A stretch of 64,000 nt of DNA from Prevotella sp. CAG:279. Lineage in GTDB: Bacteria > Bacillota > Clostridia > Lachnospirales > Lachnospiraceae. Each line of letters starts with the position of its first letter. The first letter of the stretch is position 1. The notes under the pieces are model-generated. The model was not told where the DNA came from. It searched no databases and saw only the letters and a program-made list of their open reading frames with translations. The position numbers and the translations under genes are program-made. The stretch is from positions 36,879-100,878 of the forward strand of contig CAVHNP010000001.1 of the NCBI GenBank assembly GCA_963637505.1, in the 5' to 3' direction. Shown piece by piece: positions 1-64,000 of the stretch.

Positions 1-1
1 C

Positions 2-1030
2 CTCTTTTGTATTCTATTGCTCATCGTTCTTATCATCACCAATCTTCTCGGCGTGGATATGTTTGCAAAGATCCAGAACTTTGTTGTTTATGGATTGATT
101 TTATCCCTTGTGATCATGGGCATTCTCGGAATTGCCGGCCTAGGAACAGGAGAAAGGATTCATCAGCAGATGAATTTGACCTCCGGGCTATCCGATAGCT
201 TTTCCCTGCTCGGTCTGGCCTTTTTCCTCTTTATCGGAAGTGAATTCGTCATTCCGATCTCCAGAAATGTAAAAAATGCAAGAAGAAACATTCCCCTCGG
301 TATGATCTTCAGTCTTCTCATCATATGCGTCATGCAGATCCTGGTCGTGATCGGCATGGGAAACTACACCCCCTGGCAGGAATTGGAAGAAAGTGCTTCT
401 CCCCATATTCTCTATGGCACAGCCCTTCTCGGTAGGATCGGTTCCTTATGGATGATCCTGGTTTCGGTCTTTGCCGTGATCAGTACCGTGAATTCTGCAA
501 TCAGTTTTCTTTCCTATATGTGTGCCGGAATGGCAAAAATCAATTTACTTCCGGAATTCTTTTTAAAGAAGAATAAGAGGGGCGCCTACTATGTCGGCAT
601 TCTGGGAATCGGCGCCATTATGATCCTTGTCAATGCGACTGGATTATCCACAAGTGATTCTTTATCCTTCATGATCCTGGTTGCCATTGTCTTCTGGATG
701 GTTTCCTATGTGATCTCGAATATCAATGTGATTCTCTTCCGCAAGAAGCTGCCCAAGGCACCAAGAACCTTCAAGGTACCGGGCGGAATCACCATTCCCC
801 TCATCGGGATCATCGGAAATCTCTTTATGATCTGGAATATATCGGGGGATGCTGCAACAAGACGGATGATCTACACGATTGACGGAATCATATTTTTAAT
901 ATTATGCCTATATGCCTTTCTCTGGTGCAAATATAAGCTGAAAAAGCCCATGTTTAAACCGGTTCCGTTGAAAGAGGTAATGGCAATGGAAAATCCATTA
1001 TATCTTTTGGCGCATAAAGAAAAGAAATAA
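2..1030 (+). CDS. APC-family amino acid permease, C-terminal part (5' end lies upstream of the window)
   Basis: The frame is open from the window edge; the track start at 17 is only a TTG. There is a string of hydrophobic helices and a charged C-terminal tail typical of APC permeases. Confidence 0.7.
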   Translation, partial: LFCILLLIVLIITNLLGVDMFAKIQNFVVYGLILSLVIMGILGIAGLGTGERIHQQMNLTSGLSDSFSLLGLAFFLFIGSEFVIPISRNVKNARRNIPLGMIFSLLIICVMQILVVIGMGNYTPWQELEESASPHILYGTALLGRIGSLWMILVSVFAVISTVNSAISFLSYMCAGMAKINLLPEFFLKKNKRGAYYVGILGIGAIMILVNATGLSTSDSLSFMILVAIVFWMVSYVISNINVILFRKKLPKAPRTFKVPGGITIPLIGIIGNLFMIWNISGDAATRRMIYTIDGIIFLILCLYAFLWCKYKLKKPMFKPVPLKEVMAMENPLYLLAHKEKK

Positions 1031-1068
1031 GAGTTTATGAAAAAGATTTTAGAAGAAAAGGAGAATGA

Positions 1069-2205
1069 ATGATGGAATATCCAAAAGTTGATTTTTTGTA
1101 TTTGAACGAAGATGATATGGTGGCAGCCGGTGTAAAGGATATGAAGGGCTGCGTAGAAGCGATGGAAGAGATGTTCAAGCTGATGAAGGTCGGAAACTAT
1201 CGTATGGGCGGGGCAAACGGCAATTCCCATGGCAGTATGGTCATGTTTCCGGAAAAATCAAAATTCCCGGAAATGCCGGTTGACGGCCCGGACCGGAGAT
1301 TTATGGCTATGCCGGCTTACCTTGGCGGTAAATTTGATATGGCAGGCGTAAAATGGTACGGATCCAATGTTCAAAATAAAGAAAAAGGACTTCCCAGATC
1401 CATTCTTATGCTGACTCTCAATGATAAAGATACAGGAGCACCCCTCGCTTATATGTCAGCAAATATCTTATCAGCCTACAGAACAGGTGCTGTTCCCGGC
1501 GTCGGATTCAAGTACTTTGCCAAAGAAAATGCAGAAAGCATCGGCATCGTAGGTCCCGGCGTTATGAGCAAGACAGCCCTTGCCGCAGCGCTCGCCGTCC
1601 GTCCGACCATTAAAAAGGTAAAGGTAAAAGGAAGAGGAAAGGCCTCCCTTGATAAATTCATTGCCTATGTAAAGAAAGAATATCCGAATCTTGAGGTTTC
1701 TGCGGTAGACAGTATCGAAGAAGCCGTTCGGGATTCCGATATCGTTTCCGTATCCACCTCTTCTCCGACAGGAGATCCCTCCCAGTATCCCTATATTGCA
1801 GAAGAATGGATCAAGCCGGGTGCGATCATAGAATCCACCGCCGCCTTACGCTTTGATGATGATTTTATCATTCACAGGGCAAGAACCGTTACCGACAATA
1901 TTATGCTCTATGAAGCCTGGGAAGAAGAGATGAAGCCGAATGCCTACAATACCATTCCCATTCCAGCTGTTCATGTAGAAGACCTGATCGCGGAAGGCAA
2001 AATGAAAGCAGAGCAGATCGATGATCTGGGCGATGTCCTGCTTGGCAATATTCCGGTACACAGAAAAAAAGATGAGATCGTGATCTACTCCGTAGGCGGC
2101 ATGCCGACAGAGGATGTTGCATGGGGAACCTGTGTCTACCGAAATGCCTTAAAGAAAGGCATCGGAACCAAGTTAAACCTTTGGAGTTCCCCCAAGATGG
2201 TATGA
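1069..2205 (+). CDS. Ornithine cyclodeaminase / mu-crystallin family NAD-binding protein
   Basis: 378-aa ORF with an AAGGAG RBS 5 nt upstream. It has a Rossmann motif (IGIVGPGVMSK) and an overall OCD-family layout. Substrate is unknown. Confidence 0.7.
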   Translation: MMEYPKVDFLYLNEDDMVAAGVKDMKGCVEAMEEMFKLMKVGNYRMGGANGNSHGSMVMFPEKSKFPEMPVDGPDRRFMAMPAYLGGKFDMAGVKWYGSNVQNKEKGLPRSILMLTLNDKDTGAPLAYMSANILSAYRTGAVPGVGFKYFAKENAESIGIVGPGVMSKTALAAALAVRPTIKKVKVKGRGKASLDKFIAYVKKEYPNLEVSAVDSIEEAVRDSDIVSVSTSSPTGDPSQYPYIAEEWIKPGAIIESTAALRFDDDFIIHRARTVTDNIMLYEAWEEEMKPNAYNTIPIPAVHVEDLIAEGKMKAEQIDDLGDVLLGNIPVHRKKDEIVIYSVGGMPTEDVAWGTCVYRNALKKGIGTKLNLWSSPKMV

Positions 2206-2267
2206 TACAAGAAAGAATCCTACTTGGTCGCATTGCTTCGCAACACGACATACCGCGAGCTGCGCAT

Positions 2268-2504
2268 CTATACCATACACTCCTGCAGGCCTTCTGCTTC
2301 CAAACCGGCTCCTTTCATCAAAGAAAGGAGCCTTTCTTTTTCTGCAGGATCGGCAGCCCAGGCCAGGCCACAGCCGGCAGAAATCTCCCTCGGAACCGGG
2401 ATCATTCTGCCATTTGCTCCTTTCTCCTTACATAGCTTTTCCATTGCCATGGATTCTGTTGTGGTATGAAAGGTGATGACCAGCTTTAATTCTTTTTTTC
2501 TCAT
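2268..2504 (-). CDS. DUF3343-type small protein (putative Se/S carrier-like)
   Basis: 78-aa ORF whose start overlaps the yedF stop by 4 nt (ATGA). Its size and its position next to yedF/selD are typical of DUF3343. Confidence 0.6.
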   Translation of the reverse strand: MRKKELKLVITFHTTTESMAMEKLCKEKGANGRMIPVPREISAGCGLAWAADPAEKERLLSLMKGAGLEAEGLQECMV

Positions 2505-3121
2505 GGTTTTATGATCTTTCCACCCTTGATCTGGGTTTCTACGATCTCATACATATTGGAAACAGAACCGACTGCTAATTTTTCCGTCAGACCATAGTGA
2601 TTCAGGCAGGTTCCGCAGGTGATGATCTTTGTTCCCTGCTCTTCCAAAAGCTTCAGATCTTCGAGAGAATCAGATCCCTCACAGGTCAGAAAGGCACCGG
2701 AGTTATAGCAGATCAAATTTTCCGGGATCTGATCCTGGCTGGTGAGGGCGAAAATAAAGGCCTTCATCAGGGCTTTTCCCAGATCATCATCACCGTTACC
2801 CATTCGGTTGGAAGAGAGGACCACGGTGAATTTGCCGGAAGTCTCTGCCGGAGAAGGAAGCTCAGTAACTTCCTCCGCAGCTTCTGCATTCGGATCTGCT
2901 TTAACCTGAATTTTCACCTGATACTCCTTTTCGCCCAGCTTTTCACTTGTGCTGGTAAAGTTTTTGGAATTTGCGAATTTTGTCAGATTTTTTACAGCGG
3001 TCTCGTTATCCACCTGAACCAGAAGACTGCCGTCCTCTGTAAATTCTTCAATCGTCTTTTTTGCTGTTACAACCGGAAGTGGGCATTCCATTCCTCTGCA
3101 GTCAATTGTTTTTTCCATCAT
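2501..3121 (-). CDS. yedF: YedF-type selenium metabolism protein (TusA/SirA-like N-domain + DsrE-like C-domain)
   Basis: The N-terminus has the TusA-type CPxP motif (DCRGMECPLPVV). The C-terminal half is DsrE-like. It lies in the selD operon. Confidence 0.75.
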   Translation of the reverse strand: MMEKTIDCRGMECPLPVVTAKKTIEEFTEDGSLLVQVDNETAVKNLTKFANSKNFTSTSEKLGEKEYQVKIQVKADPNAEAAEEVTELPSPAETSGKFTVVLSSNRMGNGDDDLGKALMKAFIFALTSQDQIPENLICYNSGAFLTCEGSDSLEDLKLLEEQGTKIITCGTCLNHYGLTEKLAVGSVSNMYEIVETQIKGGKIIKP

Positions 3122-3196
3122 AAACTCCTTTTTCTTATATAATTTATAATTTTGTATTGAAAGACTCTTTTATTATTTGTGCTTCGGGACTTTGGC

Positions 3197-4333
3197 TTAG
3201 GAAGCCGTCATTTCCAGAAGTGCCTTTATTGCACTATCTATTTCTTCCTCTGTATTGAAGTAAGAAAAGCTGAAGCGAACGGCTCCCTGCGAAACCGTGC
3301 CAAGACTTTCATGCATCAGAGGGGCGCAGTGGGCACCCGGCCTTGTGCAGATACCGTAGTCCTGAGCCAGCTCATCCGCCACCTCCGAGGAATCATAGTC
3401 AGCGATATTTAATGCCAGAATGGCACAGCGGTCAAAGCTCGAAAAATCTCCGTAGATCTTAATATCGGGCAGATCCTTGATTCCCTCATAAAAACGCTGC
3501 AGGAGACTCCTTTCCTTTTGCCGGATCTGCTCCAGACCGGTTCGCTTTAAAAATTCTACCGCGGCATGCAGGCCGGCAATCCCGTGTCCGTTTAAGGTGC
3601 CGGCTTCTAGGGCTGTCGGCATCTGATCGGGATGCTTTTTGGAGTAAGTCAGGATCCCGCTTCCTCCGCTTTTTAAGGGCCGGATCTGAATTCCCTTTCT
3701 GACACAGATCCCACCTGTTCCCTGGGGGCCAAGCAGACTTTTATGACCGGTAAAGCAGAGTACATCGATCTGCATCTTCTGCATGTCAATGTCCATCACC
3801 CCCGCCGTCTGGGACGCATCCAGAAGGAAGAGAAGACCATGCGCCTTGCAGATCCTTCCGATTCGTTCAATATCCAAAAGATTTCCGGTCAGATTAGAGG
3901 CATGGGTGCAGATAATGGCCTTCGTGTTTTTCCGGATCAGCTTTTCAAAGGCTTCATAGTCCGGAAGGCCTTTTTTATCCGCAGAAACAAAGGATAGCTC
4001 TAAGCCCTTTTCCTCCAGCTCATAGAGGGGGCGGAGAACGGAATTATGTTCCAAAACCGTAGTGATCACGTGATCCCCCGGGACAAATAGCCCCTTTATC
4101 GCTGTATTTAAAGCCTCTGTTGAGTTGGAACAAAAGGCCACGCCGGATGGATCTCCCAGACCAAAAAAGTCAGAGAGCAGGGCGCGGGTATCATAGATCG
4201 TCCTGGCACTTTCCAAGGAAGCAGCATGGGCTCCTCTTCCGGCATTTCCCATGCTTTGAAGAGCTTGACAGATGGCCTCTGCCACCTCGGGCGGCTTTGG
4301 CATACTGCTTGCCGCATTGTCAAAATAAATCAT
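3197..4333 (-). CDS. Class V aminotransferase: cysteine desulfurase / selenocysteine lyase-like
   Basis: Start placed at MIYFDNAASS (ATG 4333, GGAGG RBS upstream) rather than the longer track ORF that overlaps moaC. A PLP-lysine context (FTGHKSL) is present. Confidence 0.8.
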   Translation of the reverse strand: MIYFDNAASSMPKPPEVAEAICQALQSMGNAGRGAHAASLESARTIYDTRALLSDFFGLGDPSGVAFCSNSTEALNTAIKGLFVPGDHVITTVLEHNSVLRPLYELEEKGLELSFVSADKKGLPDYEAFEKLIRKNTKAIICTHASNLTGNLLDIERIGRICKAHGLLFLLDASQTAGVMDIDMQKMQIDVLCFTGHKSLLGPQGTGGICVRKGIQIRPLKSGGSGILTYSKKHPDQMPTALEAGTLNGHGIAGLHAAVEFLKRTGLEQIRQKERSLLQRFYEGIKDLPDIKIYGDFSSFDRCAILALNIADYDSSEVADELAQDYGICTRPGAHCAPLMHESLGTVSQGAVRFSFSYFNTEEEIDSAIKALLEMTAS

Positions 4334-4347
4334 AGCCTGCCTCCCCT

Positions 4348-4818
4348 TTAAAAATGAAAGTCCCCGCTCTTTCCTCCGCTCTTCTCGCAAAGATGAATAT
4401 CCGAAATGACCATGCGCTTGTCAATTGCCTTGCACATATCGTAAATGGTAAGAAGGGCAGTTGTCAGACCGGTTAAGGCTTCCATTTCCACGCCGGTTTT
4501 TCCGTCCGTTTTTACCCGGCAAAATGCCTTGATCTCCAGGGCTTCCTCATCCAGTTCAAAACGAATGGATGCGCCGGTAAGATGGAGAAGATGGCACATG
4601 GGGATCAGATCACTGGTTCTTTTGGTTGCCATGATGCCGGCTGTTGTGGCAACCGTCAGCACATCGCCCTTTTTTACCTTTTTCCCTAGGATGGCATCAA
4701 ATACCTCTTTGCTTACGGCAATTTTTCCTTCGGCAAGGGCTTCCCTATGGGTCACTTCCTTCTCCGACACATCCACCATATAGGCATTGCCGCTTTCATC
4801 AAAATGACTGAATTCCAT
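4348..4818 (-). CDS. moaC: Cyclic pyranopterin monophosphate synthase MoaC
   Basis: 156 aa with full-length MoaC-like sequence (MVDVSEK...TGVEMEALT...). Confidence 0.9.
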
Positions 4819-4839
4819 TTTCTTTCTGCCTTTCTCTTC

Positions 4840-5877
4840 TTATTCCAGATATATACTGCTTCCCTGAAATTCGCTTACATACCCGATCTTCGCAGCCTGG
4901 GGAATCTGCTCCTGCAGTTCCTTCAGCATAGCGTCTGCCTCCTTTTCCGGAAGAGAGATCAGAAGACCGCCTGATGTCTGGGGATCATAGAAAATGTCCT
5001 GCAGGGGCTGGGGAATCTCCCGGGTCAGCTTTACGCCCTTTCCGGCATAGTCCATATTCCGATAGGCTCCGGCAGGGATCAGTCCCATGTTGGCCAGATC
5101 AAAGGCTTCCTCATGATAGGGCACCTGGTCGGAGAGAATATGAATGCTGGTATTGCTTCCCTGGGCCATTTCATAGCTGTGACCCAGAAGGGCAAAGCCG
5201 GTAACATCCGTACAGCTGTTTACCGGATATTTTACCATAATATCCCTGGCTGTTTTATTTAAGCTAGCCATCTGCTGATAGATCTTCTTCATATCCGTTC
5301 TTTCTACCAGATCAACCTTAGCAGAAGTAGTCAGGATTCCGATGCCCAAGGGCTTGGTAAGAATCAGAGCATCTCCGGGTCTGGCACTACTGTTTGTCAG
5401 CACCTTATTCGGATCGACAAAGCCGGAAACAGCCAGACCATAGATTGGTTCTGATCCGGAAATGGTATGACCGCCTGTGATGATCGCTCCGGCCTCATAG
5501 GCCTTTGCATAGCCTCCGCGCAGAATTTCCTGAACCGTTTCCTTCTCCATCTCATCTGTGATACACATGATGTTCAGAGCCAGTTTCGGTTCTCCTCCCA
5601 TGGCATAGACATCGCTTAGGGCATTTGCTGCCGCGATCTGGCCGAAGAGAAAAGGATCATCTACGATCGGCGGGAAAAAATCCGTTGTCTGGATCAGGGC
5701 AGTTGTCTCATTGATCTTATAAACACTGGCATCATCGCTTTTGTCATAGCCAACCAGGAGGCGGGGATCACTATGGGTCTGAAAACCTTCCAAAAGCCTG
5801 GAAAGCGTACCCGCACCAACCTTCGCACCACAACCGGCACAGCCGGCCAGTTTTGTTAGTTTTACTTCTGTTTCCAA
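4840..5877 (-). CDS. selD: Selenide, water dikinase SelD (Cys-type, not a selenoprotein)
   Basis: 345 aa. The N-terminal glycine-rich loop LAGCAGCGAKVG carries Cys, not TGA. An AIR-synthase-like fold pattern is present. Confidence 0.9.
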   Translation of the reverse strand: METEVKLTKLAGCAGCGAKVGAGTLSRLLEGFQTHSDPRLLVGYDKSDDASVYKINETTALIQTTDFFPPIVDDPFLFGQIAAANALSDVYAMGGEPKLALNIMCITDEMEKETVQEILRGGYAKAYEAGAIITGGHTISGSEPIYGLAVSGFVDPNKVLTNSSARPGDALILTKPLGIGILTTSAKVDLVERTDMKKIYQQMASLNKTARDIMVKYPVNSCTDVTGFALLGHSYEMAQGSNTSIHILSDQVPYHEEAFDLANMGLIPAGAYRNMDYAGKGVKLTREIPQPLQDIFYDPQTSGGLLISLPEKEADAMLKELQEQIPQAAKIGYVSEFQGSSIYLE

Positions 5878-5941
5878 TGTATTCTCCTATATAATAAGTA
5901 GTCTCTTATAGGTCTCAGATAGTTTCTATTATAAAAGAATT

Positions 5942-5956
5942 TTTCTAAATCAGAAA
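5942..5956. promoter_or_regulatory. LTTR-type dyad TTTCT-N5-AGAAA (contains T-N11-A) in the selD/lysR divergent region
   Basis: The palindrome tttctaaatcagaaa was read directly. It sits between the divergent selD and LysR starts. Confidence 0.3.
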
Positions 5957-6036
5957 AAAAGATTATAATAAACACTCGATATTTATTAGAAAATATAATA
6001 AAATGAGAAAAAGAGCAAAAGAAAAGGAGGTAAGCC

Positions 6037-6933
6037 ATGGAATTTAAACAGCTTCAATCATTTGCCGCCTTAGTAAAATACAAAAGCTTCAGCAAGGTGG
6101 CCGATAAGCTTTATATCTCTCAGCCAACCGTCAGCACCCACGTACGGGATCTGGAAAAGGAACTGAAGACAAAGCTTGTCATCCGCAGCACCCACAGCGT
6201 GGAGATCACGGAAAAGGGCTATGAGCTCTACAACTTTTCCTGCCACGTCCTTGATATGAGGGATCATTTACTGGAACAATGGTCCAGCGAGGAGAAGGGC
6301 CTTTTGCATATCGCTGCTTCGACCATTCCGGCCGCCTATCTTCTCCCTCAGCTTCTGACCGGCTTTGAAAAGGAGCAGAAAAATGTCAGGGTTATCCTGA
6401 AGCAGGGAGACAGCCGGGACGTCATCGATGGCGTGCTGAAAGGCATTTTTGACCTTGGCTTTTCCGGCATGAAATCCGAGGACAGCGATCTGATCTTTTG
6501 GCCCATCTGCAAGGATCATATGGTTCTGATCACTCCGGTCAAAGAGCCCTTCCTGACCTGGAAGAAGGCGGGTGAGATCCCTGTGAATGAGCTGAAACGG
6601 ATTCCCTTTTTACGGAGAGAGGACGGAAGCGGAAGTCAGAAAAATGCCGACCGTTTTCTGGAGGAGATCGGTCTCAAAGAAGAAGAGCGTATTTCCGCCG
6701 GACAGGTAACAGAGCAGGAGTCTCTGAAAAAACTGGTAGAAGCCGGGATCGGTGTCGCAGTCTCTTCCCAGTGTTCTGTGCAGAGCGAAGCAGATCAGGG
6801 CAAATTACTCACCTTTGAACTGCCCGGCTGTGAAACCCAGAGAAATCTCTATCTCCTCTATCGAAAGGATGAAATTCGCAAATCTTCTGCCGAAGCCTTC
6901 ATCCGTTTTGTAAGAAATGAAGATGTTTTCTAA
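6037..6933 (+). CDS. LysR-family transcriptional regulator (selenium-metabolism-associated by context)
   Basis: 298 aa with an N-terminal wHTH (FSKVADKLYISQPTVSTHVRDLE) and a GGAGG RBS. It is divergent from selD. Confidence 0.85.
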   Translation: MEFKQLQSFAALVKYKSFSKVADKLYISQPTVSTHVRDLEKELKTKLVIRSTHSVEITEKGYELYNFSCHVLDMRDHLLEQWSSEEKGLLHIAASTIPAAYLLPQLLTGFEKEQKNVRVILKQGDSRDVIDGVLKGIFDLGFSGMKSEDSDLIFWPICKDHMVLITPVKEPFLTWKKAGEIPVNELKRIPFLRREDGSGSQKNADRFLEEIGLKEEERISAGQVTEQESLKKLVEAGIGVAVSSQCSVQSEADQGKLLTFELPGCETQRNLYLLYRKDEIRKSSAEAFIRFVRNEDVF

Positions 6934-6967
6934 AATTATTTGATAAAGTATAAAATTTATTTTAAAA

Positions 6968-6985
6968 TTGTGCAGTAAAACACAA
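6968..6985. promoter_or_regulatory. Dyad TTGTG-N8-CACAA (Rex / CRP-FNR-type half-site spacing) upstream of the Sec-FDH operon
   Basis: ttgtgcagtaaaacacaa was read directly; it has 5+5 perfect inverted half-sites. Confidence 0.4.
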
Positions 6986-7015
6986 ATGGAAAGGGGAAAT
7001 ATAGACTTCCTTCCA

Positions 7016-7044
7016 TTGAATTCACTTTTCTGCACATTTATAAT
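7016..7044 (+). promoter_or_regulatory. Sigma-70-type promoter of the Sec-FDH operon (-35 TTGAAT, 17 nt, -10 TATAAT)
   Basis: Hexamers and 17-nt spacer were counted in the sequence. The promoter is ~85 nt upstream of the ATG at 7129. Confidence 0.5.
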
Positions 7045-7128
7045 TTAGTACAGTAGCAGTATAGTCGGTTTTACTATGCAATTTTTTCTTCATTAAAATA
7101 ATTGCATAAAAATAAAGAGGTGTTACCT

Positions 7129-8973
7129 ATGGCAAAAATCTATTTGGCCGATCCCAACAATTGTGATGTCCGGATTGGCACAATGCTGGAAAAATTTGTC
7201 AATAAGGTGCTTAGTTACCCACCGGGAACCTGTCCTCTGACTGTGCAGTATTCACTTTTACTTGCATCTATGAACCAAACCTGCGGAAAATGTGTTCCCT
7301 GCCGTGATGGTCTGCCTCAGCTGTCCACCCTTCTGAAGAAGGTACTGGATGGAGAAGGCACACCGGAAACGGTAGAAGAGATCCGTTTTCTCGCAACCAT
7401 GATCAATGAAAGTGCAGACTGTGCGATCGGATATCAGGCTGCCGCTGAGGTGCTCAAGGGTCTGGATAATTTCAAACTGGAATATGAAAGCCATATTCAT
7501 GAGCATGTCTGTCCTTCTGATGTAGGACAGAAGGTACCTTGTATTAATTTATGTCCGGCACATGTTGATATTCCCGGATACATTGCCCTGGTCGGAGAGG
7601 GACGTTATGCAGATTGTATCAATCTGATCCGCAAAGACAACCCCCTGCCTACCTCCTGTGCAATGATCTGTGAGCATCCCTGTGAAAACAGATGCCGCCG
7701 CCGTCTGATCGATGATGCGATCAATATCCGCGGCCTCAAGAAATTTGCAGTCGATCAGATCCCTGTCGATCAGGTCAAGGTGCCCCGGCACCTGCCTTCT
7801 ACCGGTAAGAGTATCGGTATTATCGGAGGAGGTCCTGCAGGTCTTACCGCCGGATATTTCCTGGCTTTGATGGGACATAAGGTTATCATATATGAGCGCC
7901 AGCCCAAGCTGGGCGGTATGCTTCGTTATGGTATCCCGAATTACCGTTTCCCCAAAGATCGTTTGGATGAGGATATTAACGGTATTCTTTCCGCCGGTGA
8001 TATTGAAGTCAAATATGACACACATATCGATACGGCAGAGAAGATCCGTCAGGTTCAATCAGAGCATGATGCCATCTTTGTTGCGATCGGTGCCCAGGTC
8101 GGCAAAAAACTTCGCTTGGACGGCATCGATGCGGCGAATGTAGAATCCGCTGTAGATATGCTGGATCGTGTCGGAAAAGGAAACCGGCCGGATTATACCG
8201 GCAAGACCGTCTGTGTCATCGGCGGCGGAAACGTTGCCATGGATGCAGCCCGTTCTGCCCTTCGCTGCGGTGCGGATGATGTCCGTGTCATCTACAGAAG
8301 AAGACAGGAGGATATGACGGCTCTTGATTCGGAGATCGAGTCTGCTATGCAGGAGGGCATTGAATTTATGACCCTGCAGGCACCCAAGTCGATCGAAAAG
8401 GACAGCTACGGCAAATGTGCAGCCCTGGTTGTACAGCCCCAGATGATCGGTCCTTATGACAGGGCAGGAAGACCCAGTCCGACAGATGCCAAGAAGGATG
8501 CCCTTCGCATCCCCTGCGATGCGGTTCTGATCGCAGTCGGACAGGATATCGTCTCCGCTCCTTTTGAAGAATTCGGTATGCCGGCAAATCGAGGCGTCTT
8601 CCAGGGGAATCTGGACACCACGATCGATGACATGCCTGGCGTCTTTGTCGGCGGTGACTGTGCGACAGCACCGGCTACGGCAATCCGTGCAATTGCTGCA
8701 GGAAAAGTTGCAGCAAGAAATATAGATGAATATCTTGGTTATCATCATACCCAGCCATGTGATGTAGAAGCGCCCCTTCCGAGGGAGAATACCCGTGTTC
8801 AGATCGGACGCGCAAATATCACGGAAAGGCCGGCTTATATCCGAAAACATGACTTTGAGCATGTAGAAAATGCTTATACCTATGACGAAGCCATGCAGGA
8901 ATCCAGCCGCTGTCTCAGATGTGATCACTTTGGCTGCGGTGTTCTGAAAGGAGGTAGAGATTTTAATGATTAA
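7129..8973 (+). CDS. FDH electron-transfer subunit: NuoF-type 4Fe-4S module fused to GltD-like NAD(P)H/FAD oxidoreductase
   Basis: Start at MAKIYLADP, which has an AAAGAGG RBS and aligns with the start of the paralog at 21242. Motifs are CGKCVPCRDG, CEHPCENRC, GIIGGGPAGL and VIGGGNVAMDAAR. Confidence 0.85.
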   Translation: MAKIYLADPNNCDVRIGTMLEKFVNKVLSYPPGTCPLTVQYSLLLASMNQTCGKCVPCRDGLPQLSTLLKKVLDGEGTPETVEEIRFLATMINESADCAIGYQAAAEVLKGLDNFKLEYESHIHEHVCPSDVGQKVPCINLCPAHVDIPGYIALVGEGRYADCINLIRKDNPLPTSCAMICEHPCENRCRRRLIDDAINIRGLKKFAVDQIPVDQVKVPRHLPSTGKSIGIIGGGPAGLTAGYFLALMGHKVIIYERQPKLGGMLRYGIPNYRFPKDRLDEDINGILSAGDIEVKYDTHIDTAEKIRQVQSEHDAIFVAIGAQVGKKLRLDGIDAANVESAVDMLDRVGKGNRPDYTGKTVCVIGGGNVAMDAARSALRCGADDVRVIYRRRQEDMTALDSEIESAMQEGIEFMTLQAPKSIEKDSYGKCAALVVQPQMIGPYDRAGRPSPTDAKKDALRIPCDAVLIAVGQDIVSAPFEEFGMPANRGVFQGNLDTTIDDMPGVFVGGDCATAPATAIRAIAAGKVAARNIDEYLGYHHTQPCDVEAPLPRENTRVQIGRANITERPAYIRKHDFEHVENAYTYDEAMQESSRCLRCDHFGCGVLKGGRDFND

Positions 8974-11875
8974 TCTTACCATTGATGGCCGACAGCTTCA
9001 GGTTCCGGAGGGATATACTCTCCTGAATGCGGCCCGCCAGAATGGTATTAAGATACCTACTCTCTGTTATCTGGAGAAGGTCAATGAGATTGGCTCCTGC
9101 CGACTCTGTGTTGTAGAAGTGGAAGGAGAAAATAAGCTTTTAACCGCCTGCAATACGATCGCAAGAGACGGCATGATCGTTCATACCATGAGTGATAAGG
9201 TAGTTGCTTACCGAAAGATGGTATTGAATCTGCTTCTTTCCAATCATCATCAGGACTGCTTCTCCTGTGCCTCTAACGGCAAATGTGAGTTACAGGCAGT
9301 CTGTAATGAGTATGGTGTCTATCGTACCAGCTATAGCGGAACCCGATATAAGATCGAGGCCACCGAGAAAAATGCCCATCCTTTCCTGGGATACCGACCG
9401 ACTCTCTGTATTCAGTGTCAGAGATGTGTCGCTACCTGCGATAAAGTAAGCGGAAGAGGAGCGATCCAGCTCAGCAAAACAGGTATGTTCACCGTCATTG
9501 ACGCTCCTTTCGGAGAAAATTGGGAAAATACCACGATTTGCGAATCCTGCGGTAACTGTGCCGAAGCCTGTCCGACAGGCGCCCTTTATAAGAAGGCAGC
9601 CAAGAAATACCGTGAATGGGATCTGAAACGTGTCCGCACGACCTGTCCCCACTGTGCAGTCGGCTGCCAGATGGATCTTTTGGTTAAGAACAACCACATC
9701 GTTGGTGTGGAAGGTGCAGACGGACCGACAAACCATAATAGACTTTGCGTAAAAGGCCGTTTTGGTTCCTATAAGTTCGTAGAGTCTGGCGACCGTCTGA
9801 CAGATCCTCTGATCAAGGATAGAGAAACCGGCGAATTCAGAAAAGCAAGCTGGGATGAAGCACTTGATCTGGTTGCAAGTAAGTTTACTGCGATCCGAGA
9901 CGAATACGGCGGAGATGCACTTGCCGGATTTGCCTGCTCAAGAAGTGCAAATGAAGATATTTATATGCTTCAGAAAATGGTCCGCACAGTTTTCCAGACA
10001 AACAATACGGATAACTGTGCCCGTGTCTGACATGCCCCTACCGTCTCCGGTCTGGCGACAACATTGGGCTCCGGTGCGATGACGAACACCATTGCAGACA
10101 TTACCCAGGAATCTGACGTGATCATGATCGTTGGATCCAACTCTGAAGAAGCACATCCGGTACTCGGAATGCAGCTGAGAGCAGCTGTAAGAAGAGGTGC
10201 AAAGCTGATCGTAGCTGACCCGCGTGAGATCGACCTTGCAAAGAAAGCCAATGTGCACCTGAAATTACGCCCCGGTACAAACGTTGCCTTCATCAACGCC
10301 CTCCTTCATGTCATTATTGAAGAGGGAATGACAGATGAGGAATTCATCAAAGAACGTACTGAGGTAGAAGAATACGAAAAACTGAAAAAACTGGTTGAGA
10401 AATATACCCCTGAATATTCCGCTAAGATCTGTAATCTGGATCCGGACGATATTCGTGAGGCAGCCCGCCTTTATGCAAAGGCCGATAAGGCTCCGATCAT
10501 TTACTGTCTGGGTGTTACAGAGCATTCCACCGGTACAGAGGGCGTTATGTCCCTTTCCAATCTGGCCATGATAACCGGAAAACTCGGTCGTCCGGGCTGC
10601 GGTGTAAACCCGATCCGAGGTCAGAACAATGTACAGGGTGCCTGCGATATGGGTGCTATGCCGACCGACTTTACAGGATATCAGAAGGTTCATATCCCTG
10701 AGAATCGTGAGAAGTTTGAGAAAGCATGGGGCGTGAAGCTGAATCCGACCCCGGGTACAAAGGCAACCGAATGCTTCCCTGCTATGATCGAAGGCAAGAT
10801 CAAGGGACTCTTTATCTTCGGCGAGGATCCGATGCGTACCGATCCCGATACCCATCATGTTCTCCATGCCTTAGAAAGCCTTGATTTCCTGGTTGTAGAT
10901 GAGCTCTTTATGACAGAGACCGCAAAACTGGCTGATGTGGTTCTGCCGGGTCGCTCCTATGCGGAGAAGGAAGGAACCTTCTCTAATACAGAGCGTCGTG
11001 TGCAGCGTATCCGTAAGGCCATCACGGTTCCCGGCAACAGCCGTCTGGATACAGATATCTTTACCGATATCATGAACAGAATGGGTTATCCGCAGCCTTA
11101 CCTGACTGCAGCTGAGATCATGGATGAGATTGCTTCCCTGACACCGAGCTTTACCGGTATCTCCCATGCGAGACTGGATAGCGAGGAGATTGGCGGAAAC
11201 GGCATTCAGTGGCCCTGTCCTTCCAAGGATCATCCGGGTACACCGATCATGCATGTCGGCATGTTCAGCCGCGGAAAAGGTAACTATTACCTGGCAGAAT
11301 ATAAGCCTTCTCAGGAGCTTCCGGATGATGACTATCCGCTGATCATGATGACAGGCCGAAATCTCTATCACTACAATGCGATGGCGATGACAGATAAGAC
11401 ACCGGGACTGATGGAAATCTCCGGACACTCTTACATTGAGGTCAATACAAAGGATGCGGAAAAAGCCGGCATCCACGACGGAGAGCGTATTCGCGTTTCT
11501 TCCCGCCGAGGAACCATTTCCTCCGAGGCTCGCGTTTCGGATAAGACCAATCCGGGTGAATGCTGGATGCCTTTCCACTTCCTGGATGGTAATTCAAACT
11601 GGCTGACCAATGATGCACTCGACAGTATTGCCCGTGCACCGGAATATAAGGTTTGTGCCGTTAAGATCGAAAAGATTCCGGAAGAGGAAGCTTACACCAA
11701 GGATGGTGTATATATTACCCAGGCAATGATCGCCGAGAAGCGGAATCAGATCTATGCAGAACAGCTCGCAATTCCGACCCGCTGTGCAAACGGTGAGAGC
11801 GTAGCCATCACCAGAAGTGTGGATGATTATTCTACCCTGGTTACAGAAGGCTGTGACGGATGCTGCGGTGAGTAA
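8966..11875 (+). CDS. fdhA: Formate dehydrogenase alpha subunit, selenocysteine-containing (969 aa, U at codon 355)
   Basis: Track ORFs 8966..10030 and 10064..11875 are in the same frame and separated only by TGA 10028-10030. The Cys paralog reads NNTDNCARV-C-H at the same position. It has N-terminal 2Fe-2S/4Fe-4S clusters (CRLCVVEV, CIQCQRCVATC, CESCGNCAEACP, TTCPHCAVGC) and a MopB catalytic domain. Confidence 0.9.
10031..10069 (+). promoter_or_regulatory. Bacterial SECIS hairpin directly 3' of UGA-355
   Basis: Eighteen nt after the UGA there is an apical GGUCU loop closed by CC/GG. The stem continues GUC/GAC, and an outer GCCC/GGGC helix spans 10034-10069. I recall the same UGA-to-GGUC spacing for the E. 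coli fdhF SECIS. Confidence 0.65.
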
Positions 11876-11921
11876 GGCCATTCACAAAACGCCTTAGCGA
11901 AACCATTCCCTGTTATGGGTA

Positions 11922-11964
11922 AGGATTGGGGAATCGCAATGCGATTCCCCAATCCTATTATTAT
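11922..11964 (+). terminator. Rho-independent terminator after fdhA (16-bp perfect stem, AAT loop, T-rich tail)
   Basis: aggattggggaatcgc-aat-gcgattccccaatcct followed by attattat. Confidence 0.7.
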
Positions 11965-11967
11965 CAT

Positions 11968-12062
11968 GGGTGCAGAAGGGTGGCTGGTGTGCCCTCCGGT
12001 CTTCAAAACCGGTATGAGCTGATTTCGGCTCGGGTGGGTTCGATTCCCACCTGTACCCGCCA
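11968..12062 (+). tRNA. selC: tRNA-Sec (anticodon UCA)
   Basis: Hand-folded features: 8-bp acceptor stem (GGGUGCAG/CUGUACCC), anticodon arm CCGGU-CUUCAAA-ACCGG, 6-bp long variable arm (GAGCUG/CGGCUC), T arm GUGGG-UUCGAUU-CCCAC, discriminator G and encoded CCA. Confidence 0.9.
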
Positions 12063-12105
12063 AAAGAAATTCAATATGGATCAAACTATTTTCCATGTAT
12101 TCCCG

Positions 12106-12141
12106 GGAAGCCGCTTTCTTTTTCTAAAGCGGCTTCCTTTT
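12106..12141 (+). terminator. Rho-independent terminator after selC
   Basis: ggaagccgcttt / aaagcggcttcc 12-bp stem followed by tttt. Confidence 0.7.
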
Positions 12142-12145
12142 ATGA

Positions 12146-12247
12146 TATACTATATCGTACCGCGCTAGCGGTGCGATGCACAGCAGCTCCAAGCATTCGT
12201 AGAATGCTTCTAGTATGAGCTGCATGTCAGCGGTGCGATATAGTATA
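12146..12247 (+). repeat. Structured GC-rich palindromic module in the selC-selA spacer (18-bp outer stem plus two inner hairpins)
   Basis: tatactatatcgtaccgc pairs with gcggtgcgatatagtata (one G-U). Inner hairpins are ACCGC-GCUA-GCGGU and AGCAUUC-GUAG-GAAUGCU. The 5' 31 nt recur at 41946. Confidence 0.6.
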
Positions 12248-12261
12248 GGATAGGTAGCTGT

Positions 12262-13647
12262 ATGAATCAGAATTTATTACGACAAATTCCGAAAATGGAT
12301 AAATTATTAGAAAATGAGCAGATCGCTTCTGCGGCAGAAGGCCTTCCCCGGACGCTGGTTCGCAAGGCTCTCCAGGAAGAGCTTGATAAGCTTCGAAAAG
12401 AGCTCCTGCAGGGAGGTCTTATGCCGAAAGAAGAGGAATTATGCAAACGCATGAAGAAAGCCATCCAAAAAGCTTCTCTTTATCGTATGAGGAGGCTGAT
12501 CAATGCGACCGGCATTGTTCTTCATACCAATCTGGGCAGATCGCCCTTGGGAAAGGAAGCAGCAGAGCACGTTGCTTATACCGCAGCCGGCTACTCCAAT
12601 CTGGAATATGACCTCTCCAAGGGAAAAAGAGGCTCCCGCTATGATCTGATCGAGGATCTGATCTGCCAGATCACAGGAGCAGAAGCCGCCTTGGTGGTCA
12701 ATAATAATGCCTCTGCCGTTTTCCTCATGCTGAATACCCTTGCCAAAGGAAAGGAAGTTATTATTTCCCGGGGCGAGCTGGTCGAAATCGGCGGTTCCTT
12801 CCGAATTCCCGATATTATGGCTGCAAGCGGTACTCATCTGCATGAGATCGGAACAACCAATAAAACCCATTTGAAGGATTATGAGAAGGCTCTTTCTGAA
12901 AATGAAAACAGCCTTCTGCTGAAGGTACATACCAGTAATTTCAAATTAGTGGGCTTTTCCGAAGAGGTAGAAACAGCAGAACTGAGAAAACTGGCTGATA
13001 AATTTCAGGTTCCCCTCTTATTCGATCTGGGCGCAGGCTTTTTGATCAGACCGGAGGAGCTTGGTCTTCATGAGGGACTCTATGTGCCGGATGTCGTAAA
13101 GGAAACCGATCTTTGCTGCTTTTCCGGAGATAAGCTTTTCGGAGCAGGACAGGCCGGCATTCTGCTGGGTAAAAAAGAACTGATCGATGCCATGAAAAAA
13201 AATCAGCTCACCCGTATGCTTCGGGTAGACAAGATGACCTTAGCTGCCTTAGAAGCAAGCCTGCGTTCTTATCTGGATCCTGCCACTGCCAAGGAGCAGA
13301 TTCCGGTATTAAAAATGCTTTCTTCTTCAGAAGCAGACTTAAAAGAAAAGGCGGAAAAGATAGGGAAACTTTTGACCGAGGCCACGGCTTCCTTTCAGTT
13401 CAAAACCATTCCCTGTGAAGATGAACCGGGCGGCGGTTCCCTGCCGGCCATGACCCTTCCCGGATGGGCGATTGAAGTAAGTTCGGAAAACTATTCTCCG
13501 AATGAGTTGGAAAGCCTGCTTCGATCTGCTCCTCTTCCCGTGATCGGCCGCATCCACAAGGAACATCTGCTTCTTTCCGTCCGTACGATTTTAGAGGAGG
13601 ATATTTCCTCCTTAGTAGAAGCTTTTGTCTCTATTAAGGATCGCTGA
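12262..13647 (+). CDS. selA: L-seryl-tRNA(Sec) selenium transferase SelA
   Basis: 461 aa with a full-length SelA-like sequence (LINATGIVLHTNLGRSP..., FSGDKLFGAGQAGI). Confidence 0.9.
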   Translation: MNQNLLRQIPKMDKLLENEQIASAAEGLPRTLVRKALQEELDKLRKELLQGGLMPKEEELCKRMKKAIQKASLYRMRRLINATGIVLHTNLGRSPLGKEAAEHVAYTAAGYSNLEYDLSKGKRGSRYDLIEDLICQITGAEAALVVNNNASAVFLMLNTLAKGKEVIISRGELVEIGGSFRIPDIMAASGTHLHEIGTTNKTHLKDYEKALSENENSLLLKVHTSNFKLVGFSEEVETAELRKLADKFQVPLLFDLGAGFLIRPEELGLHEGLYVPDVVKETDLCCFSGDKLFGAGQAGILLGKKELIDAMKKNQLTRMLRVDKMTLAALEASLRSYLDPATAKEQIPVLKMLSSSEADLKEKAEKIGKLLTEATASFQFKTIPCEDEPGGGSLPAMTLPGWAIEVSSENYSPNELESLLRSAPLPVIGRIHKEHLLLSVRTILEEDISSLVEAFVSIKDR

Positions 13648-13692
13648 GCAAAGAAGAGCATTCATTTATGTATGTAATGGAAGGATCATCTT

Positions 13693-15630
13693 ATGAAACA
13701 TATTGTTTTGGGTACAGCCGGTCATATCGATCACGGCAAGACCCTCCTTACAAAAGCCCTGACCGGCATTGATACCGACCGCCTGGCAGAAGAGAAGAAG
13801 CGGGGCATTACCATCGAGCTGGGCTTTGCCCCCATGACCTTATCCGACGGAAATAAGATCAGCCTTGTTGACGTCCCCGGCCATGAAAAATTCGTCAAGA
13901 CCATGATGGCCGGCGCCTCCGGTATCGATGGTGTTTTGCTTATTATTGCTGCAGATGACGGTATTATGCCCCAGACCAGGGAACATCTGGATATCATTCG
14001 TCTCCTTCACGTACAAAAGGGTCTTCTTGTGATCACAAAATGCGATCTTGCAACAGAGGAAAGAATTTCCGAGGTAAAAGCTTCTCTCAAAGAGCTTACA
14101 AAGGGAAGCTGCCTGGAAAATGCCCCCATCTGCGAAGTATCTGCTCTGACCGGAAGCGGTATGGAGGAGCTGAAAAAAGAAATCGAAGCTCTGGTTGCCC
14201 AATTAGAAGAAAGAAAGGGCAATAAACCGGCCAGACTGCAGGCCGATCGGGCCTTTCCCGTCAGCGGCTTCGGTACGGTTGCAACCGGCACCTTAACAGA
14301 GGGCACTCTGCATGTAGGAGACAGTATCGAAATCTATCCGCAAAAAGAAGTCTGCCAGATCAGAAGTCTGCAAAATCATAATAAAAACGAGGATTCTGCC
14401 TTTGCAGGATCCAGAACAGCCATGAGTTTTTCCGGCTTGAAAAAGGATCTTCAGATCAAAGGCTCTGCCATTGCGGAGCCGGATTCCATGATCGTAACAA
14501 ATTTTCTGGATGTTTTCCTGCAGATCACACCGGATTGCAAGTATCAGATCAAGAATTCCTCCCAGCTTCATTTTTTCCATGGAACAGAAGAGGTCATAGC
14601 CAAGCTGCGCCTTCTGGACTGCGATAAACTCCTGCCCGGACAAAGCGGCTATGCCCAGATGAAACTCTCCAAGGGAATTGCTGTCCGCCTGGATGATTCC
14701 TTTCTTCTCCGCTTCTTTTCTCCGGTGATCACAATCGGAGGCGGAAAGATCCTATCCTGCCAGGGTAAGCGGCTTCGCCGTCATTATCAGCCGGTTCTGG
14801 AAAGACTGAAAAAACTAAATAGTAGAGATGAGGCCGAAAAGCTGGAGATCCGCATCGAAGAAGCCGGCATTCTTCCTATTTCCAGGCATCTGCTCCGGAC
14901 CAGAGCCAATCAGTCAGAAGAAGAATATCGCCCTGCTGAAGAAAAGCTTCTGCAAAGCGGCAGAATTTTTGAGATAAGAGACGGAAAACTGATCAGCCAG
15001 TCCGCCATTGAAGAAAGATGGGAAAAATGCAGAGAGCTTCTGCAGGCTTTTCATAAAAGCTATTCCCTCCAACCCGGCATGAAGATTGCCGAATGGAGAA
15101 AAAGACTCTTTCCGGAAGAAGGGGCTCCTTGTGATCAGCTCTTAGAGATCTGGTGCGAAAAAGGATTGCTGAAAGCAGAAAATGCCTATCTTTCCCTGGC
15201 TGATTTCGAGCCGGAATTCACCCAGCAGCATAAGATCATGCAAAGAAAGCTCCTGCATTATTATAAGGATGCCTGGCTCATGCCTCCGGAACAGAAGATC
15301 GTGGATAAAAAATTCGAAAAAAGGGGACCGATCTATAAGCAGATCCATATCAACATGCGAATGAACGGCCTGCTGATCGGTCTTTCGCCCAGCTATTATG
15401 TACATCACGAGGCTTATGCAGAGGCCCTGCGCATCTTCACTGAGCTATGTGAAAAGCAGGGCGGAAGTGCCAGTCTGGCGCAATTTCGAACAGCAGCGGA
15501 GATCTCCAGAAAATATTCCCAGCTTTTCCTGGAGTATTGGGATAAACACGGCATTAGCCGCAGGGTGGGGGATGAGCATGTTTTGATTTCAAAAGGCCGA
15601 GATGTTCTGCCCAGGATCAAAAGCCGTTGA
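13693..15630 (+). CDS. selB: Selenocysteine-specific elongation factor SelB
   Basis: GTPase motifs GHIDHGKT, DVPGHEKF and TKCD, plus long C-terminal winged-helix domains. The last 11 codons and the stop lie inside repeat copy A. Confidence 0.9.
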   Translation: MKHIVLGTAGHIDHGKTLLTKALTGIDTDRLAEEKKRGITIELGFAPMTLSDGNKISLVDVPGHEKFVKTMMAGASGIDGVLLIIAADDGIMPQTREHLDIIRLLHVQKGLLVITKCDLATEERISEVKASLKELTKGSCLENAPICEVSALTGSGMEELKKEIEALVAQLEERKGNKPARLQADRAFPVSGFGTVATGTLTEGTLHVGDSIEIYPQKEVCQIRSLQNHNKNEDSAFAGSRTAMSFSGLKKDLQIKGSAIAEPDSMIVTNFLDVFLQITPDCKYQIKNSSQLHFFHGTEEVIAKLRLLDCDKLLPGQSGYAQMKLSKGIAVRLDDSFLLRFFSPVITIGGGKILSCQGKRLRRHYQPVLERLKKLNSRDEAEKLEIRIEEAGILPISRHLLRTRANQSEEEYRPAEEKLLQSGRIFEIRDGKLISQSAIEERWEKCRELLQAFHKSYSLQPGMKIAEWRKRLFPEEGAPCDQLLEIWCEKGLLKAENAYLSLADFEPEFTQQHKIMQRKLLHYYKDAWLMPPEQKIVDKKFEKRGPIYKQIHINMRMNGLLIGLSPSYYVHHEAYAEALRIFTELCEKQGGSASLAQFRTAAEISRKYSQLFLEYWDKHGISRRVGDEHVLISKGRDVLPRIKSR

Positions 15631-15743
15631 AAAACCCCAGTGCTTAGCAAGAGGTGCATGGAACATGTGCCTCGAGCTTAGCATCTGCTGGGTTTTTCCC
15701 CGAGCGAAAGCGTGCTTTAGATCCGGCAGAATCATTCTCGGCC
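15595..15743 (-). repeat. Long-hairpin intergenic repeat, copy A (149 nt, inverted relative to copies B and C)
   Basis: Bounded by ggccgaga...tctcggcc. Its reverse complement aligns to copy C with 10 substitutions over 147 positions (hand alignment). Confidence 0.85.
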
Positions 15744-15812
15744 TTTGTGGCTCTAGGAATAACCATCCACACAATCCTGTAACCTCGTATTTAAGTAAAT
15801 TCTCCAAGGTTT

Positions 15813-16691
15813 TCAAGTATACTGCTCATAAACCTGCGTCCGGCATTTGCCCAGAAGGGTCAGTCCGTATTCCTCCGCCAGCTCGATCGCCGCATCGGAT
15901 ACGCTGGCTTTGCTTGCAAGGATAGGGATTCCGGCCTGAATTGCCTTCATAGCCATATCGGTCGGGATTCGTCCGCTGGAAAAGGCGATGCACTTTTTCG
16001 GATCGATTCCATGTCTTAGGGCATAGCCGATCGCTTTATCCAGGGCATTATGCCTGCCGATGTCTTCACAGGTAAAGAGGATTTCCCCTTCCCGCATGAG
16101 AAAACAGCTGTGTGTCGCCCCCGTCTGGGAATGGAGCGGCATTCCCTCTTCAAAACGCTTCGAAAGGGCATAGATCCAGTCGGCTTTCCAGTCGATGGGG
16201 TCTATTTTTTTTAGGGGAAGATCTTTTACAAAATAATCGTTTAAGATCCGGTTTCCGGTACAGCAGGAGGGTGTCACTTCTACATAGGCTTCCTCTGCTT
16301 TTTTCGCCTCCGGGATATCCCCATCCCTTGTCAGCCTTCCATCACCGTCTTTTTCCCTTCTAAAGGACTGCTCTGTACTGTCTTCTCCGCCTTCCTTTAA
16401 GGTTACAAAGGCCTGTTTGCCATATCTGCAGATATAGATCTCCTCCACATCCTCCGCTCCGGAGATGATTCCCTCTGTCAGAAGCCTTCCTAAAACAAGT
16501 TCGGTAAGCTGGGTTGGAATGCAGATCAGCTTCATGGTATGCAGATTGTTAATATAGACATCAATTGCATGCTCAACAAGAACAGACCGCCTTTTGATTG
16601 CGGTCTGTCCATCTGAGCCTACAGCTCTGTATTCTGTTTCTTTGATTGTTTCCGGTTGAAATTCAGTGTATAATTCACGAATTTTCATCAC
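15813..16691 (-). CDS. fdhD: Formate dehydrogenase accessory sulfurtransferase FdhD
   Basis: 292 aa with a C-terminal FdhD signature region (GATHSCFL..., CEDIGRHNALDKAIGYAL). It overlaps the fdhA(Cys) stop by 17 nt. Confidence 0.85.
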   Translation of the reverse strand: MMKIRELYTEFQPETIKETEYRAVGSDGQTAIKRRSVLVEHAIDVYINNLHTMKLICIPTQLTELVLGRLLTEGIISGAEDVEEIYICRYGKQAFVTLKEGGEDSTEQSFRREKDGDGRLTRDGDIPEAKKAEEAYVEVTPSCCTGNRILNDYFVKDLPLKKIDPIDWKADWIYALSKRFEEGMPLHSQTGATHSCFLMREGEILFTCEDIGRHNALDKAIGYALRHGIDPKKCIAFSSGRIPTDMAMKAIQAGIPILASKASVSDAAIELAEEYGLTLLGKCRTQVYEQYT

Positions 16692-19407
16692 TTATCTTCT
16701 CCACCTTGATCGCGCATACCTTATATTCCGGAATCCTGCAGATGGGGTCTAAGGCAGAGTTTGTCAGCCAGTTTGCATTGCCATCCGGGAAGTGGAAGGG
16801 CATCCAGGTTTCTCCTTCCGAAACCTTCTTTCCGACACGGGCAGTGGACTGAATACTTCCTCGTCTGGAAGAAACCCTTACCAGCTCTCCGTCCTTGATT
16901 CCGATTCTTGCGGCATCCATTTCGTTGATCTCGATAAAGGATTTTCCGGAAATCTCCATCATACCCGGAGTACGGCCTGTCATGGCACGGGTTGTGTAAT
17001 GATAGAGAATACGGCCTGTCATCAGATAGAGGGGATAATCCTTATCCGGAAGCTCGATCGGGTCTGAATATTCTGTCGGATAGAGCCAGCCGAGACCACG
17101 GGAGAATTTACCCACATGCATAATCGGTGTGCCCGGATGATCCTTGGTCGGGCAGGGCCACTGCAGGCCGTTTCCGGCAACCTCCTCGCTATCCAGCCTC
17201 TCGTGGGAAATACCGCCGAAGCTCGGTGTGAGAGAAGCAACCTCATCCATGATCTGGGCAGAAGTCAGATGCGGCTGCGGATAACCCATACGATTCATCA
17301 GATCAATGATGATATCGGTATCCAGACGGATATCGAATTCCGGATCCTTGGTCAGATCAACCGCCTTACGAACACGGCAGACCCTTCTTTCTGTATTGGA
17401 GAAGGTTCCTTCCTTTTCCGCATAGCTCATACCTGGCAGGATAACATCTGCGAATTCTGCTGTTTCCGTCATGAAAAGCTCCTGCACAACAAAGAAGTCC
17501 AGGCTGGAAAGAGCCTTACGGATATGAGTTGTATCCGGATCTGTAACCACAGGATCCTCTCCATAAATATAAAGTCCGCGGATTTCCTTCTTAATTGCTT
17601 TCGGGAATACATCGGTTGCAAAGGTACCGATATTCGGATCCAGTTCCACGCCCCAGGCCTTTTCGAATTTTGCACGGATGGCATCATCTGTTACATCCTG
17701 ATAGCCCGGGAACTTATTCGGCATAGCGCCCATATCGCAGCCACCCTGTACATTGTTCTGGCCACGAAGAGGGTTGACACCACAGCCGGACCGACCGATC
17801 TTACCGCAAAGCATAGCCATATTGGACATGGACATAACGCCAACCGTACCATTCGAGTGCTCTGTTACACCCAGACAGTAAATGATCGGTGCCTTGTCTG
17901 CTGTGGCATACATACGGGCAGCCTCGATCAGCTGATCCTTATCGATATGGCAGGCCTCTGCAACAACTTCCGGTGTATAATCCTTTACGATCTCCTTGAG
18001 AGTCTCATAGCCTTCTGTTCTTTCTGCAATGAACTTTTCGTCTACAAGACCTTCCTCGATCATAACATGCATCATACCGTTTGCGAACATAATATCTGTT
18101 CCCGGCTTTAATTTCAGATGAATATCGGCATACTTGGTAAGGCCGATATCTCTCGGATCTACAACGATCAGCTTGGTTCCCTTTCGAACCGCTTCACGGA
18201 TCTGCATACCGACTACCGGATGAGCTTCTTCCGGATTGGAACCAACCAGAAGGATACAGTCTACATCATGAGTGATATCGTAGATCGGATTTGTCATGGC
18301 ACCGGATCCGAGGGTAATGGCCAGTCCGGATACGGAAGCAGAATGGCAGACGCGGGCGCAGTTATCGGTATTATTATTTCCGAAGCAGCATCTTACCATC
18401 TTCTGAACCATGTAGATATCCTCATTCGGGGAACGGGAGCAGGCAAAACCGGCCAGAGAGCTGGAGCCATACTTCTTCTTGATCTCCATGAATTTAGAAG
18501 CGACCAGATCCAGGGCTTCATCCCAGGAAGCTCTTTCAAATTCACCTGTTTCCTTATTCTTGATCAAAGGATATTTGATACGATCCTTGGAATGAACAAA
18601 ATCAAAGCTGGCGGAACGTCCCTTGACACAGAGTCTGCCATGGTTGCTTGGTCCGTCTGCAGGCTCACAATCTACGATTTTATTATCTTTGACGATCAGA
18701 TCATACTGACAGCCTGTTGCGCAGTGGGGACAGGTGGTACGTACACGCTTGATTTCCCATTCACGATATTCTTTTCTTCTTTTTTCTTTTAAAGCACCGG
18801 TCGGACAGGCCATTGCACAGTTACCGCAGGATTCGCAAAGGGTATTCTTCCAGTTTTCTCCAAAGGGAGCATCGATTACGGTAAACATACCTGTCTTATC
18901 CAGTTCGATCGCGCCTCGTCCGGAAACATGATCACAGGTGCTGACACAGCGCATACAATGGATGCAAAGATTGGGATCATAGCTGAGGAAGGGATGCTCA
19001 TCCTTGGGTGCCGGATTGATCTTATAGCGGGTTCCCTCATAGCTGGTATAGTTTACGCCATAGTCATTGCAATATCTCTGCAGATCACAGATACCGTTAT
19101 TCGGACAGGAAAAACAATCCTGATGGTGGTTGGAGAGGAGAAGATCGAGCACGGTTTTTCTTGCTGCTACAACTCTCTCTGACATAGTATCGATCACCAT
19201 TCCTTCCTGCACTAAGGTATTGCAGGCCGGCGGCATTTTTTCCATTCCTTCTACATCAACAATACAAAGGCGACAGGAGCCGATCTCGTTTACTCCCTCC
19301 AGATAGCAGAGGGTCGGGATCTCGATGCCGGCGGATCTGGCTGCCTTTAAGATGGTCGTTCCTTCTTCTGCCTCAATGGCAATTCCGTTTATCGTTACAT
19401 GAATCAT
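16675..19407 (-). CDS. fdhA: Formate dehydrogenase alpha subunit, Cys-type paralog (910 aa)
   Basis: Colinear with 8966..11875 and shares blocks IPTLCYLE, NEIGSCRLC, LLLSNHHQDCFSC, GMFTVIDAPFGENW, RVRTTCPHCA, ASWDEALDLVASKF and NNTDNCARV. Cys replaces Sec. Confidence 0.9.
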   Translation of the reverse strand: MIHVTINGIAIEAEEGTTILKAARSAGIEIPTLCYLEGVNEIGSCRLCIVDVEGMEKMPPACNTLVQEGMVIDTMSERVVAARKTVLDLLLSNHHQDCFSCPNNGICDLQRYCNDYGVNYTSYEGTRYKINPAPKDEHPFLSYDPNLCIHCMRCVSTCDHVSGRGAIELDKTGMFTVIDAPFGENWKNTLCESCGNCAMACPTGALKEKRRKEYREWEIKRVRTTCPHCATGCQYDLIVKDNKIVDCEPADGPSNHGRLCVKGRSASFDFVHSKDRIKYPLIKNKETGEFERASWDEALDLVASKFMEIKKKYGSSSLAGFACSRSPNEDIYMVQKMVRCCFGNNNTDNCARVCHSASVSGLAITLGSGAMTNPIYDITHDVDCILLVGSNPEEAHPVVGMQIREAVRKGTKLIVVDPRDIGLTKYADIHLKLKPGTDIMFANGMMHVMIEEGLVDEKFIAERTEGYETLKEIVKDYTPEVVAEACHIDKDQLIEAARMYATADKAPIIYCLGVTEHSNGTVGVMSMSNMAMLCGKIGRSGCGVNPLRGQNNVQGGCDMGAMPNKFPGYQDVTDDAIRAKFEKAWGVELDPNIGTFATDVFPKAIKKEIRGLYIYGEDPVVTDPDTTHIRKALSSLDFFVVQELFMTETAEFADVILPGMSYAEKEGTFSNTERRVCRVRKAVDLTKDPEFDIRLDTDIIIDLMNRMGYPQPHLTSAQIMDEVASLTPSFGGISHERLDSEEVAGNGLQWPCPTKDHPGTPIMHVGKFSRGLGWLYPTEYSDPIELPDKDYPLYLMTGRILYHYTTRAMTGRTPGMMEISGKSFIEINEMDAARIGIKDGELVRVSSRRGSIQSTARVGKKVSEGETWMPFHFPDGNANWLTNSALDPICRIPEYKVCAIKVEKISDENS

Positions 19408-21242
19408 TCGTCTCTGCCTCCTTTCAATACACCACAGCCAAAGTGGTCACATCTCAGACAGCGGTTTGCTTCCTGCATGGCTTCTGCATGGGTCAGTTCT
19501 ACTTCCACGCCTTCAAAATCACATTTTCTGATGAAGGCCGGACGCTCCGTTACATTAACCCTTCCGGTCGGAACACGGTTATTTTCCTTCGCCGGCGGTA
19601 CCTCCACATTACAGGGGAGCTTATGATGATAGCCAAGGTATTCATCGATATTGTGGGCAGCAACCTTTCCTGCCGCAATGGCGCGAATAGCAGTAGAGGG
19701 GCCTGTTGCACAGTCACCTCCGACAAATACGCCTTCCATATCCTCCACTCTGGTAGTAAGAGAGGCCTCAAAAACGCCTCTGTTTGCCTTCATGCCGAAT
19801 TCTTCAAAAGGAGCGGAGATGATATCCTGGCCGACAGCGATCAGAACGATCTCACAGGGAACCCGGATCTCATCCTTCTCTGTATCCATAGGGCTGGGTC
19901 TTCCGGCACGATCATAAGGTCCGATCATCTGCGGCTTAACAAAGAGGGCAGTGGTATTGCCATTTTCATCCGCTTCAATGGACTTTGGTGCCATCAGGGT
20001 CATAAATTCAATACCCTCCTGCATGGCGGATTCGATCTCAGACTCTAATGCCGTCATATCTTCCTTTCGACGACGGTAGATAACACGGACATCCTTTGCT
20101 CCGCATCTGACAGAAGAACGGGCCGCATCCATGGCAACGTTTCCGCCACCAATGACACAGACGGTCTTGCCGGTATAATCCGGCTTTATGCCATTGCCGA
20201 TGCCATCCAGCATATCTACCGCAGAGTCAACACCCTTGGCATCTACATTGTCCAGACGAAGCTTTTTACCCTCCTGAGCGCCGATCGCAACAAAGAGGGC
20301 ATCATATTTTTCATGTAATTCCGCAATTTTTTCCGCTGTATCAATATGGGTATTGTATTTTACCTCGATATCACCTGCAGACAGAATGGCATTAGTATCC
20401 TCCTCCAAGCGGTTCTTCGGGAAACGGTAATTCGGAATACCATAGCGAAGCATGCCGCCCAGCTTATCATGGCGCTCATAGACAGTCACCTTATGTCCCA
20501 TCTGACCTAAGAAATAAGCACAGGTCAGACCTGCCGGGCCTCCGCCGATCACACCGATATGCTTGCCGGTGGAAGGATTTGCCTTTGGAACCTCGACCTT
20601 ATCTGCTGCGACCTGGTCGACTGCATATTTTTTCAGTCCTCGGATATTTACGGCATCATCGATCAGATTTCTCCTGCATCTTTCCTCACAGGGATGCTCA
20701 CAGATCATGGCACAGGCCGTCGGGAAAGGATTGTCCTTCCGGATCATATTAATAGAAGCGGCATAGTCCTCCTGACCGATCAGGGCAATATAGGCCGGTA
20801 CATCTACATGAGCCGGACACTGATGGATACAGGGCACCATCTGACCAGATTCACTCGGACAGACATGCTTCTTGATATGACTTTCGTATTCCTCTGCAAA
20901 GGTATCCAGTCCAGCCAGAACCTCCGCTGCGGACTGATAACCGATCGCACAATCAGAGGACTGGGTGATCATGGTTGCCAGACTTCTCATCTGATCTAAG
21001 GTCGTTTCATCAGCATCTCCATCCAGGATCTTCTTGAGAAGATTGGACAGCTGCGGCAGACCGTCCCTACAGGGTACACACTTTCCGCAGGTCTGGTTCA
21101 TGGAAGCCAGAAGAAAAGAATACTGTACCGTCAAAGGGCAGGTTCCCGGCGGATAAACCTCTACCTTTGTACTAAACTTATTCAAGATATTTTTAATTTT
21201 TACATCCGTGCTTTTGGGATCAGCTAGATATAGTTGACTCAT
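19404..21242 (-). CDS. FDH electron-transfer subunit paralog (NuoF-type FeS + GltD-like oxidoreductase)
   Basis: 612 aa, colinear with 7129..8973 and with the same motifs. It overlaps the fdhA(Cys) start by 4 nt. Confidence 0.85.
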   Translation of the reverse strand: MSQLYLADPKSTDVKIKNILNKFSTKVEVYPPGTCPLTVQYSFLLASMNQTCGKCVPCRDGLPQLSNLLKKILDGDADETTLDQMRSLATMITQSSDCAIGYQSAAEVLAGLDTFAEEYESHIKKHVCPSESGQMVPCIHQCPAHVDVPAYIALIGQEDYAASINMIRKDNPFPTACAMICEHPCEERCRRNLIDDAVNIRGLKKYAVDQVAADKVEVPKANPSTGKHIGVIGGGPAGLTCAYFLGQMGHKVTVYERHDKLGGMLRYGIPNYRFPKNRLEEDTNAILSAGDIEVKYNTHIDTAEKIAELHEKYDALFVAIGAQEGKKLRLDNVDAKGVDSAVDMLDGIGNGIKPDYTGKTVCVIGGGNVAMDAARSSVRCGAKDVRVIYRRRKEDMTALESEIESAMQEGIEFMTLMAPKSIEADENGNTTALFVKPQMIGPYDRAGRPSPMDTEKDEIRVPCEIVLIAVGQDIISAPFEEFGMKANRGVFEASLTTRVEDMEGVFVGGDCATGPSTAIRAIAAGKVAAHNIDEYLGYHHKLPCNVEVPPAKENNRVPTGRVNVTERPAFIRKCDFEGVEVELTHAEAMQEANRCLRCDHFGCGVLKGGRDE

Positions 21243-21349
21243 AACCCCTCCTTAATAATTTTTAATAAATAGTAAATATTTATAATAAACAAAAGAAAAG
21301 AAAAAAGATTCCTTCTCTTGTTCTTTTCCTAAAAAATGCAGGCAAATAG

Positions 21350-21387
21350 AATGCGAGAAAACAGGCCTTTGAAAAGACCTGTTCTCT
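21350..21387 (-). terminator. Terminator after the formate transporter gene
   Basis: A 12-bp stem that pairs fully only in the minus-strand RNA (two G-U pairs would be A-C/C-A on the plus strand), followed by a U-rich stretch. Confidence 0.5.
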
Positions 21388-21457
21388 GCGAGATGTACTT
21401 TTGTTATGCTGCCTTCTGTTCCGGCAAAGCCTGCCGCTTTCTGTCAGCCTTTGCTTT

Positions 21458-22282
21458 TTATGATTTTTTACCCTTCAGATAGCAGAACCAGTATACACCA
21501 CCGACCAGAACGGCACCACCGATAATGTTACCGAGCGTTACCGGCAGAAGGTTTGCTCCGAAATAATTAGCAACCGTAAGATTTGTCATATCCACACCGG
21601 CTTCCTGTGCTGCCTGTGCGTAAGCCGGAATCGTCTTTGCGAAAAGACCGGCACCGATATAATACATATCTGCAATGCTATGCTCAAATCCGCACAATAC
21701 GAACATCATGATCGGGAAGAAAAGTCCGACGATCTTACTTACAACGTCCTTTGCCGCAAAGGAGATCCATACGGCAATACAGACAAGGAAGTTACAAAGG
21801 ATACCCTTGATCAGCGCATCGCTAAAAGGCATGGAGCACTTTGTGGCTGCGGTAGAAATAACAGAAACAGCAAGCCCGTTGTTAAAGAGACTGATCTGAT
21901 GGCTGTATACCACACCTGCCGCAAGCAGAAGACTTCCGATCAGGTTTCCGATATAAACAAAAACCCAGTTCTTCAGCATACCTCCAAGGGAGATCTCCTT
22001 CTGCAGAAGCGGAATCGTCAGAAGACAGTTTCCGGTAAAAAGCTCGCTTCCTGCGATCAGTACCATGGTCAGTCCGCCCGGGAATACACAGGCTCCGACG
22101 AATTTACCTACCGAGGCCAGAGGGATGGAAACCGCAACCGTAGTAGAGCTGATTCCTCCGACTCCGATAAAGATCCCTGCAAAAATGCCCAGAAGAATCA
22201 TCTTCGGAATGGGCGTATTAACTTTTGCCTTTCCTGTTGCTATATAATTTGCTGCAACGTCAGCTGGTGAAAAAAAGTTCAT
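21458..22282 (-). CDS. focA: Formate/nitrite transporter (FNT) family channel
   Basis: 274-aa polytopic membrane protein with an FNT-like sequence. The formate assignment rests on context next to FDH. Confidence 0.75.
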   Translation of the reverse strand: MNFFSPADVAANYIATGKAKVNTPIPKMILLGIFAGIFIGVGGISSTTVAVSIPLASVGKFVGACVFPGGLTMVLIAGSELFTGNCLLTIPLLQKEISLGGMLKNWVFVYIGNLIGSLLLAAGVVYSHQISLFNNGLAVSVISTAATKCSMPFSDALIKGILCNFLVCIAVWISFAAKDVVSKIVGLFFPIMMFVLCGFEHSIADMYYIGAGLFAKTIPAYAQAAQEAGVDMTNLTVANYFGANLLPVTLGNIIGGAVLVGGVYWFCYLKGKKS

Positions 22283-22322
22283 TTCGTTTGACTCCTTTCG
22301 ATGTTATGTCTTTCTTTTTCAA

Positions 22323-22340
22323 ATTATATCATGCTATAAT
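22323..22340. promoter_or_regulatory. Back-to-back extended -10 elements (minus TGATATAAT for focA, plus TGCTATAAT for pucR)
   Basis: attatatca|tgctataat was read directly. It forms an imperfect palindrome centred on CATG. Confidence 0.45.
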
Positions 22341-22350
22341 GACCTAATAA

Positions 22351-22366
22351 TTGTGCAGAATGTCAC
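22351..22366. promoter_or_regulatory. Second copy of the TTGTGCAG-N5-CAC motif
   Basis: ttgtgcagaatgtcac. The 9-mer attgtgcag is identical to 6967-6975. Confidence 0.35.
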
Positions 22367-22439
22367 CTAATTCAAAAAAATAATGTGCACATTTATAACT
22401 CTTGGTTATATTTATAACAAGCAAACGGAACTATATGTT

Positions 22440-24074
22440 ATGAAACTTTCTATTGGTACACTTTTTAATAAATTATGTTCAACTACAGATTATGATGCCT
22501 ATGGGATCGATCCGGAGCAGAAGATCGAAGGCATTAAGCTTTTTTCCTCCGATGAGGAATACCATGAACCGGATGATTGTCTTTATCTGGTCTCCAATTC
22601 CTTTGTAAAAAGTCATATTTCGACCCTGATCAGCCGGCAGGTGCTTTCCCATCACATCTATCTCTGCATCCTTCCGGAGAGGGAAGAGCTGCCAAAGGAA
22701 ATAACTGACAGTCTTTCCATTCTTTTCTTATATTCAAAGGATTCTTCTATTGTCGTATTTAATCAGATCCTGAATCTTTTCCATAAATTCACAAAATGGG
22801 AGTCTGCCTTATCCGATGCCATGCTGCAGAATCTGGAGCTGCAGGAGATCATAGAGGTCTGTCAGGACATTCTTTCCTGTCCCCTGGTCATTCTGGATCG
22901 AAGCTATCGGGTGATCGGTTCTTATAAGCCGGAGGATATCAATCCGCCCATTTTCCGGGATGTGGAAGAAAAGGGCTATCTAAGCTCCGAAACGGTTCAT
23001 ACCCTGATCCGTCTGGGGGTCATTCCCCTTTCGAATTCTCTTGGTCAGTCTGCCAGCCGGCAGACGCTTAGCAATACAGCAAACGGAGAATTCTTCAGTT
23101 ACTGGGAGCCCCTTCAGGTCAACGGGCATATCGTTGCTTACATGCTTTGGCTCCTTGCCGATGAGAAGGCCTATGAAAATGAAAAATATCTGATCTCTTA
23201 TTTTACGGAAAATATCAGCCGTTATTTCAGAAACGGTCGTTATAATTCCTCGGCTTCCTCTGATATGAAAGAATCCCTTTTGATCGATATCCTGGATCAT
23301 CCTCATGACCCGGCCGCTTCCTACGAAGAAAGGGTGAAGATGATCATGTATTGCGAGATGGAAGGCTCCTTTATTCTCTCTAAGATTGAATATGACAATA
23401 TGAACCGCCTTCCCTTTGATATCCTGAGCTGGCATCTTCATAATCTCTCCCCGGATTATGTGCCCTTTGTTCACAACAATTCTCTCTATCTTTTCCGGCC
23501 CTATGTGCCCGGTGACAGCGGGGAGCAGCTGTCTGATACAGCTGTCAAAAAAAGAAATGAGATTGGGGAGCTTTTTCAGGATATTTCCTTCGCTGTCGGA
23601 ACGAGTGATCCCTTCTATTCCCTGATGGATCTGTCAAAGGCGGCGGAGCAGTGCAACATTGCCCTGCGTTACCGCAACCTTTCTCATAAAAGGAAGGAGC
23701 CTTTCATTGCCTTTCGGGATATTTATCTCCTCTATCTGGCAAAGAAATCCGCAGATGCCTTTCATGGAGAGATGCTGATCACCTCAGAGTATAAAATGCT
23801 CAAGCAGTTCGACAAGGATCACAAGAATAATCTTACCGATGTGATGTTTGTCTATCTGTCGAACCGGCAAAATATCAATAAGACGGCCGAAAAGATGTTT
23901 ATGCACCGCAATACGGTGATGAATAAAATCAAAAAGGCTTATGCCGTTGTAAATAATGATTTTGAGAACTTCCACGATTCCGCTTCCTTTATCATTTCCT
24001 ATTATCTGGATGTGATGGAGAAGGACAGCAACAGTCTGGATGACACTACCATGTATTTATTGCGAAATATATAG
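22440..24074 (+). CDS. PucR/CdaR-family transcriptional regulator
   Basis: C-terminal PucR HTH (NKTAEKMFMHRNTVMNKIKKAY). Start placed at MKLSIG; the start is uncertain because the RBS is weak. Confidence 0.75.
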   Translation: MKLSIGTLFNKLCSTTDYDAYGIDPEQKIEGIKLFSSDEEYHEPDDCLYLVSNSFVKSHISTLISRQVLSHHIYLCILPEREELPKEITDSLSILFLYSKDSSIVVFNQILNLFHKFTKWESALSDAMLQNLELQEIIEVCQDILSCPLVILDRSYRVIGSYKPEDINPPIFRDVEEKGYLSSETVHTLIRLGVIPLSNSLGQSASRQTLSNTANGEFFSYWEPLQVNGHIVAYMLWLLADEKAYENEKYLISYFTENISRYFRNGRYNSSASSDMKESLLIDILDHPHDPAASYEERVKMIMYCEMEGSFILSKIEYDNMNRLPFDILSWHLHNLSPDYVPFVHNNSLYLFRPYVPGDSGEQLSDTAVKKRNEIGELFQDISFAVGTSDPFYSLMDLSKAAEQCNIALRYRNLSHKRKEPFIAFRDIYLLYLAKKSADAFHGEMLITSEYKMLKQFDKDHKNNLTDVMFVYLSNRQNINKTAEKMFMHRNTVMNKIKKAYAVVNNDFENFHDSASFIISYYLDVMEKDSNSLDDTTMYLLRNI

Positions 24075-24134
24075 CCAACTCCCCCGGATAAGGGCAGTGG
24101 GCTTTCGTCTACGAGAAAGGAAAGGCTTTTATTT

Positions 24135-25340
24135 ATGAAAGAAAGAATCAGCTGGCAGGAGGCAAGAGACCTCCTCCTCGAAAAAACATCCCCCATTTCC
24201 TCCGAACTTCTTCCTTTAGAAGAAGCTTACGGTCGGATCTGTGCGGAGGATCTTGTCGCAAGAAGCTCTGTCCCGCCCTTTGACCGCTCTCCCTTTGACG
24301 GCTACGCCTTTCGAAGTGCAGATACCAAGGGAGCTCTTCCTGTTACCCTTTCCATTTTGGAGGAAATTCCGGCAGGCTCTGTGCCCGGCAAAAAGGTAAC
24401 AGAGGGAACTGCATCCAAGATCCTGACCGGCGCTCCCATGCCGGAAGGAGCCGATGCCGTTACAAAGTTCGAGGAAACAGACTTTACCGAGCAGGAGGTA
24501 ACCCTGAAAAGAGCCTATGCCTATGATGAAAATGTGATCCATAAGGGAGAGGATATTCAGGAAGGAGATTTGCTTGCTTCAAAGGGGCAGGAGATTGACG
24601 GTCCCCTTGCAGGTACCTTCGCTTCCCAGTCTATTCCGACCGTTCGGGTCTTTGCCCGCCCCAGGATCGGTATCATTACCAGCGGAAGCGAGCTTTTTGA
24701 AGCAGGAAGCAGGGCAGAAGAGGGACAGATTCCCAACTCCAACCGCTATTCCTTTGAAGGTGTCATCCAAAAGGCCGGCTGCATTCCGGTCTATCTGGGA
24801 ACGCCCGGCGATTCTGTAGAAGAGATTTCTGCTCTGATCCAAAAAGGCCTTTCCGAATGTGATGCGATCCTTACCACCGGCGGCGTTTCCGTGGGAGATT
24901 ATGATCTGACCAAGGCTTCTTATGAAGCACTGGGCACGGAGATTCTCTGCGGCAACCTGAAGCTGAAACCGGGCGGAAAAAGCTGGTACGGTCTTCTGGA
25001 CGGAAAGTTTCTCTTTGGTTTATCCGGAAACCCTGCTTCTGCCTTAACGAATTTTTATGCGGTTGTTCTGCCGGTACTTCGCAAATTAAGCGGCAGAAAT
25101 CCCTACTATCCGGAAGTTTCCGCCTATCTGGCAGAGGACTTCGGGAAAAAGAGTAAACAGCCCCGCCTTCTTCGCGGAAACCTGGATTTTCAGGAAGGAA
25201 AGCTCTATTTTAAGGCAGCAAAACAACAGGGAAACGGTGCACTGCATACCATGTCCGGTGCAAATGCCATGGCCTATATCGAGGCCGGCAGCTCTCCGAT
25301 CCCTGCAGGCAGTCTGCTGAAGGTCTTTTATATCGGATAA
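24135..25340 (+). CDS. moeA: Molybdopterin molybdotransferase MoeA
   Basis: 401 aa with full-length MoeA architecture (PPFDRSPFDGYA..., TTGGVSVGDYD). Confidence 0.9.
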   Translation: MKERISWQEARDLLLEKTSPISSELLPLEEAYGRICAEDLVARSSVPPFDRSPFDGYAFRSADTKGALPVTLSILEEIPAGSVPGKKVTEGTASKILTGAPMPEGADAVTKFEETDFTEQEVTLKRAYAYDENVIHKGEDIQEGDLLASKGQEIDGPLAGTFASQSIPTVRVFARPRIGIITSGSELFEAGSRAEEGQIPNSNRYSFEGVIQKAGCIPVYLGTPGDSVEEISALIQKGLSECDAILTTGGVSVGDYDLTKASYEALGTEILCGNLKLKPGGKSWYGLLDGKFLFGLSGNPASALTNFYAVVLPVLRKLSGRNPYYPEVSAYLAEDFGKKSKQPRLLRGNLDFQEGKLYFKAAKQQGNGALHTMSGANAMAYIEAGSSPIPAGSLLKVFYIG

Positions 25341-25405
25341 AATAGGGGCTTAAACCATAAAAGCACCTACACATAAAGGCTCTTTTTTAGAGAAAGGATT
25401 TAACG

Positions 25406-26434
25406 ATGAAAAAAATAAAAACAAAGGATGCCGTCGGACAGATTCTCTGTCACGACATTACCGGTATCGGAAAAGATTTTAAAGGTCCTGTTTTCAAGCG
25501 GGGCCATGTGATTCAGGAAGAGGATCTGGAAAGGCTCTATGATCTGGGCAAGCAGAATATCTTTGTCTGGGAGGAAAATGCCGGAGAGATTCACGAAGAG
25601 GATGCTGCCTTAAGGCTGGCAGAGATCTCCAAGACAGAGGGTGCAAGCTTTACCGGTCCCTCCGAGGGTAAAATGGTGCTGACTGCAGACCGCCCCGGCA
25701 TGCTCCGCGTAAATGTAGACCTCTTAAACCGGATCAATTCCATCGGAGATATCACCATCTCCACCCTGCCGGATCACTATCCCTGTCATAAGGGATCCAA
25801 GCTGGCAGCCATGCGAATCGTTCCCCTTGTCACAGAGGAAAGCCAGATCATCGAGGCGGAAAAGATTGCCAAAGAGGCAGATCGTCCCCTGATCGACTTT
25901 TTACCCTATCAGGAAAAGAAGATCGGTATCATTATTACCGGCAGCGAGATCTATAACGGCCGTATTGAAGACCTCTTCGAAGAAGTCATCAGGAGAAAGG
26001 CAGCTCAGTATCCGACTCAGATTCTCGGCGCTAAGATCTGTGACGATGATCTGGATATGTTAGATCAGGCCATCGCTTCTTACCTGGAAGAGGGAGCCGA
26101 CATCATTGTCATGACAGGCGGTATGTCCGTGGATCCGGATGACCTGACCCCGACCGCTATTCGCCGATCCGGTGCAAAGATCGTCCGTCACGGAACTCCT
26201 TCCCAGCCGGGCAACATGCTTCTGGTATCCTATTTAAATGATACAGCCATCATCGGTGTTCCGGGTGCGGCCGTAAGACAGCCAACCACCACCTTTGATG
26301 TCATCCTTCCTCAGCTGATGACAGGCTTAAAGCTGACCTACGAGGATCTGGTTCATCTCGGAGACGGCGGCTTTTGTCAGAGCTGCGGAACAGAGGCCTG
26401 TCAGTGGCCCAACTGTACCTTCGGCAGATATTAA
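25406..26434 (+). CDS. MoeA-related molybdopterin-binding protein with a C-terminal 4-Cys motif
   Basis: 342 aa with a MoCF-biosynthesis domain (MTGGMSVDPDD). The C-terminus reads CQSCGTEACQWPNC. Confidence 0.7.
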   Translation: MKKIKTKDAVGQILCHDITGIGKDFKGPVFKRGHVIQEEDLERLYDLGKQNIFVWEENAGEIHEEDAALRLAEISKTEGASFTGPSEGKMVLTADRPGMLRVNVDLLNRINSIGDITISTLPDHYPCHKGSKLAAMRIVPLVTEESQIIEAEKIAKEADRPLIDFLPYQEKKIGIIITGSEIYNGRIEDLFEEVIRRKAAQYPTQILGAKICDDDLDMLDQAIASYLEEGADIIVMTGGMSVDPDDLTPTAIRRSGAKIVRHGTPSQPGNMLLVSYLNDTAIIGVPGAAVRQPTTTFDVILPQLMTGLKLTYEDLVHLGDGGFCQSCGTEACQWPNCTFGRY

Positions 26435-26448
26435 AGGATTTCTTTATC

Positions 26449-27399
26449 ATGAAAGATCATTTCAATCGAAGGATTTCTTATCTTCGCATTTCAGTGACCG
26501 ACCTTTGCAATCTGCGCTGCCGTTACTGTATGCCGGAATGCGGTGTCGATAAAAAAGACCACGGGCAGATCCTTAGTCTGGAAGAGATTGCCGAGATTGC
26601 CGCAGCTTCCGCAAATCTCGGTGTAAAAAAGATCAGAATCACCGGGGGAGAGCCCCTGATCCGAAAGGGCATCTGCTCCCTGATCGAACAGATCTCTGCC
26701 ATTGAGGGGATCGAAGAGATTGCCTTAACAACAAACGGCCTTCTTTTAGAAGACATGGCAGAAAATCTTGCAAAAGCAGGCCTGCAAAGGGTAAATATTT
26801 CCCTGGATACTCTTCAGGCGAACAAGTTCCTGCAAATGGCAAGGGGCGGCTCCCTAGAGCAGGTCTTTCGGGGGATTCAGGCTGCAAGGAAAGCCGGTCT
26901 TAATCCCCTTAAGATCAATACGGTTCTGATCGGTGGCTTTAACGAGGAAGAGATCCCGGACTTTGTAAAACTGACAGAAGAAGAGGAGATTGAAGTACGC
27001 TTTATTGAACTGATGCCCTTAGGGCCGGCAGCTTCTTTTTCAGAAAGTGCCTTTTTGCCCTGTAAGAGCGTTCTGGAAAGGATTCCTGCTCTTCAGCCCT
27101 GTGGGAATTCCGGCGTTGCCAGCTTATACCGCCTGCCAAATGGAAAGGGAAGGGTCGGTCTGATCACGCCCATCAGCCATGATTTCTGTGAGCAGTGTGA
27201 CCGAATCCGACTGACCAGTGACGGCAAGATCAAGCCCTGCCTTCACTCTTCCGAAGAAATCCCCATTCGGGGTTTACATGGAAATGAGCTGGTCGACAAA
27301 CTGGCAGCTGCCATCGGCCAAAAGCCGCAGCAGCATCCAGATTTTGTTTCCGGACAGGCCAGTGCCGGCGGCCGGAGTATGAACCGGATAGGTGGTTGA
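26449..27399 (+). CDS. moaA: GTP 3',8-cyclase MoaA (radical SAM)
   Basis: Start at MKDHFNRR. It has the CNLRCRYC radical-SAM motif and a C-terminal cluster region (CEQCDRIRLTSDGKIKPC). Confidence 0.9.
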   Translation: MKDHFNRRISYLRISVTDLCNLRCRYCMPECGVDKKDHGQILSLEEIAEIAAASANLGVKKIRITGGEPLIRKGICSLIEQISAIEGIEEIALTTNGLLLEDMAENLAKAGLQRVNISLDTLQANKFLQMARGGSLEQVFRGIQAARKAGLNPLKINTVLIGGFNEEEIPDFVKLTEEEEIEVRFIELMPLGPAASFSESAFLPCKSVLERIPALQPCGNSGVASLYRLPNGKGRVGLITPISHDFCEQCDRIRLTSDGKIKPCLHSSEEIPIRGLHGNELVDKLAAAIGQKPQQHPDFVSGQASAGGRSMNRIGG

Positions 27400-27486
27400 C
27401 ATAATTATCATCATTGTTTCCTTGACACATTGAAAAAAAATAAAGCACATTTAGCTTTAAGCTATTTTTATACACAGAGGTGAAAG

Positions 27487-27993
27487 ATGAACTACACAGC
27501 AGCAGTACTTACCATCAGCGATAAGGGCAGCATCGGAGAAAGAGAAGATACCTCCGGTCCCGCTCTTTGCAAGATGCTGGAAGAAGCCGGCTATCAGATT
27601 GCCGAAAAAGATATTCTTCCGGATGACTATGATAAAATCCGTGAGAAACTGATCGAATTTACAGATCTAAAAGGCTACGCCCTCATTCTGACAACAGGCG
27701 GAACTGGTTTTTCCAAACGTGACGTCACACCGGAAGCCACTCTTTCCGTTCTGGAGAAGGAAGCCCGCGGTATCCCGGAGGCCATGCGCTATGCCTCCCT
27801 TCAGATCACGCCCAGAGCCTGCCTTTCCCGAGAGGTTGCCGGCATCAGGGGCGAAAGTCTGATCATCAACCTTCCCGGCAGTAAAAAGGCATCTACTGAA
27901 AATTTAGCAGCCGTTCTGGATTCCTTAGGACATGGTCTTGATGTCTTAAAAGGAAATACCCATGACTGCGGAGAGGAGCACCATCATGGCTAA
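27487..27993 (+). CDS. moaB: MogA/MoaB-family molybdenum cofactor biosynthesis protein
   Basis: 168 aa with the TTGGTGFSKRD motif. Confidence 0.85.
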   Translation: MNYTAAVLTISDKGSIGEREDTSGPALCKMLEEAGYQIAEKDILPDDYDKIREKLIEFTDLKGYALILTTGGTGFSKRDVTPEATLSVLEKEARGIPEAMRYASLQITPRACLSREVAGIRGESLIINLPGSKKASTENLAAVLDSLGHGLDVLKGNTHDCGEEHHHG

Positions 27994-28420
27994 GGTACTT
28001 GCAGTCTGTACAAGTGAGATCAAGGGCGTATTAAAAAAGCCGGTTGAGGAAGTTCATTTACTCCCCAATCACGGTATAGAAGGAGATGCCCATGCCGGAA
28101 ACTGGCACAGACAGGTCAGTCTTCTGGCCCAGGAAAGCGTTGATGTTATGCAGAAAAGCGGGATCAAGATTCAGCTTAAACCGGGAGATTTTGCGGAAAA
28201 TATCCTGACAGAAGGCATTGAGCTCAAAATTCTTCCCGTCGGAACAAAGCTGAAGGTCGGAAGCGCTCTCTGCGAAGTGACGCAGATCGGCAAGGAATGT
28301 CATAAGGACTGTGCTATCCGTCAGCAGGTGGGCGACTGTGTTATGCCCCGAGAGGGAATCTTTGTAAAGGTGCTGGAAGAAGGCTATGTTCATCCCGGCG
28401 ATGAGGTCTGTCCGCTCTAA
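27986..28420 (+). CDS. MOSC domain protein
   Basis: Start at MAKVLAV, with a GGAGAGGAG RBS; it overlaps the moaB stop. The sequence is MOSC-like (GDFAENILTEG..., conserved Cys). Confidence 0.75.
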   Translation: MAKVLAVCTSEIKGVLKKPVEEVHLLPNHGIEGDAHAGNWHRQVSLLAQESVDVMQKSGIKIQLKPGDFAENILTEGIELKILPVGTKLKVGSALCEVTQIGKECHKDCAIRQQVGDCVMPREGIFVKVLEEGYVHPGDEVCPL

Positions 28421-28439
28421 GGCATTTCCTGCCAACAAA

Positions 28440-28453
28440 GGCCGAGAATGATT
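28440..28453 (+). repeat. Remnant of the long-hairpin repeat (5' arm only)
   Basis: ggccgagaatgatt is an exact 14-mer match to the 5' arm of the repeat (the reverse complement of copy A). Nothing follows it. Confidence 0.45.
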
Positions 28454-28466
28454 AGTGTGTTCTAAC

Positions 28467-28496
28467 AAAAAAAGCTTGCATTTGCAAGCTTTTTTT
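28467..28496. terminator. Bidirectional terminator between the MOSC gene and mobAB
   Basis: aaaaaaagcttgca-tt-tgcaagcttttttt, a perfect stem flanked by an A-run and a T-run. Confidence 0.75.
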
Positions 28497-28694
28497 GTTA
28501 TGGTATTCCCAATTGAATTATTTACTCCGATCCTTTTGGCCTAAGGCAGAACTGCTTCTATGATCTCTGCTATGGTGACTGGGACGGGATTTCTGGAATC
28601 CCCGGGGTGGCAGAGGAAACTAAGCTGCCTTCCATTTATCGAAAAGGAGCAAAGAAAAAGCAGCCCCAGGTTGCTCTTTTATTCTGCATATTCA

Positions 28695-29747
28695 TCAGCA
28701 GAGAAAAAGATCGCAGATCAAATCTGCGCATTTTTCATACTCAGTAAGACTGTATTGCTTTGCATCTGTCTCGAGAACTTCATCCGTAAAAACAGCCAGA
28801 AGGCTATCGTCTGTATTGACGAGCGGTTTTTGGTTTGCCTTTCGATGAATCTCGATCTTCGGCAAATCCCCCATCTTGTATCCTTCCACAAGGATCAGGT
28901 CACAGGAGGGCATGGCAGCCCGCATCTGATTCAGATCATAGTTTCCTTTTCCATACATCGCCCACTTATTCGGGCCAATGATGCCGACCGATTCTACGCC
29001 GGCTTTCGCAAATTTCCAGGTATCCTTTCCCTCTTTATCCATTTCAAATCCATGTGCATCATGCTTTATGGCAGAAACCCTGTATCCTCTTTGTATGAGA
29101 AGGGGGATCAGCCTTTCCATGAAGGTTGTTTTACCGGATCCGGACCAGCCCATGATTGAGATCATAGGAGGGTAGCCTGCACGGGCTCTTTGAAGCTCCT
29201 CGATGGTATTGAGGTTGTCAAAAAGATGCTTTCTTGCAGGAGGAAGAGAAAAATAAGAGGTTTTCACCTGATCGAGCAAAGCTCGCATCCGGTTATTTCC
29301 GCTTTCCAACAGCTTTTTTGCTTCTGTCTGAATGCTTCTCTTATATACTCCGAACAAAGGCTCAATCCTGCCCTCATTTTTATAGACGGCAACATCGGCC
29401 TCCTCCGGTATCGGAAGAAGAAGACCTTCCATGAGATTCGGCATATCCACTGCACTTACATAGAGAACATCCGCATCGGTTTTCTCAAAAGCAGACAGAA
29501 TCCCTACCATAGGACCTTTCCCTTCGTAGAGATCCGAAACAGGCTCTGTATGCTCCGGCAGATCCGTAAAATGATTTTCCGGGCCTACCGAGATCAAGAC
29601 TTTGTCAACGATTCCTGTATTCTGCCAAAAAGAAACAGCTCTTTGAAGCATGGTGACTCCACCAAGCTTGATCATGGCTTTATCCATACCCATGCGGCTG
29701 GATTTTCCACCGGCCAGGATCAGGGCGTAAGTGTTCAATTTATTCAT
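28695..29747 (-). CDS. mobA: MobA-MobB fusion (Moco guanylyltransferase + MGD biosynthesis protein B)
   Basis: The N-terminus is LILAGGKSSRMG (MobA). The C-terminal half has a P-loop GWSGSGKTT and AIKHDAHGF (MobB). Confidence 0.8.
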   Translation of the reverse strand: MNKLNTYALILAGGKSSRMGMDKAMIKLGGVTMLQRAVSFWQNTGIVDKVLISVGPENHFTDLPEHTEPVSDLYEGKGPMVGILSAFEKTDADVLYVSAVDMPNLMEGLLLPIPEEADVAVYKNEGRIEPLFGVYKRSIQTEAKKLLESGNNRMRALLDQVKTSYFSLPPARKHLFDNLNTIEELQRARAGYPPMISIMGWSGSGKTTFMERLIPLLIQRGYRVSAIKHDAHGFEMDKEGKDTWKFAKAGVESVGIIGPNKWAMYGKGNYDLNQMRAAMPSCDLILVEGYKMGDLPKIEIHRKANQKPLVNTDDSLLAVFTDEVLETDAKQYSLTEYEKCADLICDLFLC

Positions 29748-29839
29748 AAGTAACCTCCATCGTTTCTCTCATTATAGAGGTCTTGCCATGTGCAGACAAG
29801 GATGGACGTCACACTTTGTTATGAAAAAGGAGACTAGAA

Positions 29840-30787
29840 ATGAAAAAGAAAATTATCGCAGGTTTATTAACAGCTGCTATGGCACTCAGCCTGACAGCAT
29901 GCGGTGCTTCCAGCACAACTGAGACAACAGCATCCGCTGACGCTTCTTCTAACGCAGCAGTTGAAACAGCAGACGCTTCCGCAGATGCTTCTGCTGATGC
30001 ATCAGGATCTGCTACAGAGCTTGAAGATGCAACAATCTACATCGATATCGCAGCTTCTCTTGAGGAAGTATTCAAGAATGAGATCATTCCGGAATATGAG
30101 TCCAAGCACCCGAACATCAAGATCGAATACAACACAGGTTCTTCAGGAACACTTCTTCAGGGAATTGAAGAAGCAAACGGCAGCGGACATGACCTTTTCT
30201 TCTCAGCAGGAAAGGCTCAGGTTACAACACTTGACGAGACAGACCACATGGTTAAGGAAGGTTCTATCGTAAACCTTGTTTCCAACGAGCTTTGCCTGGT
30301 TAAGGGTAACGATGTTGAGACAGCTGTAACAGGATGGGATAACATCAGCGATGCTAAGACTGCAGCAATCTGCGCAGGCAGCGTACCGGTTGGTAAATAT
30401 ACAAGAATCGCTCTGATCAAGCTTGGCCTTCTGGACGAGTCCGATGATCCGGCAAGCTACACATCTGATGATATTTCCAAGGCTCTCGGCGGTGTAAGCA
30501 TCGACGAAGCAGATGACGTAGAAGTAGCAGCAGCAAAGGCTGCAGAAGGTTCTGTAGAGATCGCTACCATCTACTACTCTGATTACTACAATCACCAGAA
30601 CGATCTGACCATCATCGCTCAGGATGACGGAACACTGACAGGCGACATTGTATATCCGATGTGCCTCGTTGAGAACCCGGATGCTGATGATGCAGAGATC
30701 GCAGCAGCAGCTGACTTCGCTTCCTTCCTTCAGACAGACTTCTGCCTGAACGCTTACGAAGCATACGATTTCATCGTAAATAAATAA
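29840..30787 (+). CDS. modA: Molybdate ABC transporter substrate-binding lipoprotein ModA
   Basis: Lipobox LTAC, an (ADAS)n linker, and a ModA-like core (AASLEEVF..., NTGSSGTLLQGIE..., DLFFSAG). Confidence 0.8.
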   Translation: MKKKIIAGLLTAAMALSLTACGASSTTETTASADASSNAAVETADASADASADASGSATELEDATIYIDIAASLEEVFKNEIIPEYESKHPNIKIEYNTGSSGTLLQGIEEANGSGHDLFFSAGKAQVTTLDETDHMVKEGSIVNLVSNELCLVKGNDVETAVTGWDNISDAKTAAICAGSVPVGKYTRIALIKLGLLDESDDPASYTSDDISKALGGVSIDEADDVEVAAAKAAEGSVEIATIYYSDYYNHQNDLTIIAQDDGTLTGDIVYPMCLVENPDADDAEIAAAADFASFLQTDFCLNAYEAYDFIVNK

Positions 30788-30834
30788 TTAAAAAACAAAG
30801 CAGAGCTATCCGGCTCATTGCTTCTGTCAAAGCG

Positions 30835-30864
30835 AGGGATCCTTTTAAAGGATCCCTTGTTTTT
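30835..30864 (+). terminator. Intra-operon hairpin/terminator between modA and modB
   Basis: agggatcc-ttttaaa-ggatccct followed by tgttttt. Confidence 0.6.
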
Positions 30865-30953
30865 CACCTAACAGGAGAGTTTATCCCTTTCCTATTCGGT
30901 GAAAAGCACAGAGATGCGCAAAATTAACAGATTTACAAGAAAAAGGAGAAGCC

Positions 30954-31652
30954 ATGATTAAATTTTTTGAATTGGCCTCAAAGTTCGACTGGACTCCCTT
31001 TTGGATCTCCCTGAAAACAGGTATCGTTGCAACGATCATCTGCTTTTTCCTCGGACTTTGGACAGCCAGAAAAGTACTCAAACTCGGACCAAAAAGCAGA
31101 GCCGTTGTCGACAGTATTCTTACCCTGCCGATGGTTATGGCACCTACCGTTTCCGGTTTCTTCCTTCTTTTATTGTTTTCTTTAAGAAGACCCCTCGGCA
31201 GCTTCTTGTACAATGAACTCAATATTCAGGTCGTTCAGACCTGGCTGGGCTGTATTATTGCAGCTTCTATGATTTCCTTCCCTTTGATGTACAGAAATGC
31301 CCGTTCTTCCTTCGAGATGGTCAATCCTGACCTGATCTATGCCGCAAGAACCCTGGGTATGTCCGAAACAAAAATCTTCTGGAAGGTCACTCTTCCGGCT
31401 GCCGGTCCCGGCATTGCTTCCGGAACCGTTCTGACTTTTGCAAGAGCCCTGGGAGAGTATGGTGCAACCTCCATGCTCGCAGGAAATATCGCCGGTAAAA
31501 CCGGTACGATTTCCCAGAGAATCGCGAATGTCATCAAGGACGGAGATTATGCAACCGCAGGTGTCTGGGTTATCATCATGCTGGTAATCGCTACCGCGAT
31601 CATGATCGTGATCAACCTGCTTTCCGGCCGTAAGAACAAGAGGAGGTGGTAA
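30954..31652 (+). CDS. modB: Molybdate ABC transporter permease ModB
   Basis: 232-aa membrane protein with an EAA-like loop (AARTLGMSETKIFWKVTLP). Confidence 0.85.
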   Translation: MIKFFELASKFDWTPFWISLKTGIVATIICFFLGLWTARKVLKLGPKSRAVVDSILTLPMVMAPTVSGFFLLLLFSLRRPLGSFLYNELNIQVVQTWLGCIIAASMISFPLMYRNARSSFEMVNPDLIYAARTLGMSETKIFWKVTLPAAGPGIASGTVLTFARALGEYGATSMLAGNIAGKTGTISQRIANVIKDGDYATAGVWVIIMLVIATAIMIVINLLSGRKNKRRW

Positions 31653-31654
31653 GA

Positions 31655-32713
31655 ATGTCCTTATACGTTAATATCAAAAGACACATCGGATCCTTTTCCC
31701 TGGATGTTTGTTTTGAAGCAGAAGATGATACCTTATCCCTTCTGGGTGATTCCGGCTGCGGAAAATCCATGACTCTTCGCTGTATCGCGGGAATCGATAC
31801 CCCGGATGAGGGCAAGATCGTGATCAACGCCAAGACCGTTTTTGATTCCGTGAAGAAGATCAATCTCAAGCCCCAGGAAAGAAGAGTCGGCTATCTTTTC
31901 CAGGATTATGCCCTTTTCCCGAATATGACCGTAGAAGAAAATATCATCGCCGGTATGGAAAGGGATAAAAAGCATTCCAAAGAAGAAAAAAGAAAGCTGG
32001 CTGCAGAATATGTTGAGAAGCTGCAGCTGACCGGTCTTTCCAAGCAGTACCCGGATCAGCTCTCCGGCGGACAGAAGCAGCGCTGTGCCCTGGCCAGGAT
32101 CCTTGCCTCCGATCCCGATATCATCCTGCTGGATGAGCCCTTTTCTGCCCTTGATGCAGCCCTTCGCTGGGATATGGAACAGGTCGTAAGAGATACTATC
32201 CGCAAGTTCAAAGGCAGTTCTGTTTTGGTTTCTCATGACCGGGATGAGGTTTACCGCCTCAGCGACAAAATCGCCGTTTATAACAAGGGAAGAATTGACA
32301 CCTTTGATGATAAATGGACCCTCTTCGAGCATCCAGGCACCATGACGACAGCCCGTCTTACCGGCTGTAAGAACCTGTCTCCGGCTCACAGAGAGGGAGA
32401 CCGGATCCTTGCAGATGACTGGCAGATCAGCTTTCCCTGTGATAAGGAAGGGGACTGGGATTACCTGGGTATCCGGGCTCATAGATTTATGCCGGCCCAG
32501 GAAGGAGAAGCTTACAGCTTTCCTTATGAAGTGGTCAATAAGATCGAAGATACCTTTTCCTATATTTTCCAGATCCGAAAGGCCGACGCAGCAGATGCAA
32601 AGCCCCTTCGCTGGGAAACCGAAAAGGAGCTCGGCGCTAGCGTGGCAGACCGGGGTTACCTTAAAATCGATCCCTCCGAGCTTCTGCTTTTAAAAGAAAA
32701 ATCAGGAAACTAA
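31655..32713 (+). CDS. modC: Molybdate ABC transporter ATP-binding protein ModC
   Basis: ATG 31655 sits 8 nt after an AGGAGG. Motifs are Walker A GDSGCGKS, LSGGQKQR and ILLDEP. A C-terminal regulatory (TOBE-like) extension is present. Confidence 0.85.
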   Translation: MSLYVNIKRHIGSFSLDVCFEAEDDTLSLLGDSGCGKSMTLRCIAGIDTPDEGKIVINAKTVFDSVKKINLKPQERRVGYLFQDYALFPNMTVEENIIAGMERDKKHSKEEKRKLAAEYVEKLQLTGLSKQYPDQLSGGQKQRCALARILASDPDIILLDEPFSALDAALRWDMEQVVRDTIRKFKGSSVLVSHDRDEVYRLSDKIAVYNKGRIDTFDDKWTLFEHPGTMTTARLTGCKNLSPAHREGDRILADDWQISFPCDKEGDWDYLGIRAHRFMPAQEGEAYSFPYEVVNKIEDTFSYIFQIRKADAADAKPLRWETEKELGASVADRGYLKIDPSELLLLKEKSGN

Positions 32714-32789
32714 AGCATTCGGATTTTCCTTGCTTTGCTCCTAAAAAAAAGTATAAATGGGAAAATCTGCCTACTTTACGAAAGAATCC

Positions 32790-32818
32790 TTGACCAATAA
32801 AAAAATGCACTTTATACT
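32790..32818 (+). promoter_or_regulatory. Sigma-70-type promoter (-35 TTGACC, 17 nt, -10 TATACT)
   Basis: Counted directly. It is followed by a ~100-nt leader with two hairpins (32833-32852, 32871-32893). Confidence 0.5.
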
Positions 32819-32917
32819 TTTACAATTAGAGAATGCAAACTTTGCTTTGCATCCATGTAGTAAAAAGGTTTCTGCCGGCAAAAGAGCGGCAGAAGAGTAT
32901 AAAAGGTAAGGAGAAAA

Positions 32918-33484
32918 ATGAGCGACGCAGATCAATTGTCTACGGTAAGAGAAACGATTACAAAGGGAATGGAAGCCATTCTGACCCTAGGAGAAGAGGC
33001 AAAATTTATTTATGAAAAGGATATTCAGTCCCTTCCGGAATTAGAAGAGCAGATGGAAGATGTGGTAAAAAGAATGCTGCCGGATCTGATTGCTTTTTAT
33101 CAGTCCAATGGCTTAGGCATCGGCCTTTTATCCATGTCCTACGGCACCTGGTGTGCCTATGCGGGAATCGGTGCAGCCTATCTTTGGAGAGAAGCACCGG
33201 AAGAGATCCGTGAGATCAACATTTATGATGCCATCACCCAGCCCGCCGGGATCGATGCCGTAGATGAATATGTTCTTGATATGATGGGCATCCAGCTCCA
33301 GTCAGATGAGATGCAGGAACTGAATGATCATTTGATGAATGGCTATTCTGCCGTCAGTACGATCGTAGTGGAAAACAGCTCGGGAGACCGAAATCTGGAC
33401 ATGTATACGGCAGGTGCCGTCATGTACCGATACGGCATAGAAATCGGTCTCACAAGGCAAGATGAGGGCTACTTACCGAGATAG
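32918..33484 (+). CDS. Hypothetical protein (188 aa, no family recognised)
   Basis: Good RBS (AAGGTAAGGAG). It is acidic with one hydrophobic central segment. Its 3' end overlaps the convergent SDR gene by 16 nt. Confidence 0.55.
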   Translation: MSDADQLSTVRETITKGMEAILTLGEEAKFIYEKDIQSLPELEEQMEDVVKRMLPDLIAFYQSNGLGIGLLSMSYGTWCAYAGIGAAYLWREAPEEIREINIYDAITQPAGIDAVDEYVLDMMGIQLQSDEMQELNDHLMNGYSAVSTIVVENSSGDRNLDMYTAGAVMYRYGIEIGLTRQDEGYLPR

Positions 33485-34233
33485 CCTCCGTCCACCGGGA
33501 TGATCGCCCCTGATATATAGTCGCTGGCGGAAGAAGAAAGGAAGATCACAATACCGGCAAGATCTTCTGCTTTTCCCCAGCGCTTTGCCGGAATCCGGTT
33601 GCAAACTTCTTCGTATTGCGCCGGATTTTTTTCTTTCAGATCAGAGGTAAGTTCCGTTTCCATATAGCCGGGCGCAATGGCATTCACGGTGACACCGTAT
33701 TCTGCCCATTCATTGGAAAGTGCCTTTGTCAGCTGCATGATTCCTCCCTTACTCGCCGTATAAGCCGGGATCAGCTGGCTTCCGAAAAAGGAAGTCATAG
33801 AGGCAATGTTAATGATCTTTCCGGTTCTTTGTTTGATCATGACTTTTGCAGCCAGCTGAGCCATAAAAAAGCTGGAGCTGAGATTCAGATTCAGGATGGA
33901 AGACCACGCTTCTTCCGGAAAGTCTATCGCCGGGCAGCGGTATTGAATGCCGGCGCAATTCACCAGAACATCCAGTCTTCCTCCCAATAGAGCAAGCGCC
34001 TCAGAAAAGGCCTCTGTAAGTGCCTCCTTCTCGGCCAGATCCACCGCCACATAATAAAGGGGAGCGGTATGATCCTCTAATTCGGCTACGCATTCCTGCA
34101 GCCGCTTTTCATTTCTTGCAATGATAACAAGGCTGGCACCTCCTTCGTGAAGTGCCTTTGCCATTCCGAAACCTAAGCCCTTTGAGCCCCCGGTTATGAT
34201 GATCTTTTTCCCTTTCACGCTGAAATCTGTCAT
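33469..34233 (-). CDS. SDR-family oxidoreductase (KduD / gluconate-5-dehydrogenase-like)
   Basis: TGGSKGLG cofactor motif and a YTASKGG catalytic motif. Confidence 0.85.
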   Translation of the reverse strand: MTDFSVKGKKIIITGGSKGLGFGMAKALHEGGASLVIIARNEKRLQECVAELEDHTAPLYYVAVDLAEKEALTEAFSEALALLGGRLDVLVNCAGIQYRCPAIDFPEEAWSSILNLNLSSSFFMAQLAAKVMIKQRTGKIINIASMTSFFGSQLIPAYTASKGGIMQLTKALSNEWAEYGVTVNAIAPGYMETELTSDLKEKNPAQYEEVCNRIPAKRWGKAEDLAGIVIFLSSSASDYISGAIIPVDGGYLGK

Positions 34234-34247
34234 AGGATTCCTCTTTC

Positions 34248-35561
34248 TTATTCTTCTTCACACAGTTCGAAGAGAACCTGATCCGCAACCTCTAAGGTGC
34301 GCCTGATGTCTTCGTCTGTCATGGCAGTAGAAAGATATTCCCTGCCCCGCCTGTCTGTAAAGCGTACTCCATATTCCTCTGCTTTTGCAATAAATTTTTC
34401 ATACATGGGAATATCCGCCAGGCTGAGCCATTCCCTGAAATCCGCAGGATCCTCCTCAAAACCGAAGAATAAAATAAAGACGCTGCCAACATGTCGAATA
34501 TACATTTTTATCTGATATTTGCCTGCTAATTTTCGGAAGCCATCTTCCAGCATCAGAGCATGGCGCTCAATATCTTCATAAACGCCGGGCTCTGACAAGG
34601 CCTCGATCGTTGCCAGAGCAGCTGCTGTTCCGATGGGATTTCCGTTGAAGGTGCCGGAGGCATGAATTCCGCATTCCATAATTTCCTTTTTTCCGACAAC
34701 GGCGCCAAAGGGATATCCGTTTGCAATCGCCTTTGCAAAGGTGGAAAGATCCGGCGTTACTCCATAATATTGCTGGGCACCTCCAAGGGAAAGACGGAAG
34801 CCGGTAATGACCTCATCGAAGATCAGAAGCACCCCATATTCCTTGGTCAGCTCCCTTACCCTTTCCAGATAGCCCTCCTTGGGCAGGATCGGACCGGAGT
34901 CACACATCAGAGGCTCCATGATGACAGCGGCAATGTCATCCTCTTCTTTTAATGTTTTTTCCAGAAGCTCCGCATCATTCCAGGGCAGAACGATCAGATC
35001 ATCGGCAGAAGAGAGGCGCTGTCCTTTTGTATGAATGATCTTATTGGGATGTTCCCGGTCACCCAGTTCTTCCACATTTTTGGCATCTATACTGATTTTT
35101 TCCTCATCTGACCAGCCATGATACTGACCTTCGAATTTAATGATCTTATATTTACCCGTATAGGCTCTGGCCAGGCGAAGGGCATACATCACAACCTCTG
35201 TTCCGGAATTCTGAAAGCTGACCGCCTCCGCAGAAGGAATGATCTCTGTCAGTTTTTTTGCCAGCTGTCCCAGCTCCGGATTCGGTGCACTAAAATGTGT
35301 TCCCTTTTTCAGCTGTGCCTCCACTGCCTGATCTACCTTTTCATTACAGTAGCCCAGGAGCATAGGGCCAAAGCCCAAAACATAGTCAATATATTCATTC
35401 CCGTCCAGGTCATAAAGGTGGGCATCCTTTCCATGCGTCATGGCAATAGGATAGGGGCTGTAGGAATTAATATGAAAATAGCTTCCGACGCCGTCTACAA
35501 GGTATTTGCTGTTTTCTTCATATAATTTTTTCGATTTTTCGGTAGCATACTTTTTCAGCAT
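34248..35561 (-). CDS. Class III (PLP) aminotransferase, glutamate-1-semialdehyde aminomutase-like
   Basis: 437 aa with LIFDEVITGFR and STFAKAIANG (PLP-Lys) motifs. Confidence 0.8.
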   Translation of the reverse strand: MLKKYATEKSKKLYEENSKYLVDGVGSYFHINSYSPYPIAMTHGKDAHLYDLDGNEYIDYVLGFGPMLLGYCNEKVDQAVEAQLKKGTHFSAPNPELGQLAKKLTEIIPSAEAVSFQNSGTEVVMYALRLARAYTGKYKIIKFEGQYHGWSDEEKISIDAKNVEELGDREHPNKIIHTKGQRLSSADDLIVLPWNDAELLEKTLKEEDDIAAVIMEPLMCDSGPILPKEGYLERVRELTKEYGVLLIFDEVITGFRLSLGGAQQYYGVTPDLSTFAKAIANGYPFGAVVGKKEIMECGIHASGTFNGNPIGTAAALATIEALSEPGVYEDIERHALMLEDGFRKLAGKYQIKMYIRHVGSVFILFFGFEEDPADFREWLSLADIPMYEKFIAKAEEYGVRFTDRRGREYLSTAMTDEDIRRTLEVADQVLFELCEEE

Positions 35562-37063
35562 CAGTTTTCACCTCCGACCATCTTATTTGCAGAGAATTTA
35601 CCGGCTTCTTTTTTGGATGCGGAAACAGAAGAATGCAGGATTTCTTCCCGGGCATAGTCCTCTCCAAAGAGAAGCAGTTCTCTTTCCTTCTCTGAAACAT
35701 TTTTATGCTTGATCGCATTACTGATCGCAAAGATGACACCAAGAATAACCCAGACAAGAACCATGATCCATTCATGCAGGCCAAGAGAGCTTGATCCGAA
35801 AGGCATATAGAGGCTGATAAATACGGCGCAGGCAAAAATACCAAGACCTGCCATCAGCTTCCAATGTCTGATCTTCCAGGGTCTGCTCAGTTCCGGCTCC
35901 TTCCTTCTGATCTGGATAAAGGAAATTACAACGCAGAGATAAGCAACAACGGCACCCAGGGAGCTGGCATCTACAAACCAGCCAAGGGCATTTTTGCCAA
36001 GAAGGGGAGCAATAAAACCGACCAGGCCACAAAGGGCAAGGGCTGCGGAAGGCGCATTGGCTTTGTTGGTTTTGGCGAAAATTTCGGGAAGCATTTTCGC
36101 ACGGGCCATTCCAAAAAGAATTCTGCTTGCACCGACAAGCATGGCATTCCAGCTGGTCAGGATTCCGCCGATTCCGGCGACGATCAGGATATAACCTGCA
36201 ATTTTGGAACCAAAGAGGAGAGAGGCTGCATCCGCAAGAGGAATGTCCATATCTGCCAATGCTTCATTCGGAACCGCAAAACCAACACCGACAATCATAG
36301 CAATATACCAGGCCGCACCAAGTGCGATGGCAAAGATTACCATCCAGCCGATCTGCTTCAAAGGAATATCCATTTCTTCTGAAGCCTGAGGAATGACATC
36401 AAAGCCGATAAACATGGCCGGTGCAGCCATCATAACCAGCTCGATTCCGGCAATTCCATTGTTAAAAAGGGGTTTTGTATTCGCAATGTCTCCTAATGTA
36501 AGACCACCTCCAAAGAAGACGAGGCCGCCAAGAACCAGAGCTAAGGCAGCACAGGTATTAAAGATCGCGGTTAATTTCATGCCGCTCAGATGACAAAAGA
36601 GGGTAAAGGCAAGACCGATCATGCTGATGCTGACCCAGGAGAGGCTGACATCAAAACCGGCAATATTCCATAAGATGATGCTGTCCGGTAAGGGAATCAG
36701 ATAGGAAACCGCCGTTGCAAAGGCAGGTCCCTCCCAGGCAGCAACCGCCAGATAGGCAAAGCAGATGGCCCAGCCGGTAAACCAGCTGAATTTATATCCG
36801 CAGCCCCGGTAGGCCCAGACCATTTCACCGCCGGACAAGGGGAGCATAGGCGTCATCTCTGCATAGATGATACCGACGATTCCGGCCATGGCTGCCCCGA
36901 TCAAAAGGGCAATGATCGCGCCGACAGTTCCGGCATTGGTCACCCAGCTTCCGGTCAGCATGATCCAGCCCCAGCCGACGATGGCACCGAAGGCAAAGGC
37001 CCAGATATCTTTTCTTTTCAAGGTTTTTCCCAAGGAAGTACGTTCTTTTTCATAAGCATTCAT
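35561..37063 (-). CDS. APC-family permease
   Basis: 500 aa with ~12 hydrophobic helices. Its stop overlaps the aminotransferase start. Confidence 0.8.
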   Translation of the reverse strand: MNAYEKERTSLGKTLKRKDIWAFAFGAIVGWGWIMLTGSWVTNAGTVGAIIALLIGAAMAGIVGIIYAEMTPMLPLSGGEMVWAYRGCGYKFSWFTGWAICFAYLAVAAWEGPAFATAVSYLIPLPDSIILWNIAGFDVSLSWVSISMIGLAFTLFCHLSGMKLTAIFNTCAALALVLGGLVFFGGGLTLGDIANTKPLFNNGIAGIELVMMAAPAMFIGFDVIPQASEEMDIPLKQIGWMVIFAIALGAAWYIAMIVGVGFAVPNEALADMDIPLADAASLLFGSKIAGYILIVAGIGGILTSWNAMLVGASRILFGMARAKMLPEIFAKTNKANAPSAALALCGLVGFIAPLLGKNALGWFVDASSLGAVVAYLCVVISFIQIRRKEPELSRPWKIRHWKLMAGLGIFACAVFISLYMPFGSSSLGLHEWIMVLVWVILGVIFAISNAIKHKNVSEKERELLLFGEDYAREEILHSSVSASKKEAGKFSANKMVGGEN

Positions 37064-37090
37064 ATAACTTCTCCTTTCTCCTTTCTCCTT

Positions 37091-37134
37091 ACAAAAAAGG
37101 AGCCGGCCTTATTTAAAATAAGACCAGCTCCTTT
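37091..37134 (-). terminator. Intrinsic terminator / attenuator hairpin ~30 nt upstream of the permease start
   Basis: A 13-bp stem that is fully paired only in minus-strand RNA (two G-U pairs), followed by UUUUUUG. Confidence 0.6.
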
Positions 37135-37344
37135 GCTTGAAGGTATCATAAAAAATTACAAGGGCTCTGACAATAGGGAGCAAAATACGACAGTAGGATT
37201 ATTTTTCAGCCCTAGCCACAAAGTGAAAAGGGAAGAATCGCCCGAAAAAAGGCAGAAAGTCCAAGAAAAAAAGTGCCTCTGACAGGACAGATCTCCTTTA
37301 GAAGCTCTTTTGAAAATTTGTGAAAATATACAAAAACAAGGAAG

Positions 37345-38532
37345 TTATTTTGTAGTCTGATACAAACGATAGAGGCTGCAGCAAAGTTCCAGCTGAAAGA
37401 GTTTTTTTCCATCTTCCAGGGAAATATCCAATAATTTTTCAATTCTGCTAAGCCGGTAATGAATGGTATTCACATGAACATAAAGACTCTCTGCCGTTTT
37501 TTTGATATTTCGATCACAGTTAAAAAAACTGCAAAGGGTCTCAAAAAGTTCTCCCTTATCCTCATCCAGAAGACTGCCTAAAGTATAAGAAACATTCTGA
37601 AAAAGTTCCTCCCGATCCGGATAATGATGAAAAAGCTGTGCCAGAATATCATCCGAATAATCAACGATTCCTTCTTCCTCCGAAGAGAGCAGAAGATTAC
37701 GGGTAATCTCGTAAGCACTCTTTATCTCTCTGACCTGATCAAAACGACTGCCGATCAGGATGGTCACTTTTCCCTTTATGGCCTTTTGAAGAAGGGCATA
37801 GACTTCCTCCAGCCCTTTTCTGACAGAAGAATAGTCCAGATCAGAGAGAAGCAAGAGGAGAAGGCCATCATCCGGCATATAAAAAAACTGATGAAAATTC
37901 TCCTGATAATAACGGTGGAGAAGGTCTTCCATATCCTGAATCAGAGAGTAGGCATCCCCCGCATCATAAAGTTTGGACTGCTGGGGCAGCTCTTCGGAAA
38001 AGGGAGTCGCCTTTAGCGCGATCATCCGATAGCTTTTATCATTGCTGATTCCGATCGAGCGTAGATGCTCCATCCTTCTCTCCGTGATACGCTGTCCATA
38101 GATAATCTCACGAATGGCATTTGCATTCTGCTGTTCTACCTGCTGGGACTGGAAGAGGGCATAACAAATGCTCTGACTAATATCTACGATTCGGATCTGA
38201 GCGGCCATCTCAAAAAGAGGAAGCTCCAGCTCGTCTGCTTCCCGAATCACCGACTGAGGGATCTCCCGGATATAGGGACTCAGATTAATAATGATTCCCG
38301 CAATATGATACTCATACAGACTGTTCATCAGGCGGATCAATTTTTCGGTATTATCCTGAATCACGGAGCCGGATATGATAATCAGCTCACCGCCTTTTAA
38401 CCATTTTACATAGGCCGGATCCTCCAGATAGTGTACCCAGCGAATGCTGTTCGAAGCTCCCTTTTTTCCGGCGATGAATTTAAGCTGGTTGGCGTAGGGC
38501 AGATCCAGTATTTTATTACAGCTAAGAGCCAT
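37345..38532 (-). CDS. PucR-family transcriptional regulator
   Basis: C-terminal HTH (IKKTAESLYVHVNTIHYRLSRIEKLL). Confidence 0.8.
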   Translation of the reverse strand: MALSCNKILDLPYANQLKFIAGKKGASNSIRWVHYLEDPAYVKWLKGGELIIISGSVIQDNTEKLIRLMNSLYEYHIAGIIINLSPYIREIPQSVIREADELELPLFEMAAQIRIVDISQSICYALFQSQQVEQQNANAIREIIYGQRITERRMEHLRSIGISNDKSYRMIALKATPFSEELPQQSKLYDAGDAYSLIQDMEDLLHRYYQENFHQFFYMPDDGLLLLLLSDLDYSSVRKGLEEVYALLQKAIKGKVTILIGSRFDQVREIKSAYEITRNLLLSSEEEGIVDYSDDILAQLFHHYPDREELFQNVSYTLGSLLDEDKGELFETLCSFFNCDRNIKKTAESLYVHVNTIHYRLSRIEKLLDISLEDGKKLFQLELCCSLYRLYQTTK

Positions 38533-38595
38533 AGACAGCCTCCTTTAAACTATTCGCGAAAGTCTTGTTTTACGAATAGTTATGTCGTTTGCAAA

Positions 38596-38634
38596 GAAAA
38601 GCGGAGAAATCTGTTTGGCCTTTTCTCCGCTTTT
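38596..38634. terminator. Bidirectional-looking terminator after the DUF1275 gene
   Basis: gcggagaaa / tttctccgc stem flanked by A- and T-runs. Confidence 0.6.
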
Positions 38635-38671
38635 CCTCTGCATTTCTTTTGTATTCCTTTGTTTTTCCCTT

Positions 38672-39448
38672 TTAATGTCCCCGGGGAACATTTCCTAAAA
38701 GTCCCTTTTCATAAGTCAGATCTGCGATCAAAAGTTTGATAAAGATCAGTAAAAGGAAGGGCAAGGCTCCCCAGATCGCCCTTGTCGCGAAAAAGGCACA
38801 ACAAATCGATGAGATAATGCCTCCCAGTAAAAACATCAGGATCATGGAAGCATGCATTTTCCAACGATAAGAAGCTTGGGGATCATGCTTTCGGATGGCT
38901 TTTACCAAAAAACTGCCGGTCTGCCGGAAATGATTGGTCACAAAGGTCGTTGCCATGGGAATGCCTTCATTCTGCCGATAGGTATTAAACTGCATGGAAC
39001 AGATAAAGTTCAGGGTAATCTGACAGATCTGATCCGGTGCTTTTGCCGGCAGGGCTCCCAGAAAAATGATGGCCAGCATTTCAATCCCGGCCAGAATGGT
39101 ATCCCAGCGGATCAGTTGTAATTTTTTGATTGATTTTGCAAGAATTTCAGAAACAATGGCACCCATCAGATATGCTGAAATGGGGACGAGAAGATATAAG
39201 GCATGATGCCAGTCTCTTGTACCGATTGCCATAGATAAAAGAACCACGTTTGCGGTCTGGGCATTACAGAAAACGCCTCCTCTGACCGTATAGGTATAAG
39301 CTCCGTAAAAGCCTCCGACCAAGGTCAGTGCCCAGAAAAGCCAATGCTTTTCACATTCCAGAAAAAAAGATTTTTCTTCCTTTTTTATTTCCTTCAGTTC
39401 CTGCTGAAGTTCTGCCTTTATTTCTTCTTCAGCTTCTTTGATCTCCAT
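38672..39448 (-). CDS. YoaK/DUF1275-family membrane protein
   Basis: Start placed at MEIKEAEEE (GGGAGGAA RBS). Hydrophobic core typical of DUF1275. Confidence 0.6.
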   Translation of the reverse strand: MEIKEAEEEIKAELQQELKEIKKEEKSFFLECEKHWLFWALTLVGGFYGAYTYTVRGGVFCNAQTANVVLLSMAIGTRDWHHALYLLVPISAYLMGAIVSEILAKSIKKLQLIRWDTILAGIEMLAIIFLGALPAKAPDQICQITLNFICSMQFNTYRQNEGIPMATTFVTNHFRQTGSFLVKAIRKHDPQASYRWKMHASMILMFLLGGIISSICCAFFATRAIWGALPFLLLIFIKLLIADLTYEKGLLGNVPRGH

Positions 39449-39516
39449 AAAAAATTCCTCCCTTCCCAGATCCATTATTTTTTTGCCATAAAGAAGTTTA
39501 TGACGATTTGGCGGAT

Positions 39517-39545
39517 TTGGCAAGGGAGGATTTATCTGCTATGAT
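39517..39545 (+). promoter_or_regulatory. Sigma-70-type promoter (-35 TTGGCA, 17 nt, -10 TATGAT)
   Basis: Counted directly. Confidence 0.45.
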
Positions 39546-39603
39546 GGATTCGATTTTGCCCTATGATTAAAAATCCAGGGATATATTTTTATCAGATATA
39601 AAA

Positions 39604-39650
39604 GTATGCGCTTGCGCATACGCCCGCGCGAGCGGAATGCGAAGCGAAGA
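39604..39650 (+). repeat. GC-rich double hairpin related to the 12146 module
   Basis: GUAUGCGC-UU-GCGCAUAC, then CCGC-GCGA-GCGG. CCGCGCGAGCGG matches 12160-12171 at 11 of 12 positions, followed by a GCGA(A/T)GC match. Confidence 0.4.
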
Positions 39651-39680
39651 TCACCTAAAGCAAAGAAAGCTGAGAATAAG

Positions 39681-40292
39681 ATGCTCTATAACCTGACAAA
39701 CAAGATCATTTTCTATTTGAATATTCCTTCTAATATAGCAATAAAGGCCGCGATCAGTACCCTTCTCCTACTGGCTCTCCTACTCGCCCTGGGCTGGCTG
39801 ATTCGCTTGATTTCCGACATGATCACCGGCATCATCGCCTTTCTCCTCGGGGACAGAATTGCCTTTTTTGTCAGGAATTATCTGACCTATGCCGGCACCA
39901 TTCACCATGAGCTCTCCCATGCCCTCTTTATTACGATCACAGGAGGCAAGGTTAAGAAGATCACCCTGCTTCCCAAGGGAAAGAAGCTGGGCAGTGTGGA
40001 TTTCAGCTGCCGGGGAAATTTCTTTTTCCGGGGACTGCAATTATCCCTTTCCGCGATCGCTCCGGTCTTATGCGGAATCTGCAGCCTCTGCCTTATGTAT
40101 CGTTTTGTCTGGCCCTCCTGCCGGCTGAACTGGCAGATCGCCCTCTATTATTATTTCTTTATCAGCATCTTCTTTCATATGACTCTAAGTAAGCAGGATA
40201 TGGAAAATTTTCGGGATGGACTCTTCTCCCTTCTTCTCCTGCTTTTCCTTCTGAATCTTTTGAATCTCTACTTTGGCATAAGCCTTTTTTAG
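39681..40292 (+). CDS. Membrane protein with a zincin HExxH motif (DUF3267-like)
   Basis: HELSH motif flanked by hydrophobic helices. The start is uncertain: the track start 39606 reads through the GC-rich hairpin module, and no good RBS precedes either ATG. Confidence 0.5.
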   Translation: MLYNLTNKIIFYLNIPSNIAIKAAISTLLLLALLLALGWLIRLISDMITGIIAFLLGDRIAFFVRNYLTYAGTIHHELSHALFITITGGKVKKITLLPKGKKLGSVDFSCRGNFFFRGLQLSLSAIAPVLCGICSLCLMYRFVWPSCRLNWQIALYYYFFISIFFHMTLSKQDMENFRDGLFSLLLLLFLLNLLNLYFGISLF

Positions 40293-40298
40293 CTGACC

Positions 40299-41804
40299 CT
40301 ATCTTTTTTTCTTGAATACTTTACTCATCATCTGCTTCTCTAATTCCAGGACCAGCTTCTCCTTGCAGATGGTAAGCACCAGGAGATAGGCTCCAAAGAA
40401 AAGAATGGCCGAGATCAGAAGGGTAATGAAGCAGTCAAAAGAACCGCTGCCCAGAGGCAGAAGCTTAACCCAGAGGGAAGCTGCCACGCTCAAAACACAG
40501 GCAAGGCCGATCGGCAGATATTGAATCTTCTGATAGGCCTCTTTTACGGTATCCCTCAGCATCACATACTGAACGATCCAGACAACCGCTTCCGCAACCA
40601 AAGTACCGATGGCCGCACCGGCAGAAGCATATTTGGGAATTAAGATCAGATTAATCAAAAGATCAACAATTGCTCCGGCAATCTCAGAAAGAAGGACAAT
40701 CTTCTCCTTGCCCAAGGGCACCAGCATCTGGATTCCCATGATATTAGTCAGACCGATAAAAAAGATGGTCGGCATGATGATCTGCATGGGAAGAATGGAG
40801 CCTGCATAGGCATTACCGGACAGGAAATAAATCCCCTCTTTTGCAAAGAGAATAAAATAGATGGTCATGGGTAAAGAGATCAGAAAGACGAAATTAATGG
40901 CCTTTTTGGAAATATCCATGAATTTATCCATCAGTCCCTGCTCTACATAGTAGGAAACTCTCGGAAGCAGAACGGCACCGAGGGAGGTTACGATCGTCGT
41001 CAAAATGCTTTTGATCTTTACCGCCGCATTATAATAGCCGACATCCGCATCTGTTTTCATAAAGCCGAGCATAACCGTATCCAGATTCAGATAAACCGTT
41101 GTCGCACAGGACATGGCAAAGAAAATGATGACTGCCTTTAAATGCTGCTTCAGGTTATAGCCGCCGATTGGCTTATAGCTGATATAACGACGGCCATGAA
41201 AGAAATTGCAGACACTCGATGCAGAAGCCGCAAAGATCGTGATCGCACCATAGATCACGTAATCTTCCTGCTTATGGATCAGAAGGAACATGGCAATGAC
41301 TGCGATGAACTTAAAGATCAAAGACCGGATTGTAATATATGAATACTGCTCCAGTCCCTTATAAAGCCATTCCATACCGATCAGGTTAAAGACCATAGTC
41401 GTGGAAATGATCAAAAGGAGGGTTCTTTCTGATTGAAATTTGGGAACCGCAAAAAGAGTGACAAGGAAGACCAGATAGGTCAAAATCGTCATGACCATAT
41501 TAATGATAAAAATCTCCTGAACGGTTCTGGTGAGCTTCTCCTTATCATCTCTTACCCTGGCACAGGCCCGGATACCATAAGTCGGAATTCCAAGCTGAGC
41601 AAACATGGCAAAATAGGTGATGACAGAAGTCGCGAATGACACTCTTCCTGTTCCGACCGGCAGTAGCACACGGGAAACATAAGGAAAGGTGATCAAAGGA
41701 AAGATGAATGACGACATGGATAAGATCGTATTCATGATAAAATTCACTGTTAAAGATGGTTTCTTCTGATTCATAACTTTATTCAAAATCCCTTCTGAAA
41801 GCAT
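40299..41804 (-). CDS. MOP-superfamily oligosaccharide flippase (Wzx-like)
   Basis: ~500 aa with 12-14 helices and a polysaccharide-biosynthesis-protein pattern. The start is ambiguous (41804 or 41774). Confidence 0.7.
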   Translation of the reverse strand: MLSEGILNKVMNQKKPSLTVNFIMNTILSMSSFIFPLITFPYVSRVLLPVGTGRVSFATSVITYFAMFAQLGIPTYGIRACARVRDDKEKLTRTVQEIFIINMVMTILTYLVFLVTLFAVPKFQSERTLLLIISTTMVFNLIGMEWLYKGLEQYSYITIRSLIFKFIAVIAMFLLIHKQEDYVIYGAITIFAASASSVCNFFHGRRYISYKPIGGYNLKQHLKAVIIFFAMSCATTVYLNLDTVMLGFMKTDADVGYYNAAVKIKSILTTIVTSLGAVLLPRVSYYVEQGLMDKFMDISKKAINFVFLISLPMTIYFILFAKEGIYFLSGNAYAGSILPMQIIMPTIFFIGLTNIMGIQMLVPLGKEKIVLLSEIAGAIVDLLINLILIPKYASAGAAIGTLVAEAVVWIVQYVMLRDTVKEAYQKIQYLPIGLACVLSVAASLWVKLLPLGSGSFDCFITLLISAILFFGAYLLVLTICKEKLVLELEKQMMSKVFKKKR

Positions 41805-41903
41805 TATAACTAATGAATTTTACCACAATCAGGCGGAATGCACCAGAGTAACGCAAGGAAACAGGCTTTGGAGCTAATAAGAATTGAGATGCATTGAGAA
41901 TAA

Positions 41904-42133
41904 GGCTGAGAATGATTCTGCCGGATCTAAAACACGCTCTCGCTCTATATCGTATCGCCCTGGCGATGCGATGCACGCGAGGCGCCATCGTGCAAAGCAC
42001 GATTTAAAATGGCGCCGGAGTCCCGAACGGAAAAACCCAGCAGATGCTAAGCTCGAGGCACATGTACCATGCACCTCTTGCTAAGCACTGGGGTTTTTCA
42101 ACGGTTTTTGATCCTGGGCAGAACATCTCAGCC
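41904..42133 (+). repeat. Long-hairpin intergenic repeat, copy B (230 nt, carries a nested 83-nt insertion)
   Basis: Bounded by ggctgaga...tctcagcc. Outside 41946-42028 it is colinear with copies A and C. Confidence 0.85.
41946..42028 (+). repeat. Nested GC-rich hairpin module inside copy B
   Basis: The first 31 nt match 12151-12181 at 27 of 31 positions. It contains the hairpins AUCGC-CCUG-GCGAU and GGCGCCAU...AUGGCGCC. Confidence 0.65.
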
Positions 42134-42156
42134 CTTTTTAATTACAAAACATCCTG

Positions 42157-42192
42157 AATCAAACAGGGGAGATGGCTAACTCCATCTCCCCT
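42157..42192 (-). terminator. Hairpin/terminator after the rubrerythrin gene
   Basis: 11-bp stem aggggagatgg / ccatctcccct. The U-tract is weak. Confidence 0.45.
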
Positions 42193-42214
42193 CATAAAGG
42201 TATTTTTTCAGTGT

Positions 42215-42793
42215 TTACTTACCAAAGTATCTCTTCAGCAGACCCTCGAAAGCTTTTCCGTGTCTTGCCTCATCTCTTGCCATTTCATGAATGGTGTCAT
42301 GAAGGGCATCCAGGTTAAGTTCCTTGCATTTCTTTGCAAGTTCTGTCTTTCCTGTAGTTGCTCCGTTCTCAGCTGCAACACGTGCTTCCAGATTCTCCTT
42401 GGAAGAAGCGGAAACGACCTCGCCTAAAAGCTCTGCATAGCGAGATGCATGATCTGCCTCTTCAAAAGCTGCCTGGCGATAATACATACCGATCTCCGGA
42501 TAGCCCTCTCTCATTGCTGCACGGCTCATTGCCAGATACATACCAACCTCTGAGCATTCCCCTGCGAACTCTGCACGAAGGGATTCTTTGATCTCTTCCG
42601 GAACCTCTGATGCAACGCCAACAACATGCTCAGATGCCCAGGACAGCTCTGCGCTCTCCTCTACCAGCTCGAATTTGGACTTCGGAACCTTACAGATCGG
42701 ACAGACCCAATCCTCGGGAAGATCTGCGAATAAAACGCCTTCCTTTTCCTCATCATAAATATGTCCACATACTGTACATCTGTACTTTGCCAT
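42215..42793 (-). CDS. Rubredoxin-rubrerythrin fusion (reverse rubrerythrin type)
   Basis: N-terminal CxxC...CPxC rubredoxin (CTVCGH...CPICK) followed by a ferritin-like diiron domain with ExxH motifs. Start at MAKYRC. Confidence 0.85.
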
Positions 42794-42856
42794 AATAATT
42801 ACCACCTTTCTTCTTACCTTTTTATATAATTTCCTTGCTGCCTTCAGTTCTTGCTC

Positions 42857-43252
42857 TTACAGCTCCCGGCAATCCTTGCAGATGCCATAGAAGCTGATCT
42901 TGCAATCTTCGATTATTCCATCAAAGCTCTCCTGCGCCAAGGTCTTTACCTCTGACATATCAATATTGTTCAGATCCAGAACATGTCCGCATTTCTTACA
43001 AATGAAATGGTTATGAGGCTGAACATTTCCGTCGTAGCGGCTGGAGCCATCTATCAGGGGAAGCTTCAGGATCTCTCCCAGTTCTTCCAGAACTGCAAGA
43101 TTACGATATACCGTACCAAGGCTGATATTGGGATGCTCCTCCTTGATATCACTGTAGATCATATCTGCGGTTGGATGATCAGTCCTATGAATCAGATTCT
43201 CACGAATCGCTTCTCTTTGCTTTGTATTTCTAAGCTTTACTGCCTGAGCCAT
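42857..43252 (-). CDS. Fur-family regulator, PerR-like by context
   Basis: 131 aa with two CxxC pairs (CKKCGH, CKDC). It lies upstream of the rubrerythrin gene. Confidence 0.8.
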   Translation of the reverse strand: MAQAVKLRNTKQREAIRENLIHRTDHPTADMIYSDIKEEHPNISLGTVYRNLAVLEELGEILKLPLIDGSSRYDGNVQPHNHFICKKCGHVLDLNNIDMSEVKTLAQESFDGIIEDCKISFYGICKDCREL

Positions 43253-43275
43253 CCGGATCCCTCGCTTTCATTAAT

Positions 43276-43288
43276 AAGAATAATTCTT
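43276..43288. promoter_or_regulatory. Fur/PerR-type operator, perfect 6-1-6 palindrome AAGAAT-A-ATTCTT
   Basis: Read directly. It sits 7 nt downstream of the predicted -10. Confidence 0.55.
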
Positions 43289-43294
43289 GTTATT

Positions 43295-43323
43295 ATAATA
43301 ATGCTTGCCTGGCTATTAGTCAA
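43295..43323 (-). promoter_or_regulatory. Promoter of the perR-rbr operon (-35 TTGACT, 17 nt, -10 TATTAT)
   Basis: Counted on the minus strand. Confidence 0.5.
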
Positions 43324-43366
43324 TCATAACCTTTGTCTTACTTTTTAACGTCTGTTTGTTGAAATT

Positions 43367-44485
43367 TTATCTATGAACGGAATAGAGATAAACCTCGTGT
43401 TCCTCCTCATTAAAGCCCTCATAAAAGCCCTGCTTTGCCCCGTCTACAATTCTCTGCCCAAAGTTATAAAGAACCAGCAACTGCTTCCGTCCCTCATCAA
43501 AGGAAAGTCCCTCTATCTCCCCCTGTCTTGTCACCTCGGCAATGCCTTTTTCCGCCTCAAGGCTTGACCTTCCATCTTCAGACAGCGTTACCCTGTAGAT
43601 ATGGTCTGCTTCTCCCTGATCCGCATCCCCATCATCCGCAGAAAGGTAATAGTCTCCCTGATAATAGGTAATCCCCTGAATCCGTTCCGGTGCATTACCC
43701 ATATAGATTTTTCTCAAAAATGCCCCTGTTGCAAGGTCATATTCATAAAGATACTTTGCTGCTTCTCCTTCTCCCCATTCACAGGCCATCAGAATTCCCT
43801 GCTCTTCATTGACGCAGATACCGGCTCCCTCTTCCTGACCGCTCTCTCCGTCAAGAGGCTGACTGCTCAGGAGCTGCAGGCTTTCTGCATCATATACCGC
43901 CAAATGAAGATTAGAAGCCTGTCCTTTCGAAAATTTCTCTACAAGACAATATAACTTTCCTCCACTGACATCGAGATCACCGATATGATTTACCTTTTCC
44001 TCATAGCCCCAGGCAAAGGGATCGGTGTTTTCTGTGATCAGATTCCAATCCTTGTCATATTTGGCAAGAGCCTTGCTGCTGCTGACATAATAATAGTCTG
44101 CCGAAGCGCAAATGCCCTGCCTGCCCTCTACCTTTACAACGTTGAAGAGGGAATAGATATTCTGCTTTGCCTCTGCACTTGTATCCGTGTTTTCTTCTGC
44201 TTGTGAATCTGTCTGCTTCTCTGTCTGAAGTTCCGATCCATCCGCTACGTTCTCCGACAAATCCGCGGATGCATCCGAGGCAGTGGAATCAGAACTTGTT
44301 ATGCTTTCTGCCTTCTCTGTCCTATTCTCCGCCTCTGTTTCGGAAGCGCTGCTTTTCTGCCCGGCAGTTTCCGGAGCTTCCGGAGCTTTTCTTCCGATAA
44401 GAGAATGGCAGATTGCCAGAAGAATCAGAAGCAGGAGGATGACCTCTGCAAGAAGTATGAAATTTTTTCTTTTCCTATTTTTCAT
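43367..44485 (-). CDS. Membrane-anchored/secreted hypothetical protein with a probable beta-propeller-like C-domain
   Basis: N-terminal signal anchor, an acidic S/T/E-rich linker, then repetitive beta-rich sequence. No family was recognised with confidence. Confidence 0.5.
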   Translation of the reverse strand: MKNRKRKNFILLAEVILLLLILLAICHSLIGRKAPEAPETAGQKSSASETEAENRTEKAESITSSDSTASDASADLSENVADGSELQTEKQTDSQAEENTDTSAEAKQNIYSLFNVVKVEGRQGICASADYYYVSSSKALAKYDKDWNLITENTDPFAWGYEEKVNHIGDLDVSGGKLYCLVEKFSKGQASNLHLAVYDAESLQLLSSQPLDGESGQEEGAGICVNEEQGILMACEWGEGEAAKYLYEYDLATGAFLRKIYMGNAPERIQGITYYQGDYYLSADDGDADQGEADHIYRVTLSEDGRSSLEAEKGIAEVTRQGEIEGLSFDEGRKQLLVLYNFGQRIVDGAKQGFYEGFNEEEHEVYLYSVHR

Positions 44486-44597
44486 TTTAATTTCTGATTC
44501 TAAGTTACCCTTCTGTTTCTAAGTTACGTATCAGTAACTTTTCATGTAGACAAGAAGATTTGCCCCTCTGCTCGCACAAGTAAAAAGAAAGACCAGA

Positions 44598-44996
44598 TCA
44601 TATGACCCAGTCTTCCACTTTTAGATTTGGCACTCTGCTGAACTCACCAACATTATGGGTAATCAGAGTAACGCCAGCAGTCAGAGCCTGCGCTGCAATC
44701 TGAACGTCATATGGTCCGATTGGTGTCCCCTGCTTTTCAAGATAGCCTCGTAACCTTCCCGCAGAAACAGCATCATCTGACGAAAAAGGTAAAATAGTAA
44801 ATGGAGCTAAAAACATAGCAAGCTTTTCCCTGGTTCGATCCCCCCAGTTACTTTTCTCTGCCCCATACTCCAATTCAAAGACCGTAATAGAGGAAATCAG
44901 GAACTCAGATGGACTGTGTGCCAGGATTTTCTGTGAAAGTAAGGGATACCGATCTTTCATGAAATAAATACAGATATTGGTATCCAATAAGTACAT
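44598..44996 (-). CDS. vapC: PIN-domain toxin VapC
   Basis: 132 aa beginning MYLLDTNICIYF with conserved acidic residues. It overlaps the antitoxin stop. Confidence 0.85.
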   Translation of the reverse strand: MYLLDTNICIYFMKDRYPLLSQKILAHSPSEFLISSITVFELEYGAEKSNWGDRTREKLAMFLAPFTILPFSSDDAVSAGRLRGYLEKQGTPIGPYDVQIAAQALTAGVTLITHNVGEFSRVPNLKVEDWVI

Positions 44997-45232
44997 CAGA
45001 ATTCCTCTCTTTCAGCCACATCATCCCAGGACGGCTGCTTTCTCTCCTCCATAAATTCCTCGGAGAAAGTACCGATCACCTGACGAACCGGTGCCCACGG
45101 ATCCTTCACGGGATAAGCTATAAAAATCTCTCCCACCTTGTTGATGCAATATTCGTTTTCTTCCGTTCGCAACTCTTGCGGGATGCGAATCGCCTGACTG
45201 TTGCCGTTTTTGAAAACACGGGTCGTCATCAT
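44996..45232 (-). CDS. vapB: AbrB/SpoVT-fold antitoxin VapB
   Basis: Start at MMTTRVFKNGNSQAIRIP with an AGAGGTG RBS. Confidence 0.8.
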   Translation of the reverse strand: MMTTRVFKNGNSQAIRIPQELRTEENEYCINKVGEIFIAYPVKDPWAPVRQVIGTFSEEFMEERKQPSWDDVAEREEF

Positions 45233-45248
45233 ATGAATCACCTCTTTC

Positions 45249-45269
45249 GTGTGTACGATATGTGTGTAC
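45249..45269. promoter_or_regulatory. Direct repeat GTGTGTAC x2 (13-nt period) between the vapB promoter and RBS; candidate TA operator
   Basis: Read directly. The second copy forms the palindrome TGTACA. Confidence 0.4.
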
Positions 45270-45358
45270 ATCTATATTATATATTATCGTGGTGAAAAAA
45301 CAATCAAATTCTAATCATCTTGCAGTTTTTAAGCAAAAGTGTCTGATTGGTCGTTAAT

Positions 45359-45406
45359 CGAACACTTTAGATACTTTTCGAACACTATCGGTCACTTTAC
45401 GAACAC
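45359..45406. repeat. Three CGAACAC direct repeats at 20- and 21-bp spacing
   Basis: Copies are at 45359, 45379 and 45400. The third is part of the near-palindrome CGAACAC-CTA-GTGTCCG. Confidence 0.5.
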
Positions 45407-45439
45407 CTAGTGTCCGATAAACAAGAATCTCCTTCCCCC

Positions 45440-46435
45440 CTACTGCAGTAAAGCAAACTCATATCCCTTTTCCCTTGCCTGGTCGATAAAATCTCCCAGG
45501 ATCTGCGTATTGGTAGAACCGCTCAGATGAAGGAGATAGATTGCGCCCGGATGTAAGTCGTCCAGCAAAAGATCTAAAGCCGCCGCCGGCTCCATCTGCT
45601 TATTTGCATCATAATCATGATAAAAACTGCTGTAGAACACGGATTTATAATTGCAATTATTTACAATCGCCAGCCCTCTTTCAGACCAGTTGCCCGAAGG
45701 AAAACGGAAGAGATGCATACTGTAATCAAAATTCTCCAAAATATAATTATGAAGATCCATGACATCTTCTTCTGTAATCGCTACCGCTCCTTCCGCATCT
45801 GTCGGATGGCTCATCCCATGGTTTCCAAGTTCATGCCCTTCCGCGATCATCCTCTTTACCAAATCCGGGGCGCTTTTCGCATAATAACCAACGATAAAAA
45901 AGACTGCCGGAACCTCTTTTTCTTTTAAGATATCAAGCGCCTTGGCTGTATATCCCCCTTCATACCCAAGATCAAAGGTCAGATAAAGAAGAGGCGGCTC
46001 CGTATCTTCGCCGATAAAACAGGCCTGATACTTATCCCCGTATTTTTCCTGCATTTCCAGAGCCTCTATGGGTCTGTTTTTTTCATCGCTTGCCTTGCCA
46101 AGGCCCCATTCTCTGACCGTATTATCGAGACTATCTATATTTTCGATCGGTGTATTTTCAATGTAAATAGAGGTAACATTTCCCTTCGCATCCACACTTC
46201 CCTTGAGGCTTTCCGCCTCTGCCTTTTCTTCTCCGCTTCTCTCCCCGGCATCTGCACTGAGCATTTCTCCTGTCTGTCCCGCTGACTTTTTTTCCGCTTT
46301 TTGTATCTTTCCTACGATGAAATGGATTCCAAAAATCAGTAAGAAGAGAAATAAGGCCATCTCAGCTATGAGCAAACGCCTGCGAAGAATAGCCCTTCTT
46401 CTGCGCTCCCGCTTGCTCAGTCTTCTTTTTTTCAT
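45440..46435 (-). CDS. Polysaccharide deacetylase family protein (PdaA-like), N-terminal membrane anchor
   Basis: NodB-type motifs (TFDLGYEGG, HELGNHGMSH). Confidence 0.8.
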   Translation of the reverse strand: MKKRRLSKRERRRRAILRRRLLIAEMALFLFLLIFGIHFIVGKIQKAEKKSAGQTGEMLSADAGERSGEEKAEAESLKGSVDAKGNVTSIYIENTPIENIDSLDNTVREWGLGKASDEKNRPIEALEMQEKYGDKYQACFIGEDTEPPLLYLTFDLGYEGGYTAKALDILKEKEVPAVFFIVGYYAKSAPDLVKRMIAEGHELGNHGMSHPTDAEGAVAITEEDVMDLHNYILENFDYSMHLFRFPSGNWSERGLAIVNNCNYKSVFYSSFYHDYDANKQMEPAAALDLLLDDLHPGAIYLLHLSGSTNTQILGDFIDQAREKGYEFALLQ

Positions 46436-46552
46436 ACTGCTTTTCTCCCGATTGGTTTAACCCTAACATTTTGATTTTATCAAACCCATGGCATATGCTC
46501 AATTATTTTACGGTTTAAAAACAAGGAAAAATATGGAGGTTAGTCCTATACG

Positions 46553-46587
46553 AAAAAAGAGGAAGTGAACCTCCGTCCACTTCCTCT
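46553..46587 (-). terminator. Rho-independent terminator after the lipoprotein gene
   Basis: 10-bp stem agaggaagtg / cacttcctct followed by a T-run on the minus strand. Confidence 0.7.
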
Positions 46588-46635
46588 GCCCTGCCATGCT
46601 ATGGCAAATACGCTTTTCTAATATTCCTCTCTTTT

Positions 46636-48405
46636 CTAATCCTCCTGCTCCGCCGTCGGATCTTCCGTCTGAATAATATATCTTAGGCTCGACTTTGTCC
46701 CCTCTGCCGCACCTGAGAAGGAAATGCTTTGCCCCTCTGCTTCTCTCTGTTCCCGAATCTTCTGCACAATCTCTTTTAGATCATCTCCTGCCAGATCGCT
46801 CAGCTCCTGTATTGCTTCCCGATCGAACTCCTCAAAGCCGTCAGCCAGAGAATAAAGGCCGGCATTCAGACTGCTGTAACTCTCATTTAAGACAGCTCCC
46901 GCCGAAATCAAACTGTCCACACCGGACTGCAGGCTCTGCCACTCTTCCTCTGTAAAAAGACTGGCGGAATCCCTACTGCCCGTCTCTTTTCCGTCTTCCT
47001 TACTGCCGCTTCCTGTCAGGGAAGAGAGGCTCTCCAGCCGAGTCTGCATATCGCTGACTGCAGAAGTAATGCTTTCGATCTTTTCTGTATTCAAAAGACC
47101 CTCTTTTGCAGCTGCAATATCGGAATCTGCTCCGACAAGAGCCTCTTCTAAAGCAGCATAGTCTTCTGCCGGAATCTCTGTATGGAACTCCTTGAAGCTG
47201 CTGAGCGCATCCTTGGCTTCTGTAACATGGGATGAAGCCAGATCCAATTTACTGATCGCTGTCTGCTCCTCTGTTACCAGACTGGAAATGCTTGCTGCAT
47301 CGGCCGCGATGGCAGTCAGAGAGGCGGAGGCCTCTGTCAGCTGCGTCCCGGAGCTTTCCATTGCCGCAGATACCTGGCTCTTGATCGTATCCAGGCTGGT
47401 CAGCATGGTAGACAAGGCCTTATTTACACCGGAAACATACTGGTCTAAATAGCTGCCAAAGAGATCTGCCCCGCTTGCCAACTCATTGCTTCCGTCAAGG
47501 ATCTTAGAAGAAGCCTCGGAAAGATCCTCCATGTCATCTGTCATTTCATCGACATCCTCCAGATCCTCCTCTTCCAGCTCATTGAATAGACCGTCTGTCA
47601 CCAGAGTTGCCGAAAAATCCAGGCTGAAGTCTTCTGCATGGGCAGTGAATTCGACATATTCCGGAAGCTCCGTATTCTCTGTCACTTCCCAGTCATTCAG
47701 CTTCAAGGAATCCATAAATCCCGGCACGGCATAGCCGATCACGGCCTGAGTTCCGCTCAGCTCGGCCAGGCTGCCGTTTTCCACCTTTACATCCGTGAAA
47801 ACATCCTCCGGCAGGACCACCATGGTCATAAAGAGATAGGGCATCGTGACAGACTTCATTTCCCCATCCTTCTCAATCTCCACGCTTTGCCTATTCGTAT
47901 AATCAAAGCGAACCTTCACCTCACCGCTTGCTCCGGCGATCTCTTCCGGGCTAACCTTTTTCCCATTTAGATAATAACTCACGCTGACGCCGACCGGAAG
48001 AGAAGCATCTGACTCCCCTTCATAATGAATATCTTCTCCAAGGCTCTGCCAGATCAGCTGTCCATCATCGGAAAGCTGAAACTCCTCATCTCCCTCTGTA
48101 TTCCGAATCTCCTTCAGATTCGTCTGATCCAGGATAAAATCGCCACTTTCCGTCCCTTTCAGCAGGTCGCTGACGGTAATCTTTTTCGGATTACCCTCCG
48201 CATCTGCTTTTACCTTTACCGTCTCCTCTTTTTCTGTGGCTGGAACTGCTTTTTCGGCAGAAAAGACGATCTGCTTTTCTTCTGCAACAGCATTTCCTGA
48301 TGCACTGTCCCCACTTGCCGAGGCAGAGCCGCAGGCGGAAAGGAGCAGGGAAATCCCCAGCAGGGCAGCCAGAGGGATCGGATTTTTCTTTTTTCTATTC
48401 CACAT
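46636..48405 (-). CDS. Lipoprotein with a YhgE/Pip-like coiled C-terminal region, partner of the ABC exporter
   Basis: Lipobox LLSAC and repeated LxxGxxxL segments. It overlaps the permease gene by 11 nt. Confidence 0.6.
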   Translation of the reverse strand: MWNRKKKNPIPLAALLGISLLLSACGSASASGDSASGNAVAEEKQIVFSAEKAVPATEKEETVKVKADAEGNPKKITVSDLLKGTESGDFILDQTNLKEIRNTEGDEEFQLSDDGQLIWQSLGEDIHYEGESDASLPVGVSVSYYLNGKKVSPEEIAGASGEVKVRFDYTNRQSVEIEKDGEMKSVTMPYLFMTMVVLPEDVFTDVKVENGSLAELSGTQAVIGYAVPGFMDSLKLNDWEVTENTELPEYVEFTAHAEDFSLDFSATLVTDGLFNELEEEDLEDVDEMTDDMEDLSEASSKILDGSNELASGADLFGSYLDQYVSGVNKALSTMLTSLDTIKSQVSAAMESSGTQLTEASASLTAIAADAASISSLVTEEQTAISKLDLASSHVTEAKDALSSFKEFHTEIPAEDYAALEEALVGADSDIAAAKEGLLNTEKIESITSAVSDMQTRLESLSSLTGSGSKEDGKETGSRDSASLFTEEEWQSLQSGVDSLISAGAVLNESYSSLNAGLYSLADGFEEFDREAIQELSDLAGDDLKEIVQKIREQREAEGQSISFSGAAEGTKSSLRYIIQTEDPTAEQED

Positions 48406-50728
48406 TTTTCAAAGCCTCCTCCATCGGGATTTTTTTGATCTTCCGATATTCCAGAAAGGCAACCAGAAGATAGGTACCAAATCCCAAGGCGATCATTTCC
48501 AGATAGATCTTATTATCGATATACGGCGGGATCCAGCCGCTCATCTGTGTTGCAACGTAAGCCTTCCATACCCAGCTGACGGAAACAGCCTCAATCGGCA
48601 AGGACAGCAGGATCAGAAGAAAGGTTACGATTGTAGTCGGTCGGATATAGAGACTTCGGATCTCCGCATCCGTCATACCGAGAATCTTGGCCATGGAAAT
48701 GGACTGGGTATTTTTCTCAATGATCACCTTGGAAAGGAGGTAGATCAGGATCATAAACATAAGGATGCCAAAGGCATCCATGAGATACATGATTCCTCCC
48801 ATAGAGGTCAGCAGCTGTCTGGAGACCTTGGTCATGGACTCATAACTGATCACACTTCCGATATACTCCTGAGGAATATCCCTGATCTCCGTATCGGAAA
48901 AATAGCCGGAAAAGGTATCTTTCCCCAGATCAAAGGTCTCATTCAGCTCTTCCTGCGGCAGGAAAAGGGCAAGGGCGCTGTCCAGATCATAAATGCCCCC
49001 TACGACAAAGTCATAGCTCTTATCTTCAAAGCTCTCCTTCAGGCTGATCCGGTCTCCGATCTTTATCCCATACTTGTCCGCATAGGCAGAGGTGATCAAG
49101 ACCTCTCCCTTCTTCAGGTCGGCTTTAACATAGCGGCTGTCTTTTTGAATGCCGTAAAGGAGGATGGAATCCACAATATTCCCCTCCTTAGCCGGAATGG
49201 TATCCAGAGAATAGGCCGTGAATTTTTCGGCATCCTCGTTCTCTGTTTCTGCCTTTTGGGCATATTCGAGGAGATTCAGCATGCTGGACAGCTGATCATC
49301 CTCATCCAAGGCCGCAGAGGGAATCTGCAGGATATACTGATATTGGGCAATCATCATATCCGGAATACTCTCCTGATAATGGTTCAGGAGACTCGGCAGA
49401 ATCAAGCCATAGATCAATAGCAGATTTGCGAATAAGATCCCGACTGCCATCGTGACATAATTCGGAATATTCTGCAGGATTACCCTGATCCGGTATCGGG
49501 TGAAAAGCTTCATGCTTTCATTTAAATGAAGGGATCTGCTCTGCCTCTTTTTCTTCAGATCCCTTTTCAGAAATTTAAGAGGAGAAAGTGCCAGCTTCCT
49601 TCTCAGCATGAAATAAGTGATGAAAAGCATGAGCAGAATCGGCACCAGGGTCGTTTTCCAAAAGGCCTCCCCATTCCAGACCGTAACATAGGTCGGCAGG
49701 GAATAGCTTCCATAATAAATATCCGCACAGATATCTTTTAACAGGGTATAACCCAGAGCATTCCCCACAAGAGCCGAAAAAAGCGTAACCAGGAAGGGCA
49801 CCCTCATATAATGACGGATCAGTTCATTTTTGGTATAACCGGTTGCACGCAGGGTTCCGATCACGGCTGCTTCCTTTGTAATGGAAGCACTGATGGTCAC
49901 GGCAAATACAAAGGCCAGGATCCCGATAATGATATAGAGAAATACTGCCATCATGGCTGCATCTCCGCTGATATCCTCCCCTGCAAAGGTAATGGCCTGA
50001 TTGCTGTATTCCGGCGTAAAATCAAGAAGAGAGACCTGATCATTCAAGTCTTCCAGAAACTCTTCTGCCATCTCCTTCGCTTCTGTCTTATCCGCCGGAG
50101 ACTTCTGATATTTCCAGGCATACCGATACTTTACGCTTCCGCTGTCATAAGAGGCAAACTCCTCTTCCGATACAACTGCCACGCCAAAGAGGGTAGCATC
50201 AAACATGGTATCGCTGTTCTTCTCAAAGAGACAGCTGTAATCCGAAAAGGCCAAAAGACCCGTAATGGTCCAGCTCCTCTCTCCGGATCGAATCTCCTCT
50301 CCGACAGAAAGACCGTTATTATCCGCAAACATCCTGTCAATAGCGATCTCCCCTTCTTTTTCCGGCATTTTCCCCTTCATGATACAGATCTTATCTACCT
50401 GCTCTCTATCTTTGAAAAGGCGAAGCTTTGCCCCCGTATCCAGCTCCTTTTCCGTATAAAAAAGGTCATAGATGGACACCCCAAGCTTCTCTATCTGCTG
50501 CTTGGAATTGGCATTCAGCTTTCTTTCCGAGGTGAAATTTCCATCTTCTATATTGTATTTTTCAAATCCCTCCTGATAGGCAAGAACCATGCTCTTATCC
50601 GCCACCAAAAAGCCGGAAATGAGGCCGATCGAGGAAATCATCAAAAAGAAGATCACAAGGTACTTTCCCAGATCCTCCCTCAGCTCTCTCCAAACCCTGC
50701 CGTTCAGAGGGTTCCTTCTTTTCTTCAT
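48395..50728 (-). CDS. FtsX-family ABC transporter permease (two FtsX modules, MacB-like)
   Basis: 777 aa with two 4-helix bundles separated by large extracytoplasmic domains. Confidence 0.8.
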   Translation of the reverse strand: MKKRRNPLNGRVWRELREDLGKYLVIFFLMISSIGLISGFLVADKSMVLAYQEGFEKYNIEDGNFTSERKLNANSKQQIEKLGVSIYDLFYTEKELDTGAKLRLFKDREQVDKICIMKGKMPEKEGEIAIDRMFADNNGLSVGEEIRSGERSWTITGLLAFSDYSCLFEKNSDTMFDATLFGVAVVSEEEFASYDSGSVKYRYAWKYQKSPADKTEAKEMAEEFLEDLNDQVSLLDFTPEYSNQAITFAGEDISGDAAMMAVFLYIIIGILAFVFAVTISASITKEAAVIGTLRATGYTKNELIRHYMRVPFLVTLFSALVGNALGYTLLKDICADIYYGSYSLPTYVTVWNGEAFWKTTLVPILLMLFITYFMLRRKLALSPLKFLKRDLKKKRQSRSLHLNESMKLFTRYRIRVILQNIPNYVTMAVGILFANLLLIYGLILPSLLNHYQESIPDMMIAQYQYILQIPSAALDEDDQLSSMLNLLEYAQKAETENEDAEKFTAYSLDTIPAKEGNIVDSILLYGIQKDSRYVKADLKKGEVLITSAYADKYGIKIGDRISLKESFEDKSYDFVVGGIYDLDSALALFLPQEELNETFDLGKDTFSGYFSDTEIRDIPQEYIGSVISYESMTKVSRQLLTSMGGIMYLMDAFGILMFMILIYLLSKVIIEKNTQSISMAKILGMTDAEIRSLYIRPTTIVTFLLILLSLPIEAVSVSWVWKAYVATQMSGWIPPYIDNKIYLEMIALGFGTYLLVAFLEYRKIKKIPMEEALKNVE

Positions 50729-51426
50729 TACCAGTCCAGCTCCTCCGCCTTCACTTTCTCCCTGTTCAGCTGATCCGAACGAATTCTGCCGTCCTTCAGA
50801 TGAATCACCCGGTCTGCCATATATTTGATCGCATCATTATGTGTCACCATCAGAATGGTATTTCCATAGGTCCGGTTCAGGGTCTCGATCAGCTTCAGGA
50901 TCTCGATGGAGGTATGAAAATCCAGAGCGCCCGTCGGCTCATCGCAAAGCAGAATATCCGGATTCTTGATAATGGCACGACCAATCGCACATCTTTGCTG
51001 CTGTCCTCCGGAAATCTGATTGGGCAGCTTTCTCTGATGCTCCCAGAGTCCCAGGGTGTGAAGGAGTTCATCCGTATCCAGAGGCTTCTCGCTCAGATAG
51101 GCTCCAACCTCGATATTTTCACGCACTGTCAGGTTGGGAATGAGATTATACATCTGGAAAATATAACCCAGATGCTTTCTTCTGTATCCGGTGAGGGCTT
51201 TTTCTGTCATTTTGCCGACCTTTTCTCCCTCTATGCTGATTTCTCCACAGTCCGGCTGATCGATGCCGCCGATAATGTTCAATAATGTTGATTTTCCGGA
51301 GCCGGAAGGTCCTAGGAGAAGGCAAAATTCTCCTTTATTGCAAGCAAAGTCGATGCCCTTTAGGACATCGACCTTACTTTGACCTTCTCCGAAAGATTTT
51401 TTCAGATTTCTAACTTCGAGAAACAT
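50728..51426 (-). CDS. ABC transporter ATP-binding protein (MacB/LolD-type)
   Basis: Start at MFLEVRNL (GAGGAGAGA RBS). Motifs are GPSGSGKST, ISGGQQQR and ILLCDEP. Confidence 0.85.
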   Translation of the reverse strand: MFLEVRNLKKSFGEGQSKVDVLKGIDFACNKGEFCLLLGPSGSGKSTLLNIIGGIDQPDCGEISIEGEKVGKMTEKALTGYRRKHLGYIFQMYNLIPNLTVRENIEVGAYLSEKPLDTDELLHTLGLWEHQRKLPNQISGGQQQRCAIGRAIIKNPDILLCDEPTGALDFHTSIEILKLIETLNRTYGNTILMVTHNDAIKYMADRVIHLKDGRIRSDQLNREKVKAEELDW

Positions 51427-51516
51427 TTTTTCTCTCCTCATCGAAGATATCACTATTTCCATGGAATGAATCTTCAAGCAGCGCATTTCCAAAAGAAAAG
51501 GCTTTGCTCCGCTCTC

Positions 51517-51939
51517 TTATGATGCAACTGCTGCACCAAGGGCATTGCATTCTGCGATCGCGTCATCATCCGGTGCTTCATTTGCGATCACGCAGTCGTA
51601 GCATAACTGAACACCCAGATCGTCGCATTCGGATTCCCAGTTTCTCATCCACTCGCCGTCTCCCCAGCCATAGGATCCGAAAAGAGCTACCTTCTTACCA
51701 TTCAGCTTGCCCTTTACATCATCCCACATCGGCTGGAACTCGCTCTCCTCCAGAACCTCGCATCCCATGGAGGGGCAGCCAAAAGCAATGCCTGTATAAT
51801 CAGCAATCTTAGCTGCGGTAAAATCACCTGCAAAGATCAGATCCGCTTCAACGCCTTTTCCCTTTGCTCCGTCTGCAACCGCATTCGCCATTGCCTCTGT
51901 GTTTCCGCCGCCTGTCCAAAATACAACTGCTACTTTCAT
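51517..51939 (-). CDS. Flavodoxin
   Basis: 140 aa beginning MKVAVVFWTGGGNTE, with a short-chain flavodoxin pattern. Confidence 0.85.
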   Translation of the reverse strand: MKVAVVFWTGGGNTEAMANAVADGAKGKGVEADLIFAGDFTAAKIADYTGIAFGCPSMGCEVLEESEFQPMWDDVKGKLNGKKVALFGSYGWGDGEWMRNWESECDDLGVQLCYDCVIANEAPDDDAIAECNALGAAVAS

Positions 51940-51963
51940 TTTCTTTTTCCTTTCAATTTAAAC

Positions 51964-52515
51964 TCAGATCGATACGAGCAGGCCTTCTAAGCTGGTTCCC
52001 CTTCCCGAGCGCTCCTGATAATTTCTTGTACATCTGCGATAACGCTCAAAGGTACGTTCTGCCTCTTCCTGATTCCCGTATACTTTCCAGGTTCCCACGC
52101 TCTTACAGTTGCGCGCACTGTTTTCTATAAAGCCTTTTACATCTTCCGGAGGATAGCTCAAAAACAAGCCGATCTCATGAGGAAAATCCGCACTCTCCCT
52201 CAGCCTTCTTTTCAGCTCACATAGGCATTTTCCTACGCTCTCACAGGCATAACCCCTTTCCCGAAGCAGTTCCTGCACTTCCTTTCTGCAAAGGTCATCC
52301 TTTAACCTGCCCGGACGGTAAAGATATAAAAGTACTCTGCCCTTATCATAGTGCAAGGGGATCAGACAGATTCCCTTGGCACGAAGCCGCCTGTTATAGG
52401 TCTTCAGTTCATCTAAAAATACGGCACGATCCTCGGCCCGGACAGAAAAAAGGCTTCCTGTTTTGATGCCAGCCAGAGTTGGTGCTCCATGATCTATCAA
52501 TGTCTGATCTGACAT
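51964..52515 (-). CDS. DUF3793-family protein
   Basis: 183 aa; the sequence type is commonly found next to flavodoxin in Clostridia (family recognised from memory). Confidence 0.6.
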   Translation of the reverse strand: MSDQTLIDHGAPTLAGIKTGSLFSVRAEDRAVFLDELKTYNRRLRAKGICLIPLHYDKGRVLLYLYRPGRLKDDLCRKEVQELLRERGYACESVGKCLCELKRRLRESADFPHEIGLFLSYPPEDVKGFIENSARNCKSVGTWKVYGNQEEAERTFERYRRCTRNYQERSGRGTSLEGLLVSI

Positions 52516-52538
52516 AGAACCTCCGATTTTCAGGGGGG

Positions 52539-52566
52539 ATGTGGGTTAGAAAAATCTAACCCACAT
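52539..52566 (-). promoter_or_regulatory. 11-bp perfect hairpin in the 5' UTR of the DUF3793-flavodoxin operon
   Basis: atgtgggttag-aaaaat-ctaacccacat. No U-tract follows on either strand. Confidence 0.5.
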
Positions 52567-52615
52567 ATAAAAAAATAAAGATATCAGGTACTGTTAGCTC
52601 TCGCTAACTGTCGTT

Positions 52616-52643
52616 AGTATATCACATCTTTCGAAAAGGTCAA
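52616..52643 (-). promoter_or_regulatory. Promoter (-35 TTGACC, 16 nt, extended -10 TGATATACT)
   Basis: Counted on the minus strand. Confidence 0.5.
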
Positions 52644-52699
52644 TAGGTTTTTTAAGATTTTTTGCAAGTCCTTATGATAGCTATTTCCCTGGCCAGGCC

Positions 52700-52728
52700 T
52701 TGAAAGCAGCTTCTATCCGTGCTATTAT
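52700..52728 (+). promoter_or_regulatory. Promoter (-35 TTGAAA, 17 nt, -10 TATTAT) firing antisense into the 3' end of the 49-codon ORF
   Basis: Counted on the plus strand. No plus-strand protein gene lies downstream. Confidence 0.45.
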
Positions 52729-52734
52729 GATTCA

Positions 52735-52838
52735 TAAATAAAGAAGGTGCTACCGATAGACGGCTAGCCCTATGCTAAATCAAAACGACGGTCGTTCTAA
52801 TCTTTGCTAGGGATTTTCTAACGGCGGTCGTTTTTGTG
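52735..52838 (+). ncRNA. Candidate ~100-nt antisense RNA (putative type I antitoxin)
   Basis: Inferred from the promoter at 52700 and the weak hairpin + T-run aacggcggtcgttttt at 52820-52835. It overlaps the last ~20 nt of the small ORF and its 3' UTR. Confidence 0.3.
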
Positions 52839-52967
52839 TGCATCTCGATGTCCTTCGCCTTCCTTCTCGCTGATATATCTTACAATCTTTTCAACGAGTT
52901 TTCCGACTGTGATTCCAAAACCAAATACTGCAAGGATAAATCCTGCTAATGATATGCAATCCATCAT
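52818..52967 (-). CDS. Unannotated 49-aa hydrophobic peptide (candidate type I toxin / small membrane protein)
   Basis: Hand translation gives MMDCISLAGFILAVFGFGITVGKLVEKIVRYISEKEGEGHRDAHKNDRR. An AAGGAGGG RBS lies 10 nt upstream. It falls below the 60-aa track cutoff. Confidence 0.5.
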   Translation of the reverse strand: MMDCISLAGFILAVFGFGITVGKLVEKIVRYISEKEGEGHRDAHKNDRR

Positions 52968-53097
52968 ATTTGCATCACCCTCCTTTCTTTATCAGCTATT
53001 GCTGCCAGGAGGGCTTTTCACATCCCTCCTTCATATAAAAGAAGGGCCAGCCGCCTACCGTTTCATGGTAGCACCCTGTCTCTTTCGAGACTCTTAC

Positions 53098-53126
53098 AGA
53101 ATATCAAATTTTATAGCCATTGGCAA
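53098..53126 (-). promoter_or_regulatory. Promoter for the small-ORF mRNA (-35 TTGCCA, 17 nt, -10 TATTCT)
   Basis: Counted on the minus strand, immediately after the degV stop. Confidence 0.4.
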
Positions 53127-53127
53127 T

Positions 53128-54021
53128 TTATTGTTTATGCTCGTAAGCATATTTGGTCTTCACGGCAAGACCGATGCCTCTTCCGCCGGGACCGGTATGA
53201 CAGCAGACACCCATAGAAAGCTCATCTCCGATCACATCATAACCCGGAAACTCCTTCTCGATCTCCCTGATCCATTCCGCTTCCTCTTCCTTGGTCGCAG
53301 AAACTGCCGACATGAGATAGATCTCTCCGGCTTCCGCGGCGTCTTTGAATCTTCCTTCCAGTTCCTCATGGATCTGGTCAAACATCACCTTCTGTGCCTT
53401 CTTCAGGCTTCTGGCATTCTTCCAGGAATGAAGAACTCCTGTATCCAGCTGCAGGATCGGTTTGATATGAAGGGCTGTTCCCACCGTTGCCTTGGCCTTT
53501 GAAATACGGCCACCTGCTTTGAGGTACTCTAAGGTATCTAAAACAATATAGATTGAGACGTCCTCTGCCGTTGCTTCCAGCATCTCCTGCAACTTCTTCG
53601 CCTCATAGCCTTCCTTGATCAGCTCAATCGTATCTAAGATCGTCACATGCATCGGTGTGGAGGTACGACCGTTATCAACAACGAAGACCCGGTCCAGATA
53701 CTTTTCTTCCTGAGACAGGAGCTTTGCTGTATTGGCAGAACCACTAAGGCCTCTTGAGATCGGGAAATATAGGATCTGCTCATATTCCTCTAAAGCAGCA
53801 TCCCAGAAATCCATCAGTTCTGTCGGCGTTGCCTGAGAGGTTGTGATCTTTGCCCCCTCTGCCTGCAGCTGAAAGAACTCTTCTCTATTGATAGAGATAT
53901 CTTCATAATAGGTTTTGTCATTGATATGATATGGCATGGGCAGAACCCTGATTCCCAATTCCTTTGCCATCTCCTGGCTGATGCTGGAATGTGAATCCGC
54001 CGTAATTCCGATCTTCTTCAT
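53128..54021 (-). CDS. DegV-family fatty-acid-binding protein
   Basis: 297 aa with a full-length DegV-like sequence. Confidence 0.85.
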   Translation of the reverse strand: MKKIGITADSHSSISQEMAKELGIRVLPMPYHINDKTYYEDISINREEFFQLQAEGAKITTSQATPTELMDFWDAALEEYEQILYFPISRGLSGSANTAKLLSQEEKYLDRVFVVDNGRTSTPMHVTILDTIELIKEGYEAKKLQEMLEATAEDVSIYIVLDTLEYLKAGGRISKAKATVGTALHIKPILQLDTGVLHSWKNARSLKKAQKVMFDQIHEELEGRFKDAAEAGEIYLMSAVSATKEEEAEWIREIEKEFPGYDVIGDELSMGVCCHTGPGGRGIGLAVKTKYAYEHKQ

Positions 54022-54186
54022 CCTACGATCCCTCGCTTTGTGAATTTATTAACCTAACTATATTAGCAAAAAAAATTGAGAAAATAAATCCTTTTTTCCT
54101 GCCGCTCCTGTTACATTTTTTTATAAATGTTCCCGGCAAACGCTTTTGCTTTTCTGCTTCAAGCTTCAAAAAATCCGGACCGGCAC

Positions 54187-54759
54187 TTACATAATTTCCG
54201 AAAAAACACCTGCCTCTGTTACCACCTTACGGAAACGATAATCCGTCTCTTCCATGGGAATGTAGTCTTCTATTAAAGCCTCCCGACAGATCATAACCTC
54301 TCCCGTCTCCAGCCCCCTGAAATAACGGTCGTAAAAGCCTGCTCCATGGCCAAGGCGGTTTCCCTTATGATCACAGGCCAGACAGGGAATGACCGCCAGA
54401 TCCTCTTTTCCAAGAAGAAGCGTTTTCGCCGTATGCGGCGGCTCCATGATGTCATAATATCCTCTCTCCAGCTCCCCCAGACTCTTCACGATCTTCGCCT
54501 CCATGATCCCCTTTCCGATACATAAGGGAAGGGCAAGCGTTTTCCCGTCAGATAAAACCTGCTCTAAAAAGGGTCTGGTATCAATCTCAGACTCCATTCC
54601 GGCAAAGGCAAAGACCCGCTTCGCCTTCTTATACTCCGGCAGATCCAGAAGATATTCTATGATTTTCCTGTCTGCTTCTTTTTTATACTTCTCCTCTAAG
54701 GCAGCTGTTTTTTCCCTGATTTTTCTTCTCAGCTCTTTCTTTTCTTCCTTTATGGTCAT
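54187..54759 (-). CDS. 5-formyltetrahydrofolate cyclo-ligase
   Basis: 190 aa with the GHGAGFYDRYF motif. Confidence 0.85.
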   Translation of the reverse strand: MTIKEEKKELRRKIREKTAALEEKYKKEADRKIIEYLLDLPEYKKAKRVFAFAGMESEIDTRPFLEQVLSDGKTLALPLCIGKGIMEAKIVKSLGELERGYYDIMEPPHTAKTLLLGKEDLAVIPCLACDHKGNRLGHGAGFYDRYFRGLETGEVMICREALIEDYIPMEETDYRFRKVVTEAGVFSEIM

Positions 54760-54888
54760 TTTCTCTTCCTTTTTATAAGAAAATCCAATATTTCTTTGTA
54801 TCTTAATTAAAAATATGGTAGGATTTTGTTTGTTGACAATCTATTACATTATATAGAAGAAAACCATATTCCGAAAGGACATAAAATC

Positions 54889-56202
54889 ATGAAAAAGGTA
54901 GTTAAATTCGGCGGAAGCTCTCTTGCTGATGCAAACCAGTTCAAAAAAGTTGCTGCGATCATCCACGCGGACGAGTCCCGCGTCTATGTTGTACCGAGTG
55001 CACCGGGAAAACGTTTCTCCGGCGATACAAAGGTAACAGATATGCTGCTGAAGGCATATGATATCGCTGTGAACGGTGGCGATCTTGATGCTCAGCTGAA
55101 GGCGATCAAGGCCCGCTACGATGAAATCATCAGCGGTCTGGGACTGGATTTTTCTCTCGATAAAGATTTTGAAGAAATCAAAAAGACCCTGGAAGAAGAT
55201 CCCTACCAGGACTATGCTGCTTCCAGAGGCGAATATCTGAACGGCAAGGTTCTTGCCAATTATCTGGGCTTTGAATTTATCGATGCCTATGAAGTCATCT
55301 TCTTCAATGAAGAAGGAAATGCCAACCTCTATAAGACACAGAAGGTGCTTGGCAAACGTCTTGAGACTATGCCGAATGCCGTTATCCCCGGCTTCTATGG
55401 CTGCGGAAAGGACATGAAGATCAAGACCTTCTCCAGAGGTGGTTCTGATGTAACCGGTTCCATCGTTGCTGCTTCCACCAGAGCAGAGACCTATGAGAAC
55501 TGGACCGATGTTTCCGGCTTCATGCTTACAGATCCGAGAGTCATCAAGGATCCTGTTACCATCGATACCATCACCTACAGAGAACTTCGAGAGCTCTCTT
55601 ACATGGGTGCTTCCGTTCTTCACGAGGATGCTATCTTCCCTATTCGTGCAAAGGGTATTCCAATCAATATCCGCAATACCAACGATCCGGAAGCAGATGG
55701 TACCTGGATCGTAGAAAGTACAGCCAAAAAACCGACCAATACCATTACCGGTATTGCCGGCAAGAAGGGCTTCTGTACCATTCTGGTAACCAAGGCAATG
55801 ATGAATTCCGAGATTGGCTTCTGCCGCAAGGTTCTTCAGGCCTTTGAAGAATACGGCATTTCCATCGAGCATATGCCCTCCGGTATCGATACCATGACCG
55901 TTGTTGTTCATGAGGATGAGTTCATGTGCAAGGAGCAGAAGGTCGTTTCTGCCATCCACCGCAATGCTCAGCCGGATTCCGTAGAGATCGAATCCGGCCT
56001 TTCCCTGATCGCCGTTGTAGGCCGCGGCATGAAGTCTACCAGAGGCACTGCTGCGAGGATCTTTACCGCTCTTGAGAGAGTCGGCATCAACATCCGCATG
56101 ATCGACCAGGGTTCTTCTGAACTCAATATCATTGTCGGTGTGGATGACAGCGATTTCGAGAGAGCCAGCCAGGCGATCTATGATGCTTTTATCACGAAAT
56201 AA
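54889..56202 (+). CDS. Aspartate kinase
   Basis: Start at MKKVVKFGGSSLA. A kinase domain and C-terminal ACT domains are present. Confidence 0.85.
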   Translation: MKKVVKFGGSSLADANQFKKVAAIIHADESRVYVVPSAPGKRFSGDTKVTDMLLKAYDIAVNGGDLDAQLKAIKARYDEIISGLGLDFSLDKDFEEIKKTLEEDPYQDYAASRGEYLNGKVLANYLGFEFIDAYEVIFFNEEGNANLYKTQKVLGKRLETMPNAVIPGFYGCGKDMKIKTFSRGGSDVTGSIVAASTRAETYENWTDVSGFMLTDPRVIKDPVTIDTITYRELRELSYMGASVLHEDAIFPIRAKGIPINIRNTNDPEADGTWIVESTAKKPTNTITGIAGKKGFCTILVTKAMMNSEIGFCRKVLQAFEEYGISIEHMPSGIDTMTVVVHEDEFMCKEQKVVSAIHRNAQPDSVEIESGLSLIAVVGRGMKSTRGTAARIFTALERVGINIRMIDQGSSELNIIVGVDDSDFERASQAIYDAFITK

Positions 56203-56270
56203 GGCTTGGGGCTTCGCATTTTGAGAAGAGCTAAACAACTTAGTTAACTCACATAAACCAATATGAAAAA

Positions 56271-56417
56271 GACGAGAATGATTCTGTCGGATCTAAAACA
56301 CGCTCCCGCTCGGGGAAAAACCCAGCAGATGCTAAGCTCGAGGCGCATGTTCCATGCCCCTCTTGCTAAGCACTGGGGTTTTTCAACGGTTTTTGATCCT
56401 GGACAGAACATCTCGTC
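56271..56417 (+). repeat. Long-hairpin intergenic repeat, copy C (147 nt)
   Basis: Bounded by gacgaga...tctcgtc. It lies between the convergent aspartate kinase and sbcC genes. Confidence 0.85.
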
Positions 56418-56488
56418 TTTTGCTTTACTTTTGCAAGATAGCAAAAGCTCCGGCTGAGTATTTCTGTTAAAAATTCAGACACTCGCTC

Positions 56489-59400
56489 TCACATGCCCAG
56501 CTCCACGCTGAGCGAGCTCCCCTCTCTCGTCTTCTTCACCCGAATCTGCTGGGGAATATTCTCCGTCAGCTCCTCCCGGTGGCTGATAATGCCAACCAGC
56601 TTACTGCTTCCGGACAGATTGATCAGGATATCCATGGCACCCTCTATGGATTTGCGATCCAGGGTACCAAAGCCCTCATCAATGAAAAGGGCATCCATCT
56701 GGATTCCGCCAAGATTAGAAGAAATGGTATCCGACAGACCAAGAGCCAGGCTCAAGGAAGCCTTAAAGCTCTCCCCTCCGGAGAGATTGCCCACCGGTCT
56801 TCTGTGGCCGGTATAATGATCCAGCACCTCAAGATCCAGGAAGTTACTGCTTTGTTTTCCAAGTAGATTCTCCTGTCGGTAAAGCTCATACTGCCCCTCA
56901 CTCATGGGAAGCAGCCGTCTGTTTGCCGCCGCAATGATCCCATCAAAGCCGGCTGCCTGAATATACTGCTCTAAGGTAATCTTTCCGTTTCCGGTCGTAC
57001 CCCTCACTAACTTATAGAGCCTGCTTGAAATCTCGTATTCCTTTGCTGACTTTTCCAGTTCCGGTGCCTGAGCTGTAATCTTTTCCTTCTTATCTGTATT
57101 GATCTGCAGACGGTTTTTGATCCTGTTGACCTCTTCTCTTTTGCCTTTGAGGACGAGCTGTCCCTGCTCGCAGCTTTCCTGCAGCTCTTCCAGATTGACG
57201 CGTATCTTTCCCTTGGTATTATTTTCCGCATCTTCCAGCTGCTTTTTGTTTACGAGTACAGCCTGTTTGTAAGCATTGATTCCTTCCTCTGCTTCGGAAA
57301 GCGCCTGCTCGGAAAGAAGAAATCCCTTAAGCTCCTCTTCTGAGACAAAGCCCTGCTTTTCCATGACAGAGTCCAGTTTCTCTTTTTCCGCCTTTTCCTC
57401 TGCCCGAGCCTCTTCCAGAAAACTCTTTCTGGTTTTTACAGAAGCCTTCACGGAAGCAAGAGCCTCATCTGCCGCCTTTTTCTCCTCCTCTCTTTTTTCC
57501 AGAAGGGCAAGGATCTGCTTTGCCTTCTTCTCTGCCTTGCTGCTTTCTGCCGCAGCCTTTTGCCAGCTGTCAAAGCCTAGGCCCGTCAGAGTCTTAAGCA
57601 CAGCCTCTTTCTCGGCTAGTTTTGTCAGACTTTCCTGCTTTCGAACAGTAAAGTCCTCCTTTTCCTTAGCGAGGCTCTCTCGTTCTGCTCCTCTGGCCTT
57701 TTCCAGATCTCTTTCTGCCTTCTCGAGAGCCACCTTCTCCCGGATCAGAAATTTCTCCTCGTTTTTCTTTTTCCCTAAATACTCTTCTAAAAGCGCTTTA
57801 TCCTCCGCCAAAGTCAAAAACAAAGAATCCAGGTCCTTCTTCGCCAACTCTGCGCTCGCAAGCCGCTCTACTTTCTCCGCTGAATTCGTACTCTCAAGTT
57901 TCTCTGCTTTCTCCGTTGAATCCGCGCTCGCAAGCTGCTCTGTCCTCTCCACTGCCCTCGAATACGCAAACTGCTCCGTATCCTTCTCCGCCAGCTTAGC
58001 ATATGCAAACGGTTCTTTTTTTCCCCAAGTACTTTCCTTCATGCAGGACAGAACCTGCTCCAGAAGCTGCTCCTCATATTGCATAAGGGCAGTTTTTGCC
58101 CTGATTGCCTGTGTATTAGCCTCTGTCTTTTTTTTCTGCAGCTGCTCTTCCTTCTCCTTTAATTTTTGAAAAGCTTCCTCGCTGACAGCTTCCCCCGGCA
58201 TAGTAGCCAGCTCCGGGTGATGGAGGGAGCCACAGACCGGGCATTTCATGCCCTCTTCCAAGCCTTCTGCCAGAATACCGGCCCGGCAATTATCCAGGAT
58301 TCTCTCTGCCCGAAGTTTCTCCTGACTGGCCGCTTCATAGGCATCAAAAGCTCTGCGATAGACTTTTTGTCTGTCAGCCAGCTCCTTCTCTTTTTCCTGC
58401 CGGATCCTTGCCTTGCTGACCAGGAGCTCCTTCATCTCCTTCTGCAGCCGCTCCAGCTTCTCCTTTTCTGCCAAAAGCCGGCTCAGCTGCTCCGGCAGAT
58501 CCTTTCGACTCCTTTGAAACACCTCCAGGCTCTTGATCTTCTCCTGTAAAGCCCTTTCTTTCTCCTCAAGAGACTTTTCTTCTTCTGCAAAGCCTTCGGT
58601 GCTTTTTCTTAAAGCACTCACTTCCGCTGACAGCTGGTCTCTTTGCTGATACTTAGGTTCTTCTTCCCGGATATGGTCTGCACGTTTTTGCTGGCTCTCT
58701 GCCTCCGGTCTTGCCTCTTCGGACTCTGTCAGAGCCCTTCCGGCTTCCTTCGCCTTTTTGTCGGCATTTTCCGCCTTTTTCTCCTCTTCTTTTAGTTTTC
58801 CCTCTTCTTCTCTAACCGCCTGAGCCTTTGTCAGATAGGAGAGACGGATGGGATTCAGCTCCCTGCTTGCCAGCTTCTGTCTGCCTAGCAGTTTTTCCCT
58901 CTCAGCAACTTCTTCCTTTTTTTCCTCCAGCTCTTTTTCCTTCGCTTTCAGTTCCTCAAGACGGTGAAAAAGCTGATTCACGCTCTCTCCTCTGGCAAGC
59001 TCTCCTTCTAACTTTTTCTGTCCTTCTTCGGCAGTCTCCAGCTCCGCAGAAGCCTTCTCCAGCTTCTCCTCCTCTGTTCGGATCAGATCACCGATCAGGC
59101 TCAGGATTTCTTCCAGATTCCAAAGGCTCTTTGTCTCCCCGGCCTGCTCCTGCAGCTCTGCCAGCTGCTCCGCCAGTTCTCCTTCCGGATCTGCCTCTAT
59201 ATCATCAAAATACTGGAGAATGCTGGCCTCGCTTCTTTCCTTCCGCTTGCCTCCGGCATCCATCCTTTCCTTTAGCTTAAATTCTATGCTGTTATAGCCG
59301 CCGGTCTGAAAAATGGTCCGTAAGATCTTGGTTCTTTCCTCCGTCGAGGCATTCAAAAGACTGCGAAATTCTCCCTGGGCGATCATAACGATCTGCTTAA

Positions 59401-59836
59401 ACTGCTTCTCATCGATGTGGAGCAGCTCTTTTATTGCATTGTTGACATCCTTCAGTCCTTCAATCGGTGCTTCCTGTCCCGGATAAAGGCTGGCCTTTTC
59501 ACTGACCGTGATAGTTCCGCTTCCCCTCTGCTTTTTTCTCTCATAGGAGGGGCTTCTTCGAATATGATAGTCCCGTCCCTGATGACTGAAATAAAAATCC
59601 ACAAAGGTCTCACGGCTTTCCTTTGCATACTCACTGCGCAAATTCTTTGTATCCCGGTAGGAACCGCTGGTCTTCCCATATAAGGCAAAGCAGATCGCAT
59701 CAAAAAGAGTCGTCTTTCCGGCACCGGTATCTCCGGAGATCAGGAAAAGACCTCTTTCTTCAAATTTCGTAAAATCAACCGTCACTTCGTCCGCATAAGG
59801 CCCGAATGCACTCATGATCAATTTAATCGGCTTCAT
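56489..59836 (-). CDS. sbcC: SbcC (Rad50-like) exonuclease ATPase subunit
   Basis: Walker A GDTGAGKTT, zinc hook CPVCGS, LSGGESF, LFIDEGFG and a long coiled coil. Confidence 0.9.
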   Translation of the reverse strand: MKPIKLIMSAFGPYADEVTVDFTKFEERGLFLISGDTGAGKTTLFDAICFALYGKTSGSYRDTKNLRSEYAKESRETFVDFYFSHQGRDYHIRRSPSYERKKQRGSGTITVSEKASLYPGQEAPIEGLKDVNNAIKELLHIDEKQFKQIVMIAQGEFRSLLNASTEERTKILRTIFQTGGYNSIEFKLKERMDAGGKRKERSEASILQYFDDIEADPEGELAEQLAELQEQAGETKSLWNLEEILSLIGDLIRTEEEKLEKASAELETAEEGQKKLEGELARGESVNQLFHRLEELKAKEKELEEKKEEVAEREKLLGRQKLASRELNPIRLSYLTKAQAVREEEGKLKEEEKKAENADKKAKEAGRALTESEEARPEAESQQKRADHIREEEPKYQQRDQLSAEVSALRKSTEGFAEEEKSLEEKERALQEKIKSLEVFQRSRKDLPEQLSRLLAEKEKLERLQKEMKELLVSKARIRQEKEKELADRQKVYRRAFDAYEAASQEKLRAERILDNCRAGILAEGLEEGMKCPVCGSLHHPELATMPGEAVSEEAFQKLKEKEEQLQKKKTEANTQAIRAKTALMQYEEQLLEQVLSCMKESTWGKKEPFAYAKLAEKDTEQFAYSRAVERTEQLASADSTEKAEKLESTNSAEKVERLASAELAKKDLDSLFLTLAEDKALLEEYLGKKKNEEKFLIREKVALEKAERDLEKARGAERESLAKEKEDFTVRKQESLTKLAEKEAVLKTLTGLGFDSWQKAAAESSKAEKKAKQILALLEKREEEKKAADEALASVKASVKTRKSFLEEARAEEKAEKEKLDSVMEKQGFVSEEELKGFLLSEQALSEAEEGINAYKQAVLVNKKQLEDAENNTKGKIRVNLEELQESCEQGQLVLKGKREEVNRIKNRLQINTDKKEKITAQAPELEKSAKEYEISSRLYKLVRGTTGNGKITLEQYIQAAGFDGIIAAANRRLLPMSEGQYELYRQENLLGKQSSNFLDLEVLDHYTGHRRPVGNLSGGESFKASLSLALGLSDTISSNLGGIQMDALFIDEGFGTLDRKSIEGAMDILINLSGSSKLVGIISHREELTENIPQQIRVKKTREGSSLSVELGM
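57852..57959. repeat. 3 x 36-nt imperfect tandem repeat inside the sbcC coiled coil
   Basis: The units begin at 57852, 57888 and 57924. They encode EQLASADSTEKA / EKLESTNSAEKV / ERLASAELAKKD. Confidence 0.6.
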
Positions 59837-60968
59837 GTAATACCCCCGCCTCTCTTGCCGCCTCTCTCATGACATCCATTTCCTCTTCCCCGATCTCCGT
59901 GCCGTAGATCTGTCTGTAGAAATCCGCGATCAGCTCCTCAAAAGATCTATTTTCCGCAATCTGGGAAATATCCACCTGCTCAATCTGTCTGGTTCTGGAG
60001 TTGTCATAGTCAATCTTGACCGTATTAGGATAGGTCTGCTGAAAAATGCCCATGGCATCATTGATGATCTCCTCATCCGTCAGCGTTGCATAGATAAAAT
60101 CCTCTGTATTCCTTACATTGGCAGGATCCAGAAGTTCTTTCAGCTTACCCCGGATATGTCTCAGATCCCGCATGGGCTTTATGGGAAGAAGCTCAATCTC
60201 TATTTCACCCTTTTCCTCAATCGTGATCAGGGGAAGGGATTTTTCATTATTTACCTCACTGAGAGAATATTTTAAAGGCGAACCGGAATATCTGACCTCT
60301 CTCCGACCGACCTGCTGGGGAGAATGAATATGCCCCAAGGCCACATAGTCAAAGGCATCAAAGCAGTCATAGCCGATCTTCTCCACCAATCCCACGCTTA
60401 CCGTACCTAGGCTCTCCGAACCGCTTAAGGTCGGATCCTCGCTCTTTCCTGTTACAAACTGATGAGCAAGAAGTATATTTGTCCTAGAGAGATCTATTTT
60501 CTCTTTCTCCAGAATGGCTCTTACCGCATCCTCATAGGATTCGATCTTTGCCTCCGGCAGATAATGCCTTACCTGAGAAGCCTTGACAAAGGGCAGAAGA
60601 TAAAGATCTGCCTCTTCCTCCCTCCTTTTATAAAGTTCTCCCTCGTATTTACTGGCAATAAAGATCCCATTTGTCTCAAAAAGGCTACTGCCGTAGTTCA
60701 GTCTTTCATCCGAATCATGATTTCCGCTTATGATATAAACGAAGATTCCCTTCTCTGCCAAACGGCTCAGAAAAGAATCCAGCAATCTCGTTGCCGCCTC
60801 ACTGGGCACCGCCTTATCATAAAGGTCCCCTGCGATCAAAAGGGCATCTACCTTTTTCTCCTCAATGATCCCCAGGATCTGCTCCAGCAAATAGGCCTGA
60901 TCCTCGATCAGATCGAAATCTCCCAATGATTTGCCCAGATGCAGATCACTCATGTGTAAGAGTTTCAT
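59823..60968 (-). CDS. sbcD: SbcD (Mre11-like) exonuclease subunit
   Basis: Start at MKLLHMSDLHLG. Metallophosphatase motifs (GDLYD, GNHD) are present. Confidence 0.9.
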   Translation of the reverse strand: MKLLHMSDLHLGKSLGDFDLIEDQAYLLEQILGIIEEKKVDALLIAGDLYDKAVPSEAATRLLDSFLSRLAEKGIFVYIISGNHDSDERLNYGSSLFETNGIFIASKYEGELYKRREEEADLYLLPFVKASQVRHYLPEAKIESYEDAVRAILEKEKIDLSRTNILLAHQFVTGKSEDPTLSGSESLGTVSVGLVEKIGYDCFDAFDYVALGHIHSPQQVGRREVRYSGSPLKYSLSEVNNEKSLPLITIEEKGEIEIELLPIKPMRDLRHIRGKLKELLDPANVRNTEDFIYATLTDEEIINDAMGIFQQTYPNTVKIDYDNSRTRQIEQVDISQIAENRSFEELIADFYRQIYGTEIGEEEMDVMREAAREAGVLHEAD

Positions 60969-61146
60969 TCTCTTCCTTTCCTCCTTCAACAGGCGCTTCC
61001 CTTTTCACTTTGTTTACAGCCACGCCAAGTAAACTACCCACAATAATACTATGATATTCCGACTTCCTGTAAAAATCGAGGCTTTTTCTTCCGATTTTTA
61101 CACTAAACTACACGAACATTTTTGGATTTTTCACACTAAATGACAG

Positions 61147-61178
61147 GAAAAGGGCAGGAGACCTTTTCATCTCCTGCC
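61147..61178 (-). terminator. Terminator after the Rpn-type gene
   Basis: 10-bp perfect stem gggcaggaga / tctcctgccc, with TTTT following on the minus strand. Confidence 0.65.
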
Positions 61179-61233
61179 CCTCTTTGCTATTTTTCAGTTA
61201 CTACCCTTCGATCTTACACGATCTACCTGCCGG

Positions 61234-62213
61234 CTATACAAGCAAAAATTCTTTCTCTTTTATGATCTTTTCAATTTCTTCCGTACTCTTTTTTGTTGCC
61301 AAGGCGATCTGCTCTAAAGAGAACTTATTTTCATACATGTTCAGAATGATATTCTCTGTCGTTTTTTCTGTTGCTCTTTCTTCGATTCCTGTACTCAGAT
61401 TACACATAATTCTCACGTCCTCTCTGAACTCATTGTTGATTGGGATATTATATTCCTGTTCTATGATTTCTAACTTTTCCTCTTCTTTCAGATCACTGGA
61501 AAGCAAGGTTCCTATCAAACGATGCATCTCATAAGCTTTCTCCTGTTCCGGTATCTCATTCGTAATTCCAATCATTACGATATTCAGCAAATCCAGATTG
61601 CCCTTCCAGTCATAGGGCGTCAGCATCTCATCCTTGGTAAGATGAATGTGACTTAAACTGTTACAATCCATATTCATACAGATCCAGATGCTGAATACCT
61701 GTTTGATATCATCATAATTTGAATTCACGAAGTCTCTTTCTTTTTGCGACGAAACAAATCTGCTCACATAAAAAATAGCTCTGTTTAATATTTTATATGC
61801 AGATGGCTCATCCTTCTGGCACTCTATGTTCACGATGATCTGTGACAATCCATTTTTCATGCGTACGTAGAAAATGATATCAAACCGTATCAAGCCCTCA
61901 TTTATTTCGGCACTTTCCGTATTGAAGCCAATGATTCTTTCTCCTGCCTTATTCGCTTGCCCTGTATTGGTCAGTCCCGGTTCTATCGGATGACTCCTAC
62001 CTGCGGTTCTCCCTCGATATATTGCACCACATTTTCTGGCTTCATTCCTTTAAATTCATCAACTGTCTTGACTAGAATGTGTGCCAGTATCATTTTCTGT
62101 GCCAATAATCTTTTTACACGTGCATCATACTGTGCCTTGTCTCCCGCTGCGTTTACGGCATTTGCTATTTCAGTATTCATCCAGTAGACCTCCTTTTGTG
62201 TTGCATATAGCAT
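61234..62213 (-). pseudogene. PD-(D/E)XK nuclease family transposase / Rpn-type protein, interrupted by a frameshift near 61980-61990
   Basis: The 76-aa ORF (61983..62213) and the 219-aa ORF (61234..61893) are two parts of one protein. The downstream frame stays open back to ...PGLTNTGQANKAGERIIGFNTESAEINEGL, immediately after the upstream stop. Confidence 0.65.
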
Positions 62214-62377
62214 TTTTGCTCACAGCTGTGAAACTTCTTATCTGTAACTTTCTTTCAATGCATTACAACAAAAAAGAATCTCTACTCTACTATTATAATA
62301 ATCAAGGCCCTCCTTTGAATCAACCGAATTTTCCATCATACAGAAAGAGATCCTATATCCTTAAAGATCGAATAAAA

Positions 62378-62411
62378 GGCTGAGAATGATCCTGGGCAGA
62401 ACATCTCAGCC
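62378..62411. repeat. Short (34-nt) derivative of the long-hairpin repeat
   Basis: ggctgagaatgat + cctgggcagaacatctcagcc, i.e. the outer 5' and 3' ends of copy B joined at a shared GAT. It is followed by tttt. Confidence 0.7.
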
Positions 62412-62451
62412 TTTTGTGGCATTGCCATCCATAATTTTATCGTATAGAAAT

Positions 62452-62483
62452 CCCGATAAAGGGCATCCCCTCCGGGATGCCCT
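62452..62483 (-). terminator. Terminator after the small surface-protein gene
   Basis: agggcatccc-ctcc-gggatgccct stem, U-rich afterwards on the minus strand. Confidence 0.55.
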
Positions 62484-62524
62484 CCATCATCTTCAGTATC
62501 TCTACTGTCTCTTACTTTTGTTTC

Positions 62525-63016
62525 TTACTTACTTCTGTCTGTCTCTTTTTTCCCAAACAGTACCAGCAGCAAAGCTGCTCCCGCAGCCAGCAGGATCATC
62601 TCAAAAACGATCGAAGAAAAATCTTCTCCCGTCTTGACTCCGCCTGCCTTTTGCAGCAGGGAAGCTATACTATCCTTCTTCTGGCTCTTCTGCGGCAGGT
62701 TTTTCGGTTCGGAATAGGCAGCCACCAAGGTCAGATGCTCGGTCACCGGCTTACTGAAATCCCAGAACAGTCCGCTTTTCTCATCCTTCCAGCCGTAAAA
62801 GCTGCAGCCTTCCTTTCCCTTGGCCTCCGGCGCCTTTAAGAGGCTTCCGACCTCCACCTTCTGGGTGGTCGAGCTGCCGTCATAATCCTTATAGGTTACC
62901 GTAGCCGGAACAGAATAGCTGATCAGGCTGGCTCTCGTGTCCGCGAAAACCGTCACCCTTGTCATGCAGGAAAGAAGAAGCAGCATGCACAGAAGCGATA
63001 AAAATACTTTTTTCAT
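62525..63016 (-). CDS. Small cell-surface protein with one Listeria-Bacteroides (Flg_new) repeat and a sorting-signal-like C-terminus
   Basis: Start at MKKVFLSLL (GAGGAGG RBS) with a signal peptide. It has the motif GCSFYGWKD...LTLVAAY. The C-terminus is GVKTGE + a hydrophobic helix + KKETDRSK. Confidence 0.65.
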   Translation of the reverse strand: MKKVFLSLLCMLLLLSCMTRVTVFADTRASLISYSVPATVTYKDYDGSSTTQKVEVGSLLKAPEAKGKEGCSFYGWKDEKSGLFWDFSKPVTEHLTLVAAYSEPKNLPQKSQKKDSIASLLQKAGGVKTGEDFSSIVFEMILLAAGAALLLVLFGKKETDRSK

Positions 63017-63049
63017 AGATTGCCTCCTCAACAAACTTTCCTCTTTCTA

Positions 63050-64000
63050 TTAGGGTCCTGCCTTTTTGTCCTCCGGAAGAAGGACTTCTGCTCCCGTCTC
63101 CGCCTGATCGCCGGACTCACTTGCTGTGCTGACCGGCGAGGAAGTATTTGCTGTTACCGCTTTATTGAGCAGACGAAGGCTCTTACCTAAGCTGCTGTCC
63201 GAGGAAACGCTGCTATCACTTCCGCCATCCTCATCAGAAACAATATTTATCGCATTCGAATTTTCAGTCTCTGACGAACTGCCGCTCTCTCCGGAACTAC
63301 TGCCGGAACTATCGGAACCATTGCTTGAGCCTGAGCTATCGGTCGACTCCGTGCTCTCGCTATCCTCCTTCTCAAAGGCGAAGTAGATGGAAGTATACTG
63401 CGTTAAGGTTACCTCTATCGTCTCATCCTGCTTAAGCATGCCATAAGTAAGAGAAAGCTCCTCTCCTGCTCTGTAAGGACGATAGGCTATGTAGTAGCCC
63501 AGATACCTATAGCCGGCATTTGCCGTTACATTGCTGATCTTGATAACCGTATCTTTATCGAACTGCTGATAATCCACATACTGCTGAGTACCATTCACCG
63601 TAACCGTCGCAGAACCATAATCCGATAAAAGCTCATGATGAGCCTGCTCTTCCCCTTCCGCATCCATATTGTAACTATTGATGTCGAAATAGTAGGAGTG
63701 TGTTTCAGAATCATCCTCTTTGCTCCAATGGGCATAAAGATTTCGATAATCAGACACCATCAGGGCATTCTCTGCCGTTATCTCCGTTGCACCTTTGATT
63801 CCATCCTCTGATGTCCACCAGCCTTCAAATTTGTAGCCCTCTCTGGTCGGTGTCGGAAGCTTATCATAATAATTCTTCTGATCAATCGTAATCGTGGTCG
63901 TACTCGATGTACTTGTACTGCCATCGGCATTCGTGCTCGTAATGATACCATCGCAGGCATTGAGTGTCATGTCGTAATTTGTCATAAAAGGCAGATCCAC
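63050..64000 (-). CDS. Surface/secreted protein fragment (N-terminus beyond the window) with a Flg_new repeat and a Ser-rich tract
   Basis: EGYKFEGWWTSEDG...LYAHW repeat and a serine-rich low-complexity C-terminal region. The ORF is open to the window edge. Confidence 0.6.
   Translation of the reverse strand: MDLPFMTNYDMTLNACDGIITSTNADGSTSTSSTTTITIDQKNYYDKLPTPTREGYKFEGWWTSEDGIKGATEITAENALMVSDYRNLYAHWSKEDDSETHSYYFDINSYNMDAEGEEQAHHELLSDYGSATVTVNGTQQYVDYQQFDKDTVIKISNVTANAGYRYLGYYIAYRPYRAGEELSLTYGMLKQDETIEVTLTQYTSIYFAFEKEDSESTESTDSSGSSNGSDSSGSSSGESGSSSETENSNAINIVSDEDGGSDSSVSSDSSLGKSLRLLNKAVTANTSSPVSTASESGDQAETGAEVLLPEDKKAGP

Follow-up and report, generated by a model that had tools for sequence, protein, structure and literature searches.

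The window, by which we mean the whole 64-kb stretch of DNA analyzed here, carries between two ordinary genes a small module that consists of a gene for a 49-residue membrane peptide and a convergent gene for a predicted antisense RNA of ~100 nt. The neighbors of this copy are housekeeping genes (DegV, DUF3793, and flavodoxin); DUF3793 lies ~300 nt downstream of the peptide ORF on the same strand and has a promoter of its own (52643..52616). The only long plus-strand ORF at the locus (52834..53502) is antisense to DegV and begins past the antisense terminator, in agreement with the claim of an earlier, preliminary description of this DNA that the antisense promoter has no plus-strand gene to serve. 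All of the sequence features in that description lie where it had placed them, and in a comparison of ~40 related loci we found them conserved.

The 49-codon ORF (52818..52967, minus strand) starts at an ATG placed, as previously described, after AAGGAGGG-N10. It encodes one N-terminal transmembrane helix (residues 4-22 are hydrophobic, with a mean Kyte-Doolittle value of 2.15) followed by a charged tail (8 K/R, 6 D/E) that ends in KNDRR; the helix-then-charged-tail plan had been read correctly from the sequence. The product is thus hydrophobic, shorter than 60 aa, and furnished with one transmembrane segment, like the toxins of type I systems, and this form is conserved in the family. The tail mixes acidic and basic residues; many Gram-positive toxins have a Lys-rich tail instead. 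A look-up of the exact window peptide found no record, and close homologues were used in its place. These homologues (n = 18, 59-96% identity, nearly all of 48-52 aa) come from Lachnospiraceae-type gut bacteria, and their alignment contains 14 invariant columns. There are 68 representatives of the peptide family among 1.84 billion proteins, and a dN/dS of ~0.33 across 26 distinct coding sequences indicates purifying selection, so that relatives keep the ORF as a protein of ~49 aa. By its homologues, invariant columns, dN/dS, and representatives, the ORF is a real gene. Searches of Pfam, NCBIfam, and PHROG with the peptide and its 18 homologues returned nothing meaningful, and the NCBI clusters give the peptide family no name.

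The antisense RNA gene opens with a plus-strand promoter (52700..52728) composed of TTGAAA, 17 nt, and a TG-extended TATTAT; it scores 10/12, and the position and hexamers that had been proposed for it are conserved. The pattern TTGnnn-17-TGnTAnnAT is found at an unchanging distance in 26-27 of the 28 distinct loci, always with a spacer of exactly 17 nt whose sequence varies. The predicted transcript (~105 nt, 52736..52840, plus strand, both ends being predictions) would comprise a 5' hairpin, a spacer, the hairpin of a terminator (T1), and a U-run, and would overlap the last 5-7 codons and the entire 3' UTR of the peptide mRNA (~105 nt of overlap by position). Folded as a 111-nt prediction it reaches -36.4 kcal/mol (z = -3.7), and 17 loci are predicted to adopt this two-hairpin fold, which agrees with the ~100-nt antisense RNA that had been forecast. 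Judged by its promoter elements, their spacing, and the two-hairpin fold, the antisense RNA gene is conserved; the locus is therefore predicted to encode, as type I systems typically do, an antisense RNA in cis that has a promoter and a terminator of its own. A small ORF within the antisense RNA (MLNQNDGRSNLC) was considered and set aside, as it is not conserved.

T1 (52782..52834) is an intrinsic terminator with a U-run in each direction. Its arms (52782-52796 and 52820-52834) are 87% complementary and are followed by TTTTT, so that the “weak” hairpin and T-run of the preliminary description do exist but form a strong, bidirectional terminator. Arm 52820-52834 encodes KNDRR, and T1 co-varies with these C-terminal codons: in L013/L014, G->A is matched by C->U and KNDRR becomes KNNR. 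The duplicated AACGACCG(C/T)CGTT reported near the stop codon is present too, but it is no separate feature: the two copies are the arms of the T1 hairpin, each nearly palindromic. An Rfam search (E up to 5, 51500-54500, both strands) gave chance matches only, all of them outside the locus, and none of the 13 type I antitoxin RNA families counted in Rfam (PMC8594479) produced a covariance-model match.

The peptide mRNA has a promoter at 53098..53126 on the minus strand (-35 TTGCCA, 17-nt spacer, TG-extended -10 TATTCT; 9/12 match), with a predicted start near 53091. Its -10 type, TTGATATTCT/TTGATAATCT, is common to L001, L003, L004, L006, L010, and L035-L044. In L002, L007, L011, the L012 group, and L015, a LexA operator of the form GAACN4GTT[CT] (consensus taken from PMC4234289) overlaps the toxin promoter, so that at least five lineages of the peptide family other than that of the window copy have the box. 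The L012 locus, from Coprococcus ammoniilyticus H1_22, carries the putative box AGAACATTTGTTCT. A second AAAACAACCGCC in L007 was dismissed as a chance match. The copies with a LexA box on the toxin promoter are probably SOS-inducible. Near the window copy there is no LexA box, and we do not class this copy as SOS-controlled.

The leader of the mRNA carries a chain of SD-like and anti-SD-like elements (all coordinates on the minus strand). A 5'-terminal hairpin, GUCUCGAAAGAGAC (53078..53091), appears in the MFE fold and is an optional part: it co-varies in L008 (GCCUCGUAAGAGGC), L014, and L011, is missing in the closest relatives, and is deleted by a 16-nt indel in L035/L036. Further downstream come an anti-SD-like tract, CCCUUCUUUU (53037..53046), which is the tail of the 5' element A described below; an SD-mimic, B (AGGAGGG, 53024..53030), abutted directly by an AUG at zero spacing; an anti-SD, C (CCCUCCU, 53007..53013); and the real Shine-Dalgarno sequence, D (AAGGAGGG, 52978..52985), 10 nt 5' of the ATG. 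The three leader boxes B, C, and D of the preliminary description are thus all present, and they are conserved and co-vary. B is kept in nearly all loci; in L013 it reads GGAGGU, with matching changes in C and D (ACCUCCU with AGGAGGU), and in L011/L014 a joint change of C and D is seen, CCCUCUU accompanying AAGGGGG. The concerted shift of B, C, and D in L013 agrees with the idea that the anti-SD can pair with either SD copy. In the MFE fold of the window mRNA, the A tail is paired with B, and C with D. The A tail has an alternative partner in AAGGG just 5' of element E, and in L012 and L013 (sequences read by eye) it pairs with sequence 5' of E. The predicted probability that the SD is unpaired is 0.01 in the window copy and 0.25 on average over the 15 loci folded. 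A start-stop ORF at the AUG beside the SD-mimic is probably not real, since neither the L012 group nor L013 has this AUG.

The two ends of the mRNA can also be joined. Element A (53044..53075, minus strand) consists of A1 (GGUGCUACC, 53075-53067), a variable loop (53066-53060), A2 (GGUAGGC, 53059-53053), and A3 (GGCUGGCCC, 53052-53044); A1, A2, and A3 are kept across loci even as the loop ranges from 5 to 43 nt, and in the closest relatives the predicted mRNA start falls directly at A1. The complement of element E (52746..52770, minus strand; GGGCUAGCC GUCUAUC GGUAGCACC) makes up the antisense RNA's 5' hairpin. After E comes a U-rich tract (52735..52745, minus strand; on the plus strand, the A-rich start of the antisense RNA), which in most loci shows 3-5 consecutive U after CACC and is likely to mark the 3' end of a long mRNA form. 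A and E would form a helix of 9+7+9 bp with G:U pairs. The preliminary description had located this inverted repeat properly (52746-52770 and 53044-53076) but gave it 9+9 bp, whereas the helix has 25 bp, not 18. Its duplex energy (-50.7 kcal/mol, z = -7.1) was reached by 0 of 2000 dinucleotide shuffles, and nowhere else on that strand of the 64-kb window does the 5' element have a better partner than E. Across 17 variants 96% of cells are paired, and in five pairs both partners have changed; a score as high was obtained in 1 of 500 shuffles, and slid controls pair 24-49% of cells. These pairs were counted on a trimmed construct, the full-length MAFFT version having misplaced A1 where the loop has long insertions, and the independent covariation events behind them are few because the elements are highly conserved. 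The pair probability of the clamp is ~0.98 in 15 loci. The proposal that the 5' UTR pairs with its own 3' UTR thus gains the support of compensatory changes. T1 lies between the stop codon and E, so that many mRNAs may end before E, in which case the clamp could not form. The 5' part of the antisense RNA has the same sense as element A of the mRNA; it would therefore compete for E rather than bind the leader, and the competition for the 3' segment that had been suggested finds a basis in this sense copy.

The gene neighbors of the module differ from locus to locus: elsewhere they include GH42 and a two-component system, ParE and an M23 peptidase, transposases, or ComM and DprA. Some genomes hold two copies, and the limits of conservation coincide with the two outer promoters. 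On these grounds, the module is autonomous. There is no second copy within the 64-kb window, and no relatives turned up among viral contigs or in the collections of phages and plasmids. Such a distribution, with transposases near some loci, partial copies (the second copy of L011, and L016), and ~25 bp inverted repeats flanking the unit, would also be expected of MITE-like mobile or repeat DNA, with A and E as terminal inverted repeats and the ORF and promoters incidental. We hold this to be very improbable: conserved sequence continues outside both repeats as far as two promoters whose spacing is fixed, purifying selection acts on the ORF, the loop within A varies widely in length, and the plasmid and phage collections lack matches. 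Moreover, the repeat mismatches are mostly G:U on the mRNA strand (68 G:U cells vs. ~11 A:C cells; A1/A2 events ~11 to 1), an excess that points to pairing in an RNA of one strand and not to DNA symmetry.

The varying neighborhoods already contradict another reading, in which the region would be a cis-regulatory leader or attenuator of the DUF3793-flavodoxin genes and the small ORF a leader peptide. The module does lie upstream of DUF3793 at a short distance on the same strand, and SD/anti-SD alternatives and a terminator are present, as an attenuator would have them. Unrelated genes adjoin the module at other loci, however, DUF3793 is served by a separate promoter, conservation extends to the sequence of the peptide, and the antisense promoter would have no role in attenuation; of the explanations weighed here, we consider this one the least probable.

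Copies that have lost element E and the antisense promoter bear on the nature of the peptide. In each of the three loci of this kind (L030, L031, and L034) a Leu that is invariant elsewhere has been replaced (L12F), and L034 has a frameshift besides; this is an indirect hint that fits the logic of a toxin freed of its antitoxin. In L030 and L031 the ORF is intact with the antisense gene gone, and the antitoxin is thus not strictly indispensable in every background. Their retention of the ORF would suit a real small membrane protein gene that is controlled by a cis-antisense RNA and SD sequestration but encodes no toxin. Its product might, for instance, be induced by stress or SOS and modulate a transporter or the envelope, with the antisense RNA an ordinary regulator. 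The evidence for a real gene and an antisense RNA suits this reading equally, the tail is mixed and not strongly cationic, and the window copy sits among housekeeping genes. We nonetheless consider it unlikely, if by no means far-fetched. Multilayered silencing is a signature of type I toxins (PMC8594479); the SD/anti-SD pair with its decoy, the clamp, the near-consensus antisense promoter, and the LexA box of homologues are together rare for ordinary small proteins; the module is scattered, multi-copy, and decaying in places (L016, L034), as selfish TA loci are; and the antitoxin-less copies are altered at an invariant residue.

We therefore regard it as probable, from sequence comparison, that the locus is a stand-alone type I toxin-antitoxin-like module. 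A sigma-A-type promoter would drive an mRNA of ~355 nt for the 49-aa peptide (a length derived from promoters and terminators), and the convergent promoter an antisense RNA of ~105 nt, fully complementary to the last codons and 3' UTR of the mRNA and ending at the bidirectional terminator built on the KNDRR codons. The peptide, when made, presumably damages or depolarizes the membrane. Folding and co-variation suggest that anti-SD C would pair with the real SD D, a pairing possible because the SD-mimic B would be held by the CCCUUCU tail of element A; elements A (5') and E (3') would then close into the 25-bp clamp. These models point to silencing of the toxin mRNA by SD sequestration, 5'-3' pairing, or both, as in type I systems. 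By likeness to Gram-positive 3'-overlapping systems, the antisense RNA would most likely act by forming an extended duplex with the 3' UTR, which would single out the mRNA for double-strand-specific cleavage. Since its 5' hairpin carries the sequence of element A, it might also displace A from E, and in several homologues such displacement is predicted to push the chain of A tail, B, C, and D further toward SD sequestration. Across the 15 loci folded, blocking the 3' UTR, which is what the antisense RNA would do, lowers the mean unpaired probability of the SD from 0.25 to 0.085.

A more elaborate version of this second action, which we put forward as a doubtful possibility, is a relay in which E would serve as an intramolecular activator and the antitoxin would mimic the mRNA's own 5' end. 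By clamping element A, E would remove the CCCUUCU tail from B; the freed B would capture C and so open the real SD; and the antisense copy of A would strip E, whereupon the chain of A tail, B, C, and D would flip closed. In the window copy the SD has a predicted unpaired probability of 0.01 with or without antisense RNA, so that the SD is predicted to be closed either way and the relay is not evident there. The relay, if true, would mean translational shut-off by far-end strand competition, on top of duplex-triggered decay.

[quoted passage not shown] The family is compact and apparently unnamed, and its entire RNA architecture (both promoters, the bidirectional terminator that incorporates the last codons, the clamp with its co-variation, and the chain with the decoy SD) can be read from comparative data alone, which supplies hypotheses for mutational tests. 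Its sequence descriptor can be used in gut genome annotation, and a cultured strain, C. ammoniilyticus H1_22, has a family member (locus L012), LexA box included. Should the peptide prove toxic, the family would become a candidate for connecting DNA damage with growth arrest or persistence in anaerobes of the gut, and might provide a counter-selection tool for them.

Several known systems share parts of this architecture. RatA and SR5 act through a long 3' duplex and mRNA decay, and by analogy the same action is likely here. TxpA/RatA, BsrG/SR4, and BsrE/SR5 of Bacillus subtilis (Hol_Tox, PF16935) likewise are convergent genes, the antisense RNA covering the 3' end of the toxin mRNA together with the last part of the ORF (layout: PMC8594479), and their toxins have an N-terminal transmembrane helix and a charged C-terminus. 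The present module differs in its 25-bp 5'-3' clamp and decoy SD and in lying outside prophages. The Hol_Tox profile matched the TxpA, BsrG, and BsrE controls but neither the window peptide nor its 18 homologues (E up to 10), and remote TxpA/BsrG homology, suspected from an N-terminal Y-x-S-L motif, was rejected at an hhalign probability of 2%. The Fst/Ldr profiles (PF13955, PF13940) matched neither the peptide nor its homologues. Of the Fst/Ldr/TxpA-type layout that had been proposed, the general form of helix and charged tail stands, and membership of those families falls.

Hok and AapA1 mRNAs form 5'-3' long-distance pairings. Hok/Sok (plasmid R1) and AapA1/IsoA1 (Helicobacter pylori) resemble the module in that pairing of the two ends locks the full-length mRNA, together with SD sequestration. 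In those systems, however, the antisense RNA has the 5' leader as its target and trimming at the 3' end brings about activation, whereas the antisense RNA here is complementary to the 3' clamp strand and mimics the sequence of the 5' one; the present host, moreover, is Gram-positive. Compared with Hok/Sok in particular, the antisense gene lies at the 3' end, no mok-type leader ORF is present, and the peptide does not match the HOK_GEF profile. The “hok-type” logic suggested earlier thus holds for the principle of 5'-3' fold-back and not for HOK_GEF, the mok ORF, or a leader-complementary antisense RNA.

In par (Fst/RNA II, Enterococcus faecalis pAD1), convergent transcription runs into one shared bidirectional terminator, a helix protects the mRNA 5' end, and a 5' structure hides the ribosome-binding site, and the module would be like par in all three respects. 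The direct DNA repeats of par, however, make RNA II complementary to the RNA I leader, so that the two interact outside their overlap; the repeats here are inverted, which leaves the antisense 5' domain unable to pair with the leader, unlike in par. The peptide does not match the Fst_toxin profile.

The CD2517.1-RCd8, CD2907.1-RCd9, and CD0956.2-RCd10 systems of Clostridioides difficile also have a clostridial host. Their toxins (50-53 aa) have an N-terminal transmembrane region and a charged tail, and their genes are convergent and overlapping (PMC6563280); the present peptide is similar in its helix and charged tail, and its genes too converge and overlap. C. difficile phages have been reported with homologues of such toxins (PMC6563280), and tblastn gave no match in our phage collection, which may not include C. 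difficile phages. The present module differs in lying neither beside CRISPR arrays nor in prophages, and in having Sigma-A or LexA-type promoters in its family in place of the Sigma B promoters found there.

With TisB/IstR-1, DinQ/AgrB, and SymE/SymR of Escherichia coli, which are induced by SOS (PMC6563280), the family shares a LexA operator on the toxin promoter in many homologues, which suggests that these homologues are SOS-induced as well. Their antitoxins are arranged differently, their hosts are Gram-negative, the window copy has no LexA box, and we found no homology of the peptide to TisB. T1TAdb names SD/anti-SD pairs, 5' stem-loops, 3' terminators, and 5'-3' long-distance pairing as determinants of type I toxin mRNAs and, for Gram-positive systems, a 3'-overlapping antisense RNA; as far as its sequence goes, the design of the module matches these published criteria (PMC8594479). 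It is well supported, then, that the module belongs to no described family and represents a candidate new family of a known kind, the type I toxin-antitoxin-like systems.

The reading of this locus as a type I toxin-antitoxin module, proposed in the preliminary description, is supported to the limit of sequence analysis: the peptide gene and its cis-antisense RNA are very probably real, and it is likely, though with less assurance, that the two form a true toxin-antitoxin pair. The module lies in the 612 bp that separate the minus-strand genes for DUF3793 (51964..52515) and DegV (53128..54021), and all elements named earlier are present in the sequence: the 49-codon ORF (52967..52818, minus), preceded by AAGGAGGG-N10-ATG with its Shine-Dalgarno sequence (SD); the minus-strand leader boxes AGGAGGG (SD-mimic, 53030-53024) and CCCUCCU (anti-SD, 53013-53007); the plus-strand antisense promoter TTGAAA-17-TATTAT with an upstream TG (52700-52728); and an inverted repeat (52746-52770 and 53044-53076). 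The hairpin previously called weak is instead a stem whose 15-bp arms (52782-52796 and 52820-52834) precede a T-run and which dominates the fold predicted for the antisense RNA; the duplicated AACGACCG(C/T)CGTT corresponds to both arms of this terminator stem.

Two further observations concern the flanking genes. The DegV stop codon (53128) adjoins the -35 element of the promoter that precedes the peptide gene (53098-53128) with no terminator detected between them, and DegV read-through could yield toxin transcripts extended at the 5' end. Downstream of its own promoter (52643..52616), the DUF3793 gene has a 5' UTR (52539-52611, minus) in which a perfect hairpin of 12 bp (52539-52566) is accompanied by another palindrome (52590-52611). 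Both are almost identical in the closest relatives, L035 and L036 (single-base differences in L036), have no counterpart in Rfam, and may constitute a leader structure of an uncharacterised type.

The window peptide had no family match in Pfam, NCBIfam or PHROG. Among 5.8 billion proteins searched, 18 homologues were found (59-96% identity, nearly all 48-52 aa); their 14 invariant columns cluster in the hydrophobic helix, a VGK-x-x-EK motif and the C-terminal KNDRR. With dN/dS at ~0.33 across 26 distinct coding sequences, it is thus the protein that is conserved, and not just the DNA, the distinction drawn in the preliminary description. The family is small and narrow, since only 68 of 1.84 billion representatives matched its profile. 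The 34 loci from genome and metagenome scans mostly carry the label Lachnospiraceae, Acetatifactor, Marvinbryantia or Coprococcus ammoniilyticus.

Conservation extends to the non-coding parts as one unit, with a single architecture common to the aligned loci. In mRNA sense, a promoter and an optional 5' hairpin are followed by element A (GGUGCUACC, a variable loop, GGUAGGC GGCUGGCCC, and the tail CCCUUCU), the SD-mimic AGGAGGG, the anti-SD CCCUCC, the real SD, the ORF, a terminator hairpin whose 5' arm is formed by the KNDRR codons, and element E (GGGCUAGCC GUCUAUC GGUAGCACC) with a U-run, with the antisense promoter on the opposite strand. The two outer promoters mark the limits of similarity even for L035 and L036, which share the DegV-DUF3793 setting. 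The antisense promoter (TTGnnn and a TG-extended -10, separated by exactly 17 nt) is kept in 26-27 of 28 distinct loci at a constant distance from E while its spacer sequence varies freely, a pattern that, judged by sequence, is that of a working promoter. Its RNA has a predicted fold of -36.4 kcal/mol (z = -3.7) in the window copy, and the identical two-hairpin fold was predicted in 17/17 loci folded. The terminator co-varies with the C-terminal codons of the protein: in L013 and L014, a G->A change in its 5' arm (Asp to Asn, giving KNNR) has its counterpart, C->U, on the 3' side of the stem.

Elements A and E are predicted to form a 5'-3' clamp, a pairing recognized earlier but at 9+9 bp made too short; it comprises 9+7+9 bp counting G:U. 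In the window copy the A:E duplex reaches -50.7 kcal/mol (z = -7.1; none of 2000 dinucleotide shuffles as low), and nowhere on the entire 64-kb strand does the 5' element have a better partner than E. Pairs were counted over 17 distinct A/E variants in a trimmed alignment: standard pairs fill 96% of cells, falling to 24-49% when partner columns are slid as a control; five clamp pairs carry changes on both sides (e.g., A:U to G:C in L005 and L014, G:C to A:U in L001), and only 1/500 shuffles equalled the covariation score. Mismatches between the DNA arms are G:U-compatible on the mRNA strand in 68 cells vs about 11 A:C cells, which argues for RNA pairing of that strand rather than DNA symmetry. 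The loop within A ranges from 5 to 43 nt between fixed flanks, and ViennaRNA gives the A1:E1 helix (A1 being the first segment of A) a probability of ~0.98 in 15 loci. In L035/L036 and the Coprococcus group the -10 box lies immediately upstream of A1, and the clamp would therefore connect the extreme ends of the mRNA; since the terminator stands between the stop codon and E, it is possible only for transcripts that read through.

In the minimum-energy fold of the window mRNA, the A tail pairs with the SD-mimic and the anti-SD with the real SD. In the predictions the SD is hardly ever free, with an unpaired probability of 0.01 in the window copy and a mean of 0.25 over 15 loci. Comparison between loci supports such a chain of alternative pairings: in L011 and L014 the SD variant AAGGGGG accompanies the anti-SD variant CCCUCUU, and in the L013 (UBA1766) 5' UTR all three boxes are changed jointly (GGAGGG to GGAGGU twice, CCCUCC to ACCUCC), the A tail following. 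With the 3' UTR blocked in imitation of the antisense RNA, the SD is predicted to be less accessible on average (0.085 instead of 0.25); the drop is largest in L002, L008, L011 and L014, and the window copy shows none. As a hint, not proof, these models suggest a relay in which E would compete with the SD-mimic for the A tail and the antisense RNA would abolish that competition.

The module behaves as an autonomous unit, having varied neighbours (DegV and DUF3793; GH42 and a two-component system; ParE and an M23 peptidase; transposases, ComM and DprA), two copies in two genomes, and decayed copies (in L016, and as a fused 5' fragment in L011). The L011 fragment (L011:3575-3700), some 700 nt beyond the 3' end of the module, is a second copy of the LexA-box promoter, 5' hairpin and element A, joined after the SD-mimic to unrelated sequence; it may be a recombination remnant or a leader reused for another gene. 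The 5'-truncated L016 copy (L016:3001-3200), in a genome that also has an intact copy (L009), retains only the C-terminal ORF half, the terminator, E and an antisense promoter that has degenerated. The L041 locus (L041:35-504) has a type II toxin-antitoxin pair, ParE/DUF6290, about 3 kb away. In L030, L031 and L034 a ~190-nt deletion downstream of the ORF has removed E and the antisense promoter, leaving the terminator; all three carry L12F at an otherwise invariant Leu (L034 additionally a 1-nt frameshift), which would be expected if an unguarded toxin must be attenuated, in what is a single lineage.

In at least five lineages the toxin promoter is overlapped by GAACN4GTT[CT] (background rate 0.011 per 90 nt), the LexA operator (Cheo box) of Bacillus and Clostridium (PMC4234289). 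Such boxes occur in L002/L007, L011, the L012 group (Coprococcus ammoniilyticus H1_22, L012, with L017-L030) and L015, and with one mismatch in L003, L005, L006 and L009; the homologues with a box are probably SOS-inducible. No LexA box was found at the toxin promoter of the window copy and its relatives, which is of a different type with a TG-extended -10, so SOS control belongs to part of the family and not to this locus.

The module has a short transmembrane peptide, a 3'-overlapping convergent antisense RNA, an SD/anti-SD pair, a 5' stem-loop, a 3' terminator and 5'-3' long-distance pairing, the set of determinants by which T1TAdb recognises type I toxin mRNAs, and it shares the 3'-end antisense overlap of that database's Gram-positive families (PMC8594479). 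The general layout of the peptide was likened earlier to that of Fst/Ldr/TxpA-type toxins; by sequence, the peptide family has no Pfam match to Fst, Hok, TisB, Ldr or TxpA/BsrG/BsrE, all detected as positive controls by the same Pfam copy. Kinship with TxpA/BsrG/BsrE received 2% probability in a profile-profile comparison. No antitoxin family in Rfam matched, and searches of viral contigs, of phage records and of plasmids yielded no relative. For type I systems in clostridia, a review lists only C. difficile modules and predicted TxpA/Fst-like ORFs in two species (PMC6563280), and our literature searches found nothing on the present peptide family. The candidate would be a new family of a known kind, of interest mainly for its unusually legible architecture, its little-studied hosts and the testable mimicry/relay mechanism it suggests. 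Hok and AapA1 mRNAs are of an end-to-end fold-back design, which is likewise predicted here, and the 3' overlap of the antisense RNA is likewise that of TxpA/RatA; by analogy, the working principle would combine the TxpA/RatA overlap with the Hok/AapA1 fold-back. Because the flanking repeats are inverted, the 5' domain of the antitoxin is a copy, not a complement, of the mRNA 5' element, and this inverted-repeat mimicry is an unusual twist on those systems.

Follow-up and report, generated by a model that had tools for sequence, protein, structure and literature searches.

Positions 56271-56417 of the window, the whole 64,000-nt stretch of DNA analyzed here, hold a long palindrome that recurs within the same stretch in copies differing mostly by paired changes. 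This raises the question of what keeps the two arms complementary, and of what kind of element the repeat is. The earlier note proposed that the hairpin itself is under selection. Our best explanation, to which we assign a probability of about 0.6, is that the copies belong to a family of small, non-coding palindromic intergenic repeats of gut Clostridia, of the MITE/REPIN/ERIC type, which would spread by way of a folded strand and some copies of which would act as terminators. The family is previously uncatalogued and its kind is already known: the architecture and the evolutionary pattern are common to known families, the sequence is not.

The repeat and its copies in the window

A blastn search of 56271-56417 against the window recovered copies A and B and a mini-copy, D, showing that the repeat is dispersed. 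The matches span 15592-15746 for A (minus strand, 92% identical), 41898-42129 for B, where an insertion splits the match, and 62387-62416 for D (a 30-nt match). Copies occur at a density of about one per 15-18 kb. The copies, their parts and the related sites in the window are as follows.

15591..15746, minus strand: copy A, a standard element (covariance model 188 bits)
28437..28453, plus strand: solo left-end fragment of 17 nt, AAAGGCCGAGAATGATT, a scar left by deletion and comparable to the L078 allele of site B
41902..42139, plus strand: copy B, the longest form, with basal stem and core, M2 and M1 (covariance model 148 bits)
41946..42028, plus strand: M2, the 83-nt side-branch module of copy B (TATATCG...CCCGAAC), with extra hairpins at the asymmetric internal loop
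42029..42099, plus strand: M1, the 71-nt apical hairpin module of copy B (GGAAAAACCCAGCAG...CACTGGGGTTTTTC), missing at the same site in L074-L077
46544..46559, no strand: empty site in the window, where L006 carries 204 additional bases, including the variant copy H, between TCCTATA repeats
56266..56421, plus strand: copy C, the standard 155-nt element, of which 56271-56417 is the paired part (covariance model 194 bits)
62374..62415, plus strand: mini-copy D, 42 nt, basal stem joined to core (AAAAGGCTGAGAATGAT abutting CCTGGGCAGAACATCTCAGCCTTTT), found by blastn match; a hairpin of ordinary terminator size

Copy C opens with an A-run, the basal stem GACGAGA and the core GAGAATGATTCTG. The inner stem and the apical hairpin follow, and the right core CAGAACATCTC, the stem GTC and a T-run complete the element. 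It is flanked by the convergent genes for aspartokinase (54889-56202, plus strand) and sbcC (56489-59836, minus strand), and its sequence is the same in strains L002, L003, L004 and L006. Copy A is likewise flanked by convergent genes, selB (13693-15630, plus strand) and fdhD (15813-16688, minus strand). The selB open reading frame extends 39 nt into copy A, such that its last ~12 residues and its stop codon are derived from the element; the SelB wing_3 domain, which is the last Pfam domain, ends at residue 631 of 645 and is complete before copy A starts.

Copy B follows the canonical terminator (42165-42192, minus strand) of a rubrerythrin gene at a distance of about 30 nt in the direction of transcription, and is upstream of a flippase gene (40299-41804, minus strand) on the same strand as the rubrerythrin gene. 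The gene context given in the earlier note, with all full copies at 3' ends of genes or between convergent genes, is therefore correct. Mini-copy D consists of two element ends fused at a TGAT microhomology. It occupies the right end of a strain-specific cassette of 1.3 kb whose ORFs have no Pfam match, is also found at L003:17492-17533, and is missing in L002. The site at 46544..46559, which holds a truncated version in L003, is directly downstream of a canonical terminator (46558-46587, minus strand).

Predicted fold and the differences between copies A and C

A standard copy is about 155 nt long and is predicted to form one long imperfect hairpin, whose G+C-rich basal stem has an A-run on one side and a T-run on the other. 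Inward from the basal stem follow the core GAGAATGATTCTG/CAGAACATCTC with its two conserved bulged A residues, the inner stem, an asymmetric loop and the apical hairpin M1. The asymmetric loop is where the optional branch M2 sits, and copy B folds into a multi-branch structure. The hairpin described in the earlier note is well supported: copy C folds at -75.9 kcal/mol on the plus strand (z = -10.05) and at -81.2 kcal/mol on the minus strand (z = -9.21), and none of 200 shuffled sequences folds as well. DNA folding parameters give copy C the same shape.

The reverse complement of copy A differs from copy C at exactly 10 of 147 aligned positions within 56271-56417, the count reported previously. 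The quoted outer stems also proved correct, namely GGCCGAGA/TCTCGGCC in A, GACGAGA/TCTCGTC in C and GGCTGAGA/TCTCAGCC in B. The previous count of eight pairing-related differences needs adjustment, since our realignment gives seven of the ten, and eight is reached if the next outer pair, just outside these coordinates, is counted. Six of the differences make up three compensated pairs in which Watson-Crick pairing is kept (56272/56416, 56287/56403 and 56298/56390), and the reported change of an A.C mismatch to G-C is found at 56345. The differences at 56305, 56306 and 56358 are unpaired. At least three compensated pairs would arise from ten random substitutions with P = 2.5e-5.

Copies at other loci and searches of wider collections

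Loci of the same species were found by exact-protein look-up and are 96-98% identical in DNA to the window; the MAGs of this species include GCA_963660315.1 and GCA_963641495.1, and all copy comparisons together cover about 100 kb of it. Because the element is open in one frame and is sometimes called as a gene, we also used its peptide as a protein query. The spurious peptide of the plus frame returned three proteins and two new loci, and the minus-frame peptide found no match. Paralogues are present at unrelated loci in same-species MAGs: E (L009), F and G (L008), and H (L006).

A 23-mer scan of a collection with one genome per species, apparently without the window's own species, found a single further locus, L001, on contig CAVEOK010000026.1 of a MAG labelled Oscillospiraceae. 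It carries one full copy, at 88% identity, and one short variant. The host, an uncultured gut species of the Clostridia, is probably a member of the Lachnospiraceae. By aspartokinase, its nearest named relatives belong to the Lachnospiraceae and other Eubacteriales, at 73-79% identity. About 100 kb of sequence from these relatives held no copy, and none was found by blastn or the covariance model at relatives' loci with 78-98% aspartokinase identity, or within 10 kb past the right edge of the window.

Searches of more distant collections gave no match in E. coli genomes (megablast), in plasmid and phage collections (blastn) or in viral contigs (three scans). In a metagenome collection, a degenerate 30-mer pattern of the right arm had zero matches, while a pattern of both cores with a variable gap had 54, which equals the chance expectation for 20 specified bases; none of these was element-like by blastn. 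Rfam 15 has nothing at the gathering threshold at the element, and matches with E up to 10 were at chance level only. The differing downstream sequence of L005 similarly gave only sub-threshold Rfam matches. Among the genes of the window and of the loci, none is evidently a RAYT (Y1 transposase) gene.

Covariation and constraint across the full copies

We next consider the pairing pattern across all full copies. With RNAalifold, six distinct full copies gave 62 pairs, 13 of them changed on both sides, and 98.7% of cells were paired. On the opposite strand, and with copy B added after removal of M2, 13 of 63 pairs were double-changed and 99.1% of cells were paired among seven copies. These seven distinct full copies are related to each other, and a shuffle control, which ignores relatedness, gave a mean of 3.4-3.8 double-changed pairs, with none of 500 shuffles reaching the observed number. 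The same result (0 of 500) was obtained for percent paired, for cells changed on both sides and for the covariation score, and a control with slid partners gave 0-2 double-changed pairs. Both outcomes favor the earlier note: covariation exceeds the controls when more copies are included, and the copies extend beyond the window.

Basal, inner and apical helices are all affected, and many of the double changes are private to one copy, four of them for instance to G. Compensated changes are also found deep in the element, at alignment columns 25/142, 36/129, 54/121, 61/114 and 83/95. Variability is unevenly distributed along the sequence, with 0 of 22 columns variable in the core, 1 of 34 in the apical-stem block and 39 of 100 in the rest (Fisher 1e-3 and 2e-5), although the conservation of the apical block is biased because copy I was found with a 23-mer from that block. 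A sequence-specific constraint thus adds to the structural constraint. Imperfections of the hairpin are preserved as well: every full copy has the two bulged A residues, a 2-nt bulge, the A.A mismatch of GCTAAGC/GCTAAGC and the internal loops. Among strains, copy C shows 0 differences in 163 nt, at a local divergence of only ~1.3% and with 0 of 189 differences in other intergenic DNA.

The two strands do not pair equally well. At five sites a G.U pair on one strand corresponds to A.C on the other, and the reverse pattern is found at none (P of about 0.06, two-sided, n = 5). Pairing is better on the strand complementary to the orientation beginning with GAGAATGATTCTG; this strand folds 5 kcal/mol lower and is the mRNA-sense strand in five of six unambiguous contexts (B, D, G and both copies of L001, but not H). 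These observations are suggestive of strand-asymmetric pairing.

Selection on the hairpin is not the sole route to paired changes, as template switching also gives them. During replication, a nascent strand pairs back on itself and uses one arm as the template for the other (quasi-palindrome correction), which transfers a change to its partner position in a single step. Paired changes would then be a mutational by-product that requires no function of the hairpin. The process is documented and has been shown both to create and to repair stems (bioRxiv 10.1101/2021.04.15.439925). Paired and unpaired columns of our alignment vary alike (29 of 124 versus 9 of 32), as predicted by arm-to-arm copying and not by two-step compensation through a deleterious intermediate. 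Changes in the stems are almost all complete doubles, with few intermediates. In addition, the M2 alleles found at the same site in different, closely related strains show one compensated change, ATCGCCCTGGCGAT versus ATCGCTTTAGCGAT, which also speaks for such copying. However, template switching would erase bulges and mismatches, and all the imperfections listed above persist in every full copy, including the one from the other MAG. Being symmetric in duplex DNA, it does not predict the five one-strand wobble sites, and it leaves the two invariant blocks and the dispersal of the family unexplained. In this small sample, the conserved bulges and the wobble asymmetry argue that template switching is not the whole story, and as a full account we consider it unlikely.

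Modularity and strain turnover

Comparison of strains revealed that the element is modular. At site B, the window has M2 and M1, L074-L077 have M2 without M1, and L078 retains only the left 19 nt as a scar, showing that modules are lost by deletion. Copy H (L006) combines the arms with a short M2-like hairpin in place of the apex, and its site is filled, truncated or empty depending on the strain. Downstream of the aspartokinase gene, some strains carry the full copy, while L005 and L007 carry a mini hairpin that has the same GAC outer stem and different flanks.

Every polymorphism seen, whether at sites B, H and D or downstream of aspartokinase, can be read as a deletion or rearrangement. Among the strains compared there was no clean pair of insertion and empty site and no clean gain, and none of the nine copies is surrounded by a consistent direct repeat that would represent a target-site duplication. 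From the dispersal and the polymorphism we infer that the element may be mobile.

A different reading is that the copies are those of a structured non-coding RNA gene, acting either in trans as a small RNA or in cis as an RNase III or stability element, and are not mobile DNA. The strong covariation, the fold z-scores of about -9 to -10 and the strand-specific tolerance of wobble pairs, on a strand that is usually mRNA-sense, are all consistent with this reading. By analogy with Correia elements, the 25-bp near-continuous basal helix would also be a plausible RNase III substrate. On the other hand, a scan of the intergenic regions of A, C, E and F detected no promoter-like site at the copies, there is no Rfam match, and the element overlaps a coding end at selB. 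The density of about one copy per 15-18 kb, the presence or absence of modules, the scars and the mini-copies are moreover typical of mobile repeats, which makes an RNA gene very unlikely.

Terminator-like ends

All copies begin with A(3-7) followed by G(G/A)C(C/T)GAGA and end with TCTC(G/A)(G/T)C(C) followed by T(3-5); taken together, the A-runs and T-runs are 3-7 long. On both strands the ends have the form of an intrinsic terminator, with a G+C-rich stem directly followed by a T-run. The stem-loop of ~140 nt is far longer than usual terminator hairpins, and some of the T-runs are just 3-4 long.

Copies A, C, E and F are located between convergent genes, and a scan of these four intergenic regions found no terminator-like site outside the element. 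In the sister lineage L064/L065 (aspartokinase 98% identical), a canonical bidirectional terminator, AAAAACGGGGCTGTCGCATGCGACAGCCCCGTTTTTTTTT, is found behind the aspartokinase gene, in the region that holds copy C in the window. Canonical terminators are in use in the rest of the genome. Since terminator-like ends are found in every copy, the copies between convergent genes probably serve as the terminator of both genes and supply the 3'-end hairpin of the transcripts, as judged from the sequence.

The copies in tandem contexts (B, D, G and H) lie 5-50 nt past a canonical terminator. Because they are directly downstream of it, a terminator role is not needed at these copies. Their placement fits either a zone in which insertions are tolerated or a bias toward terminator regions.

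We also considered whether the outer stems are local terminators that existed beforehand, with a shorter element inserted in their loops. The outermost 3-4 bp and the runs differ between copies, are perfectly complementary and resemble ordinary bidirectional terminators, as this would predict, and a bare AAAAGGCC...GGCCTTTT hairpin would then be expected at empty A, E or F sites. However, the outer-stem variants are common to unrelated sites, with GGCT/AGCC in B, D and F, GGCC in A, E and H, and GAC/GTC in C and G. This recurrence indicates that the outer stem, together with the A-run and T-run, is part of the element. The variants are one or two changes apart and unlike the L064 terminator, and compensated changes are present deep inside the element too. 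The idea of pre-existing terminators is largely refuted by these results, and we regard it as extremely improbable.

The tandem placement bears on a further alternative, a purely selfish element of REPIN or PATE character. Such an element would be moved as an ssDNA hairpin by a Y1 (HUH) transposase of the IS200/IS605 or RAYT type, and its position at 3' ends would reflect insertion tolerance or a preference for terminator regions. That no target duplication is seen agrees with this alternative, as do the long hairpin with its invariant core and conserved bulges, the wobble tolerance on one strand, and the tandem-context copies B, D, G and H, which follow a canonical terminator in places where another one would be redundant. 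The match to known systems is nonetheless incomplete, as REPINs are pairs of short REPs with a GTAG-type head, and IS200/IS605-type ends have separate subterminal hairpins and not one palindrome over the whole length. In addition, the scan detected no separate terminator-like site in any of the four convergent regions, whereas a relative has one downstream of the aspartokinase gene, suggesting that the element has taken over this job. For these reasons a purely selfish element appears rather unlikely to us.

Proposed mechanism and significance

Taken together, covariation, dispersal and terminator-like ends support the reading given in the earlier note, in which the repeat is a structured RNA, a terminator-associated element or a MITE/REP-like element and does not represent decaying junk. 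Its claim of selection on the hairpin needs the qualification given above for template switching. Furthermore, the target of selection could be the ability of the element to be copied and not a function for the host.

Returning to the family of palindromic repeats that we favor, the following mechanism is proposed. The element would multiply within the genome as a unit, by way of a single-stranded hairpin form made of ssDNA or RNA, and a protein supplied in trans would recognize this form at the invariant bulged core. Copies would differ by paired changes because the variants still able to fold would be those propagated. Template switching, as hairpin-templated repair, may contribute to the paired changes. 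The base of the hairpin and the T-runs would together have the form of a bidirectional intrinsic terminator, and some copies have probably been co-opted for this purpose. The data fit either RNA or ssDNA as the folded strand and cannot separate the two.

A more far-reaching version would make the family a hairpin-dependent replicator of Clostridia, copied through a single strand (ssDNA or RNA) by a dedicated enzyme resident in the host, as in the REPIN/RAYT pair. The host would rely on the element as a bidirectional terminator at convergent genes, the wobble pattern and the bulged core would be the footprint of the enzyme, and the near-identical copy in the MAG labelled Oscillospiraceae would indicate transfer between families. 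We regard this combination as speculative and quite unlikely.

Much work has been done on the small palindromic repeats of proteobacteria, Neisseria, pneumococci and the Bacillus cereus group, and hardly any on those of gut Clostridia, which dominate MAG catalogues. The present family has practical consequences for such genomes. It breaks assemblies, with several MAG and Logan contigs ending within a copy, it causes spurious gene calls (P0001-P0003 and a 71-residue gene in L006), and it rewrites protein C-termini, as in selB. At convergent genes it probably supplies terminators, as its ends suggest. The family also provides a compact natural test between selection on a folded strand and hairpin-templated mutation as the source of paired changes, since measurable predictions for either alternative follow from the conserved bulges and the one-strand wobble. 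Its interest is mainly that of an unrecorded repeat of gut Clostridia and of a test case for how the pairing of palindromes is kept up.

Comparison with known repeat families

The family shares features with several groups of small repeats. Like strict MITEs, it has terminal inverted repeats: GAGAATGATTCTG/CAGAACATCTC is invariant in all full copies, and the outer stem lengthens the repeat. The target-site duplication of strict MITEs is not seen.

ERIC/IRU elements of the Enterobacteriaceae (~127 bp) are also imperfect palindromes over their whole length, intergenic and co-transcribed with their neighbors. Wilson and Sharp are said to have described, in 2006, ERIC length variants as internal insertions or deletions at fixed sites, which is a further likeness to the present family. 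The differences are that our family has no TA or target duplication and no sequence similarity to ERIC (no E. coli match), and that the base of ERIC is not terminator-like. Elements of the ERIC type have TA flanks and target duplications (PMC3184786).

The review by Delihas covers bcr1, ERIC, Correia, RUP/BOX and SPRITE (PMC3184786). Correia elements (CREE/NEMIS) of Neisseria resemble the family in their size of 100-150 nt, their terminal inverted repeats, their long RNA hairpin and the coexistence of full and internally deleted forms, and they affect neighboring transcripts (PMC3184786). They differ by their target duplication of TA, their IHF sites and their outward promoters, features not seen in our family, and they belong to another phylum and show no sequence similarity. 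Correia hairpins undergo processing by RNase III.

Among the Firmicutes repeats, the modular composition of BOX is reminiscent of the present family. An intergenic repeat of ~105 nt, listed among RUP/BOX/SPRITE, has a predicted fold that resembles an intrinsic terminator (PMC3184786). Our family differs from RUP/BOX/SPRITE in lacking sequence similarity or an Rfam match and in having a long palindrome, an invariant inverted-repeat core and terminator-like ends in both directions. Closer in size is bcr1 of the Bacillus cereus group (~155 bp), which is likewise from Firmicutes and likewise shows compensatory changes. It is transcribed, non-coding and uneven between strains, and compensatory base-pair changes keep its structure at the RNA level (PMC3184786). 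In contrast to our family, bcr1 has 5-bp direct repeats and is described as cruciform-like and not as one long hairpin with terminator-like ends, and no search detected sequence similarity between the two.

REPINs combine two inverted conserved ends and a spacer in one hairpin, with compensatory changes in the spacer (PMC3116915). This architecture, including the compensatory changes, is what we observe in the present family. Some differences are clear: our family has no short G+C-rich REP palindrome or GTAG head, its host is a gut anaerobe of the Clostridia and not a proteobacterium, and it has terminator-like A-run and T-run ends and a modular three-way form. REPINs are REP doublets mobilized by RAYT transposases in Pseudomonas and enterobacteria. 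Both are nevertheless hairpins of ~100-150 nt over their whole length in which the end blocks are highly conserved and the middle less so, and both are extragenic, present in many copies, free of target duplications and accompanied by singlet remnants.

Repeat copies and their neighbouring genes

Copy A of the hairpin-shaped repeat family lies on the reverse strand (window 15591-15746), between selB and fdhD, and selB takes both its C-terminus and its stop codon from this copy. These two genes, together with a selenocysteine tRNA gene, form a selenium-utilisation locus in the window:

11968-12058, tRNA-Sec, score 73 bits
13693-15630, selB, SelB domains complete
15813-16688, fdhD, on the strand opposite to selB

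A 17-nt fragment at 28437-28453, the left-end scar of the repeat, is followed about 60 nt downstream by a riboswitch:

28513-28665, molybdenum-cofactor riboswitch, Rfam RF01055, 68 bits

The mini-copy D, which consists of the basal stem and core only, is located at the right end of a strain-specific cassette:

61157-62458, 1.3-kb cassette, bounded by direct repeats AAAGGGCA

The cassette gene is broken in the window into ORFs of 76 and 219 residues, for which a Pfam search returned no match; its counterpart in another MAG of the species (L003) is intact, at 315 residues. What stands at the neighbouring position in other strains is instead a gene for an AAA_14/DUF4143 ATPase. Past the T-run, copy D and copy F, a paralogue in L008, have 16 extra bases in common (window 62416-62431 and L008:10147-10162). 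These flanks of copies F and D, GTGGCATAGCCATACA and GTGGCATTGCCATCCA, make a small additional hairpin, and the GGCT/AGCC-stem subfamily may be longer on the T-run side, or copies D and F may share a duplication.

Strain divergence shifts abruptly across copy C. On the aspartokinase side, the adjoining gene (54889-56202) differs by about 1.3% between strains of the species, whereas on the sbcC side the 3' part of that gene (56489-58000) differs by 8-20%. In two other MAGs of the species, the sequence past aspartokinase and a mini hairpin (L005:11381-11706, L007:2495-2575) is unrelated to the sbcC region of the window. This sequence appears strongly structured, and both contigs stop there; an Rfam search of it gave nothing significant, the top match being a sub-threshold S15 leader (26.6 bits). 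In a related species, a Rep3-type plasmid replication gene is found two genes upstream of its aspartokinase (L071:7911-9269; also L072 and L073), on contigs of 90-164 kb.

Effects on assembly and annotation

MAG and Logan contigs recurrently break off within a copy of the repeat, and short ORFs spanning it turn up in gene predictions (the L006 end at 11512, L079:2963-2990 and L082:9996-10035). The family therefore degrades both the assembly and the annotation of this species.
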